A stretch of 64,000 nt of DNA from Escherichia phage FL20: the sequence record PP400781. The stretch is one strand, 5' to 3'. The notes under the pieces were generated by a model, which made no database searches, was not told the origin of the DNA, and saw nothing but the letters and a program-made list of their open reading frames with translations. Made by a program: the position numbers and the translations under genes. Below, piece after piece: positions 1 to 64,000 of the stretch (position 1 is its first letter; each line of letters begins with the position of its first letter).

Positions 1-58
1 ATATATTATCATGCGGGGAGAAGTTCCCCGCCTAATTTCTCCCAATTCGAGGTGAATA

Positions 59-1624
59 ATGTTTAGTAGATTAAAAATGCTTGCGCGTTGGGCTGATTTT
101 GACAACGACAAATACGAAGAACAAATTAAAGATAAAGCAGAGTCTATCGCCGCACCTAAAAACAATGATGGTGCTACGGAAGTAGAAATTAATGATAATT
201 TACCTGCTAGCGCGTGGAACTCTCTTACCCAGCAATTTTACAGCACCGACCAGAAAATCAGCACAACTAAGCAATTAGTTAACACATATCGCGGTTTGAT
301 GAATAACCATGAAGTCGAAAACGCTGTACAAAATATCGTTAACGATGCGATTGTATTTGAAGAAGGTCATGAAGTTGTTTCATTAAATCTTGAGGCGACT
401 GGCTTTAGTGAATCTGTAAAAGAGCGCATTCATGAAGAATTTAAAGATCTTTTAAACACTATCCAGTTTGATAGGCGCGGTCAGGATATGTTCCGTCGCT
501 GGTATGTCGATTCGCGTATTTTCTTCCATAAAATCATCGGCAAAAATCCAAAAGATGGTATCGTAGAATTACGCCAGCTTGACCCACGTAATCTTGAATA
601 CGTTCGAGAGATCATTACAGAAGACACACCGGAAGGTAAAATTTATAAAGCAACGAAAGAATATTTCATTTACACTGTAGGCAATAGCTCTTATTGCGCA
701 GGTGGTCAAGTATTCTCTCCTAATAGTCGCGTTAAAATCCCGCGTAGTGCTATTACATACGCTCACAGCGGCTTGATGGATTGCGATGATAAATATATCA
801 TTGGTTATTTGCATCGGGCTGTTAAGCCAGCAAACCAGCTTAAATTGTTGGAAGACGCAATGGTCGTTTATCGTATCACGCGTGCACCGGAACGCCGAGT
901 GTTCTTTATTGATACCGGAAACATGAACAACCGCAAGGCTGCACAGCACATGAACTCAGTGGCACAGTCTTTTAAAAACCGCGTTGTTTATGATGCATCG
1001 ACTGGTAAACTTAAAAACCAGCAAGCAAATCTATCAATGACAGAGGACTACTGGTTACAGCGTCGAGATGGTAAAGCAATCACCGACGTTACTACTTTAC
1101 CCGGTGCATCCGGTATGAGTGATATCGATGATATTCGCTACTTTAACCGTAAATTGTATGAAGCGTTGCGTGTACCATTGTCACGCAGTAATCTCTCCGA
1201 TGCTAATATGGTGATCGGTGGTGACGGTTCAGAAATTACTCGCGATGAGTTGGAATTTTCGAAATTCATTAGAACTCTGCAATCACAGTTTTCGGAAGTA
1301 TTGCGCGATCCTCTGAAATATAATCTGATTCTCAAAAATGTAATTACGGAAGACGATTGGGATCGTGAAATAAATAATATCAAGGTGGTTTTCCATCGGG
1401 ACTCTTATTATACAGAAGTTAAAGACGCGGAAATTTTAGAACGTCGAATCGGTCTAATCGAACGTATTACACCTTACATTGGTAAATATTTCTCTAACCA
1501 GACAGTGATGCGTGACATTCTGAAATATACCGATGACCAGATGGACACCGAGAAGAAACAGATCGAAGAAGAAGCGAACGATCCGCGCTTTAAACAAACT
1601 CCCGATGAAATAGAGGATTTTTAA
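59..1624 (+). CDS. 20: portal vertex protein
   Basis: 521 aa; reads colinear with T4 gp20 as recalled (TYRxLMNN, RRWYVDSRIFFHKII, GYLHRAVKPANQLKLLED); first gene of head module. Confidence 0.9.
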   Translation: MFSRLKMLARWADFDNDKYEEQIKDKAESIAAPKNNDGATEVEINDNLPASAWNSLTQQFYSTDQKISTTKQLVNTYRGLMNNHEVENAVQNIVNDAIVFEEGHEVVSLNLEATGFSESVKERIHEEFKDLLNTIQFDRRGQDMFRRWYVDSRIFFHKIIGKNPKDGIVELRQLDPRNLEYVREIITEDTPEGKIYKATKEYFIYTVGNSSYCAGGQVFSPNSRVKIPRSAITYAHSGLMDCDDKYIIGYLHRAVKPANQLKLLEDAMVVYRITRAPERRVFFIDTGNMNNRKAAQHMNSVAQSFKNRVVYDASTGKLKNQQANLSMTEDYWLQRRDGKAITDVTTLPGASGMSDIDDIRYFNRKLYEALRVPLSRSNLSDANMVIGGDGSEITRDELEFSKFIRTLQSQFSEVLRDPLKYNLILKNVITEDDWDREINNIKVVFHRDSYYTEVKDAEILERRIGLIERITPYIGKYFSNQTVMRDILKYTDDQMDTEKKQIEEEANDPRFKQTPDEIEDF

Positions 1625-1858
1625 ATGAAACAATTTATCGAAGCAATTAAAACTCGAGATCTAACGCTGATCGAAAAAGAATTTGATAAGATCATGGAGG
1701 CTAAAAAAGCCCAGATCATAGAATCCCAGCGTGTCGAAATCGCATCCAGTATCATGATCGAAGGTGAAGAAGAAAAAGACCGCGATGATGAAGATATGGA
1801 AGATGAGGACGACGAAGATCACAAAGACGATAAAAAAGACAAAGAAGACGACGAATAA
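1625..1858 (+). CDS. 67: prohead core protein, acidic C-terminus
   Basis: 77 aa, D/E-rich tail; position between 20 and 68 as in T4. Confidence 0.65.
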   Translation: MKQFIEAIKTRDLTLIEKEFDKIMEAKKAQIIESQRVEIASSIMIEGEEEKDRDDEDMEDEDDEDHKDDKKDKEDDE

Positions 1859-1870
1859 TAGGAAGCCAAC

Positions 1871-2278
1871 ATGATTAAAGATTTTACTCCTAAAGCTGAC
1901 TTAGAAACTTTTCTGCCGGAAGCACAGGAAAAATTGGACATGTTGGCTATGTTTGAGTCAGAAGAACTATTGAAAATCGTTGAAGGTATCTCCGAGGATG
2001 AGCCGGAACTGGCGGTAGCAATGCTGTCTATCATCGACGGAATTACTGTAAATGAAGCAATGGTTAAACATGTAAACGCACGCGGGGAAGTTGCACGTAA
2101 GAAAGATCGCAAAACCCGTGAGCGTAATGCTTACATGACTACTGGCCTAAGCAAAGCTAAACGCCGTCAAATTGCCCGTCGTGCTGCAAAAACCAAACGT
2201 GCAAATCCATCTATCGAACGTCATGCGGAACGTAAGCGCAAAAAAGCAATGCGTAAACGTAAGGCGTTAGGATTATAA
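1871..2278 (+). CDS. 68: prohead core protein
   Basis: 135 aa, basic C-terminus; synteny 67-68-21. Confidence 0.65.
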   Translation: MIKDFTPKADLETFLPEAQEKLDMLAMFESEELLKIVEGISEDEPELAVAMLSIIDGITVNEAMVKHVNARGEVARKKDRKTRERNAYMTTGLSKAKRRQIARRAAKTKRANPSIERHAERKRKKAMRKRKALGL

Positions 2279-2289
2279 CAGGAAACAAC

Positions 2290-2985
2290 ATGGAAAAGAA
2301 CGAATTACTGATCGAACAATGGGGCGTTCCTTGTGCTCGCGGTAGTTCGTCATTGCTTGAATCATTTGATGATAAGGCTACAGGAAATCTCTATATTCAA
2401 GGGATTTTCCTGCAAGCCGAAACGGTAAACCGCAATAAACGCTGGTATCCTCGCAGTGTTCTAGAAAATGCGGTTACTAAATACATACATGAACAAGTTG
2501 AGACACATCAAGCTCTAGGCGAACTTAATCACCCAGCAAGAGCAATGCCAGATCCATCCAATGCTTGCATCATAATTGAAAAATTATGGTGGGAAGGTAA
2601 TAACGTGATGGGTAAAGCCCGTGTTATTGAAGGGGATAAAGGCGCAGGTGATAAACTTGCTGCACTGATTCGCGCTGGCTGGATTCCTGGCGTTTCCTCC
2701 CGTGGGTTGGGTCGGTTGAAAGACTCTGGTCGCGGATACAATATTGTACAGGAAGGTTTTGTGTTGACGGTTGGTGTTGATGTTGTATGGGGTCCGAGCG
2801 CACCAGATGCGTGGGTAACTCCGGTGGTTGAGTCAACGGATAGCGATTCTAGCGCGTCAGACGCACCAGAAAGCGATAAAACCGAAAAGGTGACTAACCC
2901 TACAGCCTCACAACAAAACATCGTAGAATCGAATAATAGCGCGTTTATGGCGCTCGCAGAAGCGTTATCTAAACGCTATAAATAA
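2290..2985 (+). CDS. 21: prohead core scaffold protein and protease
   Basis: 231 aa; LGELNHP, GDKLAALIRAGWIPGVSSRGLG, WGPSAPDAWVTP match T4 gp21 as recalled. Confidence 0.9.
   Translation: MEKNELLIEQWGVPCARGSSSLLESFDDKATGNLYIQGIFLQAETVNRNKRWYPRSVLENAVTKYIHEQVETHQALGELNHPARAMPDPSNACIIIEKLWWEGNNVMGKARVIEGDKGAGDKLAALIRAGWIPGVSSRGLGRLKDSGRGYNIVQEGFVLTVGVDVVWGPSAPDAWVTPVVESTDSDSSASDAPESDKTEKVTNPTASQQNIVESNNSAFMALAEALSKRYK
2977..2984 (+). promoter_or_regulatory. T4-type late promoter TATAAATA (gene 22)
   Basis: Exact TATAAATA 33 nt upstream of gene 22 start, overlapping last codons of gene 21. Confidence 0.6.
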
Positions 2986-3016
2986 TAACGTCGTTATCAA
3001 CAAGAAGGTTATAACC

Positions 3017-3811
3017 ATGCTTAAAGAAATGCTGCTCGAAGAAGCAAAACAGATCACCGTAGACGTTGCTCTCGATGACCTGTTTGAATCCGTCGAACTG
3101 TCGCCGGAAGTAAAAGAAAATTTTGGTACTATCTACGCTCAGGCGGTAAAAGCTAATGCTGTTGCTCTGGCAGAAAGCCACATTGAAAAAATCGCCGCTA
3201 AAGCCGATGAACTGGTAGAATCAAAGGTCGAAGAAGCACGCACCGAGATTGAAACCAAACTGTACGAAGATGCAGATAAATTCCTGAATCACTTAGGCGC
3301 TAAATGGCTGGCAGAAAATAAAGAAGCCGTCACCCGTAATATTAAAGCGGATCTGTGCGAATCCCTGATTGGTTCTCTGAAAGATGTTTTCGTTACTCAC
3401 AATGTTGTAGTACCGGAAGAATCTGTAGACGTTGTTGCTGAACTTGACGAAGCACTCAAAGAAGAAAAAGAAAAAACCTCTGAACTCTTTGATGCCAAAC
3501 TGCAACTTGAAAGCGAAATTCGTGGCATGAAGCGCGAACAAGCGATCAATGAAAGCACTCGTGATCTTTCCGATACTCAGAAAGAAAAAGTAACCGCGCT
3601 GATTGAAGGTCTGGAATATAGCGAAACTTTCGATAAGAAATTAACTGCAATTGTCGAAATGGTTGCTAAGAAAGAAGACAAACCAGCGAAGATTGAAGAA
3701 TCACTAAATACTGATGCCGACAAGCTGAATGTTATTGCAGAAGCTGTCGAAGAATCAGAGAAAAAGGCAACTGTAGATTCCGGCGTATCCCGCTACCTGA
3801 ATTTCATCTAA
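3017..3811 (+). CDS. 22: prohead core scaffold protein
   Basis: 264 aa, acidic and helical, synteny 21-22-23. Confidence 0.85.
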   Translation: MLKEMLLEEAKQITVDVALDDLFESVELSPEVKENFGTIYAQAVKANAVALAESHIEKIAAKADELVESKVEEARTEIETKLYEDADKFLNHLGAKWLAENKEAVTRNIKADLCESLIGSLKDVFVTHNVVVPEESVDVVAELDEALKEEKEKTSELFDAKLQLESEIRGMKREQAINESTRDLSDTQKEKVTALIEGLEYSETFDKKLTAIVEMVAKKEDKPAKIEESLNTDADKLNVIAEAVEESEKKATVDSGVSRYLNFI

Positions 3812-3829
3812 TGTAATTCAAATCTACTT

Positions 3830-3837
3830 TATAAATA
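3830..3837 (+). promoter_or_regulatory. T4-type late promoter TATAAATA (gene 23)
   Basis: Exact TATAAATA 34 nt upstream of gene 23 ATG. Confidence 0.7.
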
Positions 3838-3870
3838 CTTTAGGTTAACAACAAACAAGGTTTAAAGAAC

Positions 3871-5469
3871 ATGAAAACTACCAAAGAACTGATGGAAAAA
3901 TGGTCCCCGCTGCTGGAGAACGAAAAACTGCCGGAAATCGCAACTGCGTCTAAGCAGAAACTGGTTGCTAAAATTCTGGAATCTCAGGAAGCGGATTTTG
4001 CTGTAGACCCGATCTATAAGGATGAAAAAGTTGTTGAAGCATTCGGTGGCTTTATCGCAGAAGCCGAAGTTGCTGGCGACCACGGTTATGACGCATCTCA
4101 GATCGCGGCTGGTCAGACTACTGGTGCAATCACTAACGTAGGTCCGGCTGTTATCGGTATGGTTCGCCGTGCTATTCCTAACCTGATCGCATTTGATATT
4201 TGTGGCGTTCAGCCGATGAGCACTCCGACTAGCCAGATCTTTGCAATCCGTTCTGTATACGGTCCAGATCCACTGGCAGGTGGCAATGCTCAGAATGTTC
4301 GTGAAGCATTCCATCCGATGTATGCGCCAGATGCTTTCCATAGCTCTCTTGCTGCTAAAGGTGCATCTGTAGGTTCTCCGACTGGGACTCCGTTTGCTAA
4401 ACTAACTATCAATACTCAGATTGAAGCAGGTGATATTGTACACCACACCTTCGCAGAAACTGGCATTGCATATCTGCAAAACGTTACCGCTGGCGCAGTA
4501 ACCCCGGCCAAATCTGGCAGCGAGTCCGAAGATGAAGTTGTCATGAAGCTGATGGAAGAAGGTAAACTGGCTGAAATCGCTTTCGGTATGGCGACTTCCA
4601 TTGCCGAAATTCAGGAAGGCTTTAACGGTTCCAGCAATAACCCGTGGGCTGAAATGTCAATGCGTATTGACAAACAGGTTGTTGAAGCGAAATCTCGCCA
4701 ACTGAAAGCCCGTTACTCTATCGAAGTTGCGCAGGATCTGCGTGCTGTACACGGTATGGATGCTGACGCTGAACTGAATGCTATCCTGGCTAACGAAGTT
4801 CTGCTGGAAATCAACCGTGAAATCGTTGACGTGATCAACTTTACCGCTCAGGTTGGTAAGACTGGTATGACTCAGACCGTTGGTTCTAAAGCTGGTGTAT
4901 TTGACCTGCAAGACCCGATCGATACTCGCGGTGCTCGTTGGGCTGGTGAATCCTTCAAATCTCTGATCTACCAGATCGACAAAGAAGCTGCTGAAATCGC
5001 TCGTCAGACTGGTCGCGGTGCTGGTAACTTTGTTATCGCTTCCCGTAACGTTGTAAACATTCTGGCTTCTGCTGATCAGGGTATCAGTCTTGCTATGCAG
5101 GGTGCTGCAAAAGGTCTGAACACCGACACCACTAAAGCTGTTTTCGCTGGTGTTCTGGCTGGTAAGTACAAAGTGTTCATCGACCAGTATGCTCGTCAAG
5201 ACTACTTCACCGTAGGTTACAAAGGCGACAACGAAATGGATGCTGGTATCTACTATGCTCCGTATGTTGCTCTGACTCCGCTGCGTGCAACTGACCCGCA
5301 GTCTTTCCACCCGGTTCTGGGCTTCAAGACTCGCTATGGCATCGGCATTAACCCGTTTGCAGACAGCAAATCCCAGGCACCGTCCGCTCGCATCACCTCC
5401 GGTATGTTGAGCAAAGACAGCGTAGGTAAAAACGCATACTTCCGTCGTGTATGGGTTAAGGGTTGCTAA
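3871..5469 (+). CDS. 23: major capsid protein
   Basis: 532 aa; strongly biased codon usage; typical gp23 sequence and position. Confidence 0.95.
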   Translation: MKTTKELMEKWSPLLENEKLPEIATASKQKLVAKILESQEADFAVDPIYKDEKVVEAFGGFIAEAEVAGDHGYDASQIAAGQTTGAITNVGPAVIGMVRRAIPNLIAFDICGVQPMSTPTSQIFAIRSVYGPDPLAGGNAQNVREAFHPMYAPDAFHSSLAAKGASVGSPTGTPFAKLTINTQIEAGDIVHHTFAETGIAYLQNVTAGAVTPAKSGSESEDEVVMKLMEEGKLAEIAFGMATSIAEIQEGFNGSSNNPWAEMSMRIDKQVVEAKSRQLKARYSIEVAQDLRAVHGMDADAELNAILANEVLLEINREIVDVINFTAQVGKTGMTQTVGSKAGVFDLQDPIDTRGARWAGESFKSLIYQIDKEAAEIARQTGRGAGNFVIASRNVVNILASADQGISLAMQGAAKGLNTDTTKAVFAGVLAGKYKVFIDQYARQDYFTVGYKGDNEMDAGIYYAPYVALTPLRATDPQSFHPVLGFKTRYGIGINPFADSKSQAPSARITSGMLSKDSVGKNAYFRRVWVKGC

Positions 5470-5553
5470 TATAAGCCAATTCCTGAAAACTCCGGTCGGG
5501 TGCAATACCCGACTTATCATAAACCTTATGACAGTGTAAAGTGTTAATTCCAA

Positions 5554-5584
5554 AGGGAAGACTCGAAAGGGTCTTCCCTTTTTG
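5554..5584 (+). terminator. rho-independent terminator after gene 23
   Basis: AGGGAAGAC-tcgaa-GTCTTCCCT hairpin followed by TTTTT. Confidence 0.8.
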
Positions 5585-5599
5585 CGTATTATAACCAGT

Positions 5600-5607
5600 T
5601 ATAAATA
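5600..5607 (+). promoter_or_regulatory. T4-type late promoter TATAAATA
   Basis: Exact TATAAATA just downstream of the gene 23 terminator. Confidence 0.45.
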
Positions 5608-5968
5608 AGGTTGCAAGCCTATATTCTATTGGGAGCGAAAATAGATACACACAACAAAGACAGGAAGATGCAGAACATCGGTGGGTTGCTAGCCTAAATC
5701 CGGTGGCTATGATATGTGATTGATTTTGATGCTGGATTTATTAAAACACAACAAACAATTCCACCAATTTTCGTAGTAACTGCATGGCAAAGGGACCAAT
5801 GAATGAAATGAGCGTTCATGTTGATATTGGGTCGGATAGATTTGGTAGATATACAGATCTGGTGTATGCCGACCTTGTTATGACATTCCAGTGTGACGCT
5901 AGCGGTAATTTTTGGTTTTGGTACGCTGTTCCCCGAATTAACCCAAAATTCTCCATAAGGAGGAATGC

Positions 5969-6121
5969 ATGAGTAAGAAAGAAAACAGCTATGTTATGAC
6001 TCGTAAGGAATACAACGAATTGATGTTAGCATTAGCTTATGCAATTATTCGTTCTGATCATGCAATTAATCTGGTAAACAAAGTTAACCGTAGCGTTGAT
6101 AATGTTTCTAGGAAGAAGTAA
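5969..6121 (+). CDS. hypothetical small protein (50 aa)
   Basis: ORF below track cutoff; strong SD AAGGAGG 5 nt upstream of ATG; sits in 23-24 intergenic region where T4 has segD. Confidence 0.4.
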   Translation: MSKKENSYVMTRKEYNELMLALAYAIIRSDHAINLVNKVNRSVDNVSRKK

Positions 6122-6160
6122 GTTTATTTTTGGAATCCTTTGGATTCCTTTTTCTTTTTG

Positions 6161-6168
6161 TATAAATA
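6161..6168 (+). promoter_or_regulatory. T4-type late promoter TATAAATA (gene 24)
   Basis: Exact TATAAATA 38 nt upstream of proposed gene 24 start. Confidence 0.65.
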
Positions 6169-6205
6169 TGATATATCCATTAAGGCAAATACAGGATTCA
6201 TAAAC

Positions 6206-7447
6206 ATGACTCATATTTTTACTGAACTGTTGCGGGAATCTACTTCCTCAGTAGCTAACCAGACAGCGCGACCGCAACTATTATCATTAACTCGCGCGGT
6301 AAACAACCTGATTTTCTCTGATCTGGTAGCAATCCAGCCAACGGATCAACCAGTATCTGCATTGTACGGCCTACGTTATCTTAATCATGATGGTCAGATG
6401 ACTTTCCGAACTGCTGCAACCTACGGTGGCGCGGTTGGTGATCGCACAGAGATTGAAGAGTTTTCAAAAGAAAAATCTTATGACGAAGGCGCACTATTCA
6501 AATCAGGCGATGTTGTATACGAAGTTGTGACCGCTGGTACAGTCGGTGAAGATGCCGCAACTCCAGAAGCTGCGATCTTTAAAGGCGTAATGACAAACAA
6601 AATTCGTTTCTATAGCGATTGTGCATCGGTAGAATACTTTGAAGATAAAAACACCGAAATTGCGTCTACCTCTATGCAGTTTGACAAGTGGCAAGTTAAT
6701 GTAGGTTCTCGTAAACTGAAAACCTCATTCACGACCGAATTGATGCAGGATCTTGAGGCAAGCCAAATCAACTCTGAAAACTCTGTAATTGATCTTCTGG
6801 CGACTGTTGCTTCCGAAGAGATCAACAAAGATATTATTCAGAAGTTGATCACTGTATCATCTCGCTATAAAATTAAAGGGATCACCCCTGATGGCGTACT
6901 TTCTCTCGTTAGCGTTCAGGATGCACCAACACAAGCGCGTGAACTTTACCGCTACGCGTGCGAGATGAGCAATCAAATGTTGCGGACTTCCTCCTTTGCT
7001 GGTACATACGTTTTGGCGTCTTCTCGCGTGGTTGGCCTCCTGCAATCATCCGGTTGGATGGAAGAAACCGACAATGCTCTAAGCGAAGGTCGTCTACGTT
7101 GCGGTCTGGAAGTGTACGCAGACACGACAACACCTTTCGATTATATGCTCGTTGGTTGTAAGCACATGATCGGTGATATGGAGAGTGTAGGTTCTCTGTT
7201 CTACTCCCCATATACAGAAGCCGACGGCGCTGGCGCGTATAAGAGCGTAATTGACCCTAATAGCTTCCAGCATCATGTAGCTATTATGAATCGTTATTCA
7301 CTATCTGTCAACCCATACACATCAAAAGTTGATCAGGAAGAACACCAGGTCATCAAGGGTGACGATTGGGGTAAAATGGCTGGACGTTCAGAAATGTCCT
7401 ACATTTTAGGAATCGAACTGCCACCGCTTGAGATTGACAACGCTTAA
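6206..7447 (+). CDS. 24: capsid vertex protein
   Basis: Start moved to ATG at 6206 (MTHIF, AGGA upstream, downstream of late promoter); gp23 paralog by position. Confidence 0.85.
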   Translation: MTHIFTELLRESTSSVANQTARPQLLSLTRAVNNLIFSDLVAIQPTDQPVSALYGLRYLNHDGQMTFRTAATYGGAVGDRTEIEEFSKEKSYDEGALFKSGDVVYEVVTAGTVGEDAATPEAAIFKGVMTNKIRFYSDCASVEYFEDKNTEIASTSMQFDKWQVNVGSRKLKTSFTTELMQDLEASQINSENSVIDLLATVASEEINKDIIQKLITVSSRYKIKGITPDGVLSLVSVQDAPTQARELYRYACEMSNQMLRTSSFAGTYVLASSRVVGLLQSSGWMEETDNALSEGRLRCGLEVYADTTTPFDYMLVGCKHMIGDMESVGSLFYSPYTEADGAGAYKSVIDPNSFQHHVAIMNRYSLSVNPYTSKVDQEEHQVIKGDDWGKMAGRSEMSYILGIELPPLEIDNA

Positions 7448-8035
7448 CTAAATATCTAACCAAGACAAGTCAGATCCGCCCAAGATTTTTTCGACGGCGG
7501 ATCTATTTTCTTGATGATATAAGTTAAAACATGGTATCCCATGTCTACGGGCAACATAAACAGCAATTCGAGTTCCTCCCGAAACGATTCCATTAACTTC
7601 TTTCGCCCAAAATAACACACAATCTACAGGATCATCAAGTGTCTCACCTAAAACTTGAGCAACATTTCTAGAAAACAGATTTTGCATGTATAACGGTATA
7701 GAACGAGGATTATCATAAACTTGTTCTAATTCATCCATCGCCAGATTTTTTTGTTCTAAGGTTTGCCATGCAATCACATCATGACCGTTATGCTTGTGGT
7801 CATAAAACTTCCAATTTGGAATGAAAATTTTTCTATAATCTGGATCGTAATATTTCATGAAAGCATTGTCCATACCGTAAGCCCCTCCAGAATGCGCTAC
7901 AACGCGATTTTCTGACAATACCCTCCCAATGGTACTAGCCATTATCAAAATGTCGCTAGGCGCTTTTCTAGAGCCTATTAAAGCACATCTACGAAGTGGT
8001 TTTACTCCAAATAGATCTTGTAACTGGTCAAACAT
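7448..8035 (-). CDS. DprA/Smf-like Rossmann (SLOG superfamily) protein
   Basis: 195 aa; ALIGSRKAP and AHSGGAYGMD resemble DprA GSR and SGxAxGxD motifs; C-terminal SGGTRIAVYVARRHGIPCF. Confidence 0.55.
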   Translation of the reverse strand: MFDQLQDLFGVKPLRRCALIGSRKAPSDILIMASTIGRVLSENRVVAHSGGAYGMDNAFMKYYDPDYRKIFIPNWKFYDHKHNGHDVIAWQTLEQKNLAMDELEQVYDNPRSIPLYMQNLFSRNVAQVLGETLDDPVDCVLFWAKEVNGIVSGGTRIAVYVARRHGIPCFNLYHQENRSAVEKILGGSDLSWLDI

Positions 8036-8188
8036 AATATTTCCTCCATAGAAAGCAATATCATACTACAAGTTAATAACAAATACAAGTATCCGCGTAG
8101 CGGAAGCGAGCACAGCGAGCAATAAAAACACTTCCAGTAATTGATTAATAAATGTTCGAAACAAATTTTTATTATTCTATAAGATAAG

Positions 8189-8214
8189 TCTTCGTTTTGA
8201 TCATAATTTAATCA
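8189..8214. repeat. 26-bp direct repeat, copy 1
   Basis: TCTTCGTTTTGATCATAATTTAATCA, identical at 8338-8363. Confidence 0.8.
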
Positions 8215-8337
8215 CACATGTAAAAACTACACAAAAGGATATCGCTTCGCGAACTCCTACGGAGTATAACATTTGTGTTACAATATGTAGTGATTAATAA
8301 TTAACCAAAGATACATTTTCTATGTTCTAAAGATCTT

Positions 8338-8363
8338 TCTTCGTTTTGATCATAATTTAATCA
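8338..8363. repeat. 26-bp direct repeat, copy 2
   Basis: Identical to 8189-8214, 149 bp apart in AT-rich non-coding region. Confidence 0.8.
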
Positions 8364-8416
8364 AACAGTATTAATATTGTGCACATGTAAACTAAAATTA
8401 TGTTAATAACATATAC

Positions 8417-8441
8417 AAAAAAGCCGCCCCGAAGGACGGCT
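8417..8441 (-). terminator. rho-independent terminator (minus strand)
   Basis: Minus-strand hairpin AGCCGTCC-TTCG-GGGCGGCT followed by U-run; just after stop of 8450..8887. Confidence 0.7.
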
Positions 8442-8449
8442 AATGTTAA

Positions 8450-8887
8450 TTATTTGTTGATAACGATCTGATTTCGGCGAATGGTAACATTACTCTTAGA
8501 GATGATCAGATCATCCGGCACTACGTTAGTTTTGTATGGTTGGAAGCGAACAAGCATCTGATTGCGTTTAGACCCTTCCTTAATCTTGATTTCCATCTGG
8601 ATATTGTTGCCTACGTGAGCAACCGCAATTTCACCTTTATTCTCATAGACCCACTTGCTGGTAACGTCTCCAGCAAAAGCCTTAATAACTTGCAATGCTT
8701 CGTCGTATGCGGTAGAGCTGTGAACTTTCAGAAGGCCAGCCGTAGAAAGACGGGAGCAGGTGATCGCCGGAGATTGCCAAACATCAACATTAATTTGCTC
8801 AATCAGAGTAACACCGCCCTGATCAACTGCTTTGAATGCTTCGAACATTGCCTTTTTCATTGCTACGTGGTTTTTACGGAATTTCAT
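8450..8887 (-). CDS. hypothetical protein (145 aa)
   Basis: Intact ORF between gene 24 and hoc; own terminator; no recognisable motif. Confidence 0.5.
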   Translation of the reverse strand: MKFRKNHVAMKKAMFEAFKAVDQGGVTLIEQINVDVWQSPAITCSRLSTAGLLKVHSSTAYDEALQVIKAFAGDVTSKWVYENKGEIAVAHVGNNIQMEIKIKEGSKRNQMLVRFQPYKTNVVPDDLIISKSNVTIRRNQIVINK

Positions 8888-8933
8888 AATTAGTCACCTC
8901 TATTGATTAGTTATTCAGAATATTAATTACAAA

Positions 8934-9209
8934 TCAGGACATTGCCCGTTTGAATGCGTCCATTATAACAGTGTTATTTGGCATGTCAACACGTTTTTGA
9001 ACTTTATTTTTAAATTTTTTGTTGATGTGGTGTTTACGATAAACAACCTTTTCACGGTTGGCGTAAGCCTCTCGTGCATCTTTTACCATCAACCATGCCT
9101 TAGCCGCATCTTGTCCGCTGATCCCGCCAATCTTTTTAGCAATATCAACAAAATTAAGACCGTGGTCTTCGCGTAGCATGTAAACCATTAACGCTGTTTT
9201 CTTGTCCAT
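8934..9209 (-). CDS. hypothetical protein, possible HTH
   Basis: Start placed at internal Met (MDKKTALMV) coupled to stop of upstream ORF; the track ORF extends to 9317. Confidence 0.4.
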   Translation of the reverse strand: MDKKTALMVYMLREDHGLNFVDIAKKIGGISGQDAAKAWLMVKDAREAYANREKVVYRKHHINKKFKNKVQKRVDMPNNTVIMDAFKRAMS

Positions 9210-9406
9210 CACTTCGCCCCATTGACGATTAACAGGATAGTGATCAGCACCGGAAACTGGATCATGATAGTGCCAATAAACCGGATAAACGCATTTTCTG
9301 ACTTCCACACATGACATGCGACTAGCTGATATACCATTGTTGCCACCAAAGCCAGAAAATACATCTCGATTGGTGTTTCTTTGATCAATCGTACAATCTC
9401 ATTCAT
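9209..9406 (-). CDS. small hydrophobic membrane protein (65 aa)
   Basis: Two hydrophobic segments; downstream of sigma70-type promoter at 9533-9560. Confidence 0.4.
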   Translation of the reverse strand: MNEIVRLIKETPIEMYFLALVATMVYQLVACHVWKSENAFIRFIGTIMIQFPVLITILLIVNGAK

Positions 9407-9532
9407 ACTTCACCTCATACATTCATAAACACAACAACGAATAATACAGTAACAGTTATCAACGCCATTTTCAACCCCACATTCATAATATTTTCTTCGC
9501 CTCACTATGACAGTAGCATGTCGATGCGTGCC

Positions 9533-9560
9533 ATTATAGGCATCTAAATCGCTCTGTCAA
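9533..9560 (-). promoter_or_regulatory. sigma70-type early promoter (minus strand)
   Basis: Minus strand reads TTGACA - 16 nt - TATAAT; lies between hoc terminator and 9406 ORF. Confidence 0.55.
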
Positions 9561-9570
9561 GCACAAAAAC

Positions 9571-9596
9571 AAAAAAAGCCACCCCGAAGGATGGCT
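9571..9596 (-). terminator. rho-independent terminator after hoc
   Basis: Minus-strand hairpin AGCCATCC-TTCG-GGGTGGCT followed by 7 U. Confidence 0.75.
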
Positions 9597-9607
9597 GATA
9601 GATTTCA

Positions 9608-10822
9608 TTAAGCAGGATGCGTTTCACGAATGCGTAGAACTCGCTCTAACGTCTCTCGGTCCAGTTTATGTAACTCTTTGGACTGATACATGAAACCATT
9701 GCGAGATTCCATGCAAGTGCAATCACTATATTTTTCTTCCGCTGCCGCGATTGTCTCCAGATCTTTGGCGTACTTGCTGGTAGAATAAACTTCTCGGTCA
9801 CGCCACTCTAACCCAGCCTCATTGAATTTAACAATCTCGTCAAATACCCACCATCCAATGTAGATAAATGAAGTTTTGCGCCACGGGATCGGGTGTACGT
9901 AACGAAACATTTTAACAACTTCCATTGAACATTTTCTACTTGTACTTGTTGCAACTTCTACTGTTTCATCTTCGATCTGTTGATATAGTTTAGCAACACA
10001 CCAGAATTTGGCTGTGTCATCGTAAGTAGCACTCTCTTTGAACAGATGACCGTCTGGAGTGATAGAAAATCCTTCCAGTGCTTCGCCAACCTCACTACCG
10101 ATCAGAGTCGGTGGTATTTGCCCTTCGCGCTGCAAATACCAGTTATATTTGATCGTCAAATTAGGCATACCGCTAGAATCGCCTACAATGTTCTCTGACA
10201 CAACATAATTAAGTAAGATCTCATTACCTAGTGCCACGGTCTTTGATTCCACCACATCCTGATCTACGTTCATTGTTGCCAGCATGATTTTAGTCGATGC
10301 GCTATTGGCTGAATTTTCCGACTCACCCCACACTTTTACAGTATACACGCCGTTTTTATCTGCTGTAAATTCTTTGATTGTAATATTCTGTTTTGTGTCT
10401 ATAACTTCTTCGCCCTTACTCCAACTATAATGTAGTTCATAGTCGTCTGCTGGAGTCTTCCCACCAGAAAATTTTACTGTTGCATGTAATTCTACGTCTT
10501 TTTGTGATGATACGTAGAAATGCGGCGGTTCGGTGATATTTACGATTAATTCCGCTTCTTCCATGAGGAAAACTTCAGATTCTACTGATTCCATCGTATC
10601 GGTATCCTGTACCGTTACTTTATAGCTACCCGCATTTTCACTTGTTGCACCTACTACAGATAGCGTAGCTGTGCTATTTTCATGTGGTTGGTCGTCTTTT
10701 GTCCATGTATATGTCAAATTGCTGGGTAATGGTTCGTCACCCGCTACAGTCGCCGTTAAGGTGAAACCATCTCCAGCAAGAAAACATCTTTTGTCAGATT
10801 TAATTGATACTGTGAAAGTCAT
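9608..10822 (-). CDS. hoc: outer capsid decoration protein Hoc (Ig-like domains)
   Basis: 404 aa; repeated beta-rich Ig-like segments (GSYKVTVQ, GVYTVKVW); position matches T4 hoc. Confidence 0.75.
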   Translation of the reverse strand: MTFTVSIKSDKRCFLAGDGFTLTATVAGDEPLPSNLTYTWTKDDQPHENSTATLSVVGATSENAGSYKVTVQDTDTMESVESEVFLMEEAELIVNITEPPHFYVSSQKDVELHATVKFSGGKTPADDYELHYSWSKGEEVIDTKQNITIKEFTADKNGVYTVKVWGESENSANSASTKIMLATMNVDQDVVESKTVALGNEILLNYVVSENIVGDSSGMPNLTIKYNWYLQREGQIPPTLIGSEVGEALEGFSITPDGHLFKESATYDDTAKFWCVAKLYQQIEDETVEVATSTSRKCSMEVVKMFRYVHPIPWRKTSFIYIGWWVFDEIVKFNEAGLEWRDREVYSTSKYAKDLETIAAAEEKYSDCTCMESRNGFMYQSKELHKLDRETLERVLRIRETHPA

Positions 10823-10888
10823 ATAAAGCCACTCCCATAGAAAATCCGAATTTAATTAATTGAAATAGTTGATTGCCATCAACCAGAT

Positions 10889-10906
10889 AACCATTGCGAG
10901 ATTCCA
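10889..10906. repeat. 18-nt duplicate of hoc 3' sequence
   Basis: AACCATTGCGAGATTCCA identical to 9694-9711 inside hoc; encodes ESRNG in both. Confidence 0.6.
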
Positions 10907-11087
10907 ATACATGAGTATTAGAATAGTGATGCAACGAGGCCGAAATAGTATCGATCTCGTCTGGGTATTTGTTCTGTTTGATGTAATACATTGATTTTGT
11001 TAGACATGTAGTATCCTCTTTTTAATTGCATAACGGAACTACAATTAAAATTATAACAAATATTTCACAACTTTTATCACCCAAAAA

Positions 11088-11813
11088 TTACTTGAGTGTG
11101 TGGAATTGGCTGTGTTTAGTCTCTCGCACCTTGACAGACCCATCGCGTTTGATATAATAGATCAGTGACTTGAGGGTGTCGTGTACATACGCGTGCGGGA
11201 AACGCTCTGGATACTTCTTCCAATCTGGAGTATTAACGATCCAGTCGAAAATCCACCACGGGCAGGAGTAGTAACCACGACCGCCACCGATCAAGCAAAT
11301 GGTCGGACGGAAGCCAGTAAGATCGCAAAATGAATCAGTGTCATGTGCTGGGGAACGATGCTCTGCTTCGTTAGAGAAAATGTTGGCTACCGGAGATTCC
11401 ACTTTAACTTCCGGTGCTTCTTCAACATCCGACTTAACTTCTTCGACCACTGGTTCAACTGCTGGAGATTCTTCTTTTGTTTCTTCAATGACGATCTCAG
11501 GTTCTTTCATTGCTTCAACCAGAGACGGATCAACTTCGTCGAATACCACTTTATCATCTGCGGTGTCTGCTGCCAGAATAAGATCGTTAATACTGGTTCC
11601 TTCTGCCGGAGTTTCTTCTTCCATTTCGGAAGCCAGTTTAGTTAATTCGGTTTCTACGAACTCGATCATGTTCTCTAACGAGAGCGTCTTTTTGACCTTA
11701 ATATCAAATTGTTTTGCGTAGTCAGCTAATTCTGTTTTAGCTGTTTTCTGTGCTTCTTTGTCGTCGGACGCCGCAATAGCGCGGAGTTCTTCGAAATATT
11801 CTTTATCAAACAT
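11088..11813 (-). CDS. inh: acidic protein, Inh-like by synteny (prohead protease inhibitor)
   Basis: 241 aa, E/D-rich; between hoc and segE as T4 inh; sequence identity to Inh not verified. Confidence 0.45.
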   Translation of the reverse strand: MFDKEYFEELRAIAASDDKEAQKTAKTELADYAKQFDIKVKKTLSLENMIEFVETELTKLASEMEEETPAEGTSINDLILAADTADDKVVFDEVDPSLVEAMKEPEIVIEETKEESPAVEPVVEEVKSDVEEAPEVKVESPVANIFSNEAEHRSPAHDTDSFCDLTGFRPTICLIGGGRGYYSCPWWIFDWIVNTPDWKKYPERFPHAYVHDTLKSLIYYIKRDGSVKVRETKHSQFHTLK

Positions 11814-11838
11814 GTTATTCTCCTGATTGGGGTGTTTG

Positions 11839-11846
11839 TATAAATA
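11839..11846 (+). promoter_or_regulatory. T4-type late promoter TATAAATA (segE/uvsW)
   Basis: Exact TATAAATA 39 nt upstream of segE ATG. Confidence 0.55.
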
Positions 11847-11884
11847 TTTGTATACTGTATTTATTGCATACGGAGATTTTTACT

Positions 11885-12616
11885 ATGGCTAAAAGATTTC
11901 ATTATGTTTATGAGATAAAGAATCTTGTAAACGGCAAATTGTATATAGGTAAACATTCTACTAACAATATGCATGATGGATATATGGGGTCTGGTGACCT
12001 TCTTCGTGCTGCATTTGAAAAATATGGCATTGAGAACTTCGAGAAGCGCATATTAAAAATGTTTGATACCGAGCAAGATGCTTACCTATACGAAAAAGAA
12101 CTTGTCACTGTTGACATTGTAAAAGATCCCAATTATTATAATGTAGTTACTGGCGGTCGTTATGACGGAGACCAGGTATACTCAGACTCTGTACGCGCTA
12201 AAATGTCTTCTTCTGCCAAAGAGCGCGTAGAACGTGATATGAAAACTGGAAAACTAAAAAAAGCAATAGTAGGTATGCGAGATAGTGTTTCCGGCAGCAC
12301 ATGGTACAGCGACGGTGTTAAATCTATACGAGTTCGAGATGGAGAAACTCCACCTGACGGATTCATCAAGGGTAATTTACATGTTGGGTGGGACCATATA
12401 GAATGGACGGAGGAACGCAAAGCCGCTAACAGGGAAATGTGTCTAAGACAAGTCCAAAAGGATCGTGAGTCCGGTGCTCTCGCCGAGCGTGTAGCAAGGC
12501 TTAACGATTTTCATACTGGTAGTAAGTGGTATAACAACGGGGTAGTTAATAAGGTCGTGAAACGCGGTGACACCCCTCCTGATGGTTTTGTTCTTGGAAA
12601 ACTTGTTAAAAGGTGA
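11885..12616 (+). CDS. segE: GIY-YIG homing endonuclease
   Basis: YVYEIKNLVNGKLYIGKH GIY-YIG motif; repeated WY..G..PPDGF DNA-binding motifs; T4 segE position. Confidence 0.8.
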   Translation: MAKRFHYVYEIKNLVNGKLYIGKHSTNNMHDGYMGSGDLLRAAFEKYGIENFEKRILKMFDTEQDAYLYEKELVTVDIVKDPNYYNVVTGGRYDGDQVYSDSVRAKMSSSAKERVERDMKTGKLKKAIVGMRDSVSGSTWYSDGVKSIRVRDGETPPDGFIKGNLHVGWDHIEWTEERKAANREMCLRQVQKDRESGALAERVARLNDFHTGSKWYNNGVVNKVVKRGDTPPDGFVLGKLVKR

Positions 12617-12620
12617 TGTG

Positions 12621-14123
12621 ATGCAAGATATTCATGTGCATTTTATGAATTATAGTTTTGTTAAAATTGAATGCTCTGATTCAATATCTATGGAACTACG
12701 AGACTATTTTTCTTTTGAGATTGAAGGTGCAAGATTTAATCCTCGTTATCGCTACGGGCAATGGGATGGGCGAATCCGGCTATTTACCTATGAAAACACT
12801 CTTCCTATCGGACTGATCAAAACTTTGGGTATCTTTGCTAAGAATATGAGCTATTCTGTTTGGATTGATCCCCGTCTTCTGGAAAAGGAGAAAATCACTA
12901 AAGAAGACATTGACAGTTGGATCGGTTCGTTGGCGATATATTCTGGCGCTAATAAGATCACCCCTCACTGGTATCAAAGTGAAGCTGTATTTCAGGGTAT
13001 ACATAATCGTCGTAGAATGTTAGTTTTGCCTACTTCTGCTGGTAAAAGTTTGATTGCTTGTTTATTATCTCGATGGTATCTGGAAAACTACGAGGGAAAG
13101 GTGTTAATCATTGTTCCAACTACTTCTCTTGTTCTCCAGATGCGTGATGACTTCATTGATTATAGGCTATTCCCTTTTGAGGCTATCCATACAATGATGA
13201 GTGGTAGCCAAAAACATCCAGGGGAACGATTGATAACTGTTTCAACTTGGCAATCTGCATGTAAGATGCCTAAAGAGTGGTTCCAGCAATACGGAATGGT
13301 TATTGTCGATGAATGTCACAAAGCAACCGCTAAAAACCTTCAAAATATTGTAAATGATATGACTCATTGCCAATTTAAGATTGGTATGACTGGTTCACCT
13401 CGTGAGGGTAAGTGTAATGCTTTGCAATACGTTGGATTGTTTGGAGATATATCTAGGATCGTAAGTATTGATCGTCTTATGGATGAAGGACAAGTTACAA
13501 AACTGAAAATCAACTGTCTATTCCTAAAATATGCTGATGATGAATGCGCGGCTATTAAGGGGAAAGAATACGCGGAAGAGATCAAATATATAACTTCACA
13601 CGGCAGACGGAATAAGTTTGTGTGTAATTTGGCACTAAAACTCGCTAAGAAGAACGAAAACGTCTTTTTAATGTTTCGCAACACTAAACACGGAAAAATG
13701 ATGTATGAAGCCTTACAGAAGGTACATGATAAGGTTTACTACATTGATGGTGGGGTTAAGACTGCGGAACGAGACGAGTTCAAAAAATTAGCGGAAGGAG
13801 AGACCGGGATCATTTGCGTCGCCTCCTACGGCGTTTTCTCTACTGGCGTTTCTATCAAGAACTTACACCATGTAATTTTCGGTCATCCTGTCAAAGAGTC
13901 TACTATTGTTCGTCAAAGTATTGGTCGTGCATTGCGTAAGCATGGTTCTAAGGATATTGCTTATGTATGGGATATTATTGATTTGTTGGGTATAAAGACA
14001 AAGAGTAAGACCGCTAAGAAGCAATATAGTCATCTCAATTACGCAACTAAGCACGGCATAGAAAGGGTTCGAGTGTACAACGAAGATAAATTCGATTATT
14101 CAACCAAAACAATCGAAATTTAA
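12621..14123 (+). CDS. uvsW: UvsW DNA/RNA helicase (SF2)
   Basis: Walker A PTSAGKS, DECH box (VIVDECHKA), motif VI; start set at MQDIH after segE stop. Confidence 0.9.
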   Translation: MQDIHVHFMNYSFVKIECSDSISMELRDYFSFEIEGARFNPRYRYGQWDGRIRLFTYENTLPIGLIKTLGIFAKNMSYSVWIDPRLLEKEKITKEDIDSWIGSLAIYSGANKITPHWYQSEAVFQGIHNRRRMLVLPTSAGKSLIACLLSRWYLENYEGKVLIIVPTTSLVLQMRDDFIDYRLFPFEAIHTMMSGSQKHPGERLITVSTWQSACKMPKEWFQQYGMVIVDECHKATAKNLQNIVNDMTHCQFKIGMTGSPREGKCNALQYVGLFGDISRIVSIDRLMDEGQVTKLKINCLFLKYADDECAAIKGKEYAEEIKYITSHGRRNKFVCNLALKLAKKNENVFLMFRNTKHGKMMYEALQKVHDKVYYIDGGVKTAERDEFKKLAEGETGIICVASYGVFSTGVSIKNLHHVIFGHPVKESTIVRQSIGRALRKHGSKDIAYVWDIIDLLGIKTKSKTAKKQYSHLNYATKHGIERVRVYNEDKFDYSTKTIEI

Positions 14124-14128
14124 TAAAT

Positions 14129-14152
14129 AGGGGCTGTATGCCCCTTATTTTT
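14129..14152 (+). terminator. rho-independent terminator after uvsW
   Basis: AGGGGC-tgtat-GCCCCT hairpin plus TATTTTT. Confidence 0.7.
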
Positions 14153-14165
14153 ACGGAGATTAAAA

Positions 14166-14402
14166 ATGATTAGTTTTAAACGATTCTTAGCCGAGGCGGT
14201 TATTGATGGTTTCATGAATAAAATCTATTCTTGTAATACTATGGAAGGTTTGGACGAGCTTGAAAAATATTATGAAAAGCGCAAGAAAGAGACCGATCTC
14301 AAACCGTCAGATGATATCTCTATTCGTGATGCAATCGCAGGTCGAAGAAAACAGTTAGAGAGTGAAAATGAGCCGGAAGAGGAGCCGGAAGAGGATTTTT
14401 AA
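14166..14402 (+). CDS. uvsW.1: UvsW.1-like small protein
   Basis: 78 aa ORF directly after uvsW, acidic C-terminus; synteny. Confidence 0.55.
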   Translation: MISFKRFLAEAVIDGFMNKIYSCNTMEGLDELEKYYEKRKKETDLKPSDDISIRDAIAGRRKQLESENEPEEEPEEDF

Positions 14403-14407
14403 GATAT

Positions 14408-14432
14408 AAAAAAGCCCCATCATTGATGGGGC
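14408..14432 (-). terminator. rho-independent terminator (minus strand, uvsY transcript)
   Basis: Palindrome GCCCCATCAttgATGGGGC followed by 6 U on minus strand. Confidence 0.65.
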
Positions 14433-14465
14433 AAAATAAACCAATTAAAATCGGTTATCAACAAA

Positions 14466-14642
14466 TTACATTAACAGCATTGTTTGCTCTACGAGTTGTT
14501 CTTGTTCTTCGCCGTTCGCATCTTCACTAATCGAACGTTCTGTTACTAGCTGTAAGCAGTAGCCAGTGTGAACAACGCCGTTTTCTGTCTGGACGGATAA
14601 CGCATCCTCGACAGGTTGTTTACAACAAATACAGATTTTCAT
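14466..14642 (-). CDS. small Cys-rich protein (58 aa), uvsY.-2-like position
   Basis: MKICICCKQP...HTGYC; ORF below track cutoff; downstream of uvsY. Confidence 0.45.
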   Translation of the reverse strand: MKICICCKQPVEDALSVQTENGVVHTGYCLQLVTERSISEDANGEEQEQLVEQTMLLM

Positions 14643-14663
14643 AAAAATTCCTCCTGCATGTAT

Positions 14664-15071
14664 TTAGCGACCAGATTCCAGCATACGCAATTCTATAGCA
14701 TTCTTGATCGCAAAGCCACGAGATTTAACGATATCAAGTGCGCGACCAGCAAAATCCATTACCATCTGGTAATATGCAATTTTCGTATCAAGTGGTAAGA
14801 TCTCGTCGTCTGCTGCCATGACAACTTTCAATTCTGATTTCTCATATTCAGCACGACACCAGTCATCACTACGGTTAGTGTAAAAATCAAGACGATTTTT
14901 CATAGCCTTTTTCTTTTTAGCCTCAAGAGCAATCGTCTCTCTTTTCGCCTCGCTGTAAATCCTTAACCACTTTGAGTATACTACCGGATTATTCAGCGCC
15001 TCCCATTGCAACTTAGTCGCATCGATCTTCATGTCAGCTTCTAATTGTTCTTTCAAATCGTTTAGGTCCAT
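14664..15071 (-). CDS. uvsY: UvsY recombination mediator
   Basis: 135 aa; length and position as T4 UvsY. Confidence 0.85.
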   Translation of the reverse strand: MDLNDLKEQLEADMKIDATKLQWEALNNPVVYSKWLRIYSEAKRETIALEAKKKKAMKNRLDFYTNRSDDWCRAEYEKSELKVVMAADDEILPLDTKIAYYQMVMDFAGRALDIVKSRGFAIKNAIELRMLESGR

Positions 15072-15118
15072 AATATCCCCTTATTCACACTAAGACCTAT
15101 ATCATATCACACACAAAA

Positions 15119-15505
15119 TCACTTTGCAAGTCTTATGCGTAGTTGTTCAAGATCATCTGGGTTATCTATTACTGAAAAGTAGATTGATACTATGATTGAG
15201 TTATCGTCGTACTGCGGAGTTACTTCTACTGTCAGGTTTCGGACCCGTGGTTCATAGTTTCGGATCGCCTCATTGATGTTTTTTGATAAGGTGTCCACTG
15301 TCAGTGGGTTCATGTTCTCAAACAGTGATTTATTGAGATCGCATCCAAACAGTGGATCAAATGGACGAGATCCCTTGCGAGTAGTCACGATCAGTAGAAT
15401 AGAATCCTTAACCGCTTTAATCCCTATGTTCTTTTTAACGTCGTTATTCCACGATCTGGATATATTGAGATCCAAATCAGTATACATCTGATTAATAGTT
15501 GCCAT
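15119..15505 (-). CDS. 25: baseplate wedge protein gp25
   Basis: TTRKGSRPFDP.FGCDL and FSVIDNPDD match T4 gp25; start set at MATIN. Confidence 0.9.
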   Translation of the reverse strand: MATINQMYTDLDLNISRSWNNDVKKNIGIKAVKDSILLIVTTRKGSRPFDPLFGCDLNKSLFENMNPLTVDTLSKNINEAIRNYEPRVRNLTVEVTPQYDDNSIIVSIYFSVIDNPDDLEQLRIRLAK

Positions 15506-15513
15506 GTTATACC

Positions 15514-16143
15514 TCAAAGAATTTTAAGGAAACTGGATAGACCTGATAATGAATATACACCAGATTCCCCGCATTCGCACTTGATCGGTACTGCCAGCGT
15601 GATTTGATTTCTTGTTAGCTCGTCGATCACTTCTTCCACTTTATCCGTGGTAAGCATATCCAGCACGCGGTCAAAGTCCTGTGCGTTCAGGTCGTCTATA
15701 TTGAATTGCTGATCTCCGATCACGATATATTCGATACATGCAATTACCATCTGCATAATATCAACATCTTCTGTAAACTTAGGTTGACGAAACTTGATTT
15801 TTACTTGTCCTAAGTCCAGAATATACGGTTCAACTTCTGGTATCTGTGTGCGTGAAACATCAAGAGAATATACTTTCTCTTTATTGCATACACCACATAC
15901 CCAAGTAGCATCAATTTTCATCTTATTGAGGCTGTGACACCATAAGAGAAGAAAAATATATTCTGCTTCGCATTTCTCTAGCTCTAATGCATTGATCCCC
16001 GTACATTCATGTATGATCTCTATAACAACCTCTGACAGCTTGCCAGTCTCTTTTGCTGCTACCAGTTTTTGAAATTCGCCGAAGGTGAAAGCACGGGCGT
16101 GTATCAACTTTTCGCCTAATTGGATCTTGAAAAAGTATTGCAT
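15514..16143 (-). CDS. 26: baseplate hub protein gp26
   Basis: 209 aa; synteny 25-26 divergent from 51. Confidence 0.8.
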   Translation of the reverse strand: MQYFFKIQLGEKLIHARAFTFGEFQKLVAAKETGKLSEVVIEIIHECTGINALELEKCEAEYIFLLLWCHSLNKMKIDATWVCGVCNKEKVYSLDVSRTQIPEVEPYILDLGQVKIKFRQPKFTEDVDIMQMVIACIEYIVIGDQQFNIDDLNAQDFDRVLDMLTTDKVEEVIDELTRNQITLAVPIKCECGESGVYSLSGLSSFLKIL

Positions 16144-16185
16144 AATAAAACACCCTTTATAAACACATAGAATTATTTAGTATTT

Positions 16186-16193
16186 TATAAATA
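16186..16193 (+). promoter_or_regulatory. T4-type late promoter TATAAATA (gene 51)
   Basis: Exact TATAAATA 21 nt upstream of gene 51 ATG. Confidence 0.65.
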
Positions 16194-16213
16194 CCCGAAA
16201 GGGGGATTATACC

Positions 16214-16984
16214 ATGAATATTATCCGAATAAAACTGCCGGAAGGTGTGCAGAGATTTAAACCATTCACGGTAAAAGATTATAGAGATTTCCTTCTGGTG
16301 TCAACTGAAATTAAGATGAATCCAGAAGAAGAACAAACGATTCTGGATGAGCTATTAGAAGAAATATATCCAGACGTAGATCCGGCATTTCGTGAATATA
16401 TTTTCCTGAATGTCTTTACTAGTTCAATTGGTAAAACTAAGATACCGCTTTGTTTTACTTGCCCGACTTGCAACAAAGAAAGAAAAATGTTGCTTAACTT
16501 ACAGGTTGAAGCATTAAAACCAATCGTTCTAGAAGCCGCAGGGCTTAAAATAACTTTCCGGTATGTTAAACCATCAACCGACTATGCAAAAACGTTTCTG
16601 GATGCGATAGAGCGTGTATCCGATGGTATTAATGATTATCTATGGACTGAATTACCGGAAGACGTTAGAGAACAGGTTATCGATTCAATCTCATTTGCTG
16701 AATTTGAAGAAGTTGTTAAGCAGATGCACACAATCAAGATCGAACAAAAGATATCTTGTTGTGAAAGTCATGACCTGAAATACATAGGTCTTCTTCCATT
16801 GTTCAAATTGTTGTTGAATCCAGATGAGTTATTCATCTTTTATCGAATAAACCATCTATTGGCAAAATCAAATTATTCTATCAGTGATCTTATGGACATG
16901 TTACCCGTCGAGAGAAACATTGCACTGACACTGGTCGAGAAAGACGTAAAAGAGGCAAACAATGCAAAGAACGGGGTTTCCTAA
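16214..16984 (+). CDS. 51: baseplate hub assembly protein gp51
   Basis: 256 aa; synteny. Confidence 0.8.
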   Translation: MNIIRIKLPEGVQRFKPFTVKDYRDFLLVSTEIKMNPEEEQTILDELLEEIYPDVDPAFREYIFLNVFTSSIGKTKIPLCFTCPTCNKERKMLLNLQVEALKPIVLEAAGLKITFRYVKPSTDYAKTFLDAIERVSDGINDYLWTELPEDVREQVIDSISFAEFEEVVKQMHTIKIEQKISCCESHDLKYIGLLPLFKLLLNPDELFIFYRINHLLAKSNYSISDLMDMLPVERNIALTLVEKDVKEANNAKNGVS

Positions 16985-18071
16985 TGTCTCAATAAAACTT
17001 TATCAGGATTATGAGGCATTTCTAAATCATCGCTTTATAGAATTGGGTGCTACCTTTGTTACAATGACTCTGCGTGATTCGATTCGTGGAGTGAACGAAG
17101 GATTGTTGCAATTCTATGATAATAAGGCGATGCATACAAAATTAAACGGGAGAGAGATCATTCAGATTTCGCTATCCACTGCTAATACAGATGAAGTGTT
17201 TAACCGAATCTATGGGATCTCTCATAGTAATGTAACAATTGACCAAAAATCTGACAACATTTTAACATTCCAGTTAAAGAGCTATCACGAAACATTAAAC
17301 CTTAAATTTTCTCGCTCATTGACAAATAACGCGGTTAATAACGTAACTAGCATGATTGATGCTATCTATAAGGAAGTTCCTTTATGGAAACCTACTATAA
17401 AGGGTGATAACGTTGTTATTCCTCGTTGTCCGTGGGTTAGTACCATAAATGACTATATGGATTTTGTGAGGGCATACGGGCAAAGCGTAGAAACCGAGTC
17501 TTTCGTGTATTGCTGGGAAGATTTTGATGGTATAACGATCGCTGGACACGATACAATATTAAAAAATGAGCCAATACCAGCTATAATCTGTGAGCCTAGA
17601 CTCATGGGGCAGTTTATTGATATGTCGCCTAATCTGATGGTTTTTAATTTCGAGTGGCAGACTAAGAGTAATGCTAAAGTTAAAAATTCATTTAGCAATG
17701 TGACATACACAACTATTGATTTTGTTACTAAGCAGTATAATAAAATTGTTGTTGGTAATGGGGATAATATTGCACACTTTGCTCATGGTGGCGCTTATGG
17801 TAATTTAACTTATAAGAATGCGTTTTTGGAAGGTTCTAAACTTGCCACAATAGAACAATATGATTCATATGCTACCGCCGTGTGTCACGGTAATTTTTCG
17901 TTGCGCCCCGGTATGGTTATTCGATTCTTTGATGAGAAGCAACAAGCACGCAATGATTTTATTGTTGACGAAGTTGTGCATGAAATTAGCCGAGAGCAAT
18001 CATTAACTCACCTGTATATGATCGGTAACAGCGAAGAATTGCAGGAAGTCAAATTTGAAGGTAAGATATAA
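16962..18071 (+). CDS. 27: baseplate hub protein gp27
   Basis: N-terminus similar to T4 gp27 (RDS..G.NEGMLQFYDSK..HTK..G.EIIQIS). Confidence 0.9.
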   Translation: MQRTGFPNVSIKLYQDYEAFLNHRFIELGATFVTMTLRDSIRGVNEGLLQFYDNKAMHTKLNGREIIQISLSTANTDEVFNRIYGISHSNVTIDQKSDNILTFQLKSYHETLNLKFSRSLTNNAVNNVTSMIDAIYKEVPLWKPTIKGDNVVIPRCPWVSTINDYMDFVRAYGQSVETESFVYCWEDFDGITIAGHDTILKNEPIPAIICEPRLMGQFIDMSPNLMVFNFEWQTKSNAKVKNSFSNVTYTTIDFVTKQYNKIVVGNGDNIAHFAHGGAYGNLTYKNAFLEGSKLATIEQYDSYATAVCHGNFSLRPGMVIRFFDEKQQARNDFIVDEVVHEISREQSLTHLYMIGNSEELQEVKFEGKI

Positions 18072-18589
18072 TGACAGAAACTAAACCTATGTTAAAATTT
18101 GTTGTTCCTGTAAAAAAATTAGAGATAAACGGGAAACATATCAAGATCCCAAAAATGGGGATTAAGCAACATCGATTATTAAAAGATGTTCGTAGCTGTG
18201 ATGAAACATTAAAGATTCTTCTTGATTCAATCTGTCCTGGGTTAAACGCTGCCGAGTCTGAATTGGTTATGCTTAACCTTTGTGCGTTTAATGGTAAGTG
18301 TCTGGAAGAAAAAGATGGTCTTAAGCTGTCTGATGTGTATATTTGTACAGAGACTGAATTTACTTTAAATGGTAAAGTCTTTAAATTTAAAAATCCAATG
18401 TATACTTCTGACCCCATTATCGATGACGCTGATTTCTTGAGTCATCATTATCACGATCCTAGTGTAGACTTCCATGATTTCCCAGCTTTTATTATGGATT
18501 GGGCTACAGGATTAAGAAAAACTATTGCACTGGATACACCGGAAGGTACTATCTATGGTGGAATTAACATATTGGATCGCCTATCATGA
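18071..18589 (+). CDS. 28: baseplate hub distal subunit gp28
   Basis: 172 aa; coupled to 27 and 29. Confidence 0.8.
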   Translation: MTETKPMLKFVVPVKKLEINGKHIKIPKMGIKQHRLLKDVRSCDETLKILLDSICPGLNAAESELVMLNLCAFNGKCLEEKDGLKLSDVYICTETEFTLNGKVFKFKNPMYTSDPIIDDADFLSHHYHDPSVDFHDFPAFIMDWATGLRKTIALDTPEGTIYGGINILDRLS

Positions 18590-20319
18590 ATGACGCATTA
18601 ACATCATTTCGCGGGATGCGCAAGGAAGCGGAAGAAAACCCGATTGATAAACTTAACAAATTAGATAAACTTGATTCTATTGATAATTTGCAAGCCGCTA
18701 CCGAATTGGTGGCGGAGACAGTAGAACAAAAATCTAATGAAGTTGTTGGTGCGGTAGAGGATAACACCGCAGCCAATGAATTGACGGCAGAGAATACCCA
18801 ATCTACCGCTGGTAATACCCAAAAAACTTATGAAGAATTGCAAAAACTCAATAATTTCTCTTCTCAGATGAACGAGAAATTACGTGGTTTTGGTGTTATG
18901 ATGGAACGTAGATTTGGTGTTGTCAGTAAAATGGCTAGCGGTATTGGTGCGATTGAAGAAGCACTGAAAAAACCGGAACAACCGCAAACAATGCCATCAC
19001 CTCAGCCAGTTTTGCCTACTGTACCGGAACAGCCTAATAATGACAACTATCAAGGTCTTCCAAAGAAAAAACCAGATGTTGAGGAACGGAAGAAAAAGAA
19101 CGCCACAGATAAGCGTAATGCCGATTCTATGGAAAATCTTCTTAAAGTTGTTCGTGGAGGATTTAAAGAAACCATAGGTATCTCCAATAAGGTCTTAGGG
19201 ATGTTATTTAAGATCACCTTGACCGCTATGGCAGAAGCCGCAAAATGGGGCGCTATTTTGATGGGTATTGTTTTTGCCATCGACACCCTTATGATTCATT
19301 TCAGATATTGGAGTGATTTATTCGAAACAAAATTCGATGAATTTATGGATAAGGCCGGAGAATGGGCTGGTCCTATTAGTGATATTTTAACTACTGTTCG
19401 TCAGGTTCGAGATTATTGGTCTAAAGGCGAATATGGAGAGTTAATTAAATCTCTTGTTATGGGTATTGGTGATGCATTCTATAAAACCTTTATCCAACTT
19501 GATCGAATTATCACTACTGGTATTGCTAAAATTCTTCGCATGATCCCCGGTATGGGTGATTATGCCGATAAGTTAGAATACGGTGCTTTAAAGTCTGCTG
19601 TCGCTAAAGGCTATAAGCCAAATGAAAGAGAACTTGAATTAATGGATAAGGTCGAGTCTGAACACGAAGAAGACAAATATGGAGAGCGCACAGGATGGAC
19701 AGGAAAAGCCCGTGATATTGGCGAGGTCATAGGCGAATCTATTAAAGATAAATTTAATGAAGGTCTTGTTAGTCTGGGCTGGAGAGATCAAAAGGATGTT
19801 GACGCAGAGAAACGACAAGAAGAATTAAAACGCGGGGAATACAAGTCTGTTTCTGCTGAACAACGATCTGCTAGTCGTAAACTTAAAATTAAAAGTGAGG
19901 GAGCGATCAATAATATTAATGAAGTTATGGAGAATTTGAGCGGTGACTATGACAAAGAAAGAATGGAAGAGTTGAAAAAGGATATTGATGTTTACCGTGA
20001 GCAAGTTCAAGATCCTACATTAGTTGAAAGTGATCGTTCTCAGTTAGAGCGTCTTATTGAAAAATTTGATGAGATGTATGCTGATAAAACTAAGGGTGTG
20101 GTTCCAACTAATCCTGTTCCTGCAACTGAAACGGAAACAGCAAAACAAGCGGAACGTACTGAACAAATGCAGAAACAAGCTGCAATCCAGCAACAAACGA
20201 CAAATCAGACCTCAAACGTAAATAATACACAAATTGTAACAAACAATAGAACTATTAAACAGGGTGCACCAACAACTAGAATTGATGCTCCCGGTACAAT
20301 TAATATGGGGAACTTTTAA
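18586..20319 (+). CDS. 29: baseplate hub protein / tail length determinator gp29
   Basis: 577 aa; synteny 28-29-48. Confidence 0.85.
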   Translation: MNDALTSFRGMRKEAEENPIDKLNKLDKLDSIDNLQAATELVAETVEQKSNEVVGAVEDNTAANELTAENTQSTAGNTQKTYEELQKLNNFSSQMNEKLRGFGVMMERRFGVVSKMASGIGAIEEALKKPEQPQTMPSPQPVLPTVPEQPNNDNYQGLPKKKPDVEERKKKNATDKRNADSMENLLKVVRGGFKETIGISNKVLGMLFKITLTAMAEAAKWGAILMGIVFAIDTLMIHFRYWSDLFETKFDEFMDKAGEWAGPISDILTTVRQVRDYWSKGEYGELIKSLVMGIGDAFYKTFIQLDRIITTGIAKILRMIPGMGDYADKLEYGALKSAVAKGYKPNERELELMDKVESEHEEDKYGERTGWTGKARDIGEVIGESIKDKFNEGLVSLGWRDQKDVDAEKRQEELKRGEYKSVSAEQRSASRKLKIKSEGAINNINEVMENLSGDYDKERMEELKKDIDVYREQVQDPTLVESDRSQLERLIEKFDEMYADKTKGVVPTNPVPATETETAKQAERTEQMQKQAAIQQQTTNQTSNVNNTQIVTNNRTIKQGAPTTRIDAPGTINMGNF

Positions 20320-21377
20320 TGAAAATTAGTGTTATCAATGATGCCGTTGATAGCTTTAAAGCGGGGGTTAAAACCTCCGCTGGTTTTACCTCAAAAAATA
20401 AAGGAAAAACATTAACCGCTCAATTCCCCGCTGAACGTGCTAGCGGTAATGATGCTAGCGGTTATTATATCAACGACTTATATAATAATGGTCTGTTATT
20501 CACTGCATACGATTATACATCTCGTACTACTGGTTCGTTGCGTGATTTCAGGAAAAAGAAAAATGTTGCTAGCGGTTTTGGCGGTAGCGTTAATATCGCT
20601 GGTTTTGATTTAAATTTGGGTGGGAGAAATGCTGCATTTGACCGAGAGGCAATTGCTAATATTCTTCTTCCTCGTAGTCAATCTGACGTTGACGCTGCTA
20701 GCCATAAGTTTAATGATGTTGGTGAATCTGTCATTTCTCGCGGTGGTGGTACTTTAGGCGGTGCTCTTTCTAATATGGCATCTACTGCCGTTTTTGGTGG
20801 TATCGAAAGTATTACTGGTGGATACCTTGCCGATCACGGTGAACAGATTTATAATACTGCGCGAAGCATGTATGCTGGTGCTGACGCACGAACTAAAAAC
20901 TACGTATGGCATCTAACCCCACGTAGTATTGAAGACCTTCGCAATATTTTGATCATATACGAAACGTTTTTAGAGTTGTCTTATGGGTCTAGTGGTATTT
21001 CCAGCACCGCAAAAGAATTAAAAGCGGAAGTTGATGCGTGGTATAAAAATACACTATTGAGAAAATCCACCCCAGAGGAAGCGAAGAGAAATGATACTCT
21101 GTTTGAAGGGATCACCGATTTTCTATCAAACGCAATTACTGTATCTAACCCGACAATATGGATGATCTCTAACTTCGGCAAGCGTACATCGTTTGAAGGG
21201 CGTAGCGATGCATTTGGTCCCGCTCAGATCTCAAGTGTACGTCTGGACAAGTCGCCTGATGGTAAGTTTAATGGCCTTGCTATTTCTCCTAACTTGCCTA
21301 GTACATTTGTTCTGGAAGTATCATTTAGAGAGATCTTGACACTTTCCCGTGGTACTATATTTGGGAGTGTGGTATAA
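20319..21377 (+). CDS. 48: baseplate tail tube cap gp48
   Basis: 352 aa; synteny. Confidence 0.85.
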   Translation: MKISVINDAVDSFKAGVKTSAGFTSKNKGKTLTAQFPAERASGNDASGYYINDLYNNGLLFTAYDYTSRTTGSLRDFRKKKNVASGFGGSVNIAGFDLNLGGRNAAFDREAIANILLPRSQSDVDAASHKFNDVGESVISRGGGTLGGALSNMASTAVFGGIESITGGYLADHGEQIYNTARSMYAGADARTKNYVWHLTPRSIEDLRNILIIYETFLELSYGSSGISSTAKELKAEVDAWYKNTLLRKSTPEEAKRNDTLFEGITDFLSNAITVSNPTIWMISNFGKRTSFEGRSDAFGPAQISSVRLDKSPDGKFNGLAISPNLPSTFVLEVSFREILTLSRGTIFGSVV

Positions 21378-22309
21378 TGTTTGATTTAAATGATTTTAAC
21401 GAACAAGCCGCTAACCTTGACTTTCAGCGATCTAACTTATTCAGCGTGGCATTTGCCACCACTCCAAGTAATAAGACACAAGCGATCCTAGAAAGTATGG
21501 GCGGTGCGGTATATGATATTATACCAAATGCATTAAATGACTATTTCGGGATTACTCGTGGTGATTATACTGACGCATTAACAAATCTTGCTGTACAGGG
21601 TGTTAGGCGTGCTGTTGATTCATCCGGTGTCAAAAAGTATCTTTTAGGTGCAATGTCATCCCGCGTAGTTCAATCTCTTCTGGGGCAATTTGATGTTGGT
21701 ACATATGCGCTTGACTGGTTCAATATGGCATATAAGACAAGCGGTCTTCTGGTGTATGCTGTTAAGGTTCCAGAAAACAGATTGAATTATGAAATGGACC
21801 GTAACCACAATGCGCCAAACATTCGAATTACCGGACGTGATTTTGATCCGCTTGTATTGAGCTTTAGAATGGACTCTAGCGCATCAAACTATAGAGCAAT
21901 GCAGGATTGGGTTAACTCAGTAGAAGACCCCGTTACAGGGCTTCGTGCGCTTCCTGTTGACGTTGAAGCAGATATTCAGGTTAACTTACATAACCGAATG
22001 GGAGTTCCTCACACGATCATGATGTTTAATGGTTGTGTTCCTGTTGGTGTGAGTGCACCGGAATTAACCTATGAAAATAACAACGAAATTACAACATTCG
22101 ATGTTACTTTTGCGTATAGGACTATGCAAACTGGTGCTGTAGGAGAGCAAGCCGCGCGAGAATGGATTGAGGATAAGGCAATAAACGCAATAACAAACAC
22201 TTTCGGCAATAATTTACTTGATAGTGGGTTATCTGCTGCTGGTAATGCTTTATCGCGTCTAAATGGCGTTGGTGGACGTGTGGTGAATACTGTCACTAAC
22301 TGGTTCTGA
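21377..22309 (+). CDS. 54: baseplate tail tube initiator gp54
   Basis: 310 aa; synteny. Confidence 0.85.
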   Translation: MFDLNDFNEQAANLDFQRSNLFSVAFATTPSNKTQAILESMGGAVYDIIPNALNDYFGITRGDYTDALTNLAVQGVRRAVDSSGVKKYLLGAMSSRVVQSLLGQFDVGTYALDWFNMAYKTSGLLVYAVKVPENRLNYEMDRNHNAPNIRITGRDFDPLVLSFRMDSSASNYRAMQDWVNSVEDPVTGLRALPVDVEADIQVNLHNRMGVPHTIMMFNGCVPVGVSAPELTYENNNEITTFDVTFAYRTMQTGAVGEQAAREWIEDKAINAITNTFGNNLLDSGLSAAGNALSRLNGVGGRVVNTVTNWF

Positions 22310-22316
22310 TAAACGA

Positions 22317-22347
22317 AAGGCGGGGATAATCCCCGCCTTTTTATTTT
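22317..22347 (+). terminator. rho-independent terminator after gene 54
   Basis: AAGGCGGGGAtaaTCCCCGCCTT hairpin plus TTTTATTTT; lies between convergent genes. Confidence 0.75.
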
Positions 22348-22826
22348 GCTAAATCATTGCAATATTTTAGTGCCTTAGTTTGAAATTCTGCGCTGTTAAG
22401 TTCTTCATAACGGTCATAATCACCGTTTAATGCTGCCTTTCTTGCTTCTTGCTCTATCTGCATGTCAGACATGATAATACAGCGATCCCGTGCTTTCATC
22501 TTCTCAAGTTGTATAGACTCTTCTTTCTGCTTGCGCAATTCTTCTTGACGCTTCTTTTCTTCTCGTGCTTTCTCTTCCCGCGCTTCTTTGATTGCATCCT
22601 TGAACATCTGCGTTTGTGGTGCTAAACCAACTTTAACTCGATCTACGTCTCGACGTTCCATTTTAGAAATAAAGCATGATTCGATCTGATCATCACTTGC
22701 ATATGCTGTTTTACATTCACGAAGCAAGAAAACCGGATCTGATTTAGCATTCATCATAGCTTCCATGTTGGCACAACCAGTAAGCATGAATGCAGCCGCA
22801 AGACCAATCAGTTTAATCATTTTCAT
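22341..22826 (-). CDS. lipoprotein with coiled-coil segment
   Basis: Signal peptide with lipobox LTGC; charged repeat KEAREEKAREEKKRQEELRKQKEE. Confidence 0.6.
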   Translation of the reverse strand: MKMIKLIGLAAAFMLTGCANMEAMMNAKSDPVFLLRECKTAYASDDQIESCFISKMERRDVDRVKVGLAPQTQMFKDAIKEAREEKAREEKKRQEELRKQKEESIQLEKMKARDRCIIMSDMQIEQEARKAALNGDYDRYEELNSAEFQTKALKYCNDLAK

Positions 22827-23647
22827 TTAGTCACCTCACCGAAAATTGTAAATTGTCTACGATTCTCATCGCCGAAAGATTCTACTACGTCGTTTACCTT
22901 GACGCAAGTCCCGCGCGGTAAAATTACTTCACATTCGCAAGGATTCCATGCAATTGACCCAACAACAAAACCTTTATGATCTTTTACGTCAATTACCCAT
23001 GATACATTACAAGAATGTTGCATCTTTCCGGTCATTGATTCATATCGATTCTCACAATAAAGGCTAGTGCTGTTTGATAGCCATCCTCCAAAGATGATCG
23101 GTGTCATGCTGGTAGATACAAAGTTTTTAAAGGTAAACTCCTTATATTCAATGATACGCTCTATTGTCTGAATGTCAAGATGTTGACCGCGATAAAGAGT
23201 ACCGTTTAACTTTTCGGTTTTATCCATGACGCAATCCATCAAATCGACAATCTCTGATATCTCATCGGTCATGTCTTCTTCCCCTAAGAGAGCACCATTT
23301 ACCCATTCGTATTGTTCAGATACATAATCACAGATTGCATTATATTCTGCTGGTGTTATGTTGTTATGTTTGTAATGTTTGAATACATTATCTCCAAAGT
23401 CTTCGGAGTGTACTTCATACATCACATTAATGATTTTCTTGACAAATCCATAATCTTGTGTCTCACGCTCAAGGAAGCGGATAACCTTCACATAATCATC
23501 AAAGTTAATCTGATCACTGATCATCTCAGTGATCATGTAACCATTAATCCCCTCAATGTCATATGTTTCGATGTAATTATCCATACGTTCCATCATTGAT
23601 TCGCGTGATTCTTCTGAAATACGAAAATCCTGTAATTTCTTGAACAT
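22823..23647 (-). CDS. ADP-ribosyltransferase, Alt/Mod-like (short paralog)
   Basis: R-S-E triad: LYRGQ, FVSTS, CECEVILPRG; same motif order as adjacent alt. Confidence 0.7.
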   Translation of the reverse strand: MFKKLQDFRISEESRESMMERMDNYIETYDIEGINGYMITEMISDQINFDDYVKVIRFLERETQDYGFVKKIINVMYEVHSEDFGDNVFKHYKHNNITPAEYNAICDYVSEQYEWVNGALLGEEDMTDEISEIVDLMDCVMDKTEKLNGTLYRGQHLDIQTIERIIEYKEFTFKNFVSTSMTPIIFGGWLSNSTSLYCENRYESMTGKMQHSCNVSWVIDVKDHKGFVVGSIAWNPCECEVILPRGTCVKVNDVVESFGDENRRQFTIFGEVTK

Positions 23648-23725
23648 TTTAAGCCTCCCATATAACAGAAAACGGGGCTAGTATAAAACTAGTCCCCGTT
23701 TGAGTCAACCATTATTTCTTAAAAA

Positions 23726-25777
23726 TTACATTTTAAATTTATCTGGCATTGCGTCTACAGATACCAGATCAGCGATAAGCTGACGTAGAGTTGCCTTATC
23801 TGCTTTCTTACGTTCGGTTTTAGCTTCGGTAATAAAGCTGGAGAAAGACAGGTCAGAAGCAGGTTTAATAACACCTTCACGGATGAATGCATCACCGTCC
23901 GCGATCATCTCGCCAGATTCTTGTAATGCTGCCAGTTCATTTTTGTTCATAATATGTGCCTCAATGTAATAAGTTTCTTGTGAATCCGTCGATGCCGTAG
24001 CACGAGTTACCGTATCAAAGGATAACACAACACCGCGAGGAAGTAAAATCTCGCATTCTTTGTAAGCAAATGCTTTGTTACCTACTGGCAAGACAGGGAT
24101 GTTTTCCGCGCCAGCAATGGAGAAAGCAACATTAGCGCCACCTTCACCACGAGAGCCAGCCATAGAATCAACACCAGCAACGGCACTAGCCACGTTTGCA
24201 TTCCAGCCGCCAAAAATGTTAGGTGCAAGGGAAGTGCTCACATAGTTTTTAAAGTAAAACGCTTTTTGCTTACGTGCAGTTTCCCACATTTGCGACCGGA
24301 AGTCCATACCACGATACAGAATAGTACCCGGATCAAGTTTAACTCCATAGTTGGAGAAGGCATTATCCAGTGCATCACACATCTTGACCAATTCTTCTGG
24401 ATCTGCGATGCCTTCAAACTCTTCCAGCTTACGGTCGGTTAGGAAGTTGTTCATATTGATGTATGCTGCATCGGCATATTCGCTCAACACAAAACCTTCC
24501 GCGCCCGGCAGATCAAGATCAATATCTGCCATCATTTCACCCATGTTGCTAGCAATTGCTTCAAACATACCGGAAGCAACATTACGTAGGGCATCGGTTT
24601 TAATCTGGGTGATGTGACTACGCAGCATTTCAGCTTTTACATCTGCTGGCATAGACTGGTCTACTCGATCCATTGCCAGGGCGGTGATCTTGTTTTCGAA
24701 TACTTCCTCGCTCATGATTTCTTTTAAGCGTTTGATTGATGCTGCGATAACTTCCGCAGACAATGGATCATATTGATCCTGAACTTTTACCAGTTCGCTT
24801 ACTGCGTATTTTGCATCGGCTTCGCTTTCAAAAATAGTACGCATGAAACCATAGCGAGTGATAATATCACTTGTCCAGTCATTCAGAGAACGAGCGGTTG
24901 AACGTTCTAAGGCTTGACGGTCAATCAGAGTATTAAACTGTTTCTTAGGTTCTGCTTCGGTGATATCTTCTTCCGGTTTAAGATTAATTTTTTCTGGATG
25001 ATTCACATAGTCGCTGTTATAGGTCGCTTGAGTTTTCAGCATTTCTTCTTTAGTCAAACGAGATTTAGCCGCTACGCGTTGTTCTGCTTCCGCGTTTCGT
25101 TCTTCTTCTGACACAAGACTAGCCGCATATGCCTCATCTTTAGTCAGAGATTCACCAGTAGCCTTAGATACCCAGCGATCACCTAAATCACTTTCTACTT
25201 TAGTGAACAAGGATTCATCAAGTTTAATCCCTTTAATCTTATCAATCGCCATCCCGCGACGCTTGACAACAACTAAAGCGATCTTTTTGCTGGTCATTAC
25301 TTCCTGCTGGAATACTTCAAACTTCGGTGTACGACGCACCAAACGCTCTATAACGCGCTTAACCAGTTCGGTCTTACCTTTCATGCGGGATACGTTAAAA
25401 CGGAACATAACAGCGTCTAATTGCGCTTTACGGGCTGTTTCCATAACCACATCAAAAGCACTTGACATAACTGCAATCGGGTTATCGCCTAGACCATTTT
25501 TAAGCTGTACAATACGACCGCTTTTGTTCATTTCGCACAGTACAACATGTGCGGTCTTGTCACCCATACGAATGATTTTAGGTGTTTTGTTGGTGAAGTT
25601 ACAAAGACGGACAATCACATCTTTATCGCGTGTCTGTACTGCAAAAAGCTGTTTAGGATTCTGCTTAGGCTTTAAGCACTGTACCGGGGCAATACTACCA
25701 AAGTTTTCTTCCTCTTCCGTCAACAGCCATTTCTCGAAAGATTCAATCATTAGATCGTCGATTTCTAAGTTAAACAT
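23726..25777 (-). CDS. alt: ADP-ribosyltransferase Alt
   Basis: 683 aa; R-S-E triad ILYRGMDF, YVSTSLAP, ECEILLPRG in C-terminal domain; position after gene 54. Confidence 0.85.
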   Translation of the reverse strand: MFNLEIDDLMIESFEKWLLTEEEENFGSIAPVQCLKPKQNPKQLFAVQTRDKDVIVRLCNFTNKTPKIIRMGDKTAHVVLCEMNKSGRIVQLKNGLGDNPIAVMSSAFDVVMETARKAQLDAVMFRFNVSRMKGKTELVKRVIERLVRRTPKFEVFQQEVMTSKKIALVVVKRRGMAIDKIKGIKLDESLFTKVESDLGDRWVSKATGESLTKDEAYAASLVSEEERNAEAEQRVAAKSRLTKEEMLKTQATYNSDYVNHPEKINLKPEEDITEAEPKKQFNTLIDRQALERSTARSLNDWTSDIITRYGFMRTIFESEADAKYAVSELVKVQDQYDPLSAEVIAASIKRLKEIMSEEVFENKITALAMDRVDQSMPADVKAEMLRSHITQIKTDALRNVASGMFEAIASNMGEMMADIDLDLPGAEGFVLSEYADAAYINMNNFLTDRKLEEFEGIADPEELVKMCDALDNAFSNYGVKLDPGTILYRGMDFRSQMWETARKQKAFYFKNYVSTSLAPNIFGGWNANVASAVAGVDSMAGSRGEGGANVAFSIAGAENIPVLPVGNKAFAYKECEILLPRGVVLSFDTVTRATASTDSQETYYIEAHIMNKNELAALQESGEMIADGDAFIREGVIKPASDLSFSSFITEAKTERKKADKATLRQLIADLVSVDAMPDKFKM

Positions 25778-25845
25778 TTTATATCCTCTAGTTGATAACC
25801 TATAAACCTATATTTATGAAAACGGGGCTTAACGCCCCCTTTTTA

Positions 25846-26058
25846 TTATAATGCACCATCGAGCAATTGCTCTAAGGTGTATCCTGAATAGTCTTTTTCA
25901 ATCAGGATATATTTTCCTACTCGTTTAATACAACCGCGCATTTCAACGTATTCTGCGTAGTTGATGGTGCGAGTTGTTCCATCTTCCAGTAATGCAGTAC
26001 CGATTTCGTTAATGCGGTCATAAGTTACGTCGGTAATGATGATTTCGATGTTAGCCAT
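25846..26058 (-). CDS. hypothetical small protein (70 aa)
   Basis: ORF directly downstream of PeSL cassette; starts MANIE like 28183..28434. Confidence 0.45.
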   Translation of the reverse strand: MANIEIIITDVTYDRINEIGTALLEDGTTRTINYAEYVEMRGCIKRVGKYILIEKDYSGYTLEQLLDGAL

Positions 26059-26123
26059 TTGATACTCCTTAGTAGTTCGTTTCGGTATGAGTGTATTATG
26101 ATATACACCATCTGTTATGTCAA
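26059..26123 (-). promoter_or_regulatory. PeSL-like early promoter cassette
   Basis: Minus strand: TTGACA, 17-nt spacer, CATAAT, conserved leader, AGGAGT RBS, ATG. Confidence 0.65.
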
Positions 26124-26129
26124 CAACTT

Positions 26130-26309
26130 TTAGAACATTTTTGAAATTAATTCTGCTTTGATTTCGCAGAGAACATCTAAAGATTTCTCGTCACCCGCTT
26201 TTGCTGCTTCTGCTTGCATTTTTGAAATGGCTTCAATGTCAGTGCAATTATAAGCCGCTTGAACTTTAGCTATTGCGATGATTGCCGATTCGATGGTTAA
26301 GTGTTTCAT
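26130..26309 (-). CDS. hypothetical small protein (59 aa)
   Basis: ORF with AGGAGAATC RBS downstream of PeSL. Confidence 0.4.
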   Translation of the reverse strand: MKHLTIESAIIAIAKVQAAYNCTDIEAISKMQAEAAKAGDEKSLDVLCEIKAELISKMF

Positions 26310-26371
26310 GTTTGATTCTCCTTTCGTTTCGGTATGTGTGCATTATAGGGGATCACCGATCCCCCTGTCAA
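26310..26371 (-). promoter_or_regulatory. PeSL-like early promoter cassette
   Basis: TTGACA / 18-nt palindromic spacer GGGGGATCGGTGATCCCC / TATAAT / leader / RBS. Confidence 0.7.
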
Positions 26372-26378
26372 CAATTTT

Positions 26379-26897
26379 TTAGTTATTTTTTAATTGCTCA
26401 TCTTGCAATAGGGCAATCACATGCTGGCGATGTTCTTCCGATTGAGGCACACCGAAAAAGTTTGTTTTGTAGAAATACTCTAATCGGTCTTCTCGTGTGC
26501 TCTCTTCCATCATGATCGCGGGTAGTCCGAGATTTCGGAAACGTCGCTTTTCTGCTGGCGTAAAATCACTGTAATACAACATAGAATCATCATTACAAGC
26601 AATGCTAAACTCATCCTTCATAAAGGAGAATATTGCGTTTAAACGCTGTTTACCGTCCACGATTTCGATCTCATAGCGAGAGCCATCATCAATCTTAGCC
26701 ATTGCGATAGCACCAACCGGAAAATCATTAATCAGGTTTTCGATAAACATACGTTTGTTTTCGGTGTCCCATACTAAAGGACGCTGATAATCTGGGTTCA
26801 TGTTGATATAGCCATCTTCTAACCATGCATCATAAACAGAGATGACAAAGTTTTTAGTATTGGTATAGTAACGGCGTTTAGGCGTTAAACGGTTCAT
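26379..26897 (-). CDS. DUF262 (ParB/GmrSD N-terminal-like) domain protein
   Basis: DYQRPLVW and IVDGKQRL match DUF262 QR and DGQQR motifs; start at MNRL coupled 1 nt after upstream stop with AGGAG RBS. Confidence 0.65.
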   Translation of the reverse strand: MNRLTPKRRYYTNTKNFVISVYDAWLEDGYINMNPDYQRPLVWDTENKRMFIENLINDFPVGAIAMAKIDDGSRYEIEIVDGKQRLNAIFSFMKDEFSIACNDDSMLYYSDFTPAEKRRFRNLGLPAIMMEESTREDRLEYFYKTNFFGVPQSEEHRQHVIALLQDEQLKNN

Positions 26898-26898
26898 G

Positions 26899-27231
26899 TT
26901 ATAGTCTCCTGAATGGATCATCACGTAAATCAATATCTTTTAAGAACTCATCCCATGAATGCCGGATATTGTTCTTAATTCTCCAGATAAGCGCAGGGAT
27001 TGAACGCTCTCCCATCTGGAAGTATGGATCATATGATCCGTATGCCCAATATGCTACTACAATTCCACAATCAGCGCAATAGTATTCTATTTCACTTGCT
27101 GGCGACCAAAGTCCATCAATATGATCGGTGATCTTGCTTTCGATGTTATGGCTATGACAATCAGGGCAACGGATGCAATGACCTTGTTTATCGTAATTTG
27201 ACGTTAGCGAATACTTAAACAATCTCATCAT
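26899..27231 (-). CDS. Cys/His-rich zinc-ribbon-like protein
   Basis: CIRCPDCHSH ... CADCG paired CxxC motifs; overlaps neighbours by 4 nt. Confidence 0.5.
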   Translation of the reverse strand: MMRLFKYSLTSNYDKQGHCIRCPDCHSHNIESKITDHIDGLWSPASEIEYYCADCGIVVAYWAYGSYDPYFQMGERSIPALIWRIKNNIRHSWDEFLKDIDLRDDPFRRL

Positions 27232-27944
27232 AGATCCTTATTTGCTTCAAATACTGCCTTTGCGAATCCTCGCGGGGTAAGTGACCTGATAGTCTTTGTT
27301 TTCGTTCCTTTCCCGCCTAGCTTAGAATGCTGTTTACTGTACCCTTTATTAATCTGCAAAGGTTTCTTTTCTGGCATTATAAAGCCTTGTCCGGTCCATA
27401 AGCAAGTCTTTTTTGGGTACATATCACGGGCGGCAATATACTCAGGAAACGTAGGATGCTTATCATCTTCCGGCAAATAACCGCCATATTCCCACGGATG
27501 GAACATATAATCAGGCTTACGCCACATGCTAGAGATAACGCTTACAGGATTCTCTATCATGTAGGGAACTCCTAGCCATTCACCCAAATAAGCGGTTATT
27601 TTAGCTGCCCTTACATCATGAACTTGAATCAATGGTCCTTGTTCTAGTTTCTTTCGTTCAAAGTGCGCAGCGCCACTAACAGCTAAATTGGTGCACGGTG
27701 GGAATGCAAAGATAATATCCGGTTTCCCCCATTCAAGGTCCATTGCTCTTTCCAGCCAATTCAAATCAATCCAGGTGTTTACATAGGTAATGTTTTGATG
27801 TTCAAATCGGGTATTATATTTTTTGTATGTACCGTGGTCGCCATCATCAGCATTAAAGCAGATCACCTTATGACCTGCTTTAGCCCATTCTAGCCCCATT
27901 ATCCCCGATCCGTCAAAGTTGCAGAATATTAATTTTTGTTTCAT
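27228..27944 (-). CDS. C5-cytosine methyltransferase-like protein (short)
   Basis: FCNFDGSG (motif I-like), FAFPPCTNLAVSG (PC motif IV-like), YMIENP (ENV motif VI-like); only 238 aa, no clear target-recognition domain. Confidence 0.45.
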   Translation of the reverse strand: MKQKLIFCNFDGSGIMGLEWAKAGHKVICFNADDGDHGTYKKYNTRFEHQNITYVNTWIDLNWLERAMDLEWGKPDIIFAFPPCTNLAVSGAAHFERKKLEQGPLIQVHDVRAAKITAYLGEWLGVPYMIENPVSVISSMWRKPDYMFHPWEYGGYLPEDDKHPTFPEYIAARDMYPKKTCLWTGQGFIMPEKKPLQINKGYSKQHSKLGGKGTKTKTIRSLTPRGFAKAVFEANKDL

Positions 27945-28186
27945 ATACGACCCTTTAACCCAGCACAGATTTTAGTCGGTTCTTTACCGTGCCACATTAA
28001 GTAAAGTCCGTTAATGCGACCTTGTTTTGTGTGTGATTCTTTTCTGATCTTCTTATAGTGTCGTGCTTCCTCAACCGATTGTTTAGAATACCAATCATAA
28101 AGGAAGAGGAACAAAGGCCAGCCATTAGCGACCTTAATACAGTTATTCAAAAATTCCTTATTTCGTTTAATTAATTTTCTTTTCAC
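27941..28186 (-). CDS. hypothetical small basic protein (81 aa)
   Basis: Translationally coupled within the 28434-to-26379 operon. Confidence 0.45.
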   Translation of the reverse strand: MKRKLIKRNKEFLNNCIKVANGWPLFLFLYDWYSKQSVEEARHYKKIRKESHTKQGRINGLYLMWHGKEPTKICAGLKGRI

Positions 28187-28434
28187 GCTGCCCCCATTGG
28201 TTTGATAGTAACAGAATCTAAAAGACCTTTGTTAGCCAGTTCGCGGCAAGTTTTCAGATCCGCAACTTCCCAGCCAGCCGCAATCAGGTTATCAATCAGG
28301 CTGTTAGCAACTTCTTCGCTCATGAAAGAGCACTGTTTGCCGATGGTGTAGCGCACACGCTGTAATTTCAGTTTACGGAAGCCTTTAACGTTCAGGTCTT
28401 TAGCGATTTTCTTTGCGGTTTCGATGTTAGCCAT
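28183..28434 (-). CDS. hypothetical small protein (83 aa)
   Basis: First gene after PeSL; N-terminus MANIE shared with 25846..26058. Confidence 0.5.
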   Translation of the reverse strand: MANIETAKKIAKDLNVKGFRKLKLQRVRYTIGKQCSFMSEEVANSLIDNLIAAGWEVADLKTCRELANKGLLDSVTIKPMGAA

Positions 28435-28503
28435 TGTTTGATTCTCCTAAGTGGTATCTCGTCTTGATGGTTGTATTGTAGGGGAGTTATCCTCCCCTGT
28501 CAA
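28435..28503 (-). promoter_or_regulatory. PeSL-like early promoter cassette
   Basis: TTGACA / palindromic spacer GGGGAGGATAACTCCCC / TACAAT / leader / AGGAGAATC RBS. Confidence 0.7.
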
Positions 28504-28550
28504 CACTTTTTATAAAATTATTTGTTAATTTCTGGTGCGTTGCTAGGATA

Positions 28551-28685
28551 TTAACCTTCTTTAACTCCGAGGTATTTCGCAACCATCCCTACAATCTTCT
28601 GTGCTACTACAATGTCAAATTTCAGATAATCTTCGCCGTGGGTTTCAATGATATATGCTTCACATGCTGCTTTAGTCTCGAACAT
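28551..28685 (-). CDS. truncated paralog of 31801..31968 (44 aa)
   Basis: MFETKAACEAYIIETHGEDYLKFDIVVAQKI; TAA replaces TAC, shortening it by 12 codons relative to the paralog. Confidence 0.45.
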   Translation of the reverse strand: MFETKAACEAYIIETHGEDYLKFDIVVAQKIVGMVAKYLGVKEG

Positions 28686-28747
28686 TTTTATTCTCCTATT
28701 TCGTTTCGTTATGTGTGTATTATAGGGGATCTCCCGATCCCCGTCAA
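28686..28747 (-). promoter_or_regulatory. PeSL-like early promoter cassette
   Basis: TTGACG / palindromic 17-nt spacer with two GATC / TATAAT / leader / RBS. Confidence 0.65.
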
Positions 28748-28761
28748 CAACTTTTTTAAAA

Positions 28762-29043
28762 TTATTCGTGATTAGTTTCGATGTTGTGCATTTTGCACCA
28801 GTTCAGCCAATCACCCAGATCCTGATAGTTAATTCTTTTATCTGCTGCCATCGTTTTTGTCTTGATACCCATATGTGCGTTATGAGTAAGCATTTTTACA
28901 GTGAACTCAATTTTATCACCTTTAGCTTTAACATCAACCAGTTTGGTCCACTGGCTACCAGCTCCGCGAATGTTCATACCAACGATGTTTCCGATGTATG
29001 CTTCTTTGTTTTTCAGGATTTCGGTTGCTTTGATGAATTTCAT
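28762..29043 (-). CDS. hypothetical small protein (93 aa)
   Basis: ORF downstream of PeSL. Confidence 0.5.
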   Translation of the reverse strand: MKFIKATEILKNKEAYIGNIVGMNIRGAGSQWTKLVDVKAKGDKIEFTVKMLTHNAHMGIKTKTMAADKRINYQDLGDWLNWCKMHNIETNHE

Positions 29044-29105
29044 TTTTGATTCTCCAGTTCGTTTCGGTATGTGTGTATTATGCTATGTTCTTACTTTGGT
29101 GTCAA
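29044..29105 (-). promoter_or_regulatory. PeSL-like early promoter cassette
   Basis: TTGACA / 17 nt / CATAAT / conserved leader ACACACATACCGAAACGAA / RBS. Confidence 0.65.
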
Positions 29106-29113
29106 CAACTTTT

Positions 29114-29383
29114 TTAGATATTTTCAGAAATAAATTTTAAAACTTGACGTAAATGTTTCTCATCTTTGATAGTCGCCGGAAGTTCTTCTTTTACTTCCTG
29201 TGCAAGATAGATATTTCCGTTCCAAGTGAAAGATCCGTCTTCGTTTACGCGATAGCTGAACATCCACTCGCAATCATTTTCGATTTCATATACACACAGA
29301 AGGGTGTAATCGTTAAAGCTATTGATTTCAAGGTCGAAGCCGTGACGTTTTGCAAAGTTGGTAGTGGTTTTAGTCAGCGCCAT
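29114..29383 (-). CDS. hypothetical small protein (89 aa)
   Basis: ORF downstream of PeSL. Confidence 0.5.
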   Translation of the reverse strand: MALTKTTTNFAKRHGFDLEINSFNDYTLLCVYEIENDCEWMFSYRVNEDGSFTWNGNIYLAQEVKEELPATIKDEKHLRQVLKFISENI

Positions 29384-29452
29384 TGTTTGATTCTCCTAAG
29401 TGGTATCTCGTTTCGATGGGTGTATTATGCTATAGGCGTGATCTGGTGTCAA
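29384..29452 (-). promoter_or_regulatory. PeSL-like early promoter cassette
   Basis: TTGACA / 17 nt / CATAAT / leader variant shared with cassette at 28435. Confidence 0.65.
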
Positions 29453-29476
29453 CAACTTTTTTAAAATTTTATGCAA

Positions 29477-29502
29477 TAAAAAAGCCGACACTAAGGTCGG
29501 CT
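29477..29502 (-). terminator. rho-independent terminator (minus strand)
   Basis: Minus-strand hairpin AGCCGACCttagTGTCGGCT followed by 7 U. Confidence 0.65.
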
Positions 29503-29509
29503 AATAAAA

Positions 29510-29818
29510 TCATTTAGACAAATAATCATTCAGTGCAATCCGGTTGGCGTATGCTGGTGTTACGTCAATCGCAATCACTTTAACGCGTGCTTTCTTGCGA
29601 CCTGGGTTTTCTCGTAACCAGTGCTCATGACCGTGAACATTTTTATACTGCGATGCTTCTTCGAAGGTACGGATCGGACCTGGATAATCTGCGTAAAGGA
29701 TCTCTAGGTCTTCGGTGATGTAAAAATATACATCATAATTACTGTTCTCTAGTTTAAGCAGAGACTTTCGGAACATTGGGAGATTTTCGCGGGTAAATTC
29801 AAAGATATTATCTTTCAT
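29510..29818 (-). CDS. small protein, HxHW family member A
   Basis: YDVYFYITEDLEILYADY ... HGHEHW ... VKVIAIDV; paralog of B-G. Confidence 0.55.
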   Translation of the reverse strand: MKDNIFEFTRENLPMFRKSLLKLENSNYDVYFYITEDLEILYADYPGPIRTFEEASQYKNVHGHEHWLRENPGRKKARVKVIAIDVTPAYANRIALNDYLSK

Positions 29819-29871
29819 AGTATTATCCTCAATAGTTGGATGAAAAGGGGTGGGGCTTAACGCCCCGTATA

Positions 29872-30159
29872 TTAAAACAGTCCTTCCTGTACACCGTAGT
29901 AGAGTTCATCGCTGATAATTTCATTAATGCGACGGTGTGCATATTCCTGATTTGCGAAGTTATCAGCAAGTTCTACTTTAGTTTCGCCGTCATGAGTCCA
30001 TTTAGTGATAACTTTACCATCTGCAAATTTGAAGTTGAACTCTTTAGCTACCGCATCGCGTACCAGACGTGCGAACTTGTTGTTACGGATTGCATTATCG
30101 GTTTCGTGTGCAGCGTGAGCGAATTTGTTAACTTTCAGAGTGATAGTAATGTATGCCAT
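29872..30159 (-). CDS. hypothetical small protein (95 aa)
   Basis: ORF downstream of PeSL. Confidence 0.5.
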   Translation of the reverse strand: MAYITITLKVNKFAHAAHETDNAIRNNKFARLVRDAVAKEFNFKFADGKVITKWTHDGETKVELADNFANQEYAHRRINEIISDELYYGVQEGLF

Positions 30160-30234
30160 AATTTGATTCTCCTAGTTAGAAAGTGTATCTCGTTTCGATG
30201 GGGATATTATGCTATACACCCGATCTTATGTCAA
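30160..30234 (-). promoter_or_regulatory. PeSL-like early promoter cassette
   Basis: TTGACA / 17 nt / CATAAT / leader / AGGAGAATC RBS. Confidence 0.65.
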
Positions 30235-30240
30235 CACTTT

Positions 30241-30519
30241 TTATAAAATAATTTTTTGATATTTTTCTATGATGTTTGTGTAGGTCACGTCAACCGCTAG
30301 CACCGTTGCTTCGAATCCACCGTTTAACCAATGGCTATGATCATGATCGTGAAAGAAACCTAGACCAGTACGAAGACCTTCTTTATATTCGGCGCGTACA
30401 TTTAGATCATCATCGATAAACAGATAAAACCATGAATTTTTACTAGGATTGATGATACAACCTTTCAGATTAGGGAGAATATCACGACTAAGAATAAACT
30501 TATCACCTACTTTGAGCAT
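30241..30519 (-). CDS. small protein, HxHW family member B
   Basis: WFYLFIDDDLNVRAEY ... HDHDHSHW ... ATVLAVDV; start at MLKVG. Confidence 0.55.
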   Translation of the reverse strand: MLKVGDKFILSRDILPNLKGCIINPSKNSWFYLFIDDDLNVRAEYKEGLRTGLGFFHDHDHSHWLNGGFEATVLAVDVTYTNIIEKYQKIIL

Positions 30520-30533
30520 AATATTTTCCTCAC

Positions 30534-30842
30534 TTATAAAGTTTGACCGTTGTTTTTCGCGTAATGCTGAATGCGTGCTTGATCTGCTTCCGCTGGTGAT
30601 AGATTCCATGCAACCACTACAACTTCTGACGCATCGTCATCCGTTTTTGATACCCAATGATTGTGATTCATACAGTTATTTGCTATCGAGTGAGAAAATG
30701 ATTGCGTCACTGGAGACGTATAATCATAGTAACGGATTTTCAGATTTTCATCAACGTACAAGTAGATCGTATACGGCTTATATTCAGTAACCAGTAACAG
30801 ACAGTTACGCAATTCTGGGAAAATCTTTTTAGTTAATTTCAT
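30534..30842 (-). CDS. small protein, HxHW family member C
   Basis: YTIYLYVDENLKIRYYDY ... NHNHW ... VVVVAWNL; start at MKLTKK. Confidence 0.5.
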   Translation of the reverse strand: MKLTKKIFPELRNCLLLVTEYKPYTIYLYVDENLKIRYYDYTSPVTQSFSHSIANNCMNHNHWVSKTDDDASEVVVVAWNLSPAEADQARIQHYAKNNGQTL

Positions 30843-30843
30843 T

Positions 30844-31062
30844 TTATAATCCTCGGTCGCGGCTATAGTACACGGTACGCCATACAATTTCATGTTTCGT
30901 GTCGCTCCAGCACACGATCTCATTTACTCTTAAATCTTTGTTATCAACAAAAGATGAACATTGTGACGCTTCTTTCATCATTTTATCTGCTGTTTTCTCA
31001 TCAAATACAGCACAGATTTCTTTATACACTCGATAATCTTTGAATTGACTCTGAATACCCAT
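30844..31062 (-). CDS. hypothetical small protein, tandem paralog 1
   Basis: FKDYRVYKEICAVFDEKTADKMMKEASQCSSF resembles the next ORF. Confidence 0.4.
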   Translation of the reverse strand: MGIQSQFKDYRVYKEICAVFDEKTADKMMKEASQCSSFVDNKDLRVNEIVCWSDTKHEIVWRTVYYSRDRGL

Positions 31063-31279
31063 AATTAACACCATTCCAACCAATTGTTTTTGAGAAAACG
31101 TTTATCCACTGTTGAGTGTAGCATGTTTCTTTCCATGATACAATACGAGTAGAATAATGGTTTTTGTTTCCAGAAAAGGACGGGCATTTTGATGCATCTT
31201 CCATCATCTTTTCGGCGAACTCTGGTGCGTATACTCGCAGGATCTGTTGATATGCTTTGTATTCTTTAAATTTGCTCAT
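31022..31279 (-). CDS. hypothetical small protein, tandem paralog 2
   Basis: FKEYKAYQQILRVYAPEFAEKMMEDASKCPSF resembles the previous ORF; 3' end overlaps it. Confidence 0.4.
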   Translation of the reverse strand: MSKFKEYKAYQQILRVYAPEFAEKMMEDASKCPSFSGNKNHYSTRIVSWKETCYTQQWINVFSKTIGWNGVNYGYSESIQRLSSV

Positions 31280-31544
31280 AATCATTCACTACCTTATCAG
31301 CTTCTTTTGTTGTTTTTACATCAACTGCGATAACTCGTAAAGGTTCGTCATGGTTCCACCAGTGGTCATGAATATCAGCTTGTGATTTATCACAAAAGGA
31401 ATCACGAATATCATTTTTACATTTATAGCTAATGTGACCGTCATAGTCAACATAAAGGTAATTATCGAAAATCGGCGTTTTTAAGATCATACCGAAAAAT
31501 CTTTCTTTGTGTGTCTTATCCAGTGTTGCAGTAATTCGCATCAT
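31266..31544 (-). CDS. small protein, HxHW family member D
   Basis: NYLYVDYDGHISYKC ... HDHWWNH ... LRVIAVDV. Confidence 0.55.
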   Translation of the reverse strand: MMRITATLDKTHKERFFGMILKTPIFDNYLYVDYDGHISYKCKNDIRDSFCDKSQADIHDHWWNHDEPLRVIAVDVKTTKEADKVVNDYEQI

Positions 31545-31556
31545 AATATATTCCTC

Positions 31557-31736
31557 TTAGAAAGGGATGGTCATTTCTTGAGCTTGTACATTCTCGTTAG
31601 GATTAAACTTCATCCAGCCGATATTGTCTACCAGCATATGCACATTTTTATCATATCCTACGTGGGTAGTCAATACTGTATGTGCTTTACCTTCAATGAT
31701 GAGTTCCATGTACTTCTGAACTTCGATAGCTTTCAT
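31557..31736 (-). CDS. hypothetical small protein (59 aa)
   Basis: ORF below track cutoff, immediately downstream of PeSL. Confidence 0.4.
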   Translation of the reverse strand: MKAIEVQKYMELIIEGKAHTVLTTHVGYDKNVHMLVDNIGWMKFNPNENVQAQEMTIPF

Positions 31737-31797
31737 TTTGATTCTCCGTTTGTTGTCTTGATGGGAGTATCTTACTACTCCCTTTAATCATTGTCAA
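31737..31797 (-). promoter_or_regulatory. PeSL-like early promoter cassette
   Basis: TTGACA / 17 nt / TAAGAT with hairpin GGGAGTAgtaagaTACTCCC overlapping -10. Confidence 0.6.
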
Positions 31798-31800
31798 CTA

Positions 31801-31968
31801 TTATTTGTTAATTTCCGGTGCGTTGCTCGGATAGTAACCTTCTTTAACACCTAGATATTTTGCAACCATTCCGGTGATCTTCTGTGCTACTACGATATCG
31901 AATTTCAGGTAGTCTTCACCGTGGTTTGCTACAATGTATGCTTCGCATTCTGCTTTAGTCTCGAACAT
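31801..31968 (-). CDS. hypothetical small protein (56 aa), full-length paralog of 28551..28685
   Basis: MFETKAECEAYIVANHGEDYLKFDIVVAQKITGMVAKYLGVKEGYYPSNAPEINK. Confidence 0.5.
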   Translation of the reverse strand: MFETKAECEAYIVANHGEDYLKFDIVVAQKITGMVAKYLGVKEGYYPSNAPEINK

Positions 31969-32031
31969 TTTTGATTCTCCTATATCTCGTTGGTATGTGT
32001 GCATTATAGGGGATCACCGATCCCCTGTCAA
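31969..32031 (-). promoter_or_regulatory. PeSL-like early promoter cassette
   Basis: TTGACA / GGGGATCGGTGATCCCC / TATAAT / leader / RBS. Confidence 0.7.
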
Positions 32032-32038
32032 CAACTTT

Positions 32039-32341
32039 TTATTCTTCGTCTTTATCTTTATATGCGTATTTCATAAATTTGTCTGCTACTTCGTCCGCGT
32101 TTTCAGGTTCTACATCTGACGCTAGGACAACAGCTAGTTCGGTTTTGTCGTTTCCATCATACCAATGATTATGAGTGTCTTTTTCTTCGATATAAAACGA
32201 ATCATTTGGAGTTGGGCGACAATATACGTCTAAATTCCCATCGATATAAAAGATCCAATCCGAATACAAAATGATTGTTTTAGCCAGATTTTTATTGTCT
32301 CTTACAAAAGGTTCCGCGACAAATAGCTTAGTTTGTTCCAT
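32039..32341 (-). CDS. small protein, HxHW family member E
   Basis: WIFYIDGNLDVYCR ... HNHWYDG ... ELAVVLASDV; start at MEQTK. Confidence 0.55.
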   Translation of the reverse strand: MEQTKLFVAEPFVRDNKNLAKTIILYSDWIFYIDGNLDVYCRPTPNDSFYIEEKDTHNHWYDGNDKTELAVVLASDVEPENADEVADKFMKYAYKDKDEE

Positions 32342-32357
32342 AGTAATTTCCTCAAAA

Positions 32358-32549
32358 TTATACAGCTTCGTAAACTTCCCAATGTCCAACACCAGCACGC
32401 TTAACGAAAAGGTTTTCTTTGATGTTATTCATAAACGTCTGGATGGATTTAATGCGGTTGGAAGGTTTCCAGTCTTCGTTGGCATTGCGGCGATACATCA
32501 TAACATTACCAGTTCGCTTATATTCAGCAACCATTTTAAGACCACACAT
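32358..32549 (-). CDS. hypothetical small protein (63 aa)
   Basis: ORF downstream of a variant cassette. Confidence 0.4.
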   Translation of the reverse strand: MCGLKMVAEYKRTGNVMMYRRNANEDWKPSNRIKSIQTFMNNIKENLFVKRAGVGHWEVYEAV

Positions 32550-32627
32550 AATATTATCCTCAATTTGTGGGAGAGTATTACCCTCCCGATTATTGTTATA
32601 CTACATTACGCAAAATGGCGTGTCAAT
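32550..32627 (-). promoter_or_regulatory. variant early promoter with leader stem-loop
   Basis: TTGACA / spacer / TATAAC, then hairpin GGGAGggtaatactCTCCC in leader, RBS GAGGATAA. Confidence 0.5.
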
Positions 32628-32926
32628 GCTTCTTTTGCTGTTCCGCTAAGATTCTCGATCTCTCCTGGCATAACATCAACCGCAAGAACTTCTACAACAT
32701 CCTCTGATCCTAACCAGTGAGTATGACCTTTGTAGAACTTGATAACCAGACTACCTTCCTCATCCCATTTAACGCTATCGCTAGCCCACCACACATCACC
32801 GTCGATAAAGTTGATGTAAAGCACACTACGCCACATTGAATCGGTTACTTTCAATATTGCGCCTTTCATCTCTTCCACGGTGTGGTCTTCCATTTTGAAG
32901 ACCTCGCCTACTTGAACTTTTGCCAT
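32606..32926 (-). CDS. small protein, HxHW family member F
   Basis: VLYINFIDGDVWWASD ... HTHWLGSED ... VEVLAVDV; start at MAKVQ. Confidence 0.55.
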   Translation of the reverse strand: MAKVQVGEVFKMEDHTVEEMKGAILKVTDSMWRSVLYINFIDGDVWWASDSVKWDEEGSLVIKFYKGHTHWLGSEDVVEVLAVDVMPGEIENLSGTAKEALTRHFA

Positions 32927-32927
32927 G

Positions 32928-33194
32928 TTACATGCTCCGAATATGTTTAGCTGCATCTTCCAGTTCGTCGATAGTGACACTGTGTGCCAGTAAGTGTACT
33001 GGTTGTGGTTCTTCACCTTCCATAGTATTGATCAGATGACCGTTTCCTGGGTGGAATGTATCGTTGCCGTTCCAAATAGCATACACATCATCTTCTGTTA
33101 CGTAGATAATAAGTCCAATCGGTGATTCTGGTAATTGAAAAATTTTACCCACTGCATCTTTGCGATTGTCTACGATATCTTTTACTGTCTTCAT
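32928..33194 (-). CDS. small protein, divergent HxHW-family-like member G
   Basis: GLIIYVTEDDVYAIW ... HPGNGH ... HLLAHSVTID; weaker motif match. Confidence 0.4.
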   Translation of the reverse strand: MKTVKDIVDNRKDAVGKIFQLPESPIGLIIYVTEDDVYAIWNGNDTFHPGNGHLINTMEGEEPQPVHLLAHSVTIDELEDAAKHIRSM

Positions 33195-33213
33195 TTAGTT
33201 ACCTCTCGTTAAA

Positions 33214-33393
33214 TTACATCACAATCACGCCAGCCGTAGAAAGTTGATGTTTCAACTGAGCATTTTCTGCTACCGTCAAATCAATGATTTCTTGTGACGC
33301 TGCAATCATATAACCATTGGTGATATTGTTTTGCATCAGTTCAATGGTTTCTTCGTTGTAGCGGATTTTAGCGATGATTTCGTTGAAGTTCAT
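33214..33393 (-). CDS. hypothetical small protein (59 aa)
   Basis: Start at MNFNEII just downstream of PeSL RBS. Confidence 0.4.
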   Translation of the reverse strand: MNFNEIIAKIRYNEETIELMQNNITNGYMIAASQEIIDLTVAENAQLKHQLSTAGVIVM

Positions 33394-33456
33394 TTTTGAT
33401 TCTCCTAGTTCGTTTCGGTATGTGTGTATTATAGGGGATCGGTGATCCCCTGTCAA
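33394..33456 (-). promoter_or_regulatory. PeSL-like early promoter cassette
   Basis: TTGACA / GGGGATCACCGATCCCC / TATAAT / leader / RBS. Confidence 0.7.
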
Positions 33457-33469
33457 CAACTTTTCTGAA

Positions 33470-33946
33470 TTATTTTTCTTGATGCTCGCGCTCGTACTTT
33501 TCGAAATAAAATTCTACTGGCTGGTCATGAATTGACAGCAAGCCAAAGCGTTTAGCCGCTCGCAATCCCATATTGCGCTGAATGTACTTCTGGAAGTTCT
33601 CGCGTATACACTTACGCCAGTATTCTAAGCCCATACAGCTTTTATAAAGATTGCATTGCACACACGCCGGATTCATGTTATCAAGTATATCATGCTCCGG
33701 TTTATGCATTCCTACAACCTTATACTTCCACGATCCATCATCATTACGGGCAATTCGTCCATTTTCATCATAGACTACCTTTGAGCGTCGCAATACTGGT
33801 TTGATGTGGTCTGCGTGCCAGCGATCCCCTAGTTCCTCGCCACAATAGGCGCAACGTCCACCATATTTCATTTTCAGGATCTGGCGTTGCTCTTTCTTTG
33901 ACAATTTTTTAGGTTTAGGGGCTTTCGCCCCTTCATTATCACACAT
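33470..33946 (-). CDS. HNH endonuclease
   Basis: CAYCGEEL...WHADHIKP...ACVQCN HNH zinc-finger motif; overlaps ligase 3' end by 8 nt. Confidence 0.75.
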   Translation of the reverse strand: MCDNEGAKAPKPKKLSKKEQRQILKMKYGGRCAYCGEELGDRWHADHIKPVLRRSKVVYDENGRIARNDDGSWKYKVVGMHKPEHDILDNMNPACVQCNLYKSCMGLEYWRKCIRENFQKYIQRNMGLRAAKRFGLLSIHDQPVEFYFEKYEREHQEK

Positions 33947-35441
33947 CGAATACCTCTTTTACTGTATTTGCAGTGGTCTTGTCGTAGCGAATACGTTTGA
34001 TGATTGGGAGAAATAAAGAGAACTCCGGTTCATCTTCTTTACGTGATTTGCTGCGGATATACCCGTTGCATGTCATCTCAATGACTTTTCCAATCAGGTT
34101 ATGACGGTCAGACCATAACATTTCTCTGTCAAGTTCATTTCGACGGTCAAACGGAATCACACGTTCAATACCATCATCGCCTTTTTCGGTTGTGGTGTCG
34201 GTCAATCCCGATCCGGTGTTAGTCATCATTCGTCCGCACGCACTACGGACAGTAAAACCTCCTACCTTATTAGGATCTTTACTATGCGGATATACATCAA
34301 CAATTTCCGCGTCGAAGTCAATCACTTCTTTAAATTTAACCTGATCTTTACTGCGACGATCTTCAAATACACCATGTAAATTTTTAAGGATAATACCTTC
34401 TAAGCCCATGTTTACATAGCGATGATATACTTCGCGAGCTTCATCGATATTGTTAACTACAGTATTTTCGATTATCTGAACACGAGGATCGTTAAGTTCT
34501 TCAACAATCTGTTTTAGTTCTTCGAATCGATCTTTATATTGCTTCGTTGCTTTCTCGTTTCCGTAATACACATCACGGTCGATAACATCCCAGACAGTGT
34601 AAACAATACATTGGGCTTCTTCTTTTGGAATAGTTCCTTTCAGTGATTTGTTGAGGATACCATTTCCGGTCTGACGGTCTGCAACAACGGATTCTTTTAC
34701 TGCTTCCGCTACTGGCGTTAATGGCATTTCCTCTTCTTCAAATATCCATGACAGAGTACCATCATAAACGCTTTCAACGAAGTTCTGCGCTGGTGTTTGC
34801 GAAAGGGTAGGCATATATACCAATTCGCCATCTAGAACAATTCCACGGCCTCGTAGACGCTCTAAAACCGCAAACAAATCATCAAGTCCCTGATAGGTAT
34901 TACCTGAGCGGGTATAGATTGCTAATGTTTCCCCGTCAATATCAGCCATACCACGAGCGCCATCGCTTTTAAGTTGTGCATACGCCGGATACTTGATATT
35001 AGCAATAGTCTTATCAGAACATGACGATGCAAGGTGACACGGTTGCTGGGGGATCAGTTTCTTCCATACCTTGTTTGCAGTGGTAGCGGAACAACCACAT
35101 TCCAGATCACGATTCAGAACCATCATTGCAACTTTAGCATCATCTTCTGACAAGCAAGTCAGAGTATCGGTAACTAGCTGTAATGCTGCGTTACCAGTTA
35201 CTTGACGCGTGGCAAGTTTATTTTTAAAGACCTGTAATGCACCGGATAAAGACAATACAGACGAATAGCGAGATGGTTTATCGTATTTCTTTACGCCAAA
35301 CGTAACCTGTTTGCAATATGCCAGATAAAAGCATTCTTTCAGTGTTTCATTGCTTGCAGATTCTTTCAGGATCTTTTCTTTCAGCGATGTTTTGTCGGTC
35401 GCTGCAAGCTGGTTAATGATATTAAGAATTGACATTTTCAC
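33939..35441 (-). CDS. 30: ATP-dependent DNA ligase
   Basis: Adenylation motif AQLKSDGARG (KxDG), C-terminal FKEVIDFDAEIV; colinear with T4 gp30 as recalled. Confidence 0.9.
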   Translation of the reverse strand: MKMSILNIINQLAATDKTSLKEKILKESASNETLKECFYLAYCKQVTFGVKKYDKPSRYSSVLSLSGALQVFKNKLATRQVTGNAALQLVTDTLTCLSEDDAKVAMMVLNRDLECGCSATTANKVWKKLIPQQPCHLASSCSDKTIANIKYPAYAQLKSDGARGMADIDGETLAIYTRSGNTYQGLDDLFAVLERLRGRGIVLDGELVYMPTLSQTPAQNFVESVYDGTLSWIFEEEEMPLTPVAEAVKESVVADRQTGNGILNKSLKGTIPKEEAQCIVYTVWDVIDRDVYYGNEKATKQYKDRFEELKQIVEELNDPRVQIIENTVVNNIDEAREVYHRYVNMGLEGIILKNLHGVFEDRRSKDQVKFKEVIDFDAEIVDVYPHSKDPNKVGGFTVRSACGRMMTNTGSGLTDTTTEKGDDGIERVIPFDRRNELDREMLWSDRHNLIGKVIEMTCNGYIRSKSRKEDEPEFSLFLPIIKRIRYDKTTANTVKEVFDV

Positions 35442-35901
35442 CTCGTTTTGTTAAACGTTCACGAATATCATTGAGGATACTACAAAATTCCGATTCAGTC
35501 AATATAGTCTTTAACGGATCAGTTCCACCTATGCTATGACGCAATTTCTTATTTCCGGTAGAGAGTAATGCTTTACAAAATTCTGGGTTATTCCGTGCCA
35601 TCGTAACAAATGCCAGATGTACCAGTCTGTAATAATGCTCACTCATTCGATGAATAGGGCGACCCTGAAAATATAACATGTGATTCTCAATCTTTTCAGT
35701 TCTTCCGGTTCTTTTTGCTTTGCCACCGTGCATCAAAAAGATTTCTCTTTGTCTCTGAGGGTTCTTAAATCTTAGCCCCTGTAAAAATCCTTCTGTGCTG
35801 TTAATATCGCAACCAAATAGACGGAATGGTCTTTTATTGAAGTTACTCAATTCACCCGATGGATAAGGTCCACCCGCATAGATATCAATTTCAGAAGTCA
35901 T
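35422..35901 (-). CDS. NADAR (YbiA-like) domain protein
   Basis: IYAGGPYPSGELSNF...STEGFLQGLRF resembles YbiA/NADAR N-terminal core; sits in the 30.x position. Confidence 0.6.
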   Translation of the reverse strand: MTSEIDIYAGGPYPSGELSNFNKRPFRLFGCDINSTEGFLQGLRFKNPQRQREIFLMHGGKAKRTGRTEKIENHMLYFQGRPIHRMSEHYYRLVHLAFVTMARNNPEFCKALLSTGNKKLRHSIGGTDPLKTILTESEFCSILNDIRERLTKRGENVNS

Positions 35902-36055
35902 TGAAACTAATCTCGCTAATCATAGAGAACGGATCATAATCGTCATGAGGAATATCGATAGTAATCGAATGAGGATTTACCCATACACCAAACTGGTCTT
36001 CTTCGGCGAATACTTCGGTATGGATTTCGTGGATGTTTACATTCATAGTTTTCAT
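35891..36055 (-). CDS. hypothetical small protein (54 aa)
   Basis: ORF below track cutoff; stop overlaps NADAR start (ATGACTTCTGA). Confidence 0.35.
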   Translation of the reverse strand: MKTMNVNIHEIHTEVFAEEDQFGVWVNPHSITIDIPHDDYDPFSMISEISFNDF

Positions 36056-36137
36056 AATAAAATTCCTTAATAATCAATAACTTACAAAATCATATAGCCA
36101 AAATATAGGCGGGATTATTACCCGCCGTTTAAAATCA

Positions 36138-36461
36138 TTAACCGTAAACTACCACAATATTCTGTTTGTGTGTTACAGTCCATTTCAGGTCGATCTCTTC
36201 TTCCTTCTTAACGCCGTTAATAACGTCTGGATGAGGAACTTTATTAAGTTTCCCATGAGGAAGCAACACAGTCTTGCCCAGCAATTCTTTATCAACGTTA
36301 TCGCCGATATCAATAATCTTACCGACTAAAGGAATCTCTCCCATAGTTCGTTTTTGCTCGATGATAATACCAAAATCGCTCTTTACTTCGGTCCCTGCGC
36401 TTTCCGCTTTAGCTTCAATGATCACATAGTCACCAAGTGCTTTAGGAGTTTTAACGGTCAT
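36138..36461 (-). CDS. 31: co-chaperonin for GroEL (GroES-like) gp31
   Basis: 107 aa; GroES-like beta pattern, position before cd. Confidence 0.75.
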   Translation of the reverse strand: MTVKTPKALGDYVIIEAKAESAGTEVKSDFGIIIEQKRTMGEIPLVGKIIDIGDNVDKELLGKTVLLPHGKLNKVPHPDVINGVKKEEEIDLKWTVTHKQNIVVVYG

Positions 36462-36497
36462 AATTTTCTTACCTCTTCAATTCATCTCAATAATAAA

Positions 36498-37116
36498 TTA
36501 TTTATATTTCGCGACCTTTGGATTTCGCCGCAGACCGGAATGTATTTGCGCTATACAACAATAAGAAACATTAAACATATCAGCTATAATTTGCTTCTTA
36601 ACTTTTCCTTTAAGCCGCATTATTTCTTCGACTTGCGCATTTGTCAGTTTTGCCCGTGAGTGGTTTTCACCGACATTGTTATTGAGTCCAGTTATAAATG
36701 AATGTCTCATATTTTCTAGTAAGGTTACTATTTCTAGATTCCACACAAAATTGCAGGTTTTTACACCATTGATGTGATTAACCTCAAGTCCGGTAAACGT
36801 CTCCTAGAAATGCATTTGCTACAAGTCGATGTATCTTTTCGGCTTTAACTGAGATTTTACCATTGTCTTTTTGTTTTGACAATGTTGAATAATAATATCC
36901 ATATCGGTCTAAAATTGGTTTTATTATTTTACCAGCACGTTTTTGTTGTACGAGCTTAATATTACCGGGAGAAACTTCTCTATAAAATTCGATACTTCGG
37001 TCAATAGATCTCAATCTACCATAATTAGAGATTTCATACCACGGATAACCTACAGCTTGTCTCCATTCTTCCGGCGCTGGTAATATGATATTATCATCTT
37101 TTGTTTCCATTGTCAA
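36498..37116 (-). pseudogene. frameshifted NUMOD4-HNH homing endonuclease
   Basis: Upstream ORF has NUMOD4 (GYPWYEISNYGRLRS) and IHRLVANAF; HNH core EVNHINGVKTCNFVWNLEIVT...ENHSRAKLT continues in another frame. Confidence 0.6.
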
Positions 37117-37439
37117 CTGCCACCGTACATTTCGACGATCTGCGCTGGAGTCAGCCCGTCTACATTAATCAGACTATCAAGCCCAAAACTACGAAAACCT
37201 TCAACTGCAATTTCATATACTGGCAAAGATGTTTCTGATTCTTTACGCGGTTTTTCAACATTCGGAACTAACCACTTTTCGTATGTTTCGAAAGGCATCA
37301 GTGCCGGATCTCTCGTGGCGATCATCTCGCGGACAGTACCATCTTTCTTAGTAAACTGCAAAGAGTGAGTACCGACCGAAAACATTTTCTTTAGTGCTTC
37401 ACGAAGTGCGATATTATCAATTTGTTCAGTCATTATCAA
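37113..37439 (-). CDS. hypothetical protein (108 aa)
   Basis: ORF coupled between cd and the endonuclease remnant. Confidence 0.5.
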   Translation of the reverse strand: MIMTEQIDNIALREALKKMFSVGTHSLQFTKKDGTVREMIATRDPALMPFETYEKWLVPNVEKPRKESETSLPVYEIAVEGFRSFGLDSLINVDGLTPAQIVEMYGGS

Positions 37440-37932
37440 TACCCTTCAAATCAGTCAATAATGCTTTTGGAATACGCGTGATCGTAATATCTGCATTATT
37501 CAGAATATCAGCCCAATCACGCCCACCATTTCGATCATATGTGTCGCAATAGTATAGATGTTTAATTCCACTGTTTGCAATTGCTTTAGCGCAATCTGGA
37601 CATGGTGAAGCAGTACACCACATACTAGCCCCTTCAATCGATACACCGCTACGGGCAGCAAACAAAATAGCATTTAATTCAGCGTGGATCTCGTTTTTCT
37701 GTGACCATGCACTATGTTCTGGTCGTTTTTCTGGGATCATTTTGCCGTCATCATCCAGCCAGCCGTTTTTATGTGCATGACAGCTACAATTTACTTGCCC
37801 TGCTGGAGTTCCGTTAAATCCAGTAGAAATGATTCGCCCGTCTTTTTCGATCAGTGCGCCTACCTTCCACGAAACACATTTAGAGTTCTTTGCGATCAGA
37901 TAGGCGATCTGCATGTAAGTTTGTGACAACAT
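37426..37932 (-). CDS. cd: dCMP deaminase
   Basis: Zinc-binding HAELNAI and PCPDCAKAI motifs; colinear with T4 Cd. Confidence 0.9.
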   Translation of the reverse strand: MLSQTYMQIAYLIAKNSKCVSWKVGALIEKDGRIISTGFNGTPAGQVNCSCHAHKNGWLDDDGKMIPEKRPEHSAWSQKNEIHAELNAILFAARSGVSIEGASMWCTASPCPDCAKAIANSGIKHLYYCDTYDRNGGRDWADILNNADITITRIPKALLTDLKGIDND

Positions 37933-37953
37933 AATATAATCCTCACATATTAA

Positions 37954-38157
37954 TTAACCGTATACGCGAAAGTATTCTACTGATCCGTCGCTATACTGTT
38001 TTACATTGAATGTATTCACACCACGGTCATTGCTCATAATGACATACACACTTCGACGCTCGTCCACAAACGGGTTAACTGGTGCTGGTTCAATCTCAAC
38101 ATTAAAACCACGTTTAGCAAGTGCTTCGCCTAATTGCTTGAGTTTATCGGTAAACAT
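37954..38157 (-). CDS. hypothetical small protein (67 aa)
   Basis: ORF between cd and pseT. Confidence 0.45.
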   Translation of the reverse strand: MFTDKLKQLGEALAKRGFNVEIEPAPVNPFVDERRSVYVIMSNDRGVNTFNVKQYSDGSVEYFRVYG

Positions 38158-39035
38158 TAAAAGTCTCCGTAGTTAACCTGAAAACATTCTACGCCAATTG
38201 AGCGGTACATGTCAACCACTTGATCACGGTCATCTACCGCCAAAACAACATGATAACGTGGTGCAATTTCAGAGAAGAAAATCTCTTTCTTTACTTCATG
38301 GTCTGGACGTCGATCATTAGTTTCACGCTGGAAGTGATCGCTAGGTTCAATACCATGTTCACGCAGCCATTGCAGAGTATCTTCTTCGCAAACATCCTCA
38401 CGCCCTGAGCATGTAATGATACGATAACCATTATCACGATACAGTTTAAGCATTTCGATCACTTGCGGACGCGGTTTATCTTCTTTGACCTTTGTCCAGT
38501 CAAACGGATGACGACCGCCCTTATCCGCTAATGTCCCATCAATATCAAAGATCACTGCCTTTGGCAGCATGGTATTCGGTTTGTATACTTCTTGACCCAT
38601 ATATTCCTGCATCAGATAAAATTGGTTACGCAAATGAGAAAGTGGAATTGCTTTCTCGCCTCGATAGAAATTACGTTTCTTTAGTGTCTCAAATGATTCA
38701 TTGAACACTTGTTCAGTATACACCGCGTTAAATTCTTTTGCAAGTTCTTTGTAGAATACACGATGTTTTTCTTTCAGGTTAGTATCAGAGATAATGATAC
38801 TCAATCCGCGTGATAGAGTCTCACGAGCAATCATTCTCTGAATAGACTCTACCAGCTTTTCTTTTTCCTTAGTATACTTGTATTTCAAATGTGAGTCAAC
38901 ACCAAACAACATAAGACGAAGATCATCGCGATTCACATTACGATAATTACTAAACCGTTTACATGTTTCCATAGCCCATGTAGTTTTACCGGACCCAGAA
39001 CAACCAACGGTTAAAATCACTTCACATTTCGGCAT
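38157..39035 (-). CDS. pseT: polynucleotide 5'-kinase / 3'-phosphatase
   Basis: P-loop GCSGSGKTT and HAD motif DIDGTL; start set at MPKCEVIL overlapping upstream stop. Confidence 0.9.
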   Translation of the reverse strand: MPKCEVILTVGCSGSGKTTWAMETCKRFSNYRNVNRDDLRLMLFGVDSHLKYKYTKEKEKLVESIQRMIARETLSRGLSIIISDTNLKEKHRVFYKELAKEFNAVYTEQVFNESFETLKKRNFYRGEKAIPLSHLRNQFYLMQEYMGQEVYKPNTMLPKAVIFDIDGTLADKGGRHPFDWTKVKEDKPRPQVIEMLKLYRDNGYRIITCSGREDVCEEDTLQWLREHGIEPSDHFQRETNDRRPDHEVKKEIFFSEIAPRYHVVLAVDDRDQVVDMYRSIGVECFQVNYGDF

Positions 39036-39487
39036 TATTTCTCCTTCGGTTTGCACCGTTCCTCATTAAGTTCTTTTCGATAATAACACATGATCAACTT
39101 ACTTTCAAGTGTATATCTCTTAATATCCGCAAGCCAGACTCTGAATTTTTGGGAGTCCTCCCACGACATAGAAACTCTAGGTTTACCGTCTATTGTATCC
39201 ACTTTCAGGTCAATGTCAACTTTTTCTATTGGTGCTGGTAGTGGAGGATGTAATTTCGGTTCCTGTGAATAATGGTCCATTGTACACGAAGAAAGAGCAA
39301 ATACAATAGGCACAGCGAAGACATGGATTATGGCGGTCTGAAAATTCTTATGTGCTTCCTTAAACAACCAGTGTATCACGAAAATTGAAAACACCATCAG
39401 GATAATAATGCTTGCACCTATCCCCAGATAATCAACCAGATTAAAATTGCTTATCTGCTCTTGCGTAGGCAATATTTCTATGCTCAT
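39035..39487 (-). CDS. putative o-spanin-like lipoprotein
   Basis: Hydrophobic N-terminus with lipobox-like ALSSC, proline-rich linker; coupled to upstream TM protein; T4 spanin position. Confidence 0.45.
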   Translation of the reverse strand: MSIEILPTQEQISNFNLVDYLGIGASIIILMVFSIFVIHWLFKEAHKNFQTAIIHVFAVPIVFALSSCTMDHYSQEPKLHPPLPAPIEKVDIDLKVDTIDGKPRVSMSWEDSQKFRVWLADIKRYTLESKLIMCYYRKELNEERCKPKEK

Positions 39488-39807
39488 TTAGTAGCCTCCT
39501 TTAATTCTTCGGTAAACTCCTTAAATGAATCATTAAGCTGTTTCTCTACCAACTTGGGTTTTTGTGCTACTACATAGCCTCGTGTAGCGTCTTTCATTGC
39601 TTTGTTTTGTTCTTCTGCAAACTTAGTTCTTATTCCGTACATCTCCTTTTGTAGTGAGTCTACGACCTTCATCTTTTCATCTGTCTTTTTCTTATACTCT
39701 GTAAATTCCTGATTTAATCGGTCCACCTCCTTTTTATTTTCCCACCACATATTGCCACCTACCCCCAGCAACACAGATATGATAACAATGTATATCAGCT
39801 TTGACAT
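39484..39807 (-). CDS. putative i-spanin (N-terminal TM, coiled coil)
   Basis: Start at MSKLIYIVIISVLLGVGG TM helix then charged helical region; 4-nt overlap with next gene. Confidence 0.55.
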   Translation of the reverse strand: MSKLIYIVIISVLLGVGGNMWWENKKEVDRLNQEFTEYKKKTDEKMKVVDSLQKEMYGIRTKFAEEQNKAMKDATRGYVVAQKPKLVEKQLNDSFKEFTEELKEATK

Positions 39808-39821
39808 ATTACCCCCAACGA

Positions 39822-39845
39822 CAAAAGGCGGGGAACTAGCCCCGC
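39822..39845 (-). terminator. putative terminator after rnlA (minus strand)
   Basis: Hairpin GCGGGGCtagtTCCCCGC followed by short U-run. Confidence 0.45.
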
Positions 39846-39851
39846 TTATTA

Positions 39852-41021
39852 TTACCAATCAATCTTATCAGCCGGAATCAGTTTCTTATAATTCCGTAGA
39901 TAGTAAGTTTTCATTGAAGCCAGAATACGGTCATAATCAAGACCATCAAATGCAATCATCAGACACATGAAAATATATGATTGTGCATCACCATGTTTAC
40001 GTGATTCGATAGTCGCATTGGATGCATATGTCTTTCTGTCTTCTCCCGCGTGTGCGTTATAAAATTCTGTTGCTGTCGTAAAGGCATTGCGAAGAATGGA
40101 CCTGAATGCTTCCTCGAATAGCTCAATTCGTTCCAGTGCTTCCGGTTCTCCTTCATATGCAGCACGCAAATCATCGGTTTCGCTTTCTACGACATAGTAG
40201 ATCAGGTTATTAGGAAACATAGATGTGTTTTTAATGTTATGCACACCAATATACCATTCACTCTTCACCTTGAACATTTGACCGTCTTTAGTGCGTGCAA
40301 CAATTCCTTCGATACCTTCTGCGGTCCGAACTTCATCAAGAATATTGCTAAAACGCGCTGAATCAACCTGTAACGCATTTACCAGATGAGGACGTAGGAT
40401 TGCGTCAGCAAATAGCATTTGATGCGGTACGTACTCTCCTGTGACGTTATGGCGTACATTCAGAAGTGTTAGCGACGGTTCAGAATATTCTACAACAATT
40501 CGGTTGCTGGGTGCTGTATATTCAAAGTTGAAAGTATAATCAGACCCAATATCAGCAATCTTAGCGCGTAGATCCGCATACTTCTCTGAATACAGAAGAC
40601 CGTTTGCTCTCTCTGCCTGGCTTGAGTACAAGGCCGCTTTAGACTTCAACTGAACATAGCCGTTATCAATGTAGGTGCTTACTAGACTACCGTCCATTTT
40701 GTCCATGACCATTTCCACATCTTCCGACTTAAAGCGAGCGCGATCATTCTCGCCTAAATTAAAAAACTTCTCCATAGGACGAGATGCAATGCGGACCGGA
40801 CGACCTTTATCGTCAATTTCAAACATGATCCCGCGACACTCTAACGCATCTGGTTTATTCCACATTTCCGGTTTGCTCAAGTACAGATAACTAAAAATGC
40901 GCATACGGGTTTGCATCGCCGTAATTTCATCTTTGTAATAGAACGTATCAGATCCGTCACATAGTGCCATCAGATTTTTGAACAATGCTAAAACTTTTTT
41001 GTTGTTTTCTTTTGTTGACAT
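39852..41021 (-). CDS. rnlA: RNA ligase 1
   Basis: ALECRGIMFE and ligase KxDG motif MDKMDGSL; colinear with T4 Rnl1; start may be slightly internal. Confidence 0.85.
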   Translation of the reverse strand: MSTKENNKKVLALFKNLMALCDGSDTFYYKDEITAMQTRMRIFSYLYLSKPEMWNKPDALECRGIMFEIDDKGRPVRIASRPMEKFFNLGENDRARFKSEDVEMVMDKMDGSLVSTYIDNGYVQLKSKAALYSSQAERANGLLYSEKYADLRAKIADIGSDYTFNFEYTAPSNRIVVEYSEPSLTLLNVRHNVTGEYVPHQMLFADAILRPHLVNALQVDSARFSNILDEVRTAEGIEGIVARTKDGQMFKVKSEWYIGVHNIKNTSMFPNNLIYYVVESETDDLRAAYEGEPEALERIELFEEAFRSILRNAFTTATEFYNAHAGEDRKTYASNATIESRKHGDAQSYIFMCLMIAFDGLDYDRILASMKTYYLRNYKKLIPADKIDW

Positions 41022-41418
41022 AATTTGTGTTCCATTCTGGTTTAAATTTGGTGATCAAAACAGGTTCTTCGATATCGGCAGTGCTTATAATATCCTTACC
41101 CGTTGGATTCTCGATGTACAACTCAAAGCACTGTCGGTAATAGAATGTTACTGTCTTACCTTCCTCTAGCGCCTTATGAATATTCTTACTCTTGCGAGTA
41201 TCCGCTGTTGGTGTTTGTCTGTTAATGCTAGTCCGGTAATAATTGATCCGCTTTCTGAGATTGACAGTCTGACCAATGTATACCAGTTCATCATCAACAA
41301 CAATAGCGTAAAGAACATTTAAACGGTTCTTCTGAGGCGGCAGAATCACATCACCATCTTTACACTCTAAACATGAATATTTAACGAATCCATAGTTTTC
41401 TATTAGCTCATTAATCAT
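40957..41418 (-). CDS. denA: GIY-YIG nuclease, endonuclease II-like
   Basis: LYAIVVDDELVYIGQT...R..NYY GIY-YIG-like motif; position between rnlA and nrdB as T4 denA. Confidence 0.6.
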   Translation of the reverse strand: MINELIENYGFVKYSCLECKDGDVILPPQKNRLNVLYAIVVDDELVYIGQTVNLRKRINYYRTSINRQTPTADTRKSKNIHKALEEGKTVTFYYRQCFELYIENPTGKDIISTADIEEPVLITKFKPEWNTNYVNKRKQQKSFSIVQKSDGTM

Positions 41419-41434
41419 TATCCTTTCCTCACGT

Positions 41435-41461
41435 CACAACAAAGGCGGGATTTCTCCCGCC
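41435..41461 (-). terminator. putative terminator (minus strand)
   Basis: Hairpin GGCGGGAGaaaTCCCGCC followed by TTTGTTGT. Confidence 0.4.
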
Positions 41462-41468
41462 CACCTTA

Positions 41469-41867
41469 TTAACTTTCCAGAATATCGCGAGCTTCGTTAC
41501 GCTCCTTGATGATTTTCAGGACAAATTCCAGTTTTTCTTTGTTCAGTGTTCCGTTTTCCATTGCTTCTTTGACGGTAAACACTCCGCCACCTTGCCCGTA
41601 TACAGTGACAGTGATTTCACCTAACATCGTGGTATGAAAACCGCCAATTTTCGGTGATTCGAAAGAAACAATTACCTCGCGAACAGTATTACCGTCGTTG
41701 ATTTCTGAGAGGGTAATGTCGTTTTTGTAGGCGGTTGCTTTAACCATACGGATCAGCATAGTCTGATCTGGGGAGATGGTCATTTTGTCCATTGCATGTT
41801 GCAATGCAGCGTAACCGAAAACTTTAACGAAGTCCAGAACATCTTTGCGAGTTTGAAATTTAATCAT
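41469..41867 (-). CDS. hypothetical protein (132 aa)
   Basis: ORF immediately downstream of PeSL. Confidence 0.5.
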   Translation of the reverse strand: MIKFQTRKDVLDFVKVFGYAALQHAMDKMTISPDQTMLIRMVKATAYKNDITLSEINDGNTVREVIVSFESPKIGGFHTTMLGEITVTVYGQGGGVFTVKEAMENGTLNKEKLEFVLKIIKERNEARDILES

Positions 41868-41929
41868 CTTGGTACTCCTTAGTTGTTTTGGTGTGGGAGT
41901 ATCTTACTACTCCCGTGATATGCTGTCAA
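41868..41929 (-). promoter_or_regulatory. PeSL-like early promoter cassette
   Basis: TTGACA / 17 nt / TAAGAT with GGGAGTAgtaagaTACTCCC hairpin / RBS. Confidence 0.6.
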
Positions 41930-41937
41930 CTGCTTTT

Positions 41938-42087
41938 TTATGCAACCGCAAACATCAACATTTGAACATTCTTGGCTGTCTGGCTTTCAAAGTTCTGACA
42001 TTCTTTGATAATGTCCTCTACTTTCTCGCCGGAGATCTCCGCGTAAGTTTCGATTGCCATTTTCAGTACCGAGTCAAAGTTGTTCAT
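41938..42087 (-). CDS. hypothetical small protein (49 aa)
   Basis: ORF below track cutoff, downstream of PeSL. Confidence 0.35.
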   Translation of the reverse strand: MNNFDSVLKMAIETYAEISGEKVEDIIKECQNFESQTAKNVQMLMFAVA

Positions 42088-42154
42088 TTGATTCTCCTTA
42101 AAGTTTATTTCGTTTCGATGGGGGTATATTAATACCCCCGTTATTCAGTGTCAA
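42088..42154 (-). promoter_or_regulatory. PeSL-like early promoter cassette
   Basis: TTGACA / spacer / TAATAT with palindrome GGGGGTATtaatATACCCCC. Confidence 0.6.
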
Positions 42155-42373
42155 CTACTTTTTAATGACAATTTCGAATTTTGCTACCTTGCGTCCTCGT
42201 TTATTGAAAGCAACCCACGGACGGTTTTCAATATAGAACAATTCTTCGCCAATAATGAATACTGGCTGATTGTAAAGGCGACCCATCAGGTCACGCTGGC
42301 GAATGGTAGTAGATTCGTATACTTCGCCTACTACAAAGTGTTTGCTGATAGAGTCGGTGCAAGTAAATTTCAT
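42155..42373 (-). CDS. hypothetical small protein (72 aa)
   Basis: ORF downstream of PeSL. Confidence 0.45.
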   Translation of the reverse strand: MKFTCTDSISKHFVVGEVYESTTIRQRDLMGRLYNQPVFIIGEELFYIENRPWVAFNKRGRKVAKFEIVIKK

Positions 42374-42435
42374 TTTGATTCTCCTTTGTTTCGTTTCGAT
42401 GGGAGTATCTTACTACCCCCGTTATTCAGTGTCAA
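42374..42435 (-). promoter_or_regulatory. PeSL-like early promoter cassette
   Basis: TTGACA / 17 nt / TAAGAT / leader CGAAACGAAACAAAGGAGAATC. Confidence 0.6.
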
Positions 42436-42442
42436 CTACTTT

Positions 42443-42661
42443 TTACTTGTTGTATTCATTCCACCATTTGGTGAGCTTATCAATTATTTTTGTGTTTCTA
42501 TCCAACTTCTCCCACCGTTTTCTAGGGTTTATCAACCGGAATAGGTAAGGTGTACTTGTTAAGTGAACTCGGTCAATGTAGTGATTGATGTACTGTTTTT
42601 CGATTCTAAGTTTCATCTTTTTACGATGAAAATATGCAATGACTTGTTCTTCTGTTTCCAT
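42443..42661 (-). CDS. hypothetical small protein (72 aa)
   Basis: Start at METEEQ after GGAGGAAC RBS. Confidence 0.45.
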   Translation of the reverse strand: METEEQVIAYFHRKKMKLRIEKQYINHYIDRVHLTSTPYLFRLINPRKRWEKLDRNTKIIDKLTKWWNEYNK

Positions 42662-42712
42662 ATGTTCCTCCGTTTCGATGTGTATTATGCTATGGCAAGA
42701 TCCTATTGTCAA
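42662..42712 (-). promoter_or_regulatory. PeSL-like early promoter cassette (short form)
   Basis: TTGACA / 17 nt / CATAAT / short leader. Confidence 0.55.
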
Positions 42713-42759
42713 CACCCAATAACAAAAAAGTCGCCACTATGGGCGACTTTGAACAAACA

Positions 42760-43236
42760 TTAATCATGACCGTGATTTGCAATATCCGCTCGCGTCTTAT
42801 CTTTGTGATTTCCTACGTCAAAGACACGATAACCATTTTCACGCAAAACTTTAATCACTTCTGGGTTATCCTCAAAGACTCCGACAACTTCATCTTTATC
42901 AAAGGATTTAATTACCTCTAATTTGATGTGATAGTCTTTACGGGAATCGGTACGGCCTCTCATAAAGATTTTATCAAAACACACCCCGTTAGAAATTAAC
43001 CAATCAATTGTTTCCATGTAAGCATGTGAACTTCGTCCGGTGAGGATGTAAATCAAATGCCCGTTGTCGGAAAGAGCATTAATAACACGAATTACATCGT
43101 AAATGGGGGAATCTCCCCCACATGCCTTGTTATATTCGATCCATGACTCGACTTTATCAAGATTTTCGGTTGGCATCTTTGCTAGTCGATGTGTTGGATC
43201 TGTGATCGTAAAATCTAAATCGACAAAATATATCAT
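42760..43236 (-). CDS. HAD-superfamily phosphatase-like protein
   Basis: N-terminal FVDLDFTI (DxDxT) motif, later ILTGRSS and GxFEDN. Confidence 0.5.
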   Translation of the reverse strand: MIYFVDLDFTITDPTHRLAKMPTENLDKVESWIEYNKACGGDSPIYDVIRVINALSDNGHLIYILTGRSSHAYMETIDWLISNGVCFDKIFMRGRTDSRKDYHIKLEVIKSFDKDEVVGVFEDNPEVIKVLRENGYRVFDVGNHKDKTRADIANHGHD

Positions 43237-44393
43237 AGATATTTCCCGAATCGGTTGTAGTCATCGTCTGTTAAATCGGTATTAACCTGAGATACCAGAT
43301 ACATAATCTCTACTTCCTGCGCTGCATTCTGTACTTCGTCAGAGTTCAACCATTTACGCATCCACGGTAACGGATGACGACGAACACTAAACGGGCTTTT
43401 CAGTCCGGCAGCACGCATACGGGAATCTGCCAGGTATTCTACATAGGTTTTCAGAATTTCCGGTGACAGGTTAGGAATTGCCCCCATTGCGAATAGGTGG
43501 TCTACCCATTCTTTTTCTTGCTCGACAACATCCAGAAAGATTTTCGTTGCTTCGCCTTCAAGTTCTTCCGCAATCTGTTTCCACTCATCACCATCAACCC
43601 CCGTTTGCCATTGACGAATAATGTATTGTGTGCCTTTTAAGTGAAGTTGTTCATCACGCGCAATAAATTTCATGATCTTCGCGTTACCTTCCAGTAAACC
43701 ACGTTCGGCAAAGCTGAAAGTACATGCAAAGGACACATAAAAACGAATTGCTTCCAGTGCATTGACGCAGTGTGCACACAGATAAATCGAAGCCATCAGA
43801 TCTCGTTTTGTATCTTCAAAAAATCTTCTTGCATCATCTAATGCTGTCTGGTCGTCTCGTTCTTCCCAATAGCGGAGATCTTCTTTTGCATTCTCATACT
43901 TACGAATCCAATAAAGAACATCATCATAATATTTCCCGATAGATTCCGCTCGCTTCATGATAGCAGGGTTATCGATGATCTGGTCGAACTCACTAGCCGG
44001 ATCAATGAAACAGTTACGCATAATGTGTGTATAGCTTCGGCTATGAATCGTTTCGCTGAATGTCCATGTTTGCAACCATGTATCGAGAGTTGGATCAGAT
44101 ACAATTGGACCAAATGCTGCGGACGGTGCGCGACCTTGAATAGAATCAAGTAATGTCTGATACTTCAAGTTTTCAGTAAAGAAACGTTTTTCAACATCGC
44201 CCATATTCAGATACTGAATGCGGTCGGTTGCAAGTGAAATTTCTTCGGGGCGCCAAAAAAATGACAATTGCTTTTCGATCAGTTCTTCAAATACTTGATG
44301 ACGCTGAATATCATAGCGAGCGATACCCAACCCACTACCCAGAAACATTGGTTCGTTCATAATATCAACATGTTCGCGGTTAAATACGCTCAT
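43233..44393 (-). CDS. nrdB: ribonucleotide reductase small subunit
   Basis: 386 aa; di-iron ligand pattern; no intron seen in this copy. Confidence 0.9.
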   Translation of the reverse strand: MSVFNREHVDIMNEPMFLGSGLGIARYDIQRHQVFEELIEKQLSFFWRPEEISLATDRIQYLNMGDVEKRFFTENLKYQTLLDSIQGRAPSAAFGPIVSDPTLDTWLQTWTFSETIHSRSYTHIMRNCFIDPASEFDQIIDNPAIMKRAESIGKYYDDVLYWIRKYENAKEDLRYWEERDDQTALDDARRFFEDTKRDLMASIYLCAHCVNALEAIRFYVSFACTFSFAERGLLEGNAKIMKFIARDEQLHLKGTQYIIRQWQTGVDGDEWKQIAEELEGEATKIFLDVVEQEKEWVDHLFAMGAIPNLSPEILKTYVEYLADSRMRAAGLKSPFSVRRHPLPWMRKWLNSDEVQNAAQEVEIMYLVSQVNTDLTDDDYNRFGKYL

Positions 44394-44740
44394 TAATTCA
44401 CCTCACTATCACTTTTTAACACAAAAGATCTTAGTATTTCTGTTTACTTCGCTATCCTGCTGCAATTCCTGCACAGCTTCAAAACAATTTTGATGTGATG
44501 AAAACTCTACGCTGGTAACAGTTCCTTTATTATATGATCCTACGCTAACGGAAAGCAATAACCATACAGTAGCCATTATCCGACAACCTCAAAACATTTA
44601 TCATCAGGAAGAATCGCCCATTCTACACCATATTCATCCTCGACGTAGTCAAGTCCCATCATGTCGAGCATCATATTCATCACCAACAACAAAGCTATCA
44701 GCTAGTTCAAAATCTACAGCAACACATTTTAATTTGGTCA

Positions 44741-44801
44741 TAATAAAATCCTCACTTGTTTTTGATGGTTGTATTATAGCGGGGATTTCTCCCCGCGTCA
44801 A
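44741..44801 (-). promoter_or_regulatory. PeSL-like early promoter cassette
   Basis: TTGACG / palindromic spacer GCGGGGAGAAATCCCCGC / TATAAT. Confidence 0.6.
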
Positions 44802-44809
44802 CACTTATT

Positions 44810-47053
44810 TTACAGCTTGCAAGATGAGCACTCGCTAGCGTCTTCCGTACCATCTGCACCGTCGCGAACGTTCGCATAATACAGGGTTTTCAGACCGTAA
44901 TGTTGAGCGAACAACATATCATCTAACACATCAGCAATATCGACTTTACCAGTCTTATAAGTGCTTGGATCATAGGATGTATTGGAACTAATCGCCTGAT
45001 CTACAAACTTCTGCATGATCGCTGCCAGTGTCAGATAGGGCTTGTTACCTTTCTTGATCAGTGTCCAAAGCAGGTCAATAACATCAGCATTATTCTCTAC
45101 GTTCGGAATAACCTGATTAAATTGCCCTTCTTTCGATCCTTTAACCGATACAATCCCGCGAGGTGGTTCAATACCGTTTGTGCTGTTAGACACCTGAGAA
45201 GATGACTCACAAGGCATCAGCGCCGAAAGCGTACTGTTACGAATGCCATATTTTTTCAGGTCTTCGCGCAGTTCTTCCCAATCCATCTCATACACCGGAT
45301 CAACCAGTTCATCTACTGTCTTTTTGTACCAGTCGATAGGCAGTTCACCGCGACCATAACGTGTTTCATGCATCAGTTCGCAAGCACCCTTCTCTTTAGC
45401 CAGTTGCACACTAGCCTTAATCAGAGCATATTGCAAGCGTTCAAACGTTTTATGCGTAAACTCGCTAGCGTCTTCATATGTGAAGAAATTATCTGCTAGA
45501 TATGATGCAAAGTTAGTCACACCAACACCCAGAGAGCGACGTTTTTTGGCTGTCAGAGCTTGTTCTACAGGATAATCCTGATAATCTAACAGGTTGTCCA
45601 GTGCACGCACCATAACCATAGCAATGCGTTCTACTTCTTCCATATTTTCGATATCAAAGTTTCCTAAAACATATGCTGCCAAAGTACATAGGCTGATCTC
45701 TGAATCATCACGACCCATCGGTTTTGTAGGCAGAGCAATTTCACAACACAGGTTAGATTGTTTAATCGGTGCTACATTACGAATAAACGCCCCGTGATTG
45801 TTCATGTTGTCTGTGAACGTTGGGTAGATTCGACCAGTGTTAAAACGTTCAATTGCCACCGCTAAAAACAGGTCTTCGGCTTTAACACGAGTTTTACGAA
45901 CACTCGGATCTTTTTCCAGTTTTTCGTAAAGTTGGCGGAAACCTTCCTCGTCTCGGAAGTACAGATCCCACAACAAGCCACCCGCAACATCTGGACTAAA
46001 CAGAGTAATGTAATCCCGTTTAAGGAATCGCTCTACCATCAGGTTATTAATCTGTACGCCGTAGTCAAGATGGCGAATGCGGTTATCTTCCACGCCCTTA
46101 TTGTTCTTTAACACAATCAGACTTTCAAACTCTAAATGCCACATTGGGTAATAGAGTGTCGCTGCCCCGCCACGAATACCGCCTTGTGAGCATGACTTAA
46201 CGGCAGTCTGAAAATGTTTCCAGAATGGGATAACTCCAGTATGACGAACTTCACCATGCCCGATCTTAGATCCTTCCGCGCGAATCATGCCAGCGTTGAT
46301 ACCGATACCAGCACGCTTGCTAATATACTTGATGATTGCATTTGCGGTTTCATTAATACCCTGCAATGAGTCATCACTTTCAATCACCACACACGAACTA
46401 AATTGGCGTGTTGGGGTACGCACACCTGCCATAATCGGAGTAGGCAGAGAGATTTGCTTATTCGCAACCGCATTATAAAAATCAATCACATGTTCAAGTC
46501 GATTTTCTGTCTCTTCTTGATGCAAGCACATACCGATCAGCATATACGCAAATTGCGGTGTTTCGATGATTTTCTTAGTGCTGCGATCTTGAACAAGATA
46601 TTTCTCTTTTAACTGCATCGCACCAGCATAGGTCATTTTAAAATCAAGTTTATGGTCGATGAATTTCTCCAGATATTCCACTTCTTCACGGGAATACTTT
46701 TGCAGAATTTCGCGATCATATTTTCCGGTTGCAATATTACGCTCAATATGGCTGTAAAAATCAATCGGTTGGAATTGACCGTATACTGATTTGCGAAGCG
46801 CGAACATTGCAAGGTTACTTGCTACATATTGATAATCGGGTGTTTCTACAGTAATGTTATCTGCTGCGACCTTAATCAATACTTTCTGGATATCGTTGGT
46901 AGACATACCTTCTGTCAGAAGTGGTTCAACCATATCAAACAATTCATATGGATCAACGTTATGACCTTCGGCTGCCGCTTCCAGAATTTTCATTACTTTT
47001 TCTTTTTCAAAAGGAACAGTCAGACCGGAAGACTTAACAACATTTTTAATCAT
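44810..47053 (-). CDS. nrdA: ribonucleotide reductase large subunit
   Basis: 747 aa; N-terminal ATP-cone, catalytic NLCCEI, C-terminal CSSC; class Ia. Confidence 0.95.
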   Translation of the reverse strand: MIKNVVKSSGLTVPFEKEKVMKILEAAAEGHNVDPYELFDMVEPLLTEGMSTNDIQKVLIKVAADNITVETPDYQYVASNLAMFALRKSVYGQFQPIDFYSHIERNIATGKYDREILQKYSREEVEYLEKFIDHKLDFKMTYAGAMQLKEKYLVQDRSTKKIIETPQFAYMLIGMCLHQEETENRLEHVIDFYNAVANKQISLPTPIMAGVRTPTRQFSSCVVIESDDSLQGINETANAIIKYISKRAGIGINAGMIRAEGSKIGHGEVRHTGVIPFWKHFQTAVKSCSQGGIRGGAATLYYPMWHLEFESLIVLKNNKGVEDNRIRHLDYGVQINNLMVERFLKRDYITLFSPDVAGGLLWDLYFRDEEGFRQLYEKLEKDPSVRKTRVKAEDLFLAVAIERFNTGRIYPTFTDNMNNHGAFIRNVAPIKQSNLCCEIALPTKPMGRDDSEISLCTLAAYVLGNFDIENMEEVERIAMVMVRALDNLLDYQDYPVEQALTAKKRRSLGVGVTNFASYLADNFFTYEDASEFTHKTFERLQYALIKASVQLAKEKGACELMHETRYGRGELPIDWYKKTVDELVDPVYEMDWEELREDLKKYGIRNSTLSALMPCESSSQVSNSTNGIEPPRGIVSVKGSKEGQFNQVIPNVENNADVIDLLWTLIKKGNKPYLTLAAIMQKFVDQAISSNTSYDPSTYKTGKVDIADVLDDMLFAQHYGLKTLYYANVRDGADGTEDASECSSCKL

Positions 47054-47121
47054 ATTACCTCACTTCATATTTTAGCAGGAACAAGTTTATCCTCCATATT
47101 GGGGGCTTTCGCCCCCTTTGT

Positions 47122-48354
47122 TTATACTGCCATTTGAGCGGTGATTGCTGGATGGCTTTGATAGTTGTGAATTTTAAAGTCTTTCGGAGTCTTTGTCAAT
47201 ACCTCATCTAAAGATTTAAATTCCGGCAACTCAATCGTTGGTTTATCAAACGGAACACGGCTTAACTGTTCCATAACTTGATCAAAATGGTTTTTGTAAA
47301 TGTGAGTATCTCCACCAGAGAAAATCAGTTCTCCTACCTCAAGATCACACATTTTCGCTATGATGTGAGTTAACAGCGCATAGCTGGCGACGTTAAAGGG
47401 CAAGCCTAAAAAGCTGTCTACGCTTCTCTGAAACCACATACAAGACAGTTTACCTTCATTGACGTAGAATTGCACGAAAGGATGACATACACCCAATACA
47501 GCATTATGTGTTCCTTGTACGTTCCATGAGTCAATAATGATCCGGCGATCCGTTGGATTGTTTTTAATTTGTTCAATCACGTTTTGTAACTGGTCTTCCC
47601 AAATCTTCTGGCGATAGACATATTCTTCATCGTCTTTAGTGCTCGATGTGTCTACGTCCATACTAGCAAAGATCGTGGTATCTGGTGCTAAAATATCCCC
47701 ACCCAGATAATCACTATCAAGCAGATAACCGAAATAACCATCATCTACCCATTCCTGGAATCCCCACAAGCAATATGCATCATTAACAAAATTAGATTGA
47801 GTCTTCCAGTGGTCTGCTACTAAGAATAGATTATACTCAGAATCAAACTCTTCATAACGCATACCACGCCAGATAGCACATAAACGGTCTTCTGTTTCAT
47901 TGGTTGGCGTAAAGTCTTCTACCCACGGGTGCTTAAATGTATGTGCATATTTGCTCTTAACGCGCTTAATTTTGATTTCACCGTGTGGATGAATCGGTTT
48001 GCGTCGCCATGCCATACCATACATATTGCCGACATTATAACCATTGAATCGCAAAGGATTCTTTTCTTTCATATCAAGACAGTTGCCGCGCCAAATGTCG
48101 AAGGCTTCTTCGTCAAACTTACCGCGTGTAATTTCCTGTAAGCGACGGCGGTCAAGTGATCCCTCCATAAACCATAGCAATTCACCAATTACAGAGGCTG
48201 TAGCCATCTTTTTAGTGGTCAGTAAGGGGAAACCCTTGCTTAAGTCAATTCGCATTTCTGCACCGAATTTAGAGAGCGTACCTATCCCCGTTCGGTCTTC
48301 ACGAGGCCAGCCATTATCAAGAACATCACGCAACAGTTTCAAATATTCTTTCAT
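47122..48354 (-). CDS. td: thymidylate synthase with ~125-aa insertion
   Basis: ThyA motifs CHPFVQFYV, GKLSC, QRSVDSFLGLPFN, ASYALL; extra residues between the YGxxWR and DQL..V..IKNNPTDRRII regions. Confidence 0.85.
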   Translation of the reverse strand: MKEYLKLLRDVLDNGWPREDRTGIGTLSKFGAEMRIDLSKGFPLLTTKKMATASVIGELLWFMEGSLDRRRLQEITRGKFDEEAFDIWRGNCLDMKEKNPLRFNGYNVGNMYGMAWRRKPIHPHGEIKIKRVKSKYAHTFKHPWVEDFTPTNETEDRLCAIWRGMRYEEFDSEYNLFLVADHWKTQSNFVNDAYCLWGFQEWVDDGYFGYLLDSDYLGGDILAPDTTIFASMDVDTSSTKDDEEYVYRQKIWEDQLQNVIEQIKNNPTDRRIIIDSWNVQGTHNAVLGVCHPFVQFYVNEGKLSCMWFQRSVDSFLGLPFNVASYALLTHIIAKMCDLEVGELIFSGGDTHIYKNHFDQVMEQLSRVPFDKPTIELPEFKSLDEVLTKTPKDFKIHNYQSHPAITAQMAV

Positions 48355-48622
48355 CCCACATCACCTTTTTCTTATTGATTGCTTTCTTACGCAGTTTTGC
48401 TACTGTCTCGTCAATATCGATAAAGACAACGCCACGGTCGAATACAGTAGCAGGTCTTGAGATATCGCTATTTTCTTGCACAGGAAGCCATGATGCGCTC
48501 GCTTCATCATAGAGATATTGTAAACCGTAATAATCTACGGCTACTGCGTAGTTTTCACTGGTAGCCGTCCATAATTGAATAATACCGACTTTCATTATTG
48601 TTCCCGTCCGCAATGTAAGCAC
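48326..48622 (-). CDS. hypothetical protein (98 aa)
   Basis: ORF between frd and td. Confidence 0.4.
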   Translation of the reverse strand: MLTLRTGTIMKVGIIQLWTATSENYAVAVDYYGLQYLYDEASASWLPVQENSDISRPATVFDRGVVFIDIDETVAKLRKKAINKKKVMWDERIFETVA

Positions 48623-48688
48623 CGACTACCAGCAAACATTAAAGATTCACCACAATGTTTGCACTCATAATCTGTCAGAATTTTCATG

Positions 48689-49270
48689 TTACGCCTTCTT
48701 ACGTTCTAAAATTTGTTCGCTGATCAGGTAATTATCAAGGAAGTAATTATGTTCTTCTTTGGTTACAAAGTCAAAATACAATTCCTGAATCATTTCCTTA
48801 GATATACCAACATCATATTCAAATGGATCGTTGATCCCTGAACGTTGAACATACGTTAACACAATACGGTCCGCAAAGTCAACTGCTTTTTCAATCAGGG
48901 AAGGTCCACCAATAACGCTTACCAAACCTTGCAATTTCTCTATGACTTCTAATAATTCCTTCAATCCACCATCATTAGTAATCGCGGTATACACATCAGG
49001 TTGTTCGCCGTTTTTTGCTGTCGGTGCTGGCTTACTGGTATCGGTACTAACAACCACATTCACACGACCTTCCAGTGCTTTAGGAAGACTTTCAAAGGTA
49101 TTGCGTCCCATTACAACCGCCGCAAGATCAACATCTCCCATAGTGCGCATTTTAAAGTTTTCCATGTCCTTTTTGATTGGACGACCCCACGGTAAACCGC
49201 CTTTAAAACCAAAAGACCAATTTTCATCCGACATTTTAGTGTCACCAATCGCAAATACACATTGAATCAT
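48689..49270 (-). CDS. frd: dihydrofolate reductase
   Basis: 193 aa; GLPWGRP motif; T4 frd position. Confidence 0.85.
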   Translation of the reverse strand: MIQCVFAIGDTKMSDENWSFGFKGGLPWGRPIKKDMENFKMRTMGDVDLAAVVMGRNTFESLPKALEGRVNVVVSTDTSKPAPTAKNGEQPDVYTAITNDGGLKELLEVIEKLQGLVSVIGGPSLIEKAVDFADRIVLTYVQRSGINDPFEYDVGISKEMIQELYFDFVTKEEHNYFLDNYLISEQILERKKA

Positions 49271-49285
49271 AATATAAATCTCCTA

Positions 49286-49615
49286 TCAAACCAGCTTGAG
49301 ATAGTTTTCGTTAACGTTTTCTTCTGTGATCTCGGTTTTAAACTCATTACCAACATCAGGAGAAACATAATAGCGTTCGGAATAATCACGCCACATTTTC
49401 AGTAGGCTGACACCAACATTAACACCATTTTCCCAGAAACGGAAGATAATTTTATTTGCGGTGTAGCGGTAATCGCTTTGAATCAAGCTGCCATCACCGC
49501 GACGTGATTCATAAACCGTAATACATTCACGGTTAGCGGCTTTAAGACATTCTTCAATAGTGCCGCATGAGATAATTTCGGTTGAGTCGTTTACGATTTG
49601 TTCTACAGTCCACAT
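49286..49615 (-). CDS. hypothetical protein (109 aa)
   Basis: ORF downstream of PeSL; frd.x position. Confidence 0.5.
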   Translation of the reverse strand: MWTVEQIVNDSTEIISCGTIEECLKAANRECITVYESRRGDGSLIQSDYRYTANKIIFRFWENGVNVGVSLLKMWRDYSERYYVSPDVGNEFKTEITEENVNENYLKLV

Positions 49616-49674
49616 AATATAATCCTCTCTTTGTTTCGATGTGTGTATTATACATTACCACATCAGCATGTCAA
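49616..49674 (-). promoter_or_regulatory. PeSL-like early promoter cassette
   Basis: TTGACA / 16 nt / TATAAT / leader CACACATCGAAACAAAGAGAGGATT. Confidence 0.6.
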
Positions 49675-49701
49675 CACCTTTTTCATAAAATTTTAGTCAA
49701 T

Positions 49702-49726
49702 AAAAAAGCCTCCCCGAAGGAAGGCT
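49702..49726 (-). terminator. rho-independent terminator after gene 32
   Basis: Minus-strand hairpin AGCCTTCC-TTCG-GGGAGGCT followed by 6 U. Confidence 0.7.
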
Positions 49727-49736
49727 TTAAAATTCA

Positions 49737-50738
49737 TTACATCCCTAACAGAGCGTCAAGATCATCCAGATCAGAAGCGGAGGAAGTACCGCCACCCAGA
49801 TCCAGCGATGCCATCAGGTCATCAGCGGAAGAATCTAACGCCGTGCTAGCTGCGTTAATACCAACTACAGTGCTAGCTGCGTTAATACCAACTACAGTGC
49901 TAGCTGCGTTAATACCAGAATCGAATGCATTCATCTGTGCGTCAAAATCGTCAAGCTGGCTGTTAATCGCTGCCGCAGCACTGGAAGCCGCAGCACCAGC
50001 TACCATAGAAACGCCCATAGTTTTCTTAAATTTTGTTTCCAGTTCATCGAACGGTTTAAACTGGCTAGGCGCTACAATCTCACTCAGATCAACCATGTTT
50101 TCCATCAGATATTTCTGATATGCTTCGTCTTCAATTTTCGGAAGCTGTGATTGCTGCATGAAACGAGAATCATCATAGTTCTGGTGTTTATCAACCTTCT
50201 TAGCTTTCAGGAGGAAGTTAGCACCAGAGAACACACAAGTTACATCGACCGGAACTTCGCCCATATCGGTATTCACGTTCACCATTGCAACGATCTTATC
50301 ATAAATTTTCTGACCGAAGCGGAATTTGAATACCTTACCTTCATTTTCTGGTGCTTGAGGATCTTTCAGTACCAGAATATTTGCGTAGTAAGACGCTTTA
50401 CGCTTAATCAGTTGCCATTCGGTTTTATCGGTATTGTACAGGTCTTTTTCGTTAATATATTTGCACACAGGGCAAGAATCAAAATCACCGTGGGTGCTGG
50501 AGCAGTTTTCCCAATACCATTTGCCATTAACTTTGAAGGAATGGTTTACCAGTTTCACAATCGGCAGACCGTCTTCTGTCTTAGACGGCAGGAAGCGAAT
50601 CAGGGCTTCACCGTTACCTGCTGCATCAGTCTTAATCTTCCACTCTTTTGGATCTTCTTTGGAGAAACCGTTGCCACCTTTCAGTGCGGCCAGTTGAGCT
50701 TGCAGTTTGGAGCTATCTTGACGACGAAACATGTTCAT
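49737..50738 (-). CDS. 32: single-stranded DNA-binding protein gp32
   Basis: N-terminal KxKx-like basic region, [13 protein letters not shown], zinc ligands [16 protein letters not shown]; acidic C-terminal domain. Confidence 0.9.
49843..49916. repeat. 27-bp tandem repeat (about 2.7 copies) in gene 32 C-terminal domain
   Basis: GTGCTAGCTGCGTTAATACCAACTACA repeated; encodes GINAASTVV x2-3. Confidence 0.85.
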
Positions 50739-50798
50739 AATTATACCTCTTTATACATTAACTATTGATTAATTTACGTTTTATACTATATCAGATAC

Positions 50799-51395
50799 TT
50801 AATTGCTTGTCAATACTTTATCAATTATATCTAACAGTTTTGGCTTTCTATTTTCAAATTCTAACATCTCTTCGGGAGAAATGTCAACTACTTCTGTTTT
50901 GTTGAAAAAGTTTGGGTCTATAGCATCAGCAACAAAGTTTCTCGCAAGTGCTGCCGCTTTCTCATGAACATATATTCCCAAATATATCAACTTCTTTCTT
51001 TCGACCTGAATATTGGCAACATATTTACCATCTCGTTTATAAAGACTAACACCGATATATTCAGACGATCGACCTTTCTGTTTACCCATATTTCTTGAGT
51101 TTTGTTGCTCGTTCGCATCTCTCAAGTTTTCAATCCGATTATCTGTTATAATTCGGTTAACATGGTCAACGTATTTTGGCATGTATCCATGATGCATAAA
51201 GAAAATTATTCTATGCTCTTTATGATGTTTACCATCGATACACACCAATCTGTATCCATGACTAGGATTAACTCCACCCGCTCTAGATCCGACTTTATGC
51301 TTTCTGTTTGTCGATATCTTGCGAATCAGCTTACCGTTATCATATTTAAAGAGTTCATGACAACGAGCATACAATTCAGGATCATATGTTTTCAC
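50799..51395 (-). CDS. HNH homing endonuclease with AP2 DNA-binding domain
   Basis: HNH core GYRLVCIDGKHHKEHR...VDHVNRIITDNRIENLR; AP2-like YIGVSLYKRDGKYVANIQ; between 32 and 59 where T4 carries segG. Confidence 0.8.
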   Translation of the reverse strand: MKTYDPELYARCHELFKYDNGKLIRKISTNRKHKVGSRAGGVNPSHGYRLVCIDGKHHKEHRIIFFMHHGYMPKYVDHVNRIITDNRIENLRDANEQQNSRNMGKQKGRSSEYIGVSLYKRDGKYVANIQVERKKLIYLGIYVHEKAAALARNFVADAIDPNFFNKTEVVDISPEEMLEFENRKPKLLDIIDKVLTSN

Positions 51396-52059
51396 CTTTT
51401 AACCTCGATATTTCTTTACACTCTTTAACTACTTTAACAAATAATGCTCTTGCTTTTGCGGCGTCAATAACAAGTAGTTTCTTGTACGCCTTCATTTTAA
51501 CACTATAAGTTTGCCAAATCAAGTCTTTGGCTACCTTGTCGTGTTCGTCGATTATATTTAGAAAGCTATCTAACAACATAAACGACTCAAACGATATAAT
51601 CCGATTTTGCAGTAGTTTAAAGATACCGCTAGTTTCGGTTGCGGGATTATATGTAATTAGCTCTTTAAGAGTAACCCCGCGTTTCTCTGAGAAGTATACA
51701 AGACTTTTAATGTCATCGTCAAATCTTGTTGCTGCATCTGTTATCTTTCCTATGTATTCCATATAAAAGCCGTATGCGTCAACATCAGTGATTTCACCTA
51801 CCCATGCATCGGTATTAGCTACCAGATTGCTTAGGAATAGGAAGTATAATTCTCTTAGATTGTACTTTTCCGCTAATTTTGCGAAATAATACTTATCTCT
51901 GCGTTTATTGAATGCGGCATCAGATAACCGCATCCTCCAATTATATTTTACGCAATCATAACGCCCGTTCATATGAGCTTTCATCATGCAATATAACATA
52001 TACACAGATTTAGCATTAATTCGCATATCTGGATCTGGAGGAAGACGGTTTCTGATCAT
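51382..52059 (-). CDS. 59: helicase loader gp59
   Basis: GKSVY.LY...HMNG.YD..KYNW.MR.SDAA..KRRDKY.F.KL similar to T4 gp59. Confidence 0.9.
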   Translation of the reverse strand: MIRNRLPPDPDMRINAKSVYMLYCMMKAHMNGRYDCVKYNWRMRLSDAAFNKRRDKYYFAKLAEKYNLRELYFLFLSNLVANTDAWVGEITDVDAYGFYMEYIGKITDAATRFDDDIKSLVYFSEKRGVTLKELITYNPATETSGIFKLLQNRIISFESFMLLDSFLNIIDEHDKVAKDLIWQTYSVKMKAYKKLLVIDAAKARALFVKVVKECKEISRLKGENI

Positions 52060-52068
52060 ACATACCCC

Positions 52069-52338
52069 TTAAATATCGAGAGTGTTGGTCGGTTCGTCGA
52101 TCACTCCCTTCCTGAGCGTTCTATTTACTATACATTCTTGTGTGATCTTGTCAATAATGGACACCGGAATATATTTCTGATAGTGACCATATTCTATAGA
52201 GTTTTCCTCTACAAACTGAGTTGTCGCTTCAAGATAAGTCAATCCCTCTTCAACAACCAGTTTTTCGATTGCAAGACCGTTTGCTGTTTTATTCGCGGCT
52301 TTTACCGCATGTTCATTAAGCATTGAACACCCGATCAT
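52069..52338 (-). CDS. 33: late transcription accessory protein gp33
   Basis: YLEATT.F.EENSI similar to T4 gp33; synteny 59-33-dsbA. Confidence 0.7.
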   Translation of the reverse strand: MIGCSMLNEHAVKAANKTANGLAIEKLVVEEGLTYLEATTQFVEENSIEYGHYQKYIPVSIIDKITQECIVNRTLRKGVIDEPTNTLDI

Positions 52339-52591
52339 AGAGTTCTACTGCTTCATCGCGTTCTGCTTCGAAGGTTTCGCGCTGTTGCTGGTGATACAGT
52401 TTAAACAGAATGCCCCACATTTTACCATCTACGCCTAATTCTTCTTTAGCACGCTGTTTGATCTCTTTGATCTTATCGCCATATGCTTCTTGAATGGTTT
52501 TCTGATCACTGGCTTCTTTAATCAGTTGTGCCAGGGTATTTCCGTGCACTGCTTCGTCAAATACTACTTTTTCTTTTTTCTGTTCAGTCAT
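52316..52591 (-). CDS. dsbA: dsDNA-binding protein DsbA
   Basis: FDEA.HG..LA..IKEASD, ELGVDGKM, FEAE..E.VELYD.VF match T4 DsbA. Confidence 0.75.
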   Translation of the reverse strand: MTEQKKEKVVFDEAVHGNTLAQLIKEASDQKTIQEAYGDKIKEIKQRAKEELGVDGKMWGILFKLYHQQQRETFEAERDEAVELYDRVFNA

Positions 52592-52595
52592 AATA

Positions 52596-53192
52596 TTAAC
52601 CCTCTTTCGTCATTAATTGAAAACCACGTTCAGCTTTTGAAATTTCGCTAGGACTTAAATCGTCACCAACATATTCTAGCATCATTTCTCGGATAATGTC
52701 AAGTGCTTTTTCATCACCTGATTTTAACTCGAACTCAAGTTCATAGTGAGCATCTCCCATGACTTCGCCGACTTTGCAATAATAGAAAGTGTCTTTGCAC
52801 ATTTCCACTATAGCACCCTCAAGGTCAAGTGTCAATGACTTGAGGTATGTCATTACTTGCAACAAAGGAACTATAAGGTCGGAGTTTACGCCTAGACTAT
52901 CAACATAGTGATAGAAATCATCCATTGTTGAAAAAGTAATTTCTTCTCGGTTGAATAGTCCAGATTCACCATCACCTATTTTGATCATGATCAATGATCT
53001 ATTAACGTCAAGTCGAGCATAAATTCCTTTTCGACGCAGTGCATGATCTTCGGTATCATAATAAAATTCGTGTTTTAGAGTGTTAGCATGATCTACGATA
53101 TTGTACCCGTCATACATTGCCGCCCACAAATCACAGATGGTTTCGACGCCAATTTGTGAGTGTACATAGTATTTTAATTCAAGTTCTTTCAT
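52596..53192 (-). CDS. CYTH-like (triphosphate tunnel metalloenzyme family) protein
   Basis: N-terminal ELELKYYV (ExExK), YYDTEDHALRRKGIYARLD, C-terminal HYELEFELK; not present between dsbA and rnh in T4. Confidence 0.55.
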   Translation of the reverse strand: MKELELKYYVHSQIGVETICDLWAAMYDGYNIVDHANTLKHEFYYDTEDHALRRKGIYARLDVNRSLIMIKIGDGESGLFNREEITFSTMDDFYHYVDSLGVNSDLIVPLLQVMTYLKSLTLDLEGAIVEMCKDTFYYCKVGEVMGDAHYELEFELKSGDEKALDIIREMMLEYVGDDLSPSEISKAERGFQLMTKEG

Positions 53193-53202
53193 GTGTCAAC
53201 CC

Positions 53203-54150
53203 TTAGAACTCACCAATTTTCTGTAACATTTTAACTAACGCATTTGTTACAAAATAGTTATAAATTTTACCGCGTGGTGCTGGTTTAGATTTTTCCCATG
53301 CTAACAAAATTTCATATTCGATGTTATCGGGAATAAATTCAAAATCAATAAGTTCGCGGTTTTCGTCAAAGCGTCGTGCTTCTTCCTCTGTCATCAAAGA
53401 CTTTGGATCTTCGGCATCGAAAATTTGCTCTAACCATTTGGTTGCAATTGGTTTAGCTCGTTCTCCTTCCAGTCGTGAGATAATGAAATCACTACGGCAC
53501 TTGATCGAAGCTACACCGTCTTTTGCGTCACCCTTAACACATTTTACCATAAGGTCTTTGTAAGGGCTACCATATTTGCATTTCTTCCATGCTTTCTGTA
53601 CTGGCGCCCACTGTTTCACATTTTTGTATTTGTGCAACTGTGTGTAGTCACCATCGCCGGAGTTGATTAGCACCTGGCGACCTTCTACAGAAAACTTTTT
53701 AGTTAATACAGCGATTATGTCATCTGCTTCAACTTTGTCAACCTTAATAACGTGATAAGGCATGTTCTCTTTAAACTCTTCGGTGATCTTATTGATCGCA
53801 GCAAAGATCATCTCCCAATCACGCGGATCTGCGTCTCGTTTTTCCTTACGGTTGCGTTTATAGTAAGGGGCGATATCACGTCGCCAGTAACCTTTGCTTG
53901 AATCAAAAGCAAGTACCGTAATAGGGTATTGCTCTTTGAATTTTGTCATATTATAACGCATGGTGTCAAGAATAAGATGACGGATCATGCCTTCATTAAT
54001 AGGATCTTCCGGTTTAAAGGTATGCGAGATAGTGGCAATCATAAGCTGCGACATATCAATCAAATGCACACCTTCCGGTAGTTTATCTTCTGGATCATCG
54101 AAGAAATCATTAAGTGTAGCGGTCGTTTTTGTAAACGGGTTATACGTCAT
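53203..54150 (-). CDS. rnh: RNase H (5'-3' exonuclease, FEN family)
   Basis: GYWRRD, MPY.V...DK.EADD.IAVL.KKFS.EG, SGDGD.TQLHKY.NVKQW, PRGKIY.YFV match T4 RNase H. Confidence 0.9.
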   Translation of the reverse strand: MTYNPFTKTTATLNDFFDDPEDKLPEGVHLIDMSQLMIATISHTFKPEDPINEGMIRHLILDTMRYNMTKFKEQYPITVLAFDSSKGYWRRDIAPYYKRNRKEKRDADPRDWEMIFAAINKITEEFKENMPYHVIKVDKVEADDIIAVLTKKFSVEGRQVLINSGDGDYTQLHKYKNVKQWAPVQKAWKKCKYGSPYKDLMVKCVKGDAKDGVASIKCRSDFIISRLEGERAKPIATKWLEQIFDAEDPKSLMTEEEARRFDENRELIDFEFIPDNIEYEILLAWEKSKPAPRGKIYNYFVTNALVKMLQKIGEF

Positions 54151-54152
54151 AA

Positions 54153-54338
54153 TTAAGTTCTCTCCACTCTCACAACAACATATTCTTCAAACGAGTTAGA
54201 TACTTCACGGTCATACCCGTATTTCTCCATAACTCGCAGAATTGCATTGTTTAATTCGGCACGGAAATAATTGTAATCCTTATCAGGGATTCTGTCAACT
54301 ACCCATTTTGCACCTTCTGACAAATCAACTTTAACCAT
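54153..54338 (-). CDS. hypothetical small protein (61 aa)
   Basis: ORF coupled upstream of rnh. Confidence 0.4.
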   Translation of the reverse strand: MVKVDLSEGAKWVVDRIPDKDYNYFRAELNNAILRVMEKYGYDREVSNSFEEYVVVRVERT

Positions 54339-54344
54339 AATATA

Positions 54345-54910
54345 TCATCCTCTTTTTGGAAAATTTAAATAAGCATACTCGCCAACTCTTTCATGTGCTG
54401 CACGGTCATAAGCCTTAGCCGCCTCAACTTCTGTCTCAAAGTATCCTAGATGTATATTCTTTCGATTGATAACAATATACGCCTTCCACGGCTTTTTCTT
54501 GCTTGTTGATAATGATACACCTTTATATTTGCTATGACAAGCCTTTTTCTTTGAGACGTTAAACTGATTTTGCTGTTCTGTTGCTTCTCTCATGTTTGAC
54601 GGTCTATTGTTAGTTTTGTCTTGGTCTATGTGATCTATTAGTTCAACCTGAGTACCATACTCTAAAAACCAGACAACTCTATGTACAAATAGATTAAGTT
54701 TATGACCATTGTTATAAAATGTAAAGTATAAATATCCTTCTTTATGGAGACGTTACCCTTACCACATCACCTTTTTTGTATCTGGACCCTTCTTTTCGGA
54801 ATCCAGCAGCTACAGAATCCTTTAAATGGTATAATATTCCATCAACATGATAAAATCTACCTTTTATCGCTTTCTGTGTCTCGATATCCCAAAATTTTGT
54901 TTTTGCCACA
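54345..54910 (-). pseudogene. degraded HNH-AP2 homing endonuclease (paralog of 50799..51395)
   Basis: AP2 part intact from internal Met (YKGVSL...KPWKAYIVINRKNIHLGYF); HNH motif HRVVW...IDHIDQDKTNNRPSN in frame but without start; N-terminal part in another frame. Confidence 0.55.
54727..54734 (+). promoter_or_regulatory. T4-type late promoter TATAAATA
   Basis: Exact TATAAATA 227 nt upstream of gene 34, inside the endonuclease remnant. Confidence 0.35.
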
Positions 54911-54960
54911 ACAACACCTCACACAATAAATAATTTCATATTATAACAGGAGACCCAATA

Positions 54961-57900
54961 ATGGCAGATTTTTCTCAACATTTCAAGGCCACATTTGGCT
55001 TTGACGCTGGTAATGAAAAGGTCGTCAATGTAGCATACGCAGATAAAAACACATCAACGGATGCGGTCAACGTTGAATTTTTCAATTACCATAATGGTAT
55101 TACTCAGTATGACACAACTCGCGGTTATGATCAATACGGAACTACAATCTATCAAAACCGTCCATATTATGCAAAAGAAGATATCACAAAGCCAGCAGGT
55201 GATTTTGACCCGACTAAATGGCAAGCACTGCGCACGGACCCACGTTGGGATTATGTTGCAGCCACTTCCGGTGATACTCCTTTAAAGTCTGGTGATTATA
55301 TCGCAGCAGATGGTCAATTTGCAAACTTGACTTTCTCTATGCCAACTAAACCAGCAGAGGGAGACACTATAACAGTAAAAGATATCGGTGGCAAGTGTGG
55401 TGTTAACGAATTATCGTTCTTGAGTTCAGGACACGAGTTTTACCATAACGGTAATGTGTATAACCGAAAATGGTATTGCACTACCCCGTATGCAATGAAC
55501 TATTTCATCTTTGTTCGGAATCGTTGGCATGTTTATCAGACGGGAACAGAGCCGCGCGGTGTGTACGCACAGCCAGCGATTGATGCTATTCAAATGCAGA
55601 ATGGTGATCAGGTATTTCGTCGTAGTTCGTTGGGTAATATTACCTTAGTGCTTCCTAAGTTTGCCAACAATGGCGACATGATCCAGACTACAGACCTTGA
55701 CGGATTAACCGCAACCAACCACGTTACGGTTAAAGTTCATGAGCACGCAGAAGAACAATCAATTGGCACGTCCGGTCTAAAAGAGATTATCGGTAAGCGT
55801 AGCGGTCATGGTGTATTCATCTTTGACAAGACGGAAAACTTATGGCGTTTGTGGGATGATGATCAGTCTGTTCGTCTTAACCCGATCATCAATGACACTC
55901 GCTTGCAACCTAATAGCTATGTTGCTGTATTTGGTGGTCGTGATGTTACTCTGACGCTGCCGACCAATGTCGAGCCGGGTGATCGTATTCAAGTTTCTAT
56001 GCAGTATATGCACGGAAACCAGACTTGCCGAATCATTACCTCAGAAGAGGATACAAAAATCCTTATGCAGAAAAACATGGTTCAGTTTCCTAAGCGTAGC
56101 GAGTACCCATTCAATGGGACCGATACATGGACTGGAGTGTCTGAATTGTCTTTCAACGCTGCAAATGATTATGTACCTTATCTGGAGTTCTCTTATTCAG
56201 AAGGTGATGATGGTAAGAAATACTGGTTGGTGGCACATGCTCACCCGATTGTAGAACGAGTAGATCCGACTCGTAAAGATCGTGTTGGTGTAATTGCACT
56301 GGCTACCCAGGATGAAACAAACAAAAACCATGAAGATAATCCTAGCGACGAAGTTGCGGTGACTCCAAAGGTTCTGGCTAACAAAACAGCCAACGAAACT
56401 CGACGCGGTATTGCTCGCATTGCGACTCAAGCGGAAACGCATCAAGATACTGGTTCCAACTTCCTGGATGATGTTATCGTTACGCCTAAAAAGTTAAATG
56501 ACTGTGTTGCTACCGAAGCCCGTCGTGGTGTGATGGAAATTGCAACCCAGCACGAAACCAATGAAGGTTTAGACGATACCCGCGCTATTACTCCTAAGAA
56601 ATTAGAAGAACGTCGCGCTTCCGAAGATCTCGCTGGTATTGCTGAAATTGTTCAGGTTGGCGGTAGTGCTGCCGCTCGACGTGGCGAAGCTGGTACAGGG
56701 ATCTATAACATCAACGACCATGCTAAAATTGTTACGCCACAAAACATCAACGAAGTCAAGGCGACCGAAACTTCCCGTGGTGTTGGCTATCTGGCAACTG
56801 ACGCGGAAGTGCAAGGGGCTACAGAATCAACCCCGCAAGATGCTTTACTAATCACGACTCGCACGCTAACGAAACGTACTGCTACCGAATCTCGCACTGG
56901 TATCGCTGAAATTGCAACTCAGGAAGAAACAAACTTAGGTCAAAGTGATAACCATATCATCACGCCTAAAAAGCTGCATACTCGCCGCGCAACGGAAACT
57001 TTACACGGTTTAGCAGAAATTGCAACTCAGTCGGAATTTGACGCAGGTCTTGACGATGCTCGCATTTCTACCCCATTGAAGATTAAAACCTTCTTTGAGA
57101 ATGCACAGCGTTTGAAAGTAGATCCGACTCAGGGGCTTAACCTTACTGGTGATTTGTGGCAAGGTATCATGATCAGCGGTCTGGATGCAACCGAAGACAC
57201 AAAAGGTGTCTCTAAAGTTGCTACTACTCAGCTTACGGATGCTGGTCAAGATGATACTACAATCATCACTCCTAAAAAGCTGCAAGGCAAAAAGGCCACC
57301 GAAGGTAAAGAAGGTATTATCCGAGTTGGTACTCAAGCCGAAACCGTGGCTGGTATTATGGACAATGTAGCAATTTCTCCGAAGAACTTCAAATATGTTG
57401 TTCAGACAGAGGATACATGGAAAGCAACCGAAGCGCGTCGTGGATTCTTGAAAGTTGCTACTCAGGAAAACTGTTTTGTTGGTGATAATCTGCAAGGTTC
57501 TACTCAAGAACTAGGAAACTACCAGCATGACGGAATTGCTGTTACCCCTAAAGGATTAAACTACGCACTTGCTAATTTCTTACCTAAGATGGCAACCGCT
57601 CAGAATAGTTTGAAATTGGGTAACGTAGAGGCCGCTAAATGGGCGCGTAGAGACGTTGACCAGACCATTGAGAGCAATTACACGTTTAATAAAAAAGTTA
57701 ACGTGAAGGGCGATTTAGAGTGCTTAAAATCTGGTTCCTTTGAAACTCTGTCTGTGACTAAGAACTCAACCGATGATCCGAGTAATGGTCATCTGGTGTT
57801 GGGTGAGCGTGGAGTTGACGGTCACACCGGAATTACTCTGCATGGCACAACCGCATCGGAAGGCATGGAAAACTCATGGTCTATTATCGTTGGTGGCACT

Positions 57901-58701
57901 GGAACATCTCAAGTTGTTGATAGTAATGCTATCGCTTTCGGTAAAATCAATGATGGTGGAGTCGTCGAGCATTACGCCTTTGCTATGGAACACAATGGCG
58001 ACGCGACAGCATATAGAGACTTTATTGCAGGTCGTAACCTGTATGCGAAACAAGGCGGTTTATACATTGTTGACCAGTCTAATCCGGCAATGACTCGTTC
58101 CCCAGATGGTATGCTGAATATCGGTCACGGTGGAAGTGTTAACATCAAGGCAGGTCATCAAACGTTAACTACAGAGATCGCCGGACAGAAATATCAGATC
58201 GTCCACGCAGGAAACGCAGACGAAGTTCTTAACCGTCAGTTTGTTAAGAATGCTGGCGATACAATGGTCGGTAAGCTGACTATGGATAATGCGCCTATTG
58301 TTTCTGTTAAGCATGAAGCTAGCGCGGCAACCGCTCCGGCAATCAGCAACATCGGTTTCTGGAATATGCGCGTTACTACCCAGAACATCAAAGAAACTTA
58401 TCCAGAGAAGAAAAACGGTACTCTGATGCAATGGGGTACTGACGCGGACGGGCTTACCCAGCTTTGGTCCCCCGATGGTACTCATAAACATTATATCCGT
58501 TCCGGTACTGGTGGTCAATGGACCGCATGGGGTGAAATTTACACCAAACAGAATAAGCCTACCGCTCAGGAAATCGGGGCAGTAGTTGCAGAAGGTGGTT
58601 TAATGAACTCTATGACGGTTCGTGACTGGATCAAAGTTGGTAATGTTAAAATCATCGCCAATAATCTGACTCGTACCGTAGACTTTATCTGGGAAGACTA
58701 A
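54961..58701 (+). CDS. 34: long tail fibre proximal subunit gp34
   Basis: 1246 aa; about nine ~36-aa repeats of type ATExRRGIAEIATQxET; position after rnh. Confidence 0.9.
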   Translation: MADFSQHFKATFGFDAGNEKVVNVAYADKNTSTDAVNVEFFNYHNGITQYDTTRGYDQYGTTIYQNRPYYAKEDITKPAGDFDPTKWQALRTDPRWDYVAATSGDTPLKSGDYIAADGQFANLTFSMPTKPAEGDTITVKDIGGKCGVNELSFLSSGHEFYHNGNVYNRKWYCTTPYAMNYFIFVRNRWHVYQTGTEPRGVYAQPAIDAIQMQNGDQVFRRSSLGNITLVLPKFANNGDMIQTTDLDGLTATNHVTVKVHEHAEEQSIGTSGLKEIIGKRSGHGVFIFDKTENLWRLWDDDQSVRLNPIINDTRLQPNSYVAVFGGRDVTLTLPTNVEPGDRIQVSMQYMHGNQTCRIITSEEDTKILMQKNMVQFPKRSEYPFNGTDTWTGVSELSFNAANDYVPYLEFSYSEGDDGKKYWLVAHAHPIVERVDPTRKDRVGVIALATQDETNKNHEDNPSDEVAVTPKVLANKTANETRRGIARIATQAETHQDTGSNFLDDVIVTPKKLNDCVATEARRGVMEIATQHETNEGLDDTRAITPKKLEERRASEDLAGIAEIVQVGGSAAARRGEAGTGIYNINDHAKIVTPQNINEVKATETSRGVGYLATDAEVQGATESTPQDALLITTRTLTKRTATESRTGIAEIATQEETNLGQSDNHIITPKKLHTRRATETLHGLAEIATQSEFDAGLDDARISTPLKIKTFFENAQRLKVDPTQGLNLTGDLWQGIMISGLDATEDTKGVSKVATTQLTDAGQDDTTIITPKKLQGKKATEGKEGIIRVGTQAETVAGIMDNVAISPKNFKYVVQTEDTWKATEARRGFLKVATQENCFVGDNLQGSTQELGNYQHDGIAVTPKGLNYALANFLPKMATAQNSLKLGNVEAAKWARRDVDQTIESNYTFNKKVNVKGDLECLKSGSFETLSVTKNSTDDPSNGHLVLGERGVDGHTGITLHGTTASEGMENSWSIIVGGTGTSQVVDSNAIAFGKINDGGVVEHYAFAMEHNGDATAYRDFIAGRNLYAKQGGLYIVDQSNPAMTRSPDGMLNIGHGGSVNIKAGHQTLTTEIAGQKYQIVHAGNADEVLNRQFVKNAGDTMVGKLTMDNAPIVSVKHEASAATAPAISNIGFWNMRVTTQNIKETYPEKKNGTLMQWGTDADGLTQLWSPDGTHKHYIRSGTGGQWTAWGEIYTKQNKPTAQEIGAVVAEGGLMNSMTVRDWIKVGNVKIIANNLTRTVDFIWED

Positions 58702-58735
58702 TTAAAGGGGGCGAAAGCCCCCCTATGGGGTTATT

Positions 58736-59875
58736 ATGACACAAGAGATAGAATTACGCAACACTGGAATTAGGTTTGCGCATTTCGACGAAGACTCTGC
58801 GACATTTACCAACATTTCAGAAAATAACTCTGTGATGTATAAGCTGGAAGTGCGCGGATCTAATGCGGATTCTACCAAACCAGCAAGAATTAGATTTAAT
58901 GGAGTGGAGATCGTCGGGACTGGCTATGAGACTGGCCTAAACTTTAAAGTTTTTACTCCAACTGGACAATTGCACGAAGAAAAGGTATTCTATGGTCGTG
59001 GTGCTGTATTGGGAATGCGTGATTATCTTTATTTGCTAAAAGGCGACTATATCATTGCGATGGCAACGCATGGAGAATTGTTTGCAGATCCGATAAGTGA
59101 TGATATATTTTCTAAGCTGGGATCTGTATCATTCCCGAATCACATTTTGTTACAGCAAATGCCTCGTGTATCCTATGCAGCAATTTATTCGACTAAAATG
59201 GGCAAAATTGTGTGCGAAGGGATGCAAGCAACGCACGGAGAAGGTCAAGATTCGTCTATACAGATCGAGAAAGTTTATGATACTATAGACGATCTTGCAA
59301 TAACAGGAACACCACAACGATTTTTAGATTATCCGGTTGAATATGTTAGCGAAGATGCCGAACATTTCGAGCTAATACAATGGCCTCATGATGAGATCAG
59401 CGCACCACTTGAATATTTTAACATAAAGGCAGGTGACAAACTATCAATATCCTTTGAATTGTTCCGTGATAGTGCCGCAGCCGCAGCCAACGTAACAGCG
59501 CGTTTCTATCACAACTACTTCACCGATGGACAATATCAAACTGGTGTTCGATACAATGCCAGCAAAAAAGACCAATGGGAAAAGTTTGAAGCCGTCTATA
59601 CCGTACCGGAAGGAGTTGATAGTGTTGCCACTGGTTGTATCAGATATCCAACCAACTCAAATGAAGGTATTGTTAAAATTAGAAACATACTAATAACGCC
59701 GATCAGTGGAGTCGTCAAAACTACTGGTCCGACTTCATTTGGTGTTAATGGTGTTAGAACAACTCATATTCAGGATAACGGTGATTTTACTAACCCTGTA
59801 ATGAGTCTTCTTAAACTGCCTAGAGATAATAAACACATCACATCCAACAACTTTAAAGAGTTCGATGTTGATTAA
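58736..59875 (+). CDS. 35: long tail fibre hinge connector gp35
   Basis: 379 aa; synteny 34-35-36. Confidence 0.75.
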   Translation: MTQEIELRNTGIRFAHFDEDSATFTNISENNSVMYKLEVRGSNADSTKPARIRFNGVEIVGTGYETGLNFKVFTPTGQLHEEKVFYGRGAVLGMRDYLYLLKGDYIIAMATHGELFADPISDDIFSKLGSVSFPNHILLQQMPRVSYAAIYSTKMGKIVCEGMQATHGEGQDSSIQIEKVYDTIDDLAITGTPQRFLDYPVEYVSEDAEHFELIQWPHDEISAPLEYFNIKAGDKLSISFELFRDSAAAAANVTARFYHNYFTDGQYQTGVRYNASKKDQWEKFEAVYTVPEGVDSVATGCIRYPTNSNEGIVKIRNILITPISGVVKTTGPTSFGVNGVRTTHIQDNGDFTNPVMSLLKLPRDNKHITSNNFKEFDVD

Positions 59876-59886
59876 CATTTTTAACA

Positions 59887-59917
59887 AGCCGATCCTCGGG
59901 GTCGGCTTTATTTTTAT
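59887..59917 (+). terminator. rho-independent terminator after gene 35
   Basis: AGCCGACCccgaGGATCGGCT hairpin followed by TTATTTTTAT. Confidence 0.7.
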
Positions 59918-60036
59918 ACAGTTGGTTAAAACATAACCAAAACGAAGAAAGATCTTTAGAATAATAGAAAATTTGTTTCGGTTAAAAAATAGTCAGTGCC
60001 TACGGCACGTCGCGAAGCGATATTTTGTTAACATTC

Positions 60037-60044
60037 TATAAATA
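60037..60044 (+). promoter_or_regulatory. T4-type late promoter TATAAATA (gene 36)
   Basis: Exact TATAAATA 34 nt upstream of gene 36 ATG. Confidence 0.65.
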
Positions 60045-60077
60045 CTCGGAACTATAACTAATTTTTGAGGTTACTTT

Positions 60078-61568
60078 ATGGCAGATTTGAAACATGGATC
60101 TACTGTAGGCGGATCTCCCATTTGGACGCAAGGAAACTTGACGATCCAGCCAGCGGGGGATCAGCTTTTCTACAAAGGTCATAAAATCTATACCGCTTTT
60201 GATAAACCTTCGGCTGCCGATTTTGATGCTGTTAGTGCTAAAGACGGTGGCACATTTCAAAAGCAAGTTCATTTCGAGGAAGGTTTAAGCGTAGGTAGCG
60301 CATCGGCTGGAGAAACCAAAAAGAACGGGATCTTTAAAGGAAATAGTGATGCGGCTAACTTTGATGGTGTAAGTTGGGGTTTGCATTCGTGGAAATCTAT
60401 TGGTTTTGTTAATGCTCGTGATGATGTTATCATGGCTTATATTGACACTACCACAGGTGATTTTAAAACTAAAGGGACTATCGAAGGGACAACCATTAAA
60501 GACACAGGTCAACGCGTCTATAGCCCTGTTAATAAACCAACGAATAATGATTTAGATTTGGTGTCTCGTCGCGGTGATACCCTCACAGGAACATATAATT
60601 TAAACACGGTCACTGTTAAACTATCGGTTGATTCGAAATTAATTGCAAGGGAACGTGATTTAATTAATTTTGATGCGACTAAGATCTATTATGGTAACGT
60701 TCTTGATACGTTGGTCTTCCGAAGTAAAGATGAGCCTACCATTTTTGTTAATGGCAGAGAAGGTCGTTTTTATCACACCAACAATAAACCAACTAAAGCC
60801 GATGTTGGGCTAGGCAATGTCACCAATGATGCACAGGTTAAACGTGCTGGTGACATTATGGAAGGTAACTTGCAAGCGCCTAGAATGTTGGCGACAAACG
60901 ATCCTGCTGGTCCTAATGAATTGGTTCGTTTGAGCTACTTTGAGAGAAAATCAATGGTAGCAAATCCAACCATCATTGGAAACGTTGATTGGAACACTCT
61001 TATTAATCGCGGTATCTATCGTGTGGAAAATGCTGGGTCAGGTACTAATAAACCGTCTGATAGCTATTATAACGGCGTTTTGATGGTATATCGCCCAGAA
61101 GATGCGGTCGGTACTCGTCGAATTGTTCAGGTGTATTATCCTGAATCTATTGACCATCCGATGTGCTGGCGTTCGTGTTCTAATGAATCATGGACTGCAT
61201 GGAACTATGTAGATCACCGTAAATTGGCTGATATTCGCTATGTTAACGTAACTGGCGATACCATGACAGGACCGTTAACTGTTCCGGCTGCAAACGGTGT
61301 TAGAACAGCTAGAGGTGCATATAATGGTGATAACTACTATGCTGGACTTAATAGCTTAAATGGTACAGCAATGATTCATCGTGTTAGCGATATTAAAGCG
61401 CACGAGAAACTAGGAATCACACATGATTCTAAAATTATTTTCGTTAAATCTCGTGGCAATACTCAGGACACCGATACCTTTGAATTATACCACGAAGGAC
61501 ATAAACCAACTCCTGATGAGGTTGGCGCGGTTCCGCTCAATGCGGTAATTGATTTTGGTACTTTCTAA
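60078..61568 (+). CDS. 36: long tail fibre distal connector gp36 (extended form)
   Basis: N-terminus MADLKHGSTVGGSPIWTQGN..PAGD..YKGHKIY matches T4 gp36; 496 aa, much longer than T4 gp36. Confidence 0.75.
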   Translation: MADLKHGSTVGGSPIWTQGNLTIQPAGDQLFYKGHKIYTAFDKPSAADFDAVSAKDGGTFQKQVHFEEGLSVGSASAGETKKNGIFKGNSDAANFDGVSWGLHSWKSIGFVNARDDVIMAYIDTTTGDFKTKGTIEGTTIKDTGQRVYSPVNKPTNNDLDLVSRRGDTLTGTYNLNTVTVKLSVDSKLIARERDLINFDATKIYYGNVLDTLVFRSKDEPTIFVNGREGRFYHTNNKPTKADVGLGNVTNDAQVKRAGDIMEGNLQAPRMLATNDPAGPNELVRLSYFERKSMVANPTIIGNVDWNTLINRGIYRVENAGSGTNKPSDSYYNGVLMVYRPEDAVGTRRIVQVYYPESIDHPMCWRSCSNESWTAWNYVDHRKLADIRYVNVTGDTMTGPLTVPAANGVRTARGAYNGDNYYAGLNSLNGTAMIHRVSDIKAHEKLGITHDSKIIFVKSRGNTQDTDTFELYHEGHKPTPDEVGAVPLNAVIDFGTF

Positions 61569-61572
61569 TATT

Positions 61573-61596
61573 AGCGGGGATTCTCCCCGCTTTTCT
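61573..61596 (+). terminator. terminator-like hairpin after gene 36
   Basis: AGCGGGGAttcTCCCCGCT followed by TTTTCT. Confidence 0.55.
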
Positions 61597-61636
61597 AAAT
61601 AATATTATTCTAATAACCGTTTAAGGATTTTATAAA

Positions 61637-64000
61637 ATGGCAGATTTAAACAGAATCCAGTTTAAACGCACTAGCGCAGCCGGACGTAAACCGGATGCTG
61701 GTACGATGAATCCGGGAGAGTTGGCAATTAACTTAGCAGACCAATATCTGCTTACAAAAAATGATGATGGGCAAATTGTTAATTTAAGCTGCCCTCCTGT
61801 TTATGATAAAGGCTTTAATGTAAACGGTCGTGTTGTTGTAGATGACCTTGTGTGGAGTAATACCGCAAACTATTTCGATGATCCGACCGCACGAAATCTT
61901 GATAAATTTGGGGCGTTTCGTACTAATGATATGGATGGTCATCTAGCATTGGCTTTGCATATTCCCCATCCTAGCGGTATAAATCATGCTCGTGGGTTGG
62001 ATTTTACTTATGGTTCTAACGTTGTTCCTACTGTAAAAACCTATGGTTATAACGCTGATGGTGTATTGGCATATTCATATCGCATGTATCACGAAGGTGA
62101 TAAGCCTAGTCCGTCAGAATTGAATGTGTACAGCAAACAAGAAGTAGATCGGATGTTCCAGAAGACCATCAACTTTGGTGTAGAAACTGGTTGGTTTAAA
62201 ATTGCTACCGCCTTTATTCCGCAAAATTATGGACGTAGCTTGAAAATTAGATTGATTGGTGGAAATGGGTGGAACGTAGGACAAACTGGACAATGTAATA
62301 TTATTGAACTTGTTATAAGGACTAGCAACGGTTCGCCTAAAGGAATTAACTTTGTTGCGTATCATCATGTTTCTGGTTACGAAAATCAATTTTGTGCCAT
62401 TAATACAGGTGATGACACTTATGATATCTATGCATATTACTTCGAATTTACTAATATGGTAATGGCCGAATATCAAGCGTCCAGCGATGTTAATTTAACT
62501 GTACTTGATCGACCTGAATATGTAGGCGATAAACCTGTAGCTGACCATATCTATGATGCATATACAATACACTCCTTTAACAGTTTCAGTAACCGTGGAA
62601 CGTTAAATTTTGCTGGAAACCATCAAGGCCAATATGACATTGAGCATTTGAACGAACAACAAACAAATGCTAAGAAAATGTTGCGTCGCTTCCGTAGTTC
62701 TGCTCCTGCCACTATCTGGCACGAAAGTGTTGATGACCAAAATTATCGTCTTGCTACTGGATATACCGATGTAACCCAACAATTATTGCTTTCGGCTGTA
62801 ACCGGTTTGCATATTCGTAGATTGACCATCGATGGTGGCTTAGGTTCCGGTTCTAATGCTGGTATTGATATTCGTCGAGGACCAAACGAAGCAAGCCATT
62901 TTAATTTTATGGATTATCGCACTGGTCAAGATGTTCGTAATGGTTGGTTTGGTTTTGGTGATTTGACGACCAAAGATTTTATTTGGTGGAACGATAACGG
63001 TCAAAACTCGATAAACTTGATTGAAAACGGTGAATTACATATTACTGGCGGTAAAGGCCAGAAAATTGTAATGAATAGCGAAGTTGCATTATCTGAAAAT
63101 GCTCGTTTGGCTGTTAAAGGTGGCAATTATGGCTTAATTTTTAGAAATGATGGTACTGGTTTCCATATACTGACTACCGATTTAAAAGATTCTTTTGGTA
63201 ATTGGAATAATCGTAGACCATTCAGCTATGATTTTGCGGACGGTGGATTATATTTAGGTGGCACTGAAACCGCTCGGTGTTTGCATCTGGGAATTGATGG
63301 TAGCACTCGTCTTGAAGACAACCTGTTCTTTAAAGCTGGTTCTCGTCAGTCTATGGACTATATGGAACTCGTCCATTGGGGGGCAAGCAATACAGGTCGA
63401 AATAACGTTTTAAGTCTTCGTGACTCAAAAGGATTTTTCGCAGAATTTGAACGATTGGGTGATAATACCATTAAAAACACCTTCTTCGGAAGATTTAAAG
63501 TCAATGGTGATTCTAACGCTATTACCATTAATGCTCCTACTGATTCTGATGCTGTTTATGTGAAAGGTACTTGTAACGATGTAGATAACTGGTATATCGG
63601 TAAAGGTGGTGCTGGTAATGGATTAGTTTTTTGTAGTTATAGGTCTAATGCGGCTGTTCATCTCACAGATAATGGTGAGGTTTTATTAGCCCCACAAAAC
63701 ACCGCAATTGTTAACATAAATCGCGACCGTATACACATCAACGGAACACAGTGGGTGGCACACCAGTCAGGCGGCTGGGGTGACCAATGGGGATTAGAAG
63801 CGCCGATATTTGTCGATTATAATTATGTTTCACCGGACTGTTATTATCCGATTATCAAAGGAAGAAGTTTAATCACCAATCAAGGGTATACAACTGCCGT
63901 CGATTTTGGTATGCGTCGTACCCCTAACAATTGGGGACAAGCAATTATTCGTGTTGGATCTGCGGAGAACTCGCCAGCGGCTGGTCATCCTCAAGCTGTA
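61637..64000 (+). CDS. 37: long tail fibre distal subunit gp37 (partial, continues past window end)
   Basis: N-terminus MADLNRIQFKRTSAAGRKPDAGTMNPGELAINL matches T4 gp37; first ~150 codons read without a stop, remainder not translated codon by codon. Confidence 0.8.
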   Translation, partial: MADLNRIQFKRTSAAGRKPDAGTMNPGELAINLADQYLLTKNDDGQIVNLSCPPVYDKGFNVNGRVVVDDLVWSNTANYFDDPTARNLDKFGAFRTNDMDGHLALALHIPHPSGINHARGLDFTYGSNVVPTVKTYGYNADGVLAYSYRMYHEGDKPSPSELNVYSKQEVDRMFQKTINFGVETGWFKIATAFIPQNYGRSLKIRLIGGNGWNVGQTGQCNIIELVIRTSNGSPKGINFVAYHHVSGYENQFCAINTGDDTYDIYAYYFEFTNMVMAEYQASSDVNLTVLDRPEYVGDKPVADHIYDAYTIHSFNSFSNRGTLNFAGNHQGQYDIEHLNEQQTNAKKMLRRFRSSAPATIWHESVDDQNYRLATGYTDVTQQLLLSAVTGLHIRRLTIDGGLGSGSNAGIDIRRGPNEASHFNFMDYRTGQDVRNGWFGFGDLTTKDFIWWNDNGQNSINLIENGELHITGGKGQKIVMNSEVALSENARLAVKGGNYGLIFRNDGTGFHILTTDLKDSFGNWNNRRPFSYDFADGGLYLGGTETARCLHLGIDGSTRLEDNLFFKAGSRQSMDYMELVHWGASNTGRNNVLSLRDSKGFFAEFERLGDNTIKNTFFGRFKVNGDSNAITINAPTDSDAVYVKGTCNDVDNWYIGKGGAGNGLVFCSYRSNAAVHLTDNGEVLLAPQNTAIVNINRDRIHINGTQWVAHQSGGWGDQWGLEAPIFVDYNYVSPDCYYPIIKGRSLITNQGYTTAVDFGMRRTPNNWGQAIIRVGSAENSPAAGHPQAV

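Follow-up and report, generated by a model that had tools for sequence, protein, structure and literature searches.

In phage T4, gp36 attaches by its N-terminus to gp35 and by its C-terminus to the start of gp37, and the domains D1-D2 that lie beside the knee are ascribed to gp36 (PMC9603124). The fibrous genes of the long tail fibre (LTF) have been described as swapping interchangeable motifs while the size of the locus stays similar (PMC3157838), and the RBPseg study lists the 'pyocin knob' as a mobile pseudo-domain found in several tail-fibre classes (PMC12143355). For RB49-like phages, the host-range mutants E230K and Y231S map to gp38, to which LTF specificity has been assigned (PMC9569957). 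Variants of gp38 likewise predict the Krischvirus receptor, which may be Tsx, OmpF or OmpA (PMC12032242), and an OmpC/gp38 pairing is reported for phage FJ63A (PMC12857141). None of the latter three papers mentions gp36, and our literature search found no domain-level description of this protein from Krischvirus. The gene itself is already known, having been deposited as gp36 in AY343333 and in dozens of later Krischvirus genomes.

Here we consider gene 36 of Escherichia phage FL20 within a 64,000-nucleotide stretch of record PP400781, hereafter the window. The window belongs to Krischvirus (RB49/JSE/kvi-like), and it carries a T4-type long tail fibre locus in the order 34-35-36-37, which is the same order as seen in JSE, RB49, kvi and T4. 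The features of this locus are as follows.

54961-58701: gene 34, encoding the proximal protein gp34, 1246 aa.
58736-59875, + strand: gene 35, encoding the knee-cap/hinge protein, 379 aa (phrog_1154, E=1.3e-124; synteny with JSE, RB49 and T4).
59886-59908, + strand: intrinsic-terminator-like hairpin 3' of gene 35, with a 10-bp stem and then a T-run (terminator scan).
60037-60044, + strand: TATAAATA, a putative T4-type late-promoter-like sequence 5' of gene 36 (read off the sequence).
60067-60070, + strand: GAGG ribosome-binding site, 8 nt ahead of the gene 36 ATG (read off the sequence).
60078-61568, + strand: gene 36, encoding the distal connector gp36, 496 aa plus stop (open reading frame list and translation).
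61574-61594, + strand: hairpin GCGGGGA-TTC-TCCCCGC plus TTTT, directly 3' of the gene 36 stop (read off the sequence).
61637-64000, + strand: gene 37, encoding the downstream partner of gp36; the first 788 aa are present and the gene runs off the window (translation).

The open reading frame of gene 36 is uninterrupted, and its closest relative at the nucleotide level is the gene of phage kvi, with 97.9% identity by megablast. The product matches phrog_16472, a PHROGs family of 496 positions, over 1-496 of 496. Upstream of the gene, TATAAATA corresponds to the T4 late-promoter consensus, and an Rfam search gave no match in the conserved 202-bp spacer. The hairpin at 61574-61594 was not flagged by the automatic terminator scan. 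With its promoter-like and terminator-like signals, its ribosome-binding site, its identical length in 58 genomes and a dN/dS of 0.12, gene 36 is a real gene. The partial gp37 of the window has Pfam matches to Gp34_trimer and gp37_trimer and is 90% identical to the gp37 of kvi, which comprises 922 aa with a Peptidase_S74 chaperone domain from aa 810. In kvi, gp37 is followed by the gp38 adhesin (PF05268, E=1.5e-69).

A megablast search with gene 36 returned 58 phage records with full-length cover and 80-98% nucleotide identity, all of them Krischvirus and including RB49, Phi1, JSE, kvi and GEC-3S. Every one of these 58 records encodes a collinear gp36 protein with 90-98% amino acid identity, and the protein alignment spans all 496 residues in 54 of them and residues 1-492 in the other four. 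In RB49 (AAQ15493.1), JSE (ACL78202.1) and kvi (QHR71596.1), the same 496-aa gene lies between genes 35 and 37, and differs from that of the window by point substitutions only (93-98% amino acid and 92-98% nucleotide identity). It is annotated in RB49 (AY343333), Phi1 and JSE as gp36, 'hinge connector of long tail fiber distal connector'. The names in use across records are 'glycoprotein', 'hypothetical protein', 'tail fiber protein' and 'hinge connector'. More distant relatives comprise metagenomic homologues of 492-508 aa with 50-65% identity, and collinear proteins in three Serratia phages with approximately 30% identity. Query cover of at least 80% was found in only 67 of the 1441 phage records with any gp36-like match. 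The long gp36 is thus universal within Krischvirus and a minority form among T4-like phages overall, so a length of this kind is routine in the genus (58/58) but not across T4-like phages. The discovery value is accordingly small: this is a genus-typical gene, and its domain dissection is a minor addition to annotation and not a new type of system.

The T4 counterpart is only 221 aa long (NC_000866, 155868-156533), and an initial annotation, made from the DNA letters of the window, was right to point out this difference in size. It was also right that the N-terminus resembles T4 gp36: BLASTP aligns aa 1-171 with T4 residues 1-184 at 39% identity (E=4e-32), and around 36 of the first 60 residues are identical when counted on this alignment. 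The Pfam family PF03903 (Phage_T4_gp36) matches aa 57-153 with 27.3 bits, which is marginal against the cut-off of 26. A second BLASTP segment pairs aa 251-294 with T4 residues 172-215 (34% identity, E=8e-6), and a third covers the short GDTMTG motif at aa 392-403. A MAFFT alignment of nine sequences, comprising eight long gp36 homologues plus T4, agrees with BLASTP and also aligns the C-terminal ends, ...IDFGTF here and ...QDFGYY in T4. None of the nine sequences, which cover Krischvirus, metagenomic homologues and T4, departs from D492, F493 and G494. As the C-terminal part of T4 gp36 aligns to aa 251-294 and to the DFG(T/Y)(F/Y) end, the surplus sequence consists of two internal insertions, aa 172-250 and aa ~296-488, and is not the simple C-terminal extension of ~275 aa that was at first proposed. 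The resulting domain map is given below.

60078-60590, + strand: T4-gp36-like N-terminal domain, aa 1-171, including the PF03903 match (BLASTP, Pfam).
60186-60224, + strand: first Y..(N/D/H)KP(S/T)..D motif, aa 37-49, IYTAFDKPSAADF (regex scan).
60516-60554, + strand: second such motif, aa 147-159 (regex scan).
60591-60827, + strand: insertion 1, a generic fibre repeat unit, aa 172-250 (gap in T4, MAFFT).
60768-60806, + strand: third motif, aa 231-243 (regex scan).
60828-60962, + strand: stretch homologous to T4 gp36 172-215, aa 251-295, GD(T/I)M.GNL.AP... (BLASTP, MAFFT).
60963-61223, + strand: pyocin-knob-like globular beta domain, aa 296-382, the first part of insertion 2.
61224-61541, + strand: second generic fibre repeat unit, aa 383-488, the second part of insertion 2.
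61485-61523, + strand: fourth motif, aa 470-482 (regex scan).
61542-61565, + strand: conserved C-terminal tail ...AVIDFGTF, aa 489-496 (MAFFT; same ending in Serratia phage 92A1).

By analogy with T4, aa 1-171 would be the end that binds gp35, and aa 489-496 would be the end that docks onto gp37. There is no variable position in the last eight residues among 14 sequences, and the stretch at aa 251-295 retains G258, D259, G263, A267, P268, P279 and R284 as invariant residues in the MAFFT alignment. The residue preceding the motif Tyr is I, V, F or L in all four copies of Y..(N/D/H)KP(S/T)..D, and a second motif, GD(T/I)(L/M).G, occurs three times in gp36, at aa 166, 258 and 393. Insertion 1 sits between the second and third Y..NKPT..D motifs, and the unit at aa 383-488 has the frame GDTMTGPLTVP ... 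LYHEGHKPTPDEVGA. The Y..NKPT..D and GD.M.G motifs bracket the modules and mark their boundaries. In proteins of the RB43/RB16 type, the first 49 aa of gp36 are joined straight to the equivalent of aa 230-265, which shows the motif acting as a junction between modules. A self-BLAST of gp36 found no long internal repeats, with only the short bracketing motifs recurring. The map presents a protein in which the ends are fixed and the middle accepts standard fibre modules, which is useful for tail-fibre engineering.

We also considered the composition of the additional sequence, which the initial annotation had called rich in Gly, Asn and Thr. This description suits Asn (8.9% of aa 172-496) and Thr (8.3%), but Gly makes up 8.0% of this region compared to 12.9% of the T4-like N-terminal part. 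Some 87 aa of the added sequence form a globular knob and are not shaft. A divergent tail fibre architecture can be spoken of in a limited sense only, as two repeat units and a knob that are additional to the T4 protein.

The wider distribution of the inserted modules was assessed by an exhaustive HMMER search in which aa 286-496 were run against 1.84 billion representatives at a threshold of E<=1e-3. This C-terminal region of 211 aa matches 390 representative proteins, which are mostly large and fibre-like, and those of 2000-5000 aa contain as many as 20 repeats of the GDTMTG region. A word-index search with aa 286-470 alone, which is limited by the index, gave 39 candidates and 2 near-identical fragments. 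The equivalents of aa 383-490 and, separately, of aa 146-266 form units of ~100-125 aa that run from GD.M.G to Y..KPT..D, and units of both kinds are strung in tandem in several giant fibre proteins. Units homologous to insertion 1 are found in the tail fibres of E. coli prophages and, as tandem arrays, within giant fibre proteins. When a profile was made of aa 383-490, it gave a weak match to the tail fibre protein S of phage Mu (5YVQ, E=3.4e-5). As these modules are shared, frequently in tandem arrays, by numerous fibres of unrelated phages and prophages, they probably reached gp36 by the kind of module shuffling that has been described for this locus.

The remaining inserted module carries the signature DWN..G.Y...N.P...G.L.V...Q.Y.P...R...W..W at aa 292-386, and stretches of this kind are present in other fibre proteins as single copies or as three to five tandem copies. 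A profile (A3) was built from 29 such segments and used with hmmsearch. It matches the knob regions of the R1 pyocin fibre 6CL5 (E=6.1e-6) and of the R2 pyocin fibres 6CT8 (1.8e-4) and 6CL6 (2.7e-4), with ~80-89 profile positions aligned. Because of these matches to R-pyocin knobs, we call aa ~296-382 a pyocin-knob-like domain, and it has the same fold as the pyocin knobs of Knob1/Knob2 type. E. coli prophage matches carry the name 'pyocin knob domain-containing', but these proteins align only to aa 129-269, and their names were rejected as evidence for a knob. They cover the junction motif and insertion 1 and not the knob, which was therefore tested independently. No Pfam or NCBIfam model detects the knob, and no Pfam family lies over it in ten carrier proteins either. 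With gp36 as the query, NCBIfam gave no match, and neither insertion 1 nor the C-terminal 114 aa had a Pfam match. A phmmer search of whole gp36 against PDB sequences produced no meaningful match, and hence no solved gp36 is detectable by sequence. The AF2 model of the full-length gp36 monomer was poor (pLDDT 42.6), and Foldseek hits obtained with it, to the C-terminal region of T4 gp34 and to the R1 pyocin fibre, are a hint only. Due to the poor quality of this model, the shaft modules are known from their sequence only.

To describe selection on the gene, six Krischvirus sequences were compared, from the window, JSE, RB49, MIZ4, phiS and kvi. Purifying selection acts on gp36: the whole gene has a mean pairwise dN/dS of 0.12 and the five computable regions have 0.05-0.13, dS being saturated at aa 383-488 for some pairs, and the knob itself gives 0.13. 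Among these phages, gp34, gp35 and gp36 do not vary in length (1246, 379 and 496 aa) and share 90-98% identity with the proteins of the window, while gp37 does vary, the extremes of its identity to that of the window being 42% in JSE and 93% in phiS (up to aa ~625) and its lengths 922-979 aa. The value of dN is 0.020 in the N-terminal domain, the lowest in the protein, compared to 0.05-0.10 in the inserted modules. This faster change of the inserted modules at the protein level counts against the overall explanation given below.

These data bear on receptor choice, as the initial annotation had taken the long gp36, together with the gp34 repeats, to signal a probable difference in receptor specificity. 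BLAST of gp36 against T4 gp37 found no significant similarity (best HSP E=0.26) and Pfam found no GP38 match in gp36. The protein has neither the gp37-tip or gp38 homology nor the distal location of a receptor-binding tip, its place being the knee end of the distal half-fibre. It is conserved at 90-98% where gp37 varies between 42 and 93%, and the published receptor genetics lie in gp38. We conclude that the host receptor is probably not selected by gp36, and that this choice most likely stays with gp37/gp38 at the tip of the fibre. The earlier reading, in which a long gp36 signals a change of receptor, is corrected accordingly.

Taken together, we consider it highly probable that gp36 is a T4-type connector that is normal for its genus, with fixed ends and with inserted fibre modules and a knob that most likely have a structural role. 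The ends important for assembly are kept: the T4-like N-terminal domain would attach to the gp35 knee-cap, and the ...DFGTF tail to the N-terminus of gp37, which is conserved. The middle of the protein holds acquired, interchangeable modules, namely the repeat units at aa 172-250 and aa 383-488 and the knob at aa 296-382. In this arrangement gp36 most likely just adds shaft, plus a bulge near the knee. The knobs of R-pyocin fibres are suspected of binding sugars (PMC11871291), and a purely structural role for gp36 is for this reason probable but not certain. A functional binding site at aa 296-382, whether an accessory contact to O-antigen/LPS or a docking point for whisker, tail or capsid on retraction, is an unlikely alternative in our assessment, even though the domain resembles the Knob2 region of R-pyocins. 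It would fit with a review that describes knob-like domains as frequent among fibres that bind saccharides and as possible participants in target binding (PMC11871291), and with the use of several O-antigens by RB49-like phages, which the authors found hard to explain by the small gp38 alone (PMC9569957). There is also a precedent in T4, where gp35 holds the whisker via a CBM-like domain (bioRxiv 10.64898/2026.03.06.709160). However, the dN/dS of the knob reflects purifying selection and not hypervariability, gp36 is 90-98% identical among phages with widely differing gp37 and gp38, the reported host-range mutations are all in gp38 (PMC9569957), and the knob lies around the length of a half-fibre from the tip. 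The more specific candidate role, a second site for low-affinity glycan binding or whisker docking that would aid fibre retraction or the unusual capacity of RB49-like phages to use several types of O-antigen, we rate as slightly less likely again. Were the knob to bind a glycan or the whisker, gp36 would be more than a passive connector.

The extra sequence could also be the N-terminal part of an ancestral gp37 that gp36 gained, either because the boundary between the genes moved or because the two genes fused and split again. Such a transfer would account for a mature gp37 that is shorter here (~809 aa, from kvi) than in T4 (1026 aa). It has parallels in RB43/RB16-type phages, in which the N-terminus of gp36 is fused to a long distal fibre protein, and in the yet more extreme split of 92A1 (982 + 513 aa). 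We nonetheless regard it as very improbable, as gp36 shows no significant similarity to T4 gp37, the gp37 of the window retains the conserved gp37 N-terminus, and gp36 keeps its own C-terminal tail with a T4 C-terminal segment between the insertions, a pattern that a simple boundary shift would not give. That the long open reading frame is an artefact, either a fusion arising from assembly or frameshift or a decaying pseudogene, has next to no probability, and the conservation data refute it: the length is identical in 58 independently sequenced genomes, metagenomic homologues at 50-65% identity have 492-508 aa, dN/dS is 0.05-0.13 in all five computable regions, and the gene has its own promoter-like and terminator-like signals.

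On the preferred reading, as a connector extended by inserted modules, the contribution of gp36 to the length of the fibre can be gauged by residue-count arithmetic, assuming that gp37 is cleaved at the S74 domain. In this lineage, 496 residues of gp36 and ~809 of gp37 (kvi, up to S74) give ~1305 residues per chain, which is close to 221 + 1026 = 1247 in T4 and to the 1246 of the proximal gp34 here. Going by these counts, the long gp36 would compensate for length in the shaft. The sums of gp36 and mature gp37 were looked at in five lineages, and such compensation fails for Yersinia phage TG1 (215 + 609 aa). Conservation of the gp37 N-terminus (~50 aa) extends across T4, Krischvirus, Serratia phage 92A1 and TG1. 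The gp36-gp37 joint is therefore conserved, and what differs is how much rod lies to each side. This variable share agrees with the published view that LTF genes swap motifs (PMC3157838).

Comparison with T4 gp36 places the protein within the same type. The two share the N-terminal ~170 aa, the GD.M.GNL.AP stretch, the DFG.(F/Y) end, synteny and a late promoter, so that homology, gene position and the conserved C-terminal end all agree with a T4-type gp36. The partners gp35 and gp37 are presumably as for the T4 protein, and gp36 would by the same analogy be a homotrimer on monomeric gp35 and trimeric gp37 (PMC9603124). At 496 aa, it is 2.2 times longer than T4 gp36, to which its insertions add a knob domain and two fibre repeat units, all absent in T4, and does not have the typical gp36 size of ~220 aa, which is a typical and not a functional feature. 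The knob resembles those of R-type pyocins (6CL5, 6CL6, 6CT8/6CU2) in profile and fold over ~85-100 residues, and has in common with them the signature DWN..G.Y...N.P...G.L.V...Q.Y...R...W..W, although sequence identity is only ~21-22%. In R-pyocins the knob is an in-line globular bead of a trimeric fibre, and the domain of gp36 would be such a bead too. The R-pyocin knobs adjoin the receptor-binding foot at the tip, whereas gp36 has one knob, near the knee of a composite fibre.

Two further lineages show other divisions of the distal rod. In Serratia phage 92A1, a 982-aa 'tail fiber protein' (WJZ28149.1) occupies the position of gene 36 and is collinear with aa 1-483 of gp36 (32% identity, E=3e-61), so that insertion 1, the knob and the second unit are all represented. 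It ends in ...LDFGTF, as gp36 does, but has ~500 further residues before this tail, and its gp37 is only 513 aa long, which indicates that the shares of the distal rod encoded by genes 36 and 37 are plastic. The distal fibre proteins of the RB43/RB16 type (~730-820 aa, annotated gp37) are 55-72% identical to gp36 in the first 49 aa and in the YH..NKPT..DVGLGNV...GD.M.G junction. They are without the PF03903 core, insertion 1 and the knob, and their N-terminal cap is fused directly to a long fibre ending in an S74 chaperone domain. In short, the distal rod is split differently among T4-like lineages, as 221 + 1026 aa in T4, 496 + ~920-980 aa in Krischvirus and 982 + 513 aa in 92A1.

Within Krischvirus, gp37 is a mosaic protein. 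Gene 37 is cut by the end of the window; the portion present (61637-64000) was compared with the corresponding comparison loci (L001 and L005-L008). The gp37 of kvi and MIZ4 is 90% and 81% identical to that of the window, respectively, and the phiS protein is 93% identical up to aa ~625 and unrelated beyond this point, while the JSE and RB49 proteins show just 42-45% identity. We also see that the gp37-gp38 region comes in two locus types among the Krischvirus genomes compared. In RB49 and JSE the small Dc5 ORF comes next after gp37, with gp38 situated elsewhere; in kvi, MIZ4 and phiS, the gp38 adhesin directly follows gp37. The window locus is probably of the kvi/MIZ4/phiS type, with a gp38 adhesin right after gp37.

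Nowhere among the phages compared has the distal rod been redistributed between genes 36 and 37 as far as in Serratia phage 92A1, where the gene 37 product comprises only 513 aa and its partner is as follows.

6001-8949 of L003 (the 92A1 locus): gene at the gene 36 position, 982 aa

The 496-aa gp36 itself bears inconsistent annotations among phage records: it is labelled 'glycoprotein' in the PHB13 record, and elsewhere 'hypothetical protein', 'tail connector protein', 'tail fiber protein' or 'long-tail fiber protein'.

Immediately 5' of gene 34, the window carries an extra ~569 bp (54357-54925), for which blastn found no counterpart in JSE, RB49, MIZ4, phiS or kvi. It carries the following ORF.

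54345..54593, minus strand: 82-aa ORF; AP2 DNA-binding domain match (PF00847; 32 bits, under the cut-off of 33.3; E=1.5e-7)

The insertion with its AP2 ORF may be left over from a mobile element or one of the homing-endonuclease type.

In gp35 (58736-59875), aa 67-134 give a weak Pfam match to ILEI (E=0.002, 19 bits, under cut-off), which agrees with the ILEI/PANDER-like domain recently reported in the T4 gp35 knee-cap (bioRxiv 10.64898/2026.03.06.709160). Downstream lies the gene 35-36 spacer, with two small neighbouring hairpins.

59876-60077: gene 35-36 spacer, 202 bp
59996-60008 and 60009-60021: hairpin pair within the spacer

Both the predicted gene 35 terminator and the putative late promoter are located inside this spacer, which gave zero family matches in Rfam. 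Across five Krischvirus genomes its identity is 96.5-99.5%, higher than that of gene 36 (~92% at the nucleotide level for most relatives). The equivalent spacer in T4 is only 62 bp long.
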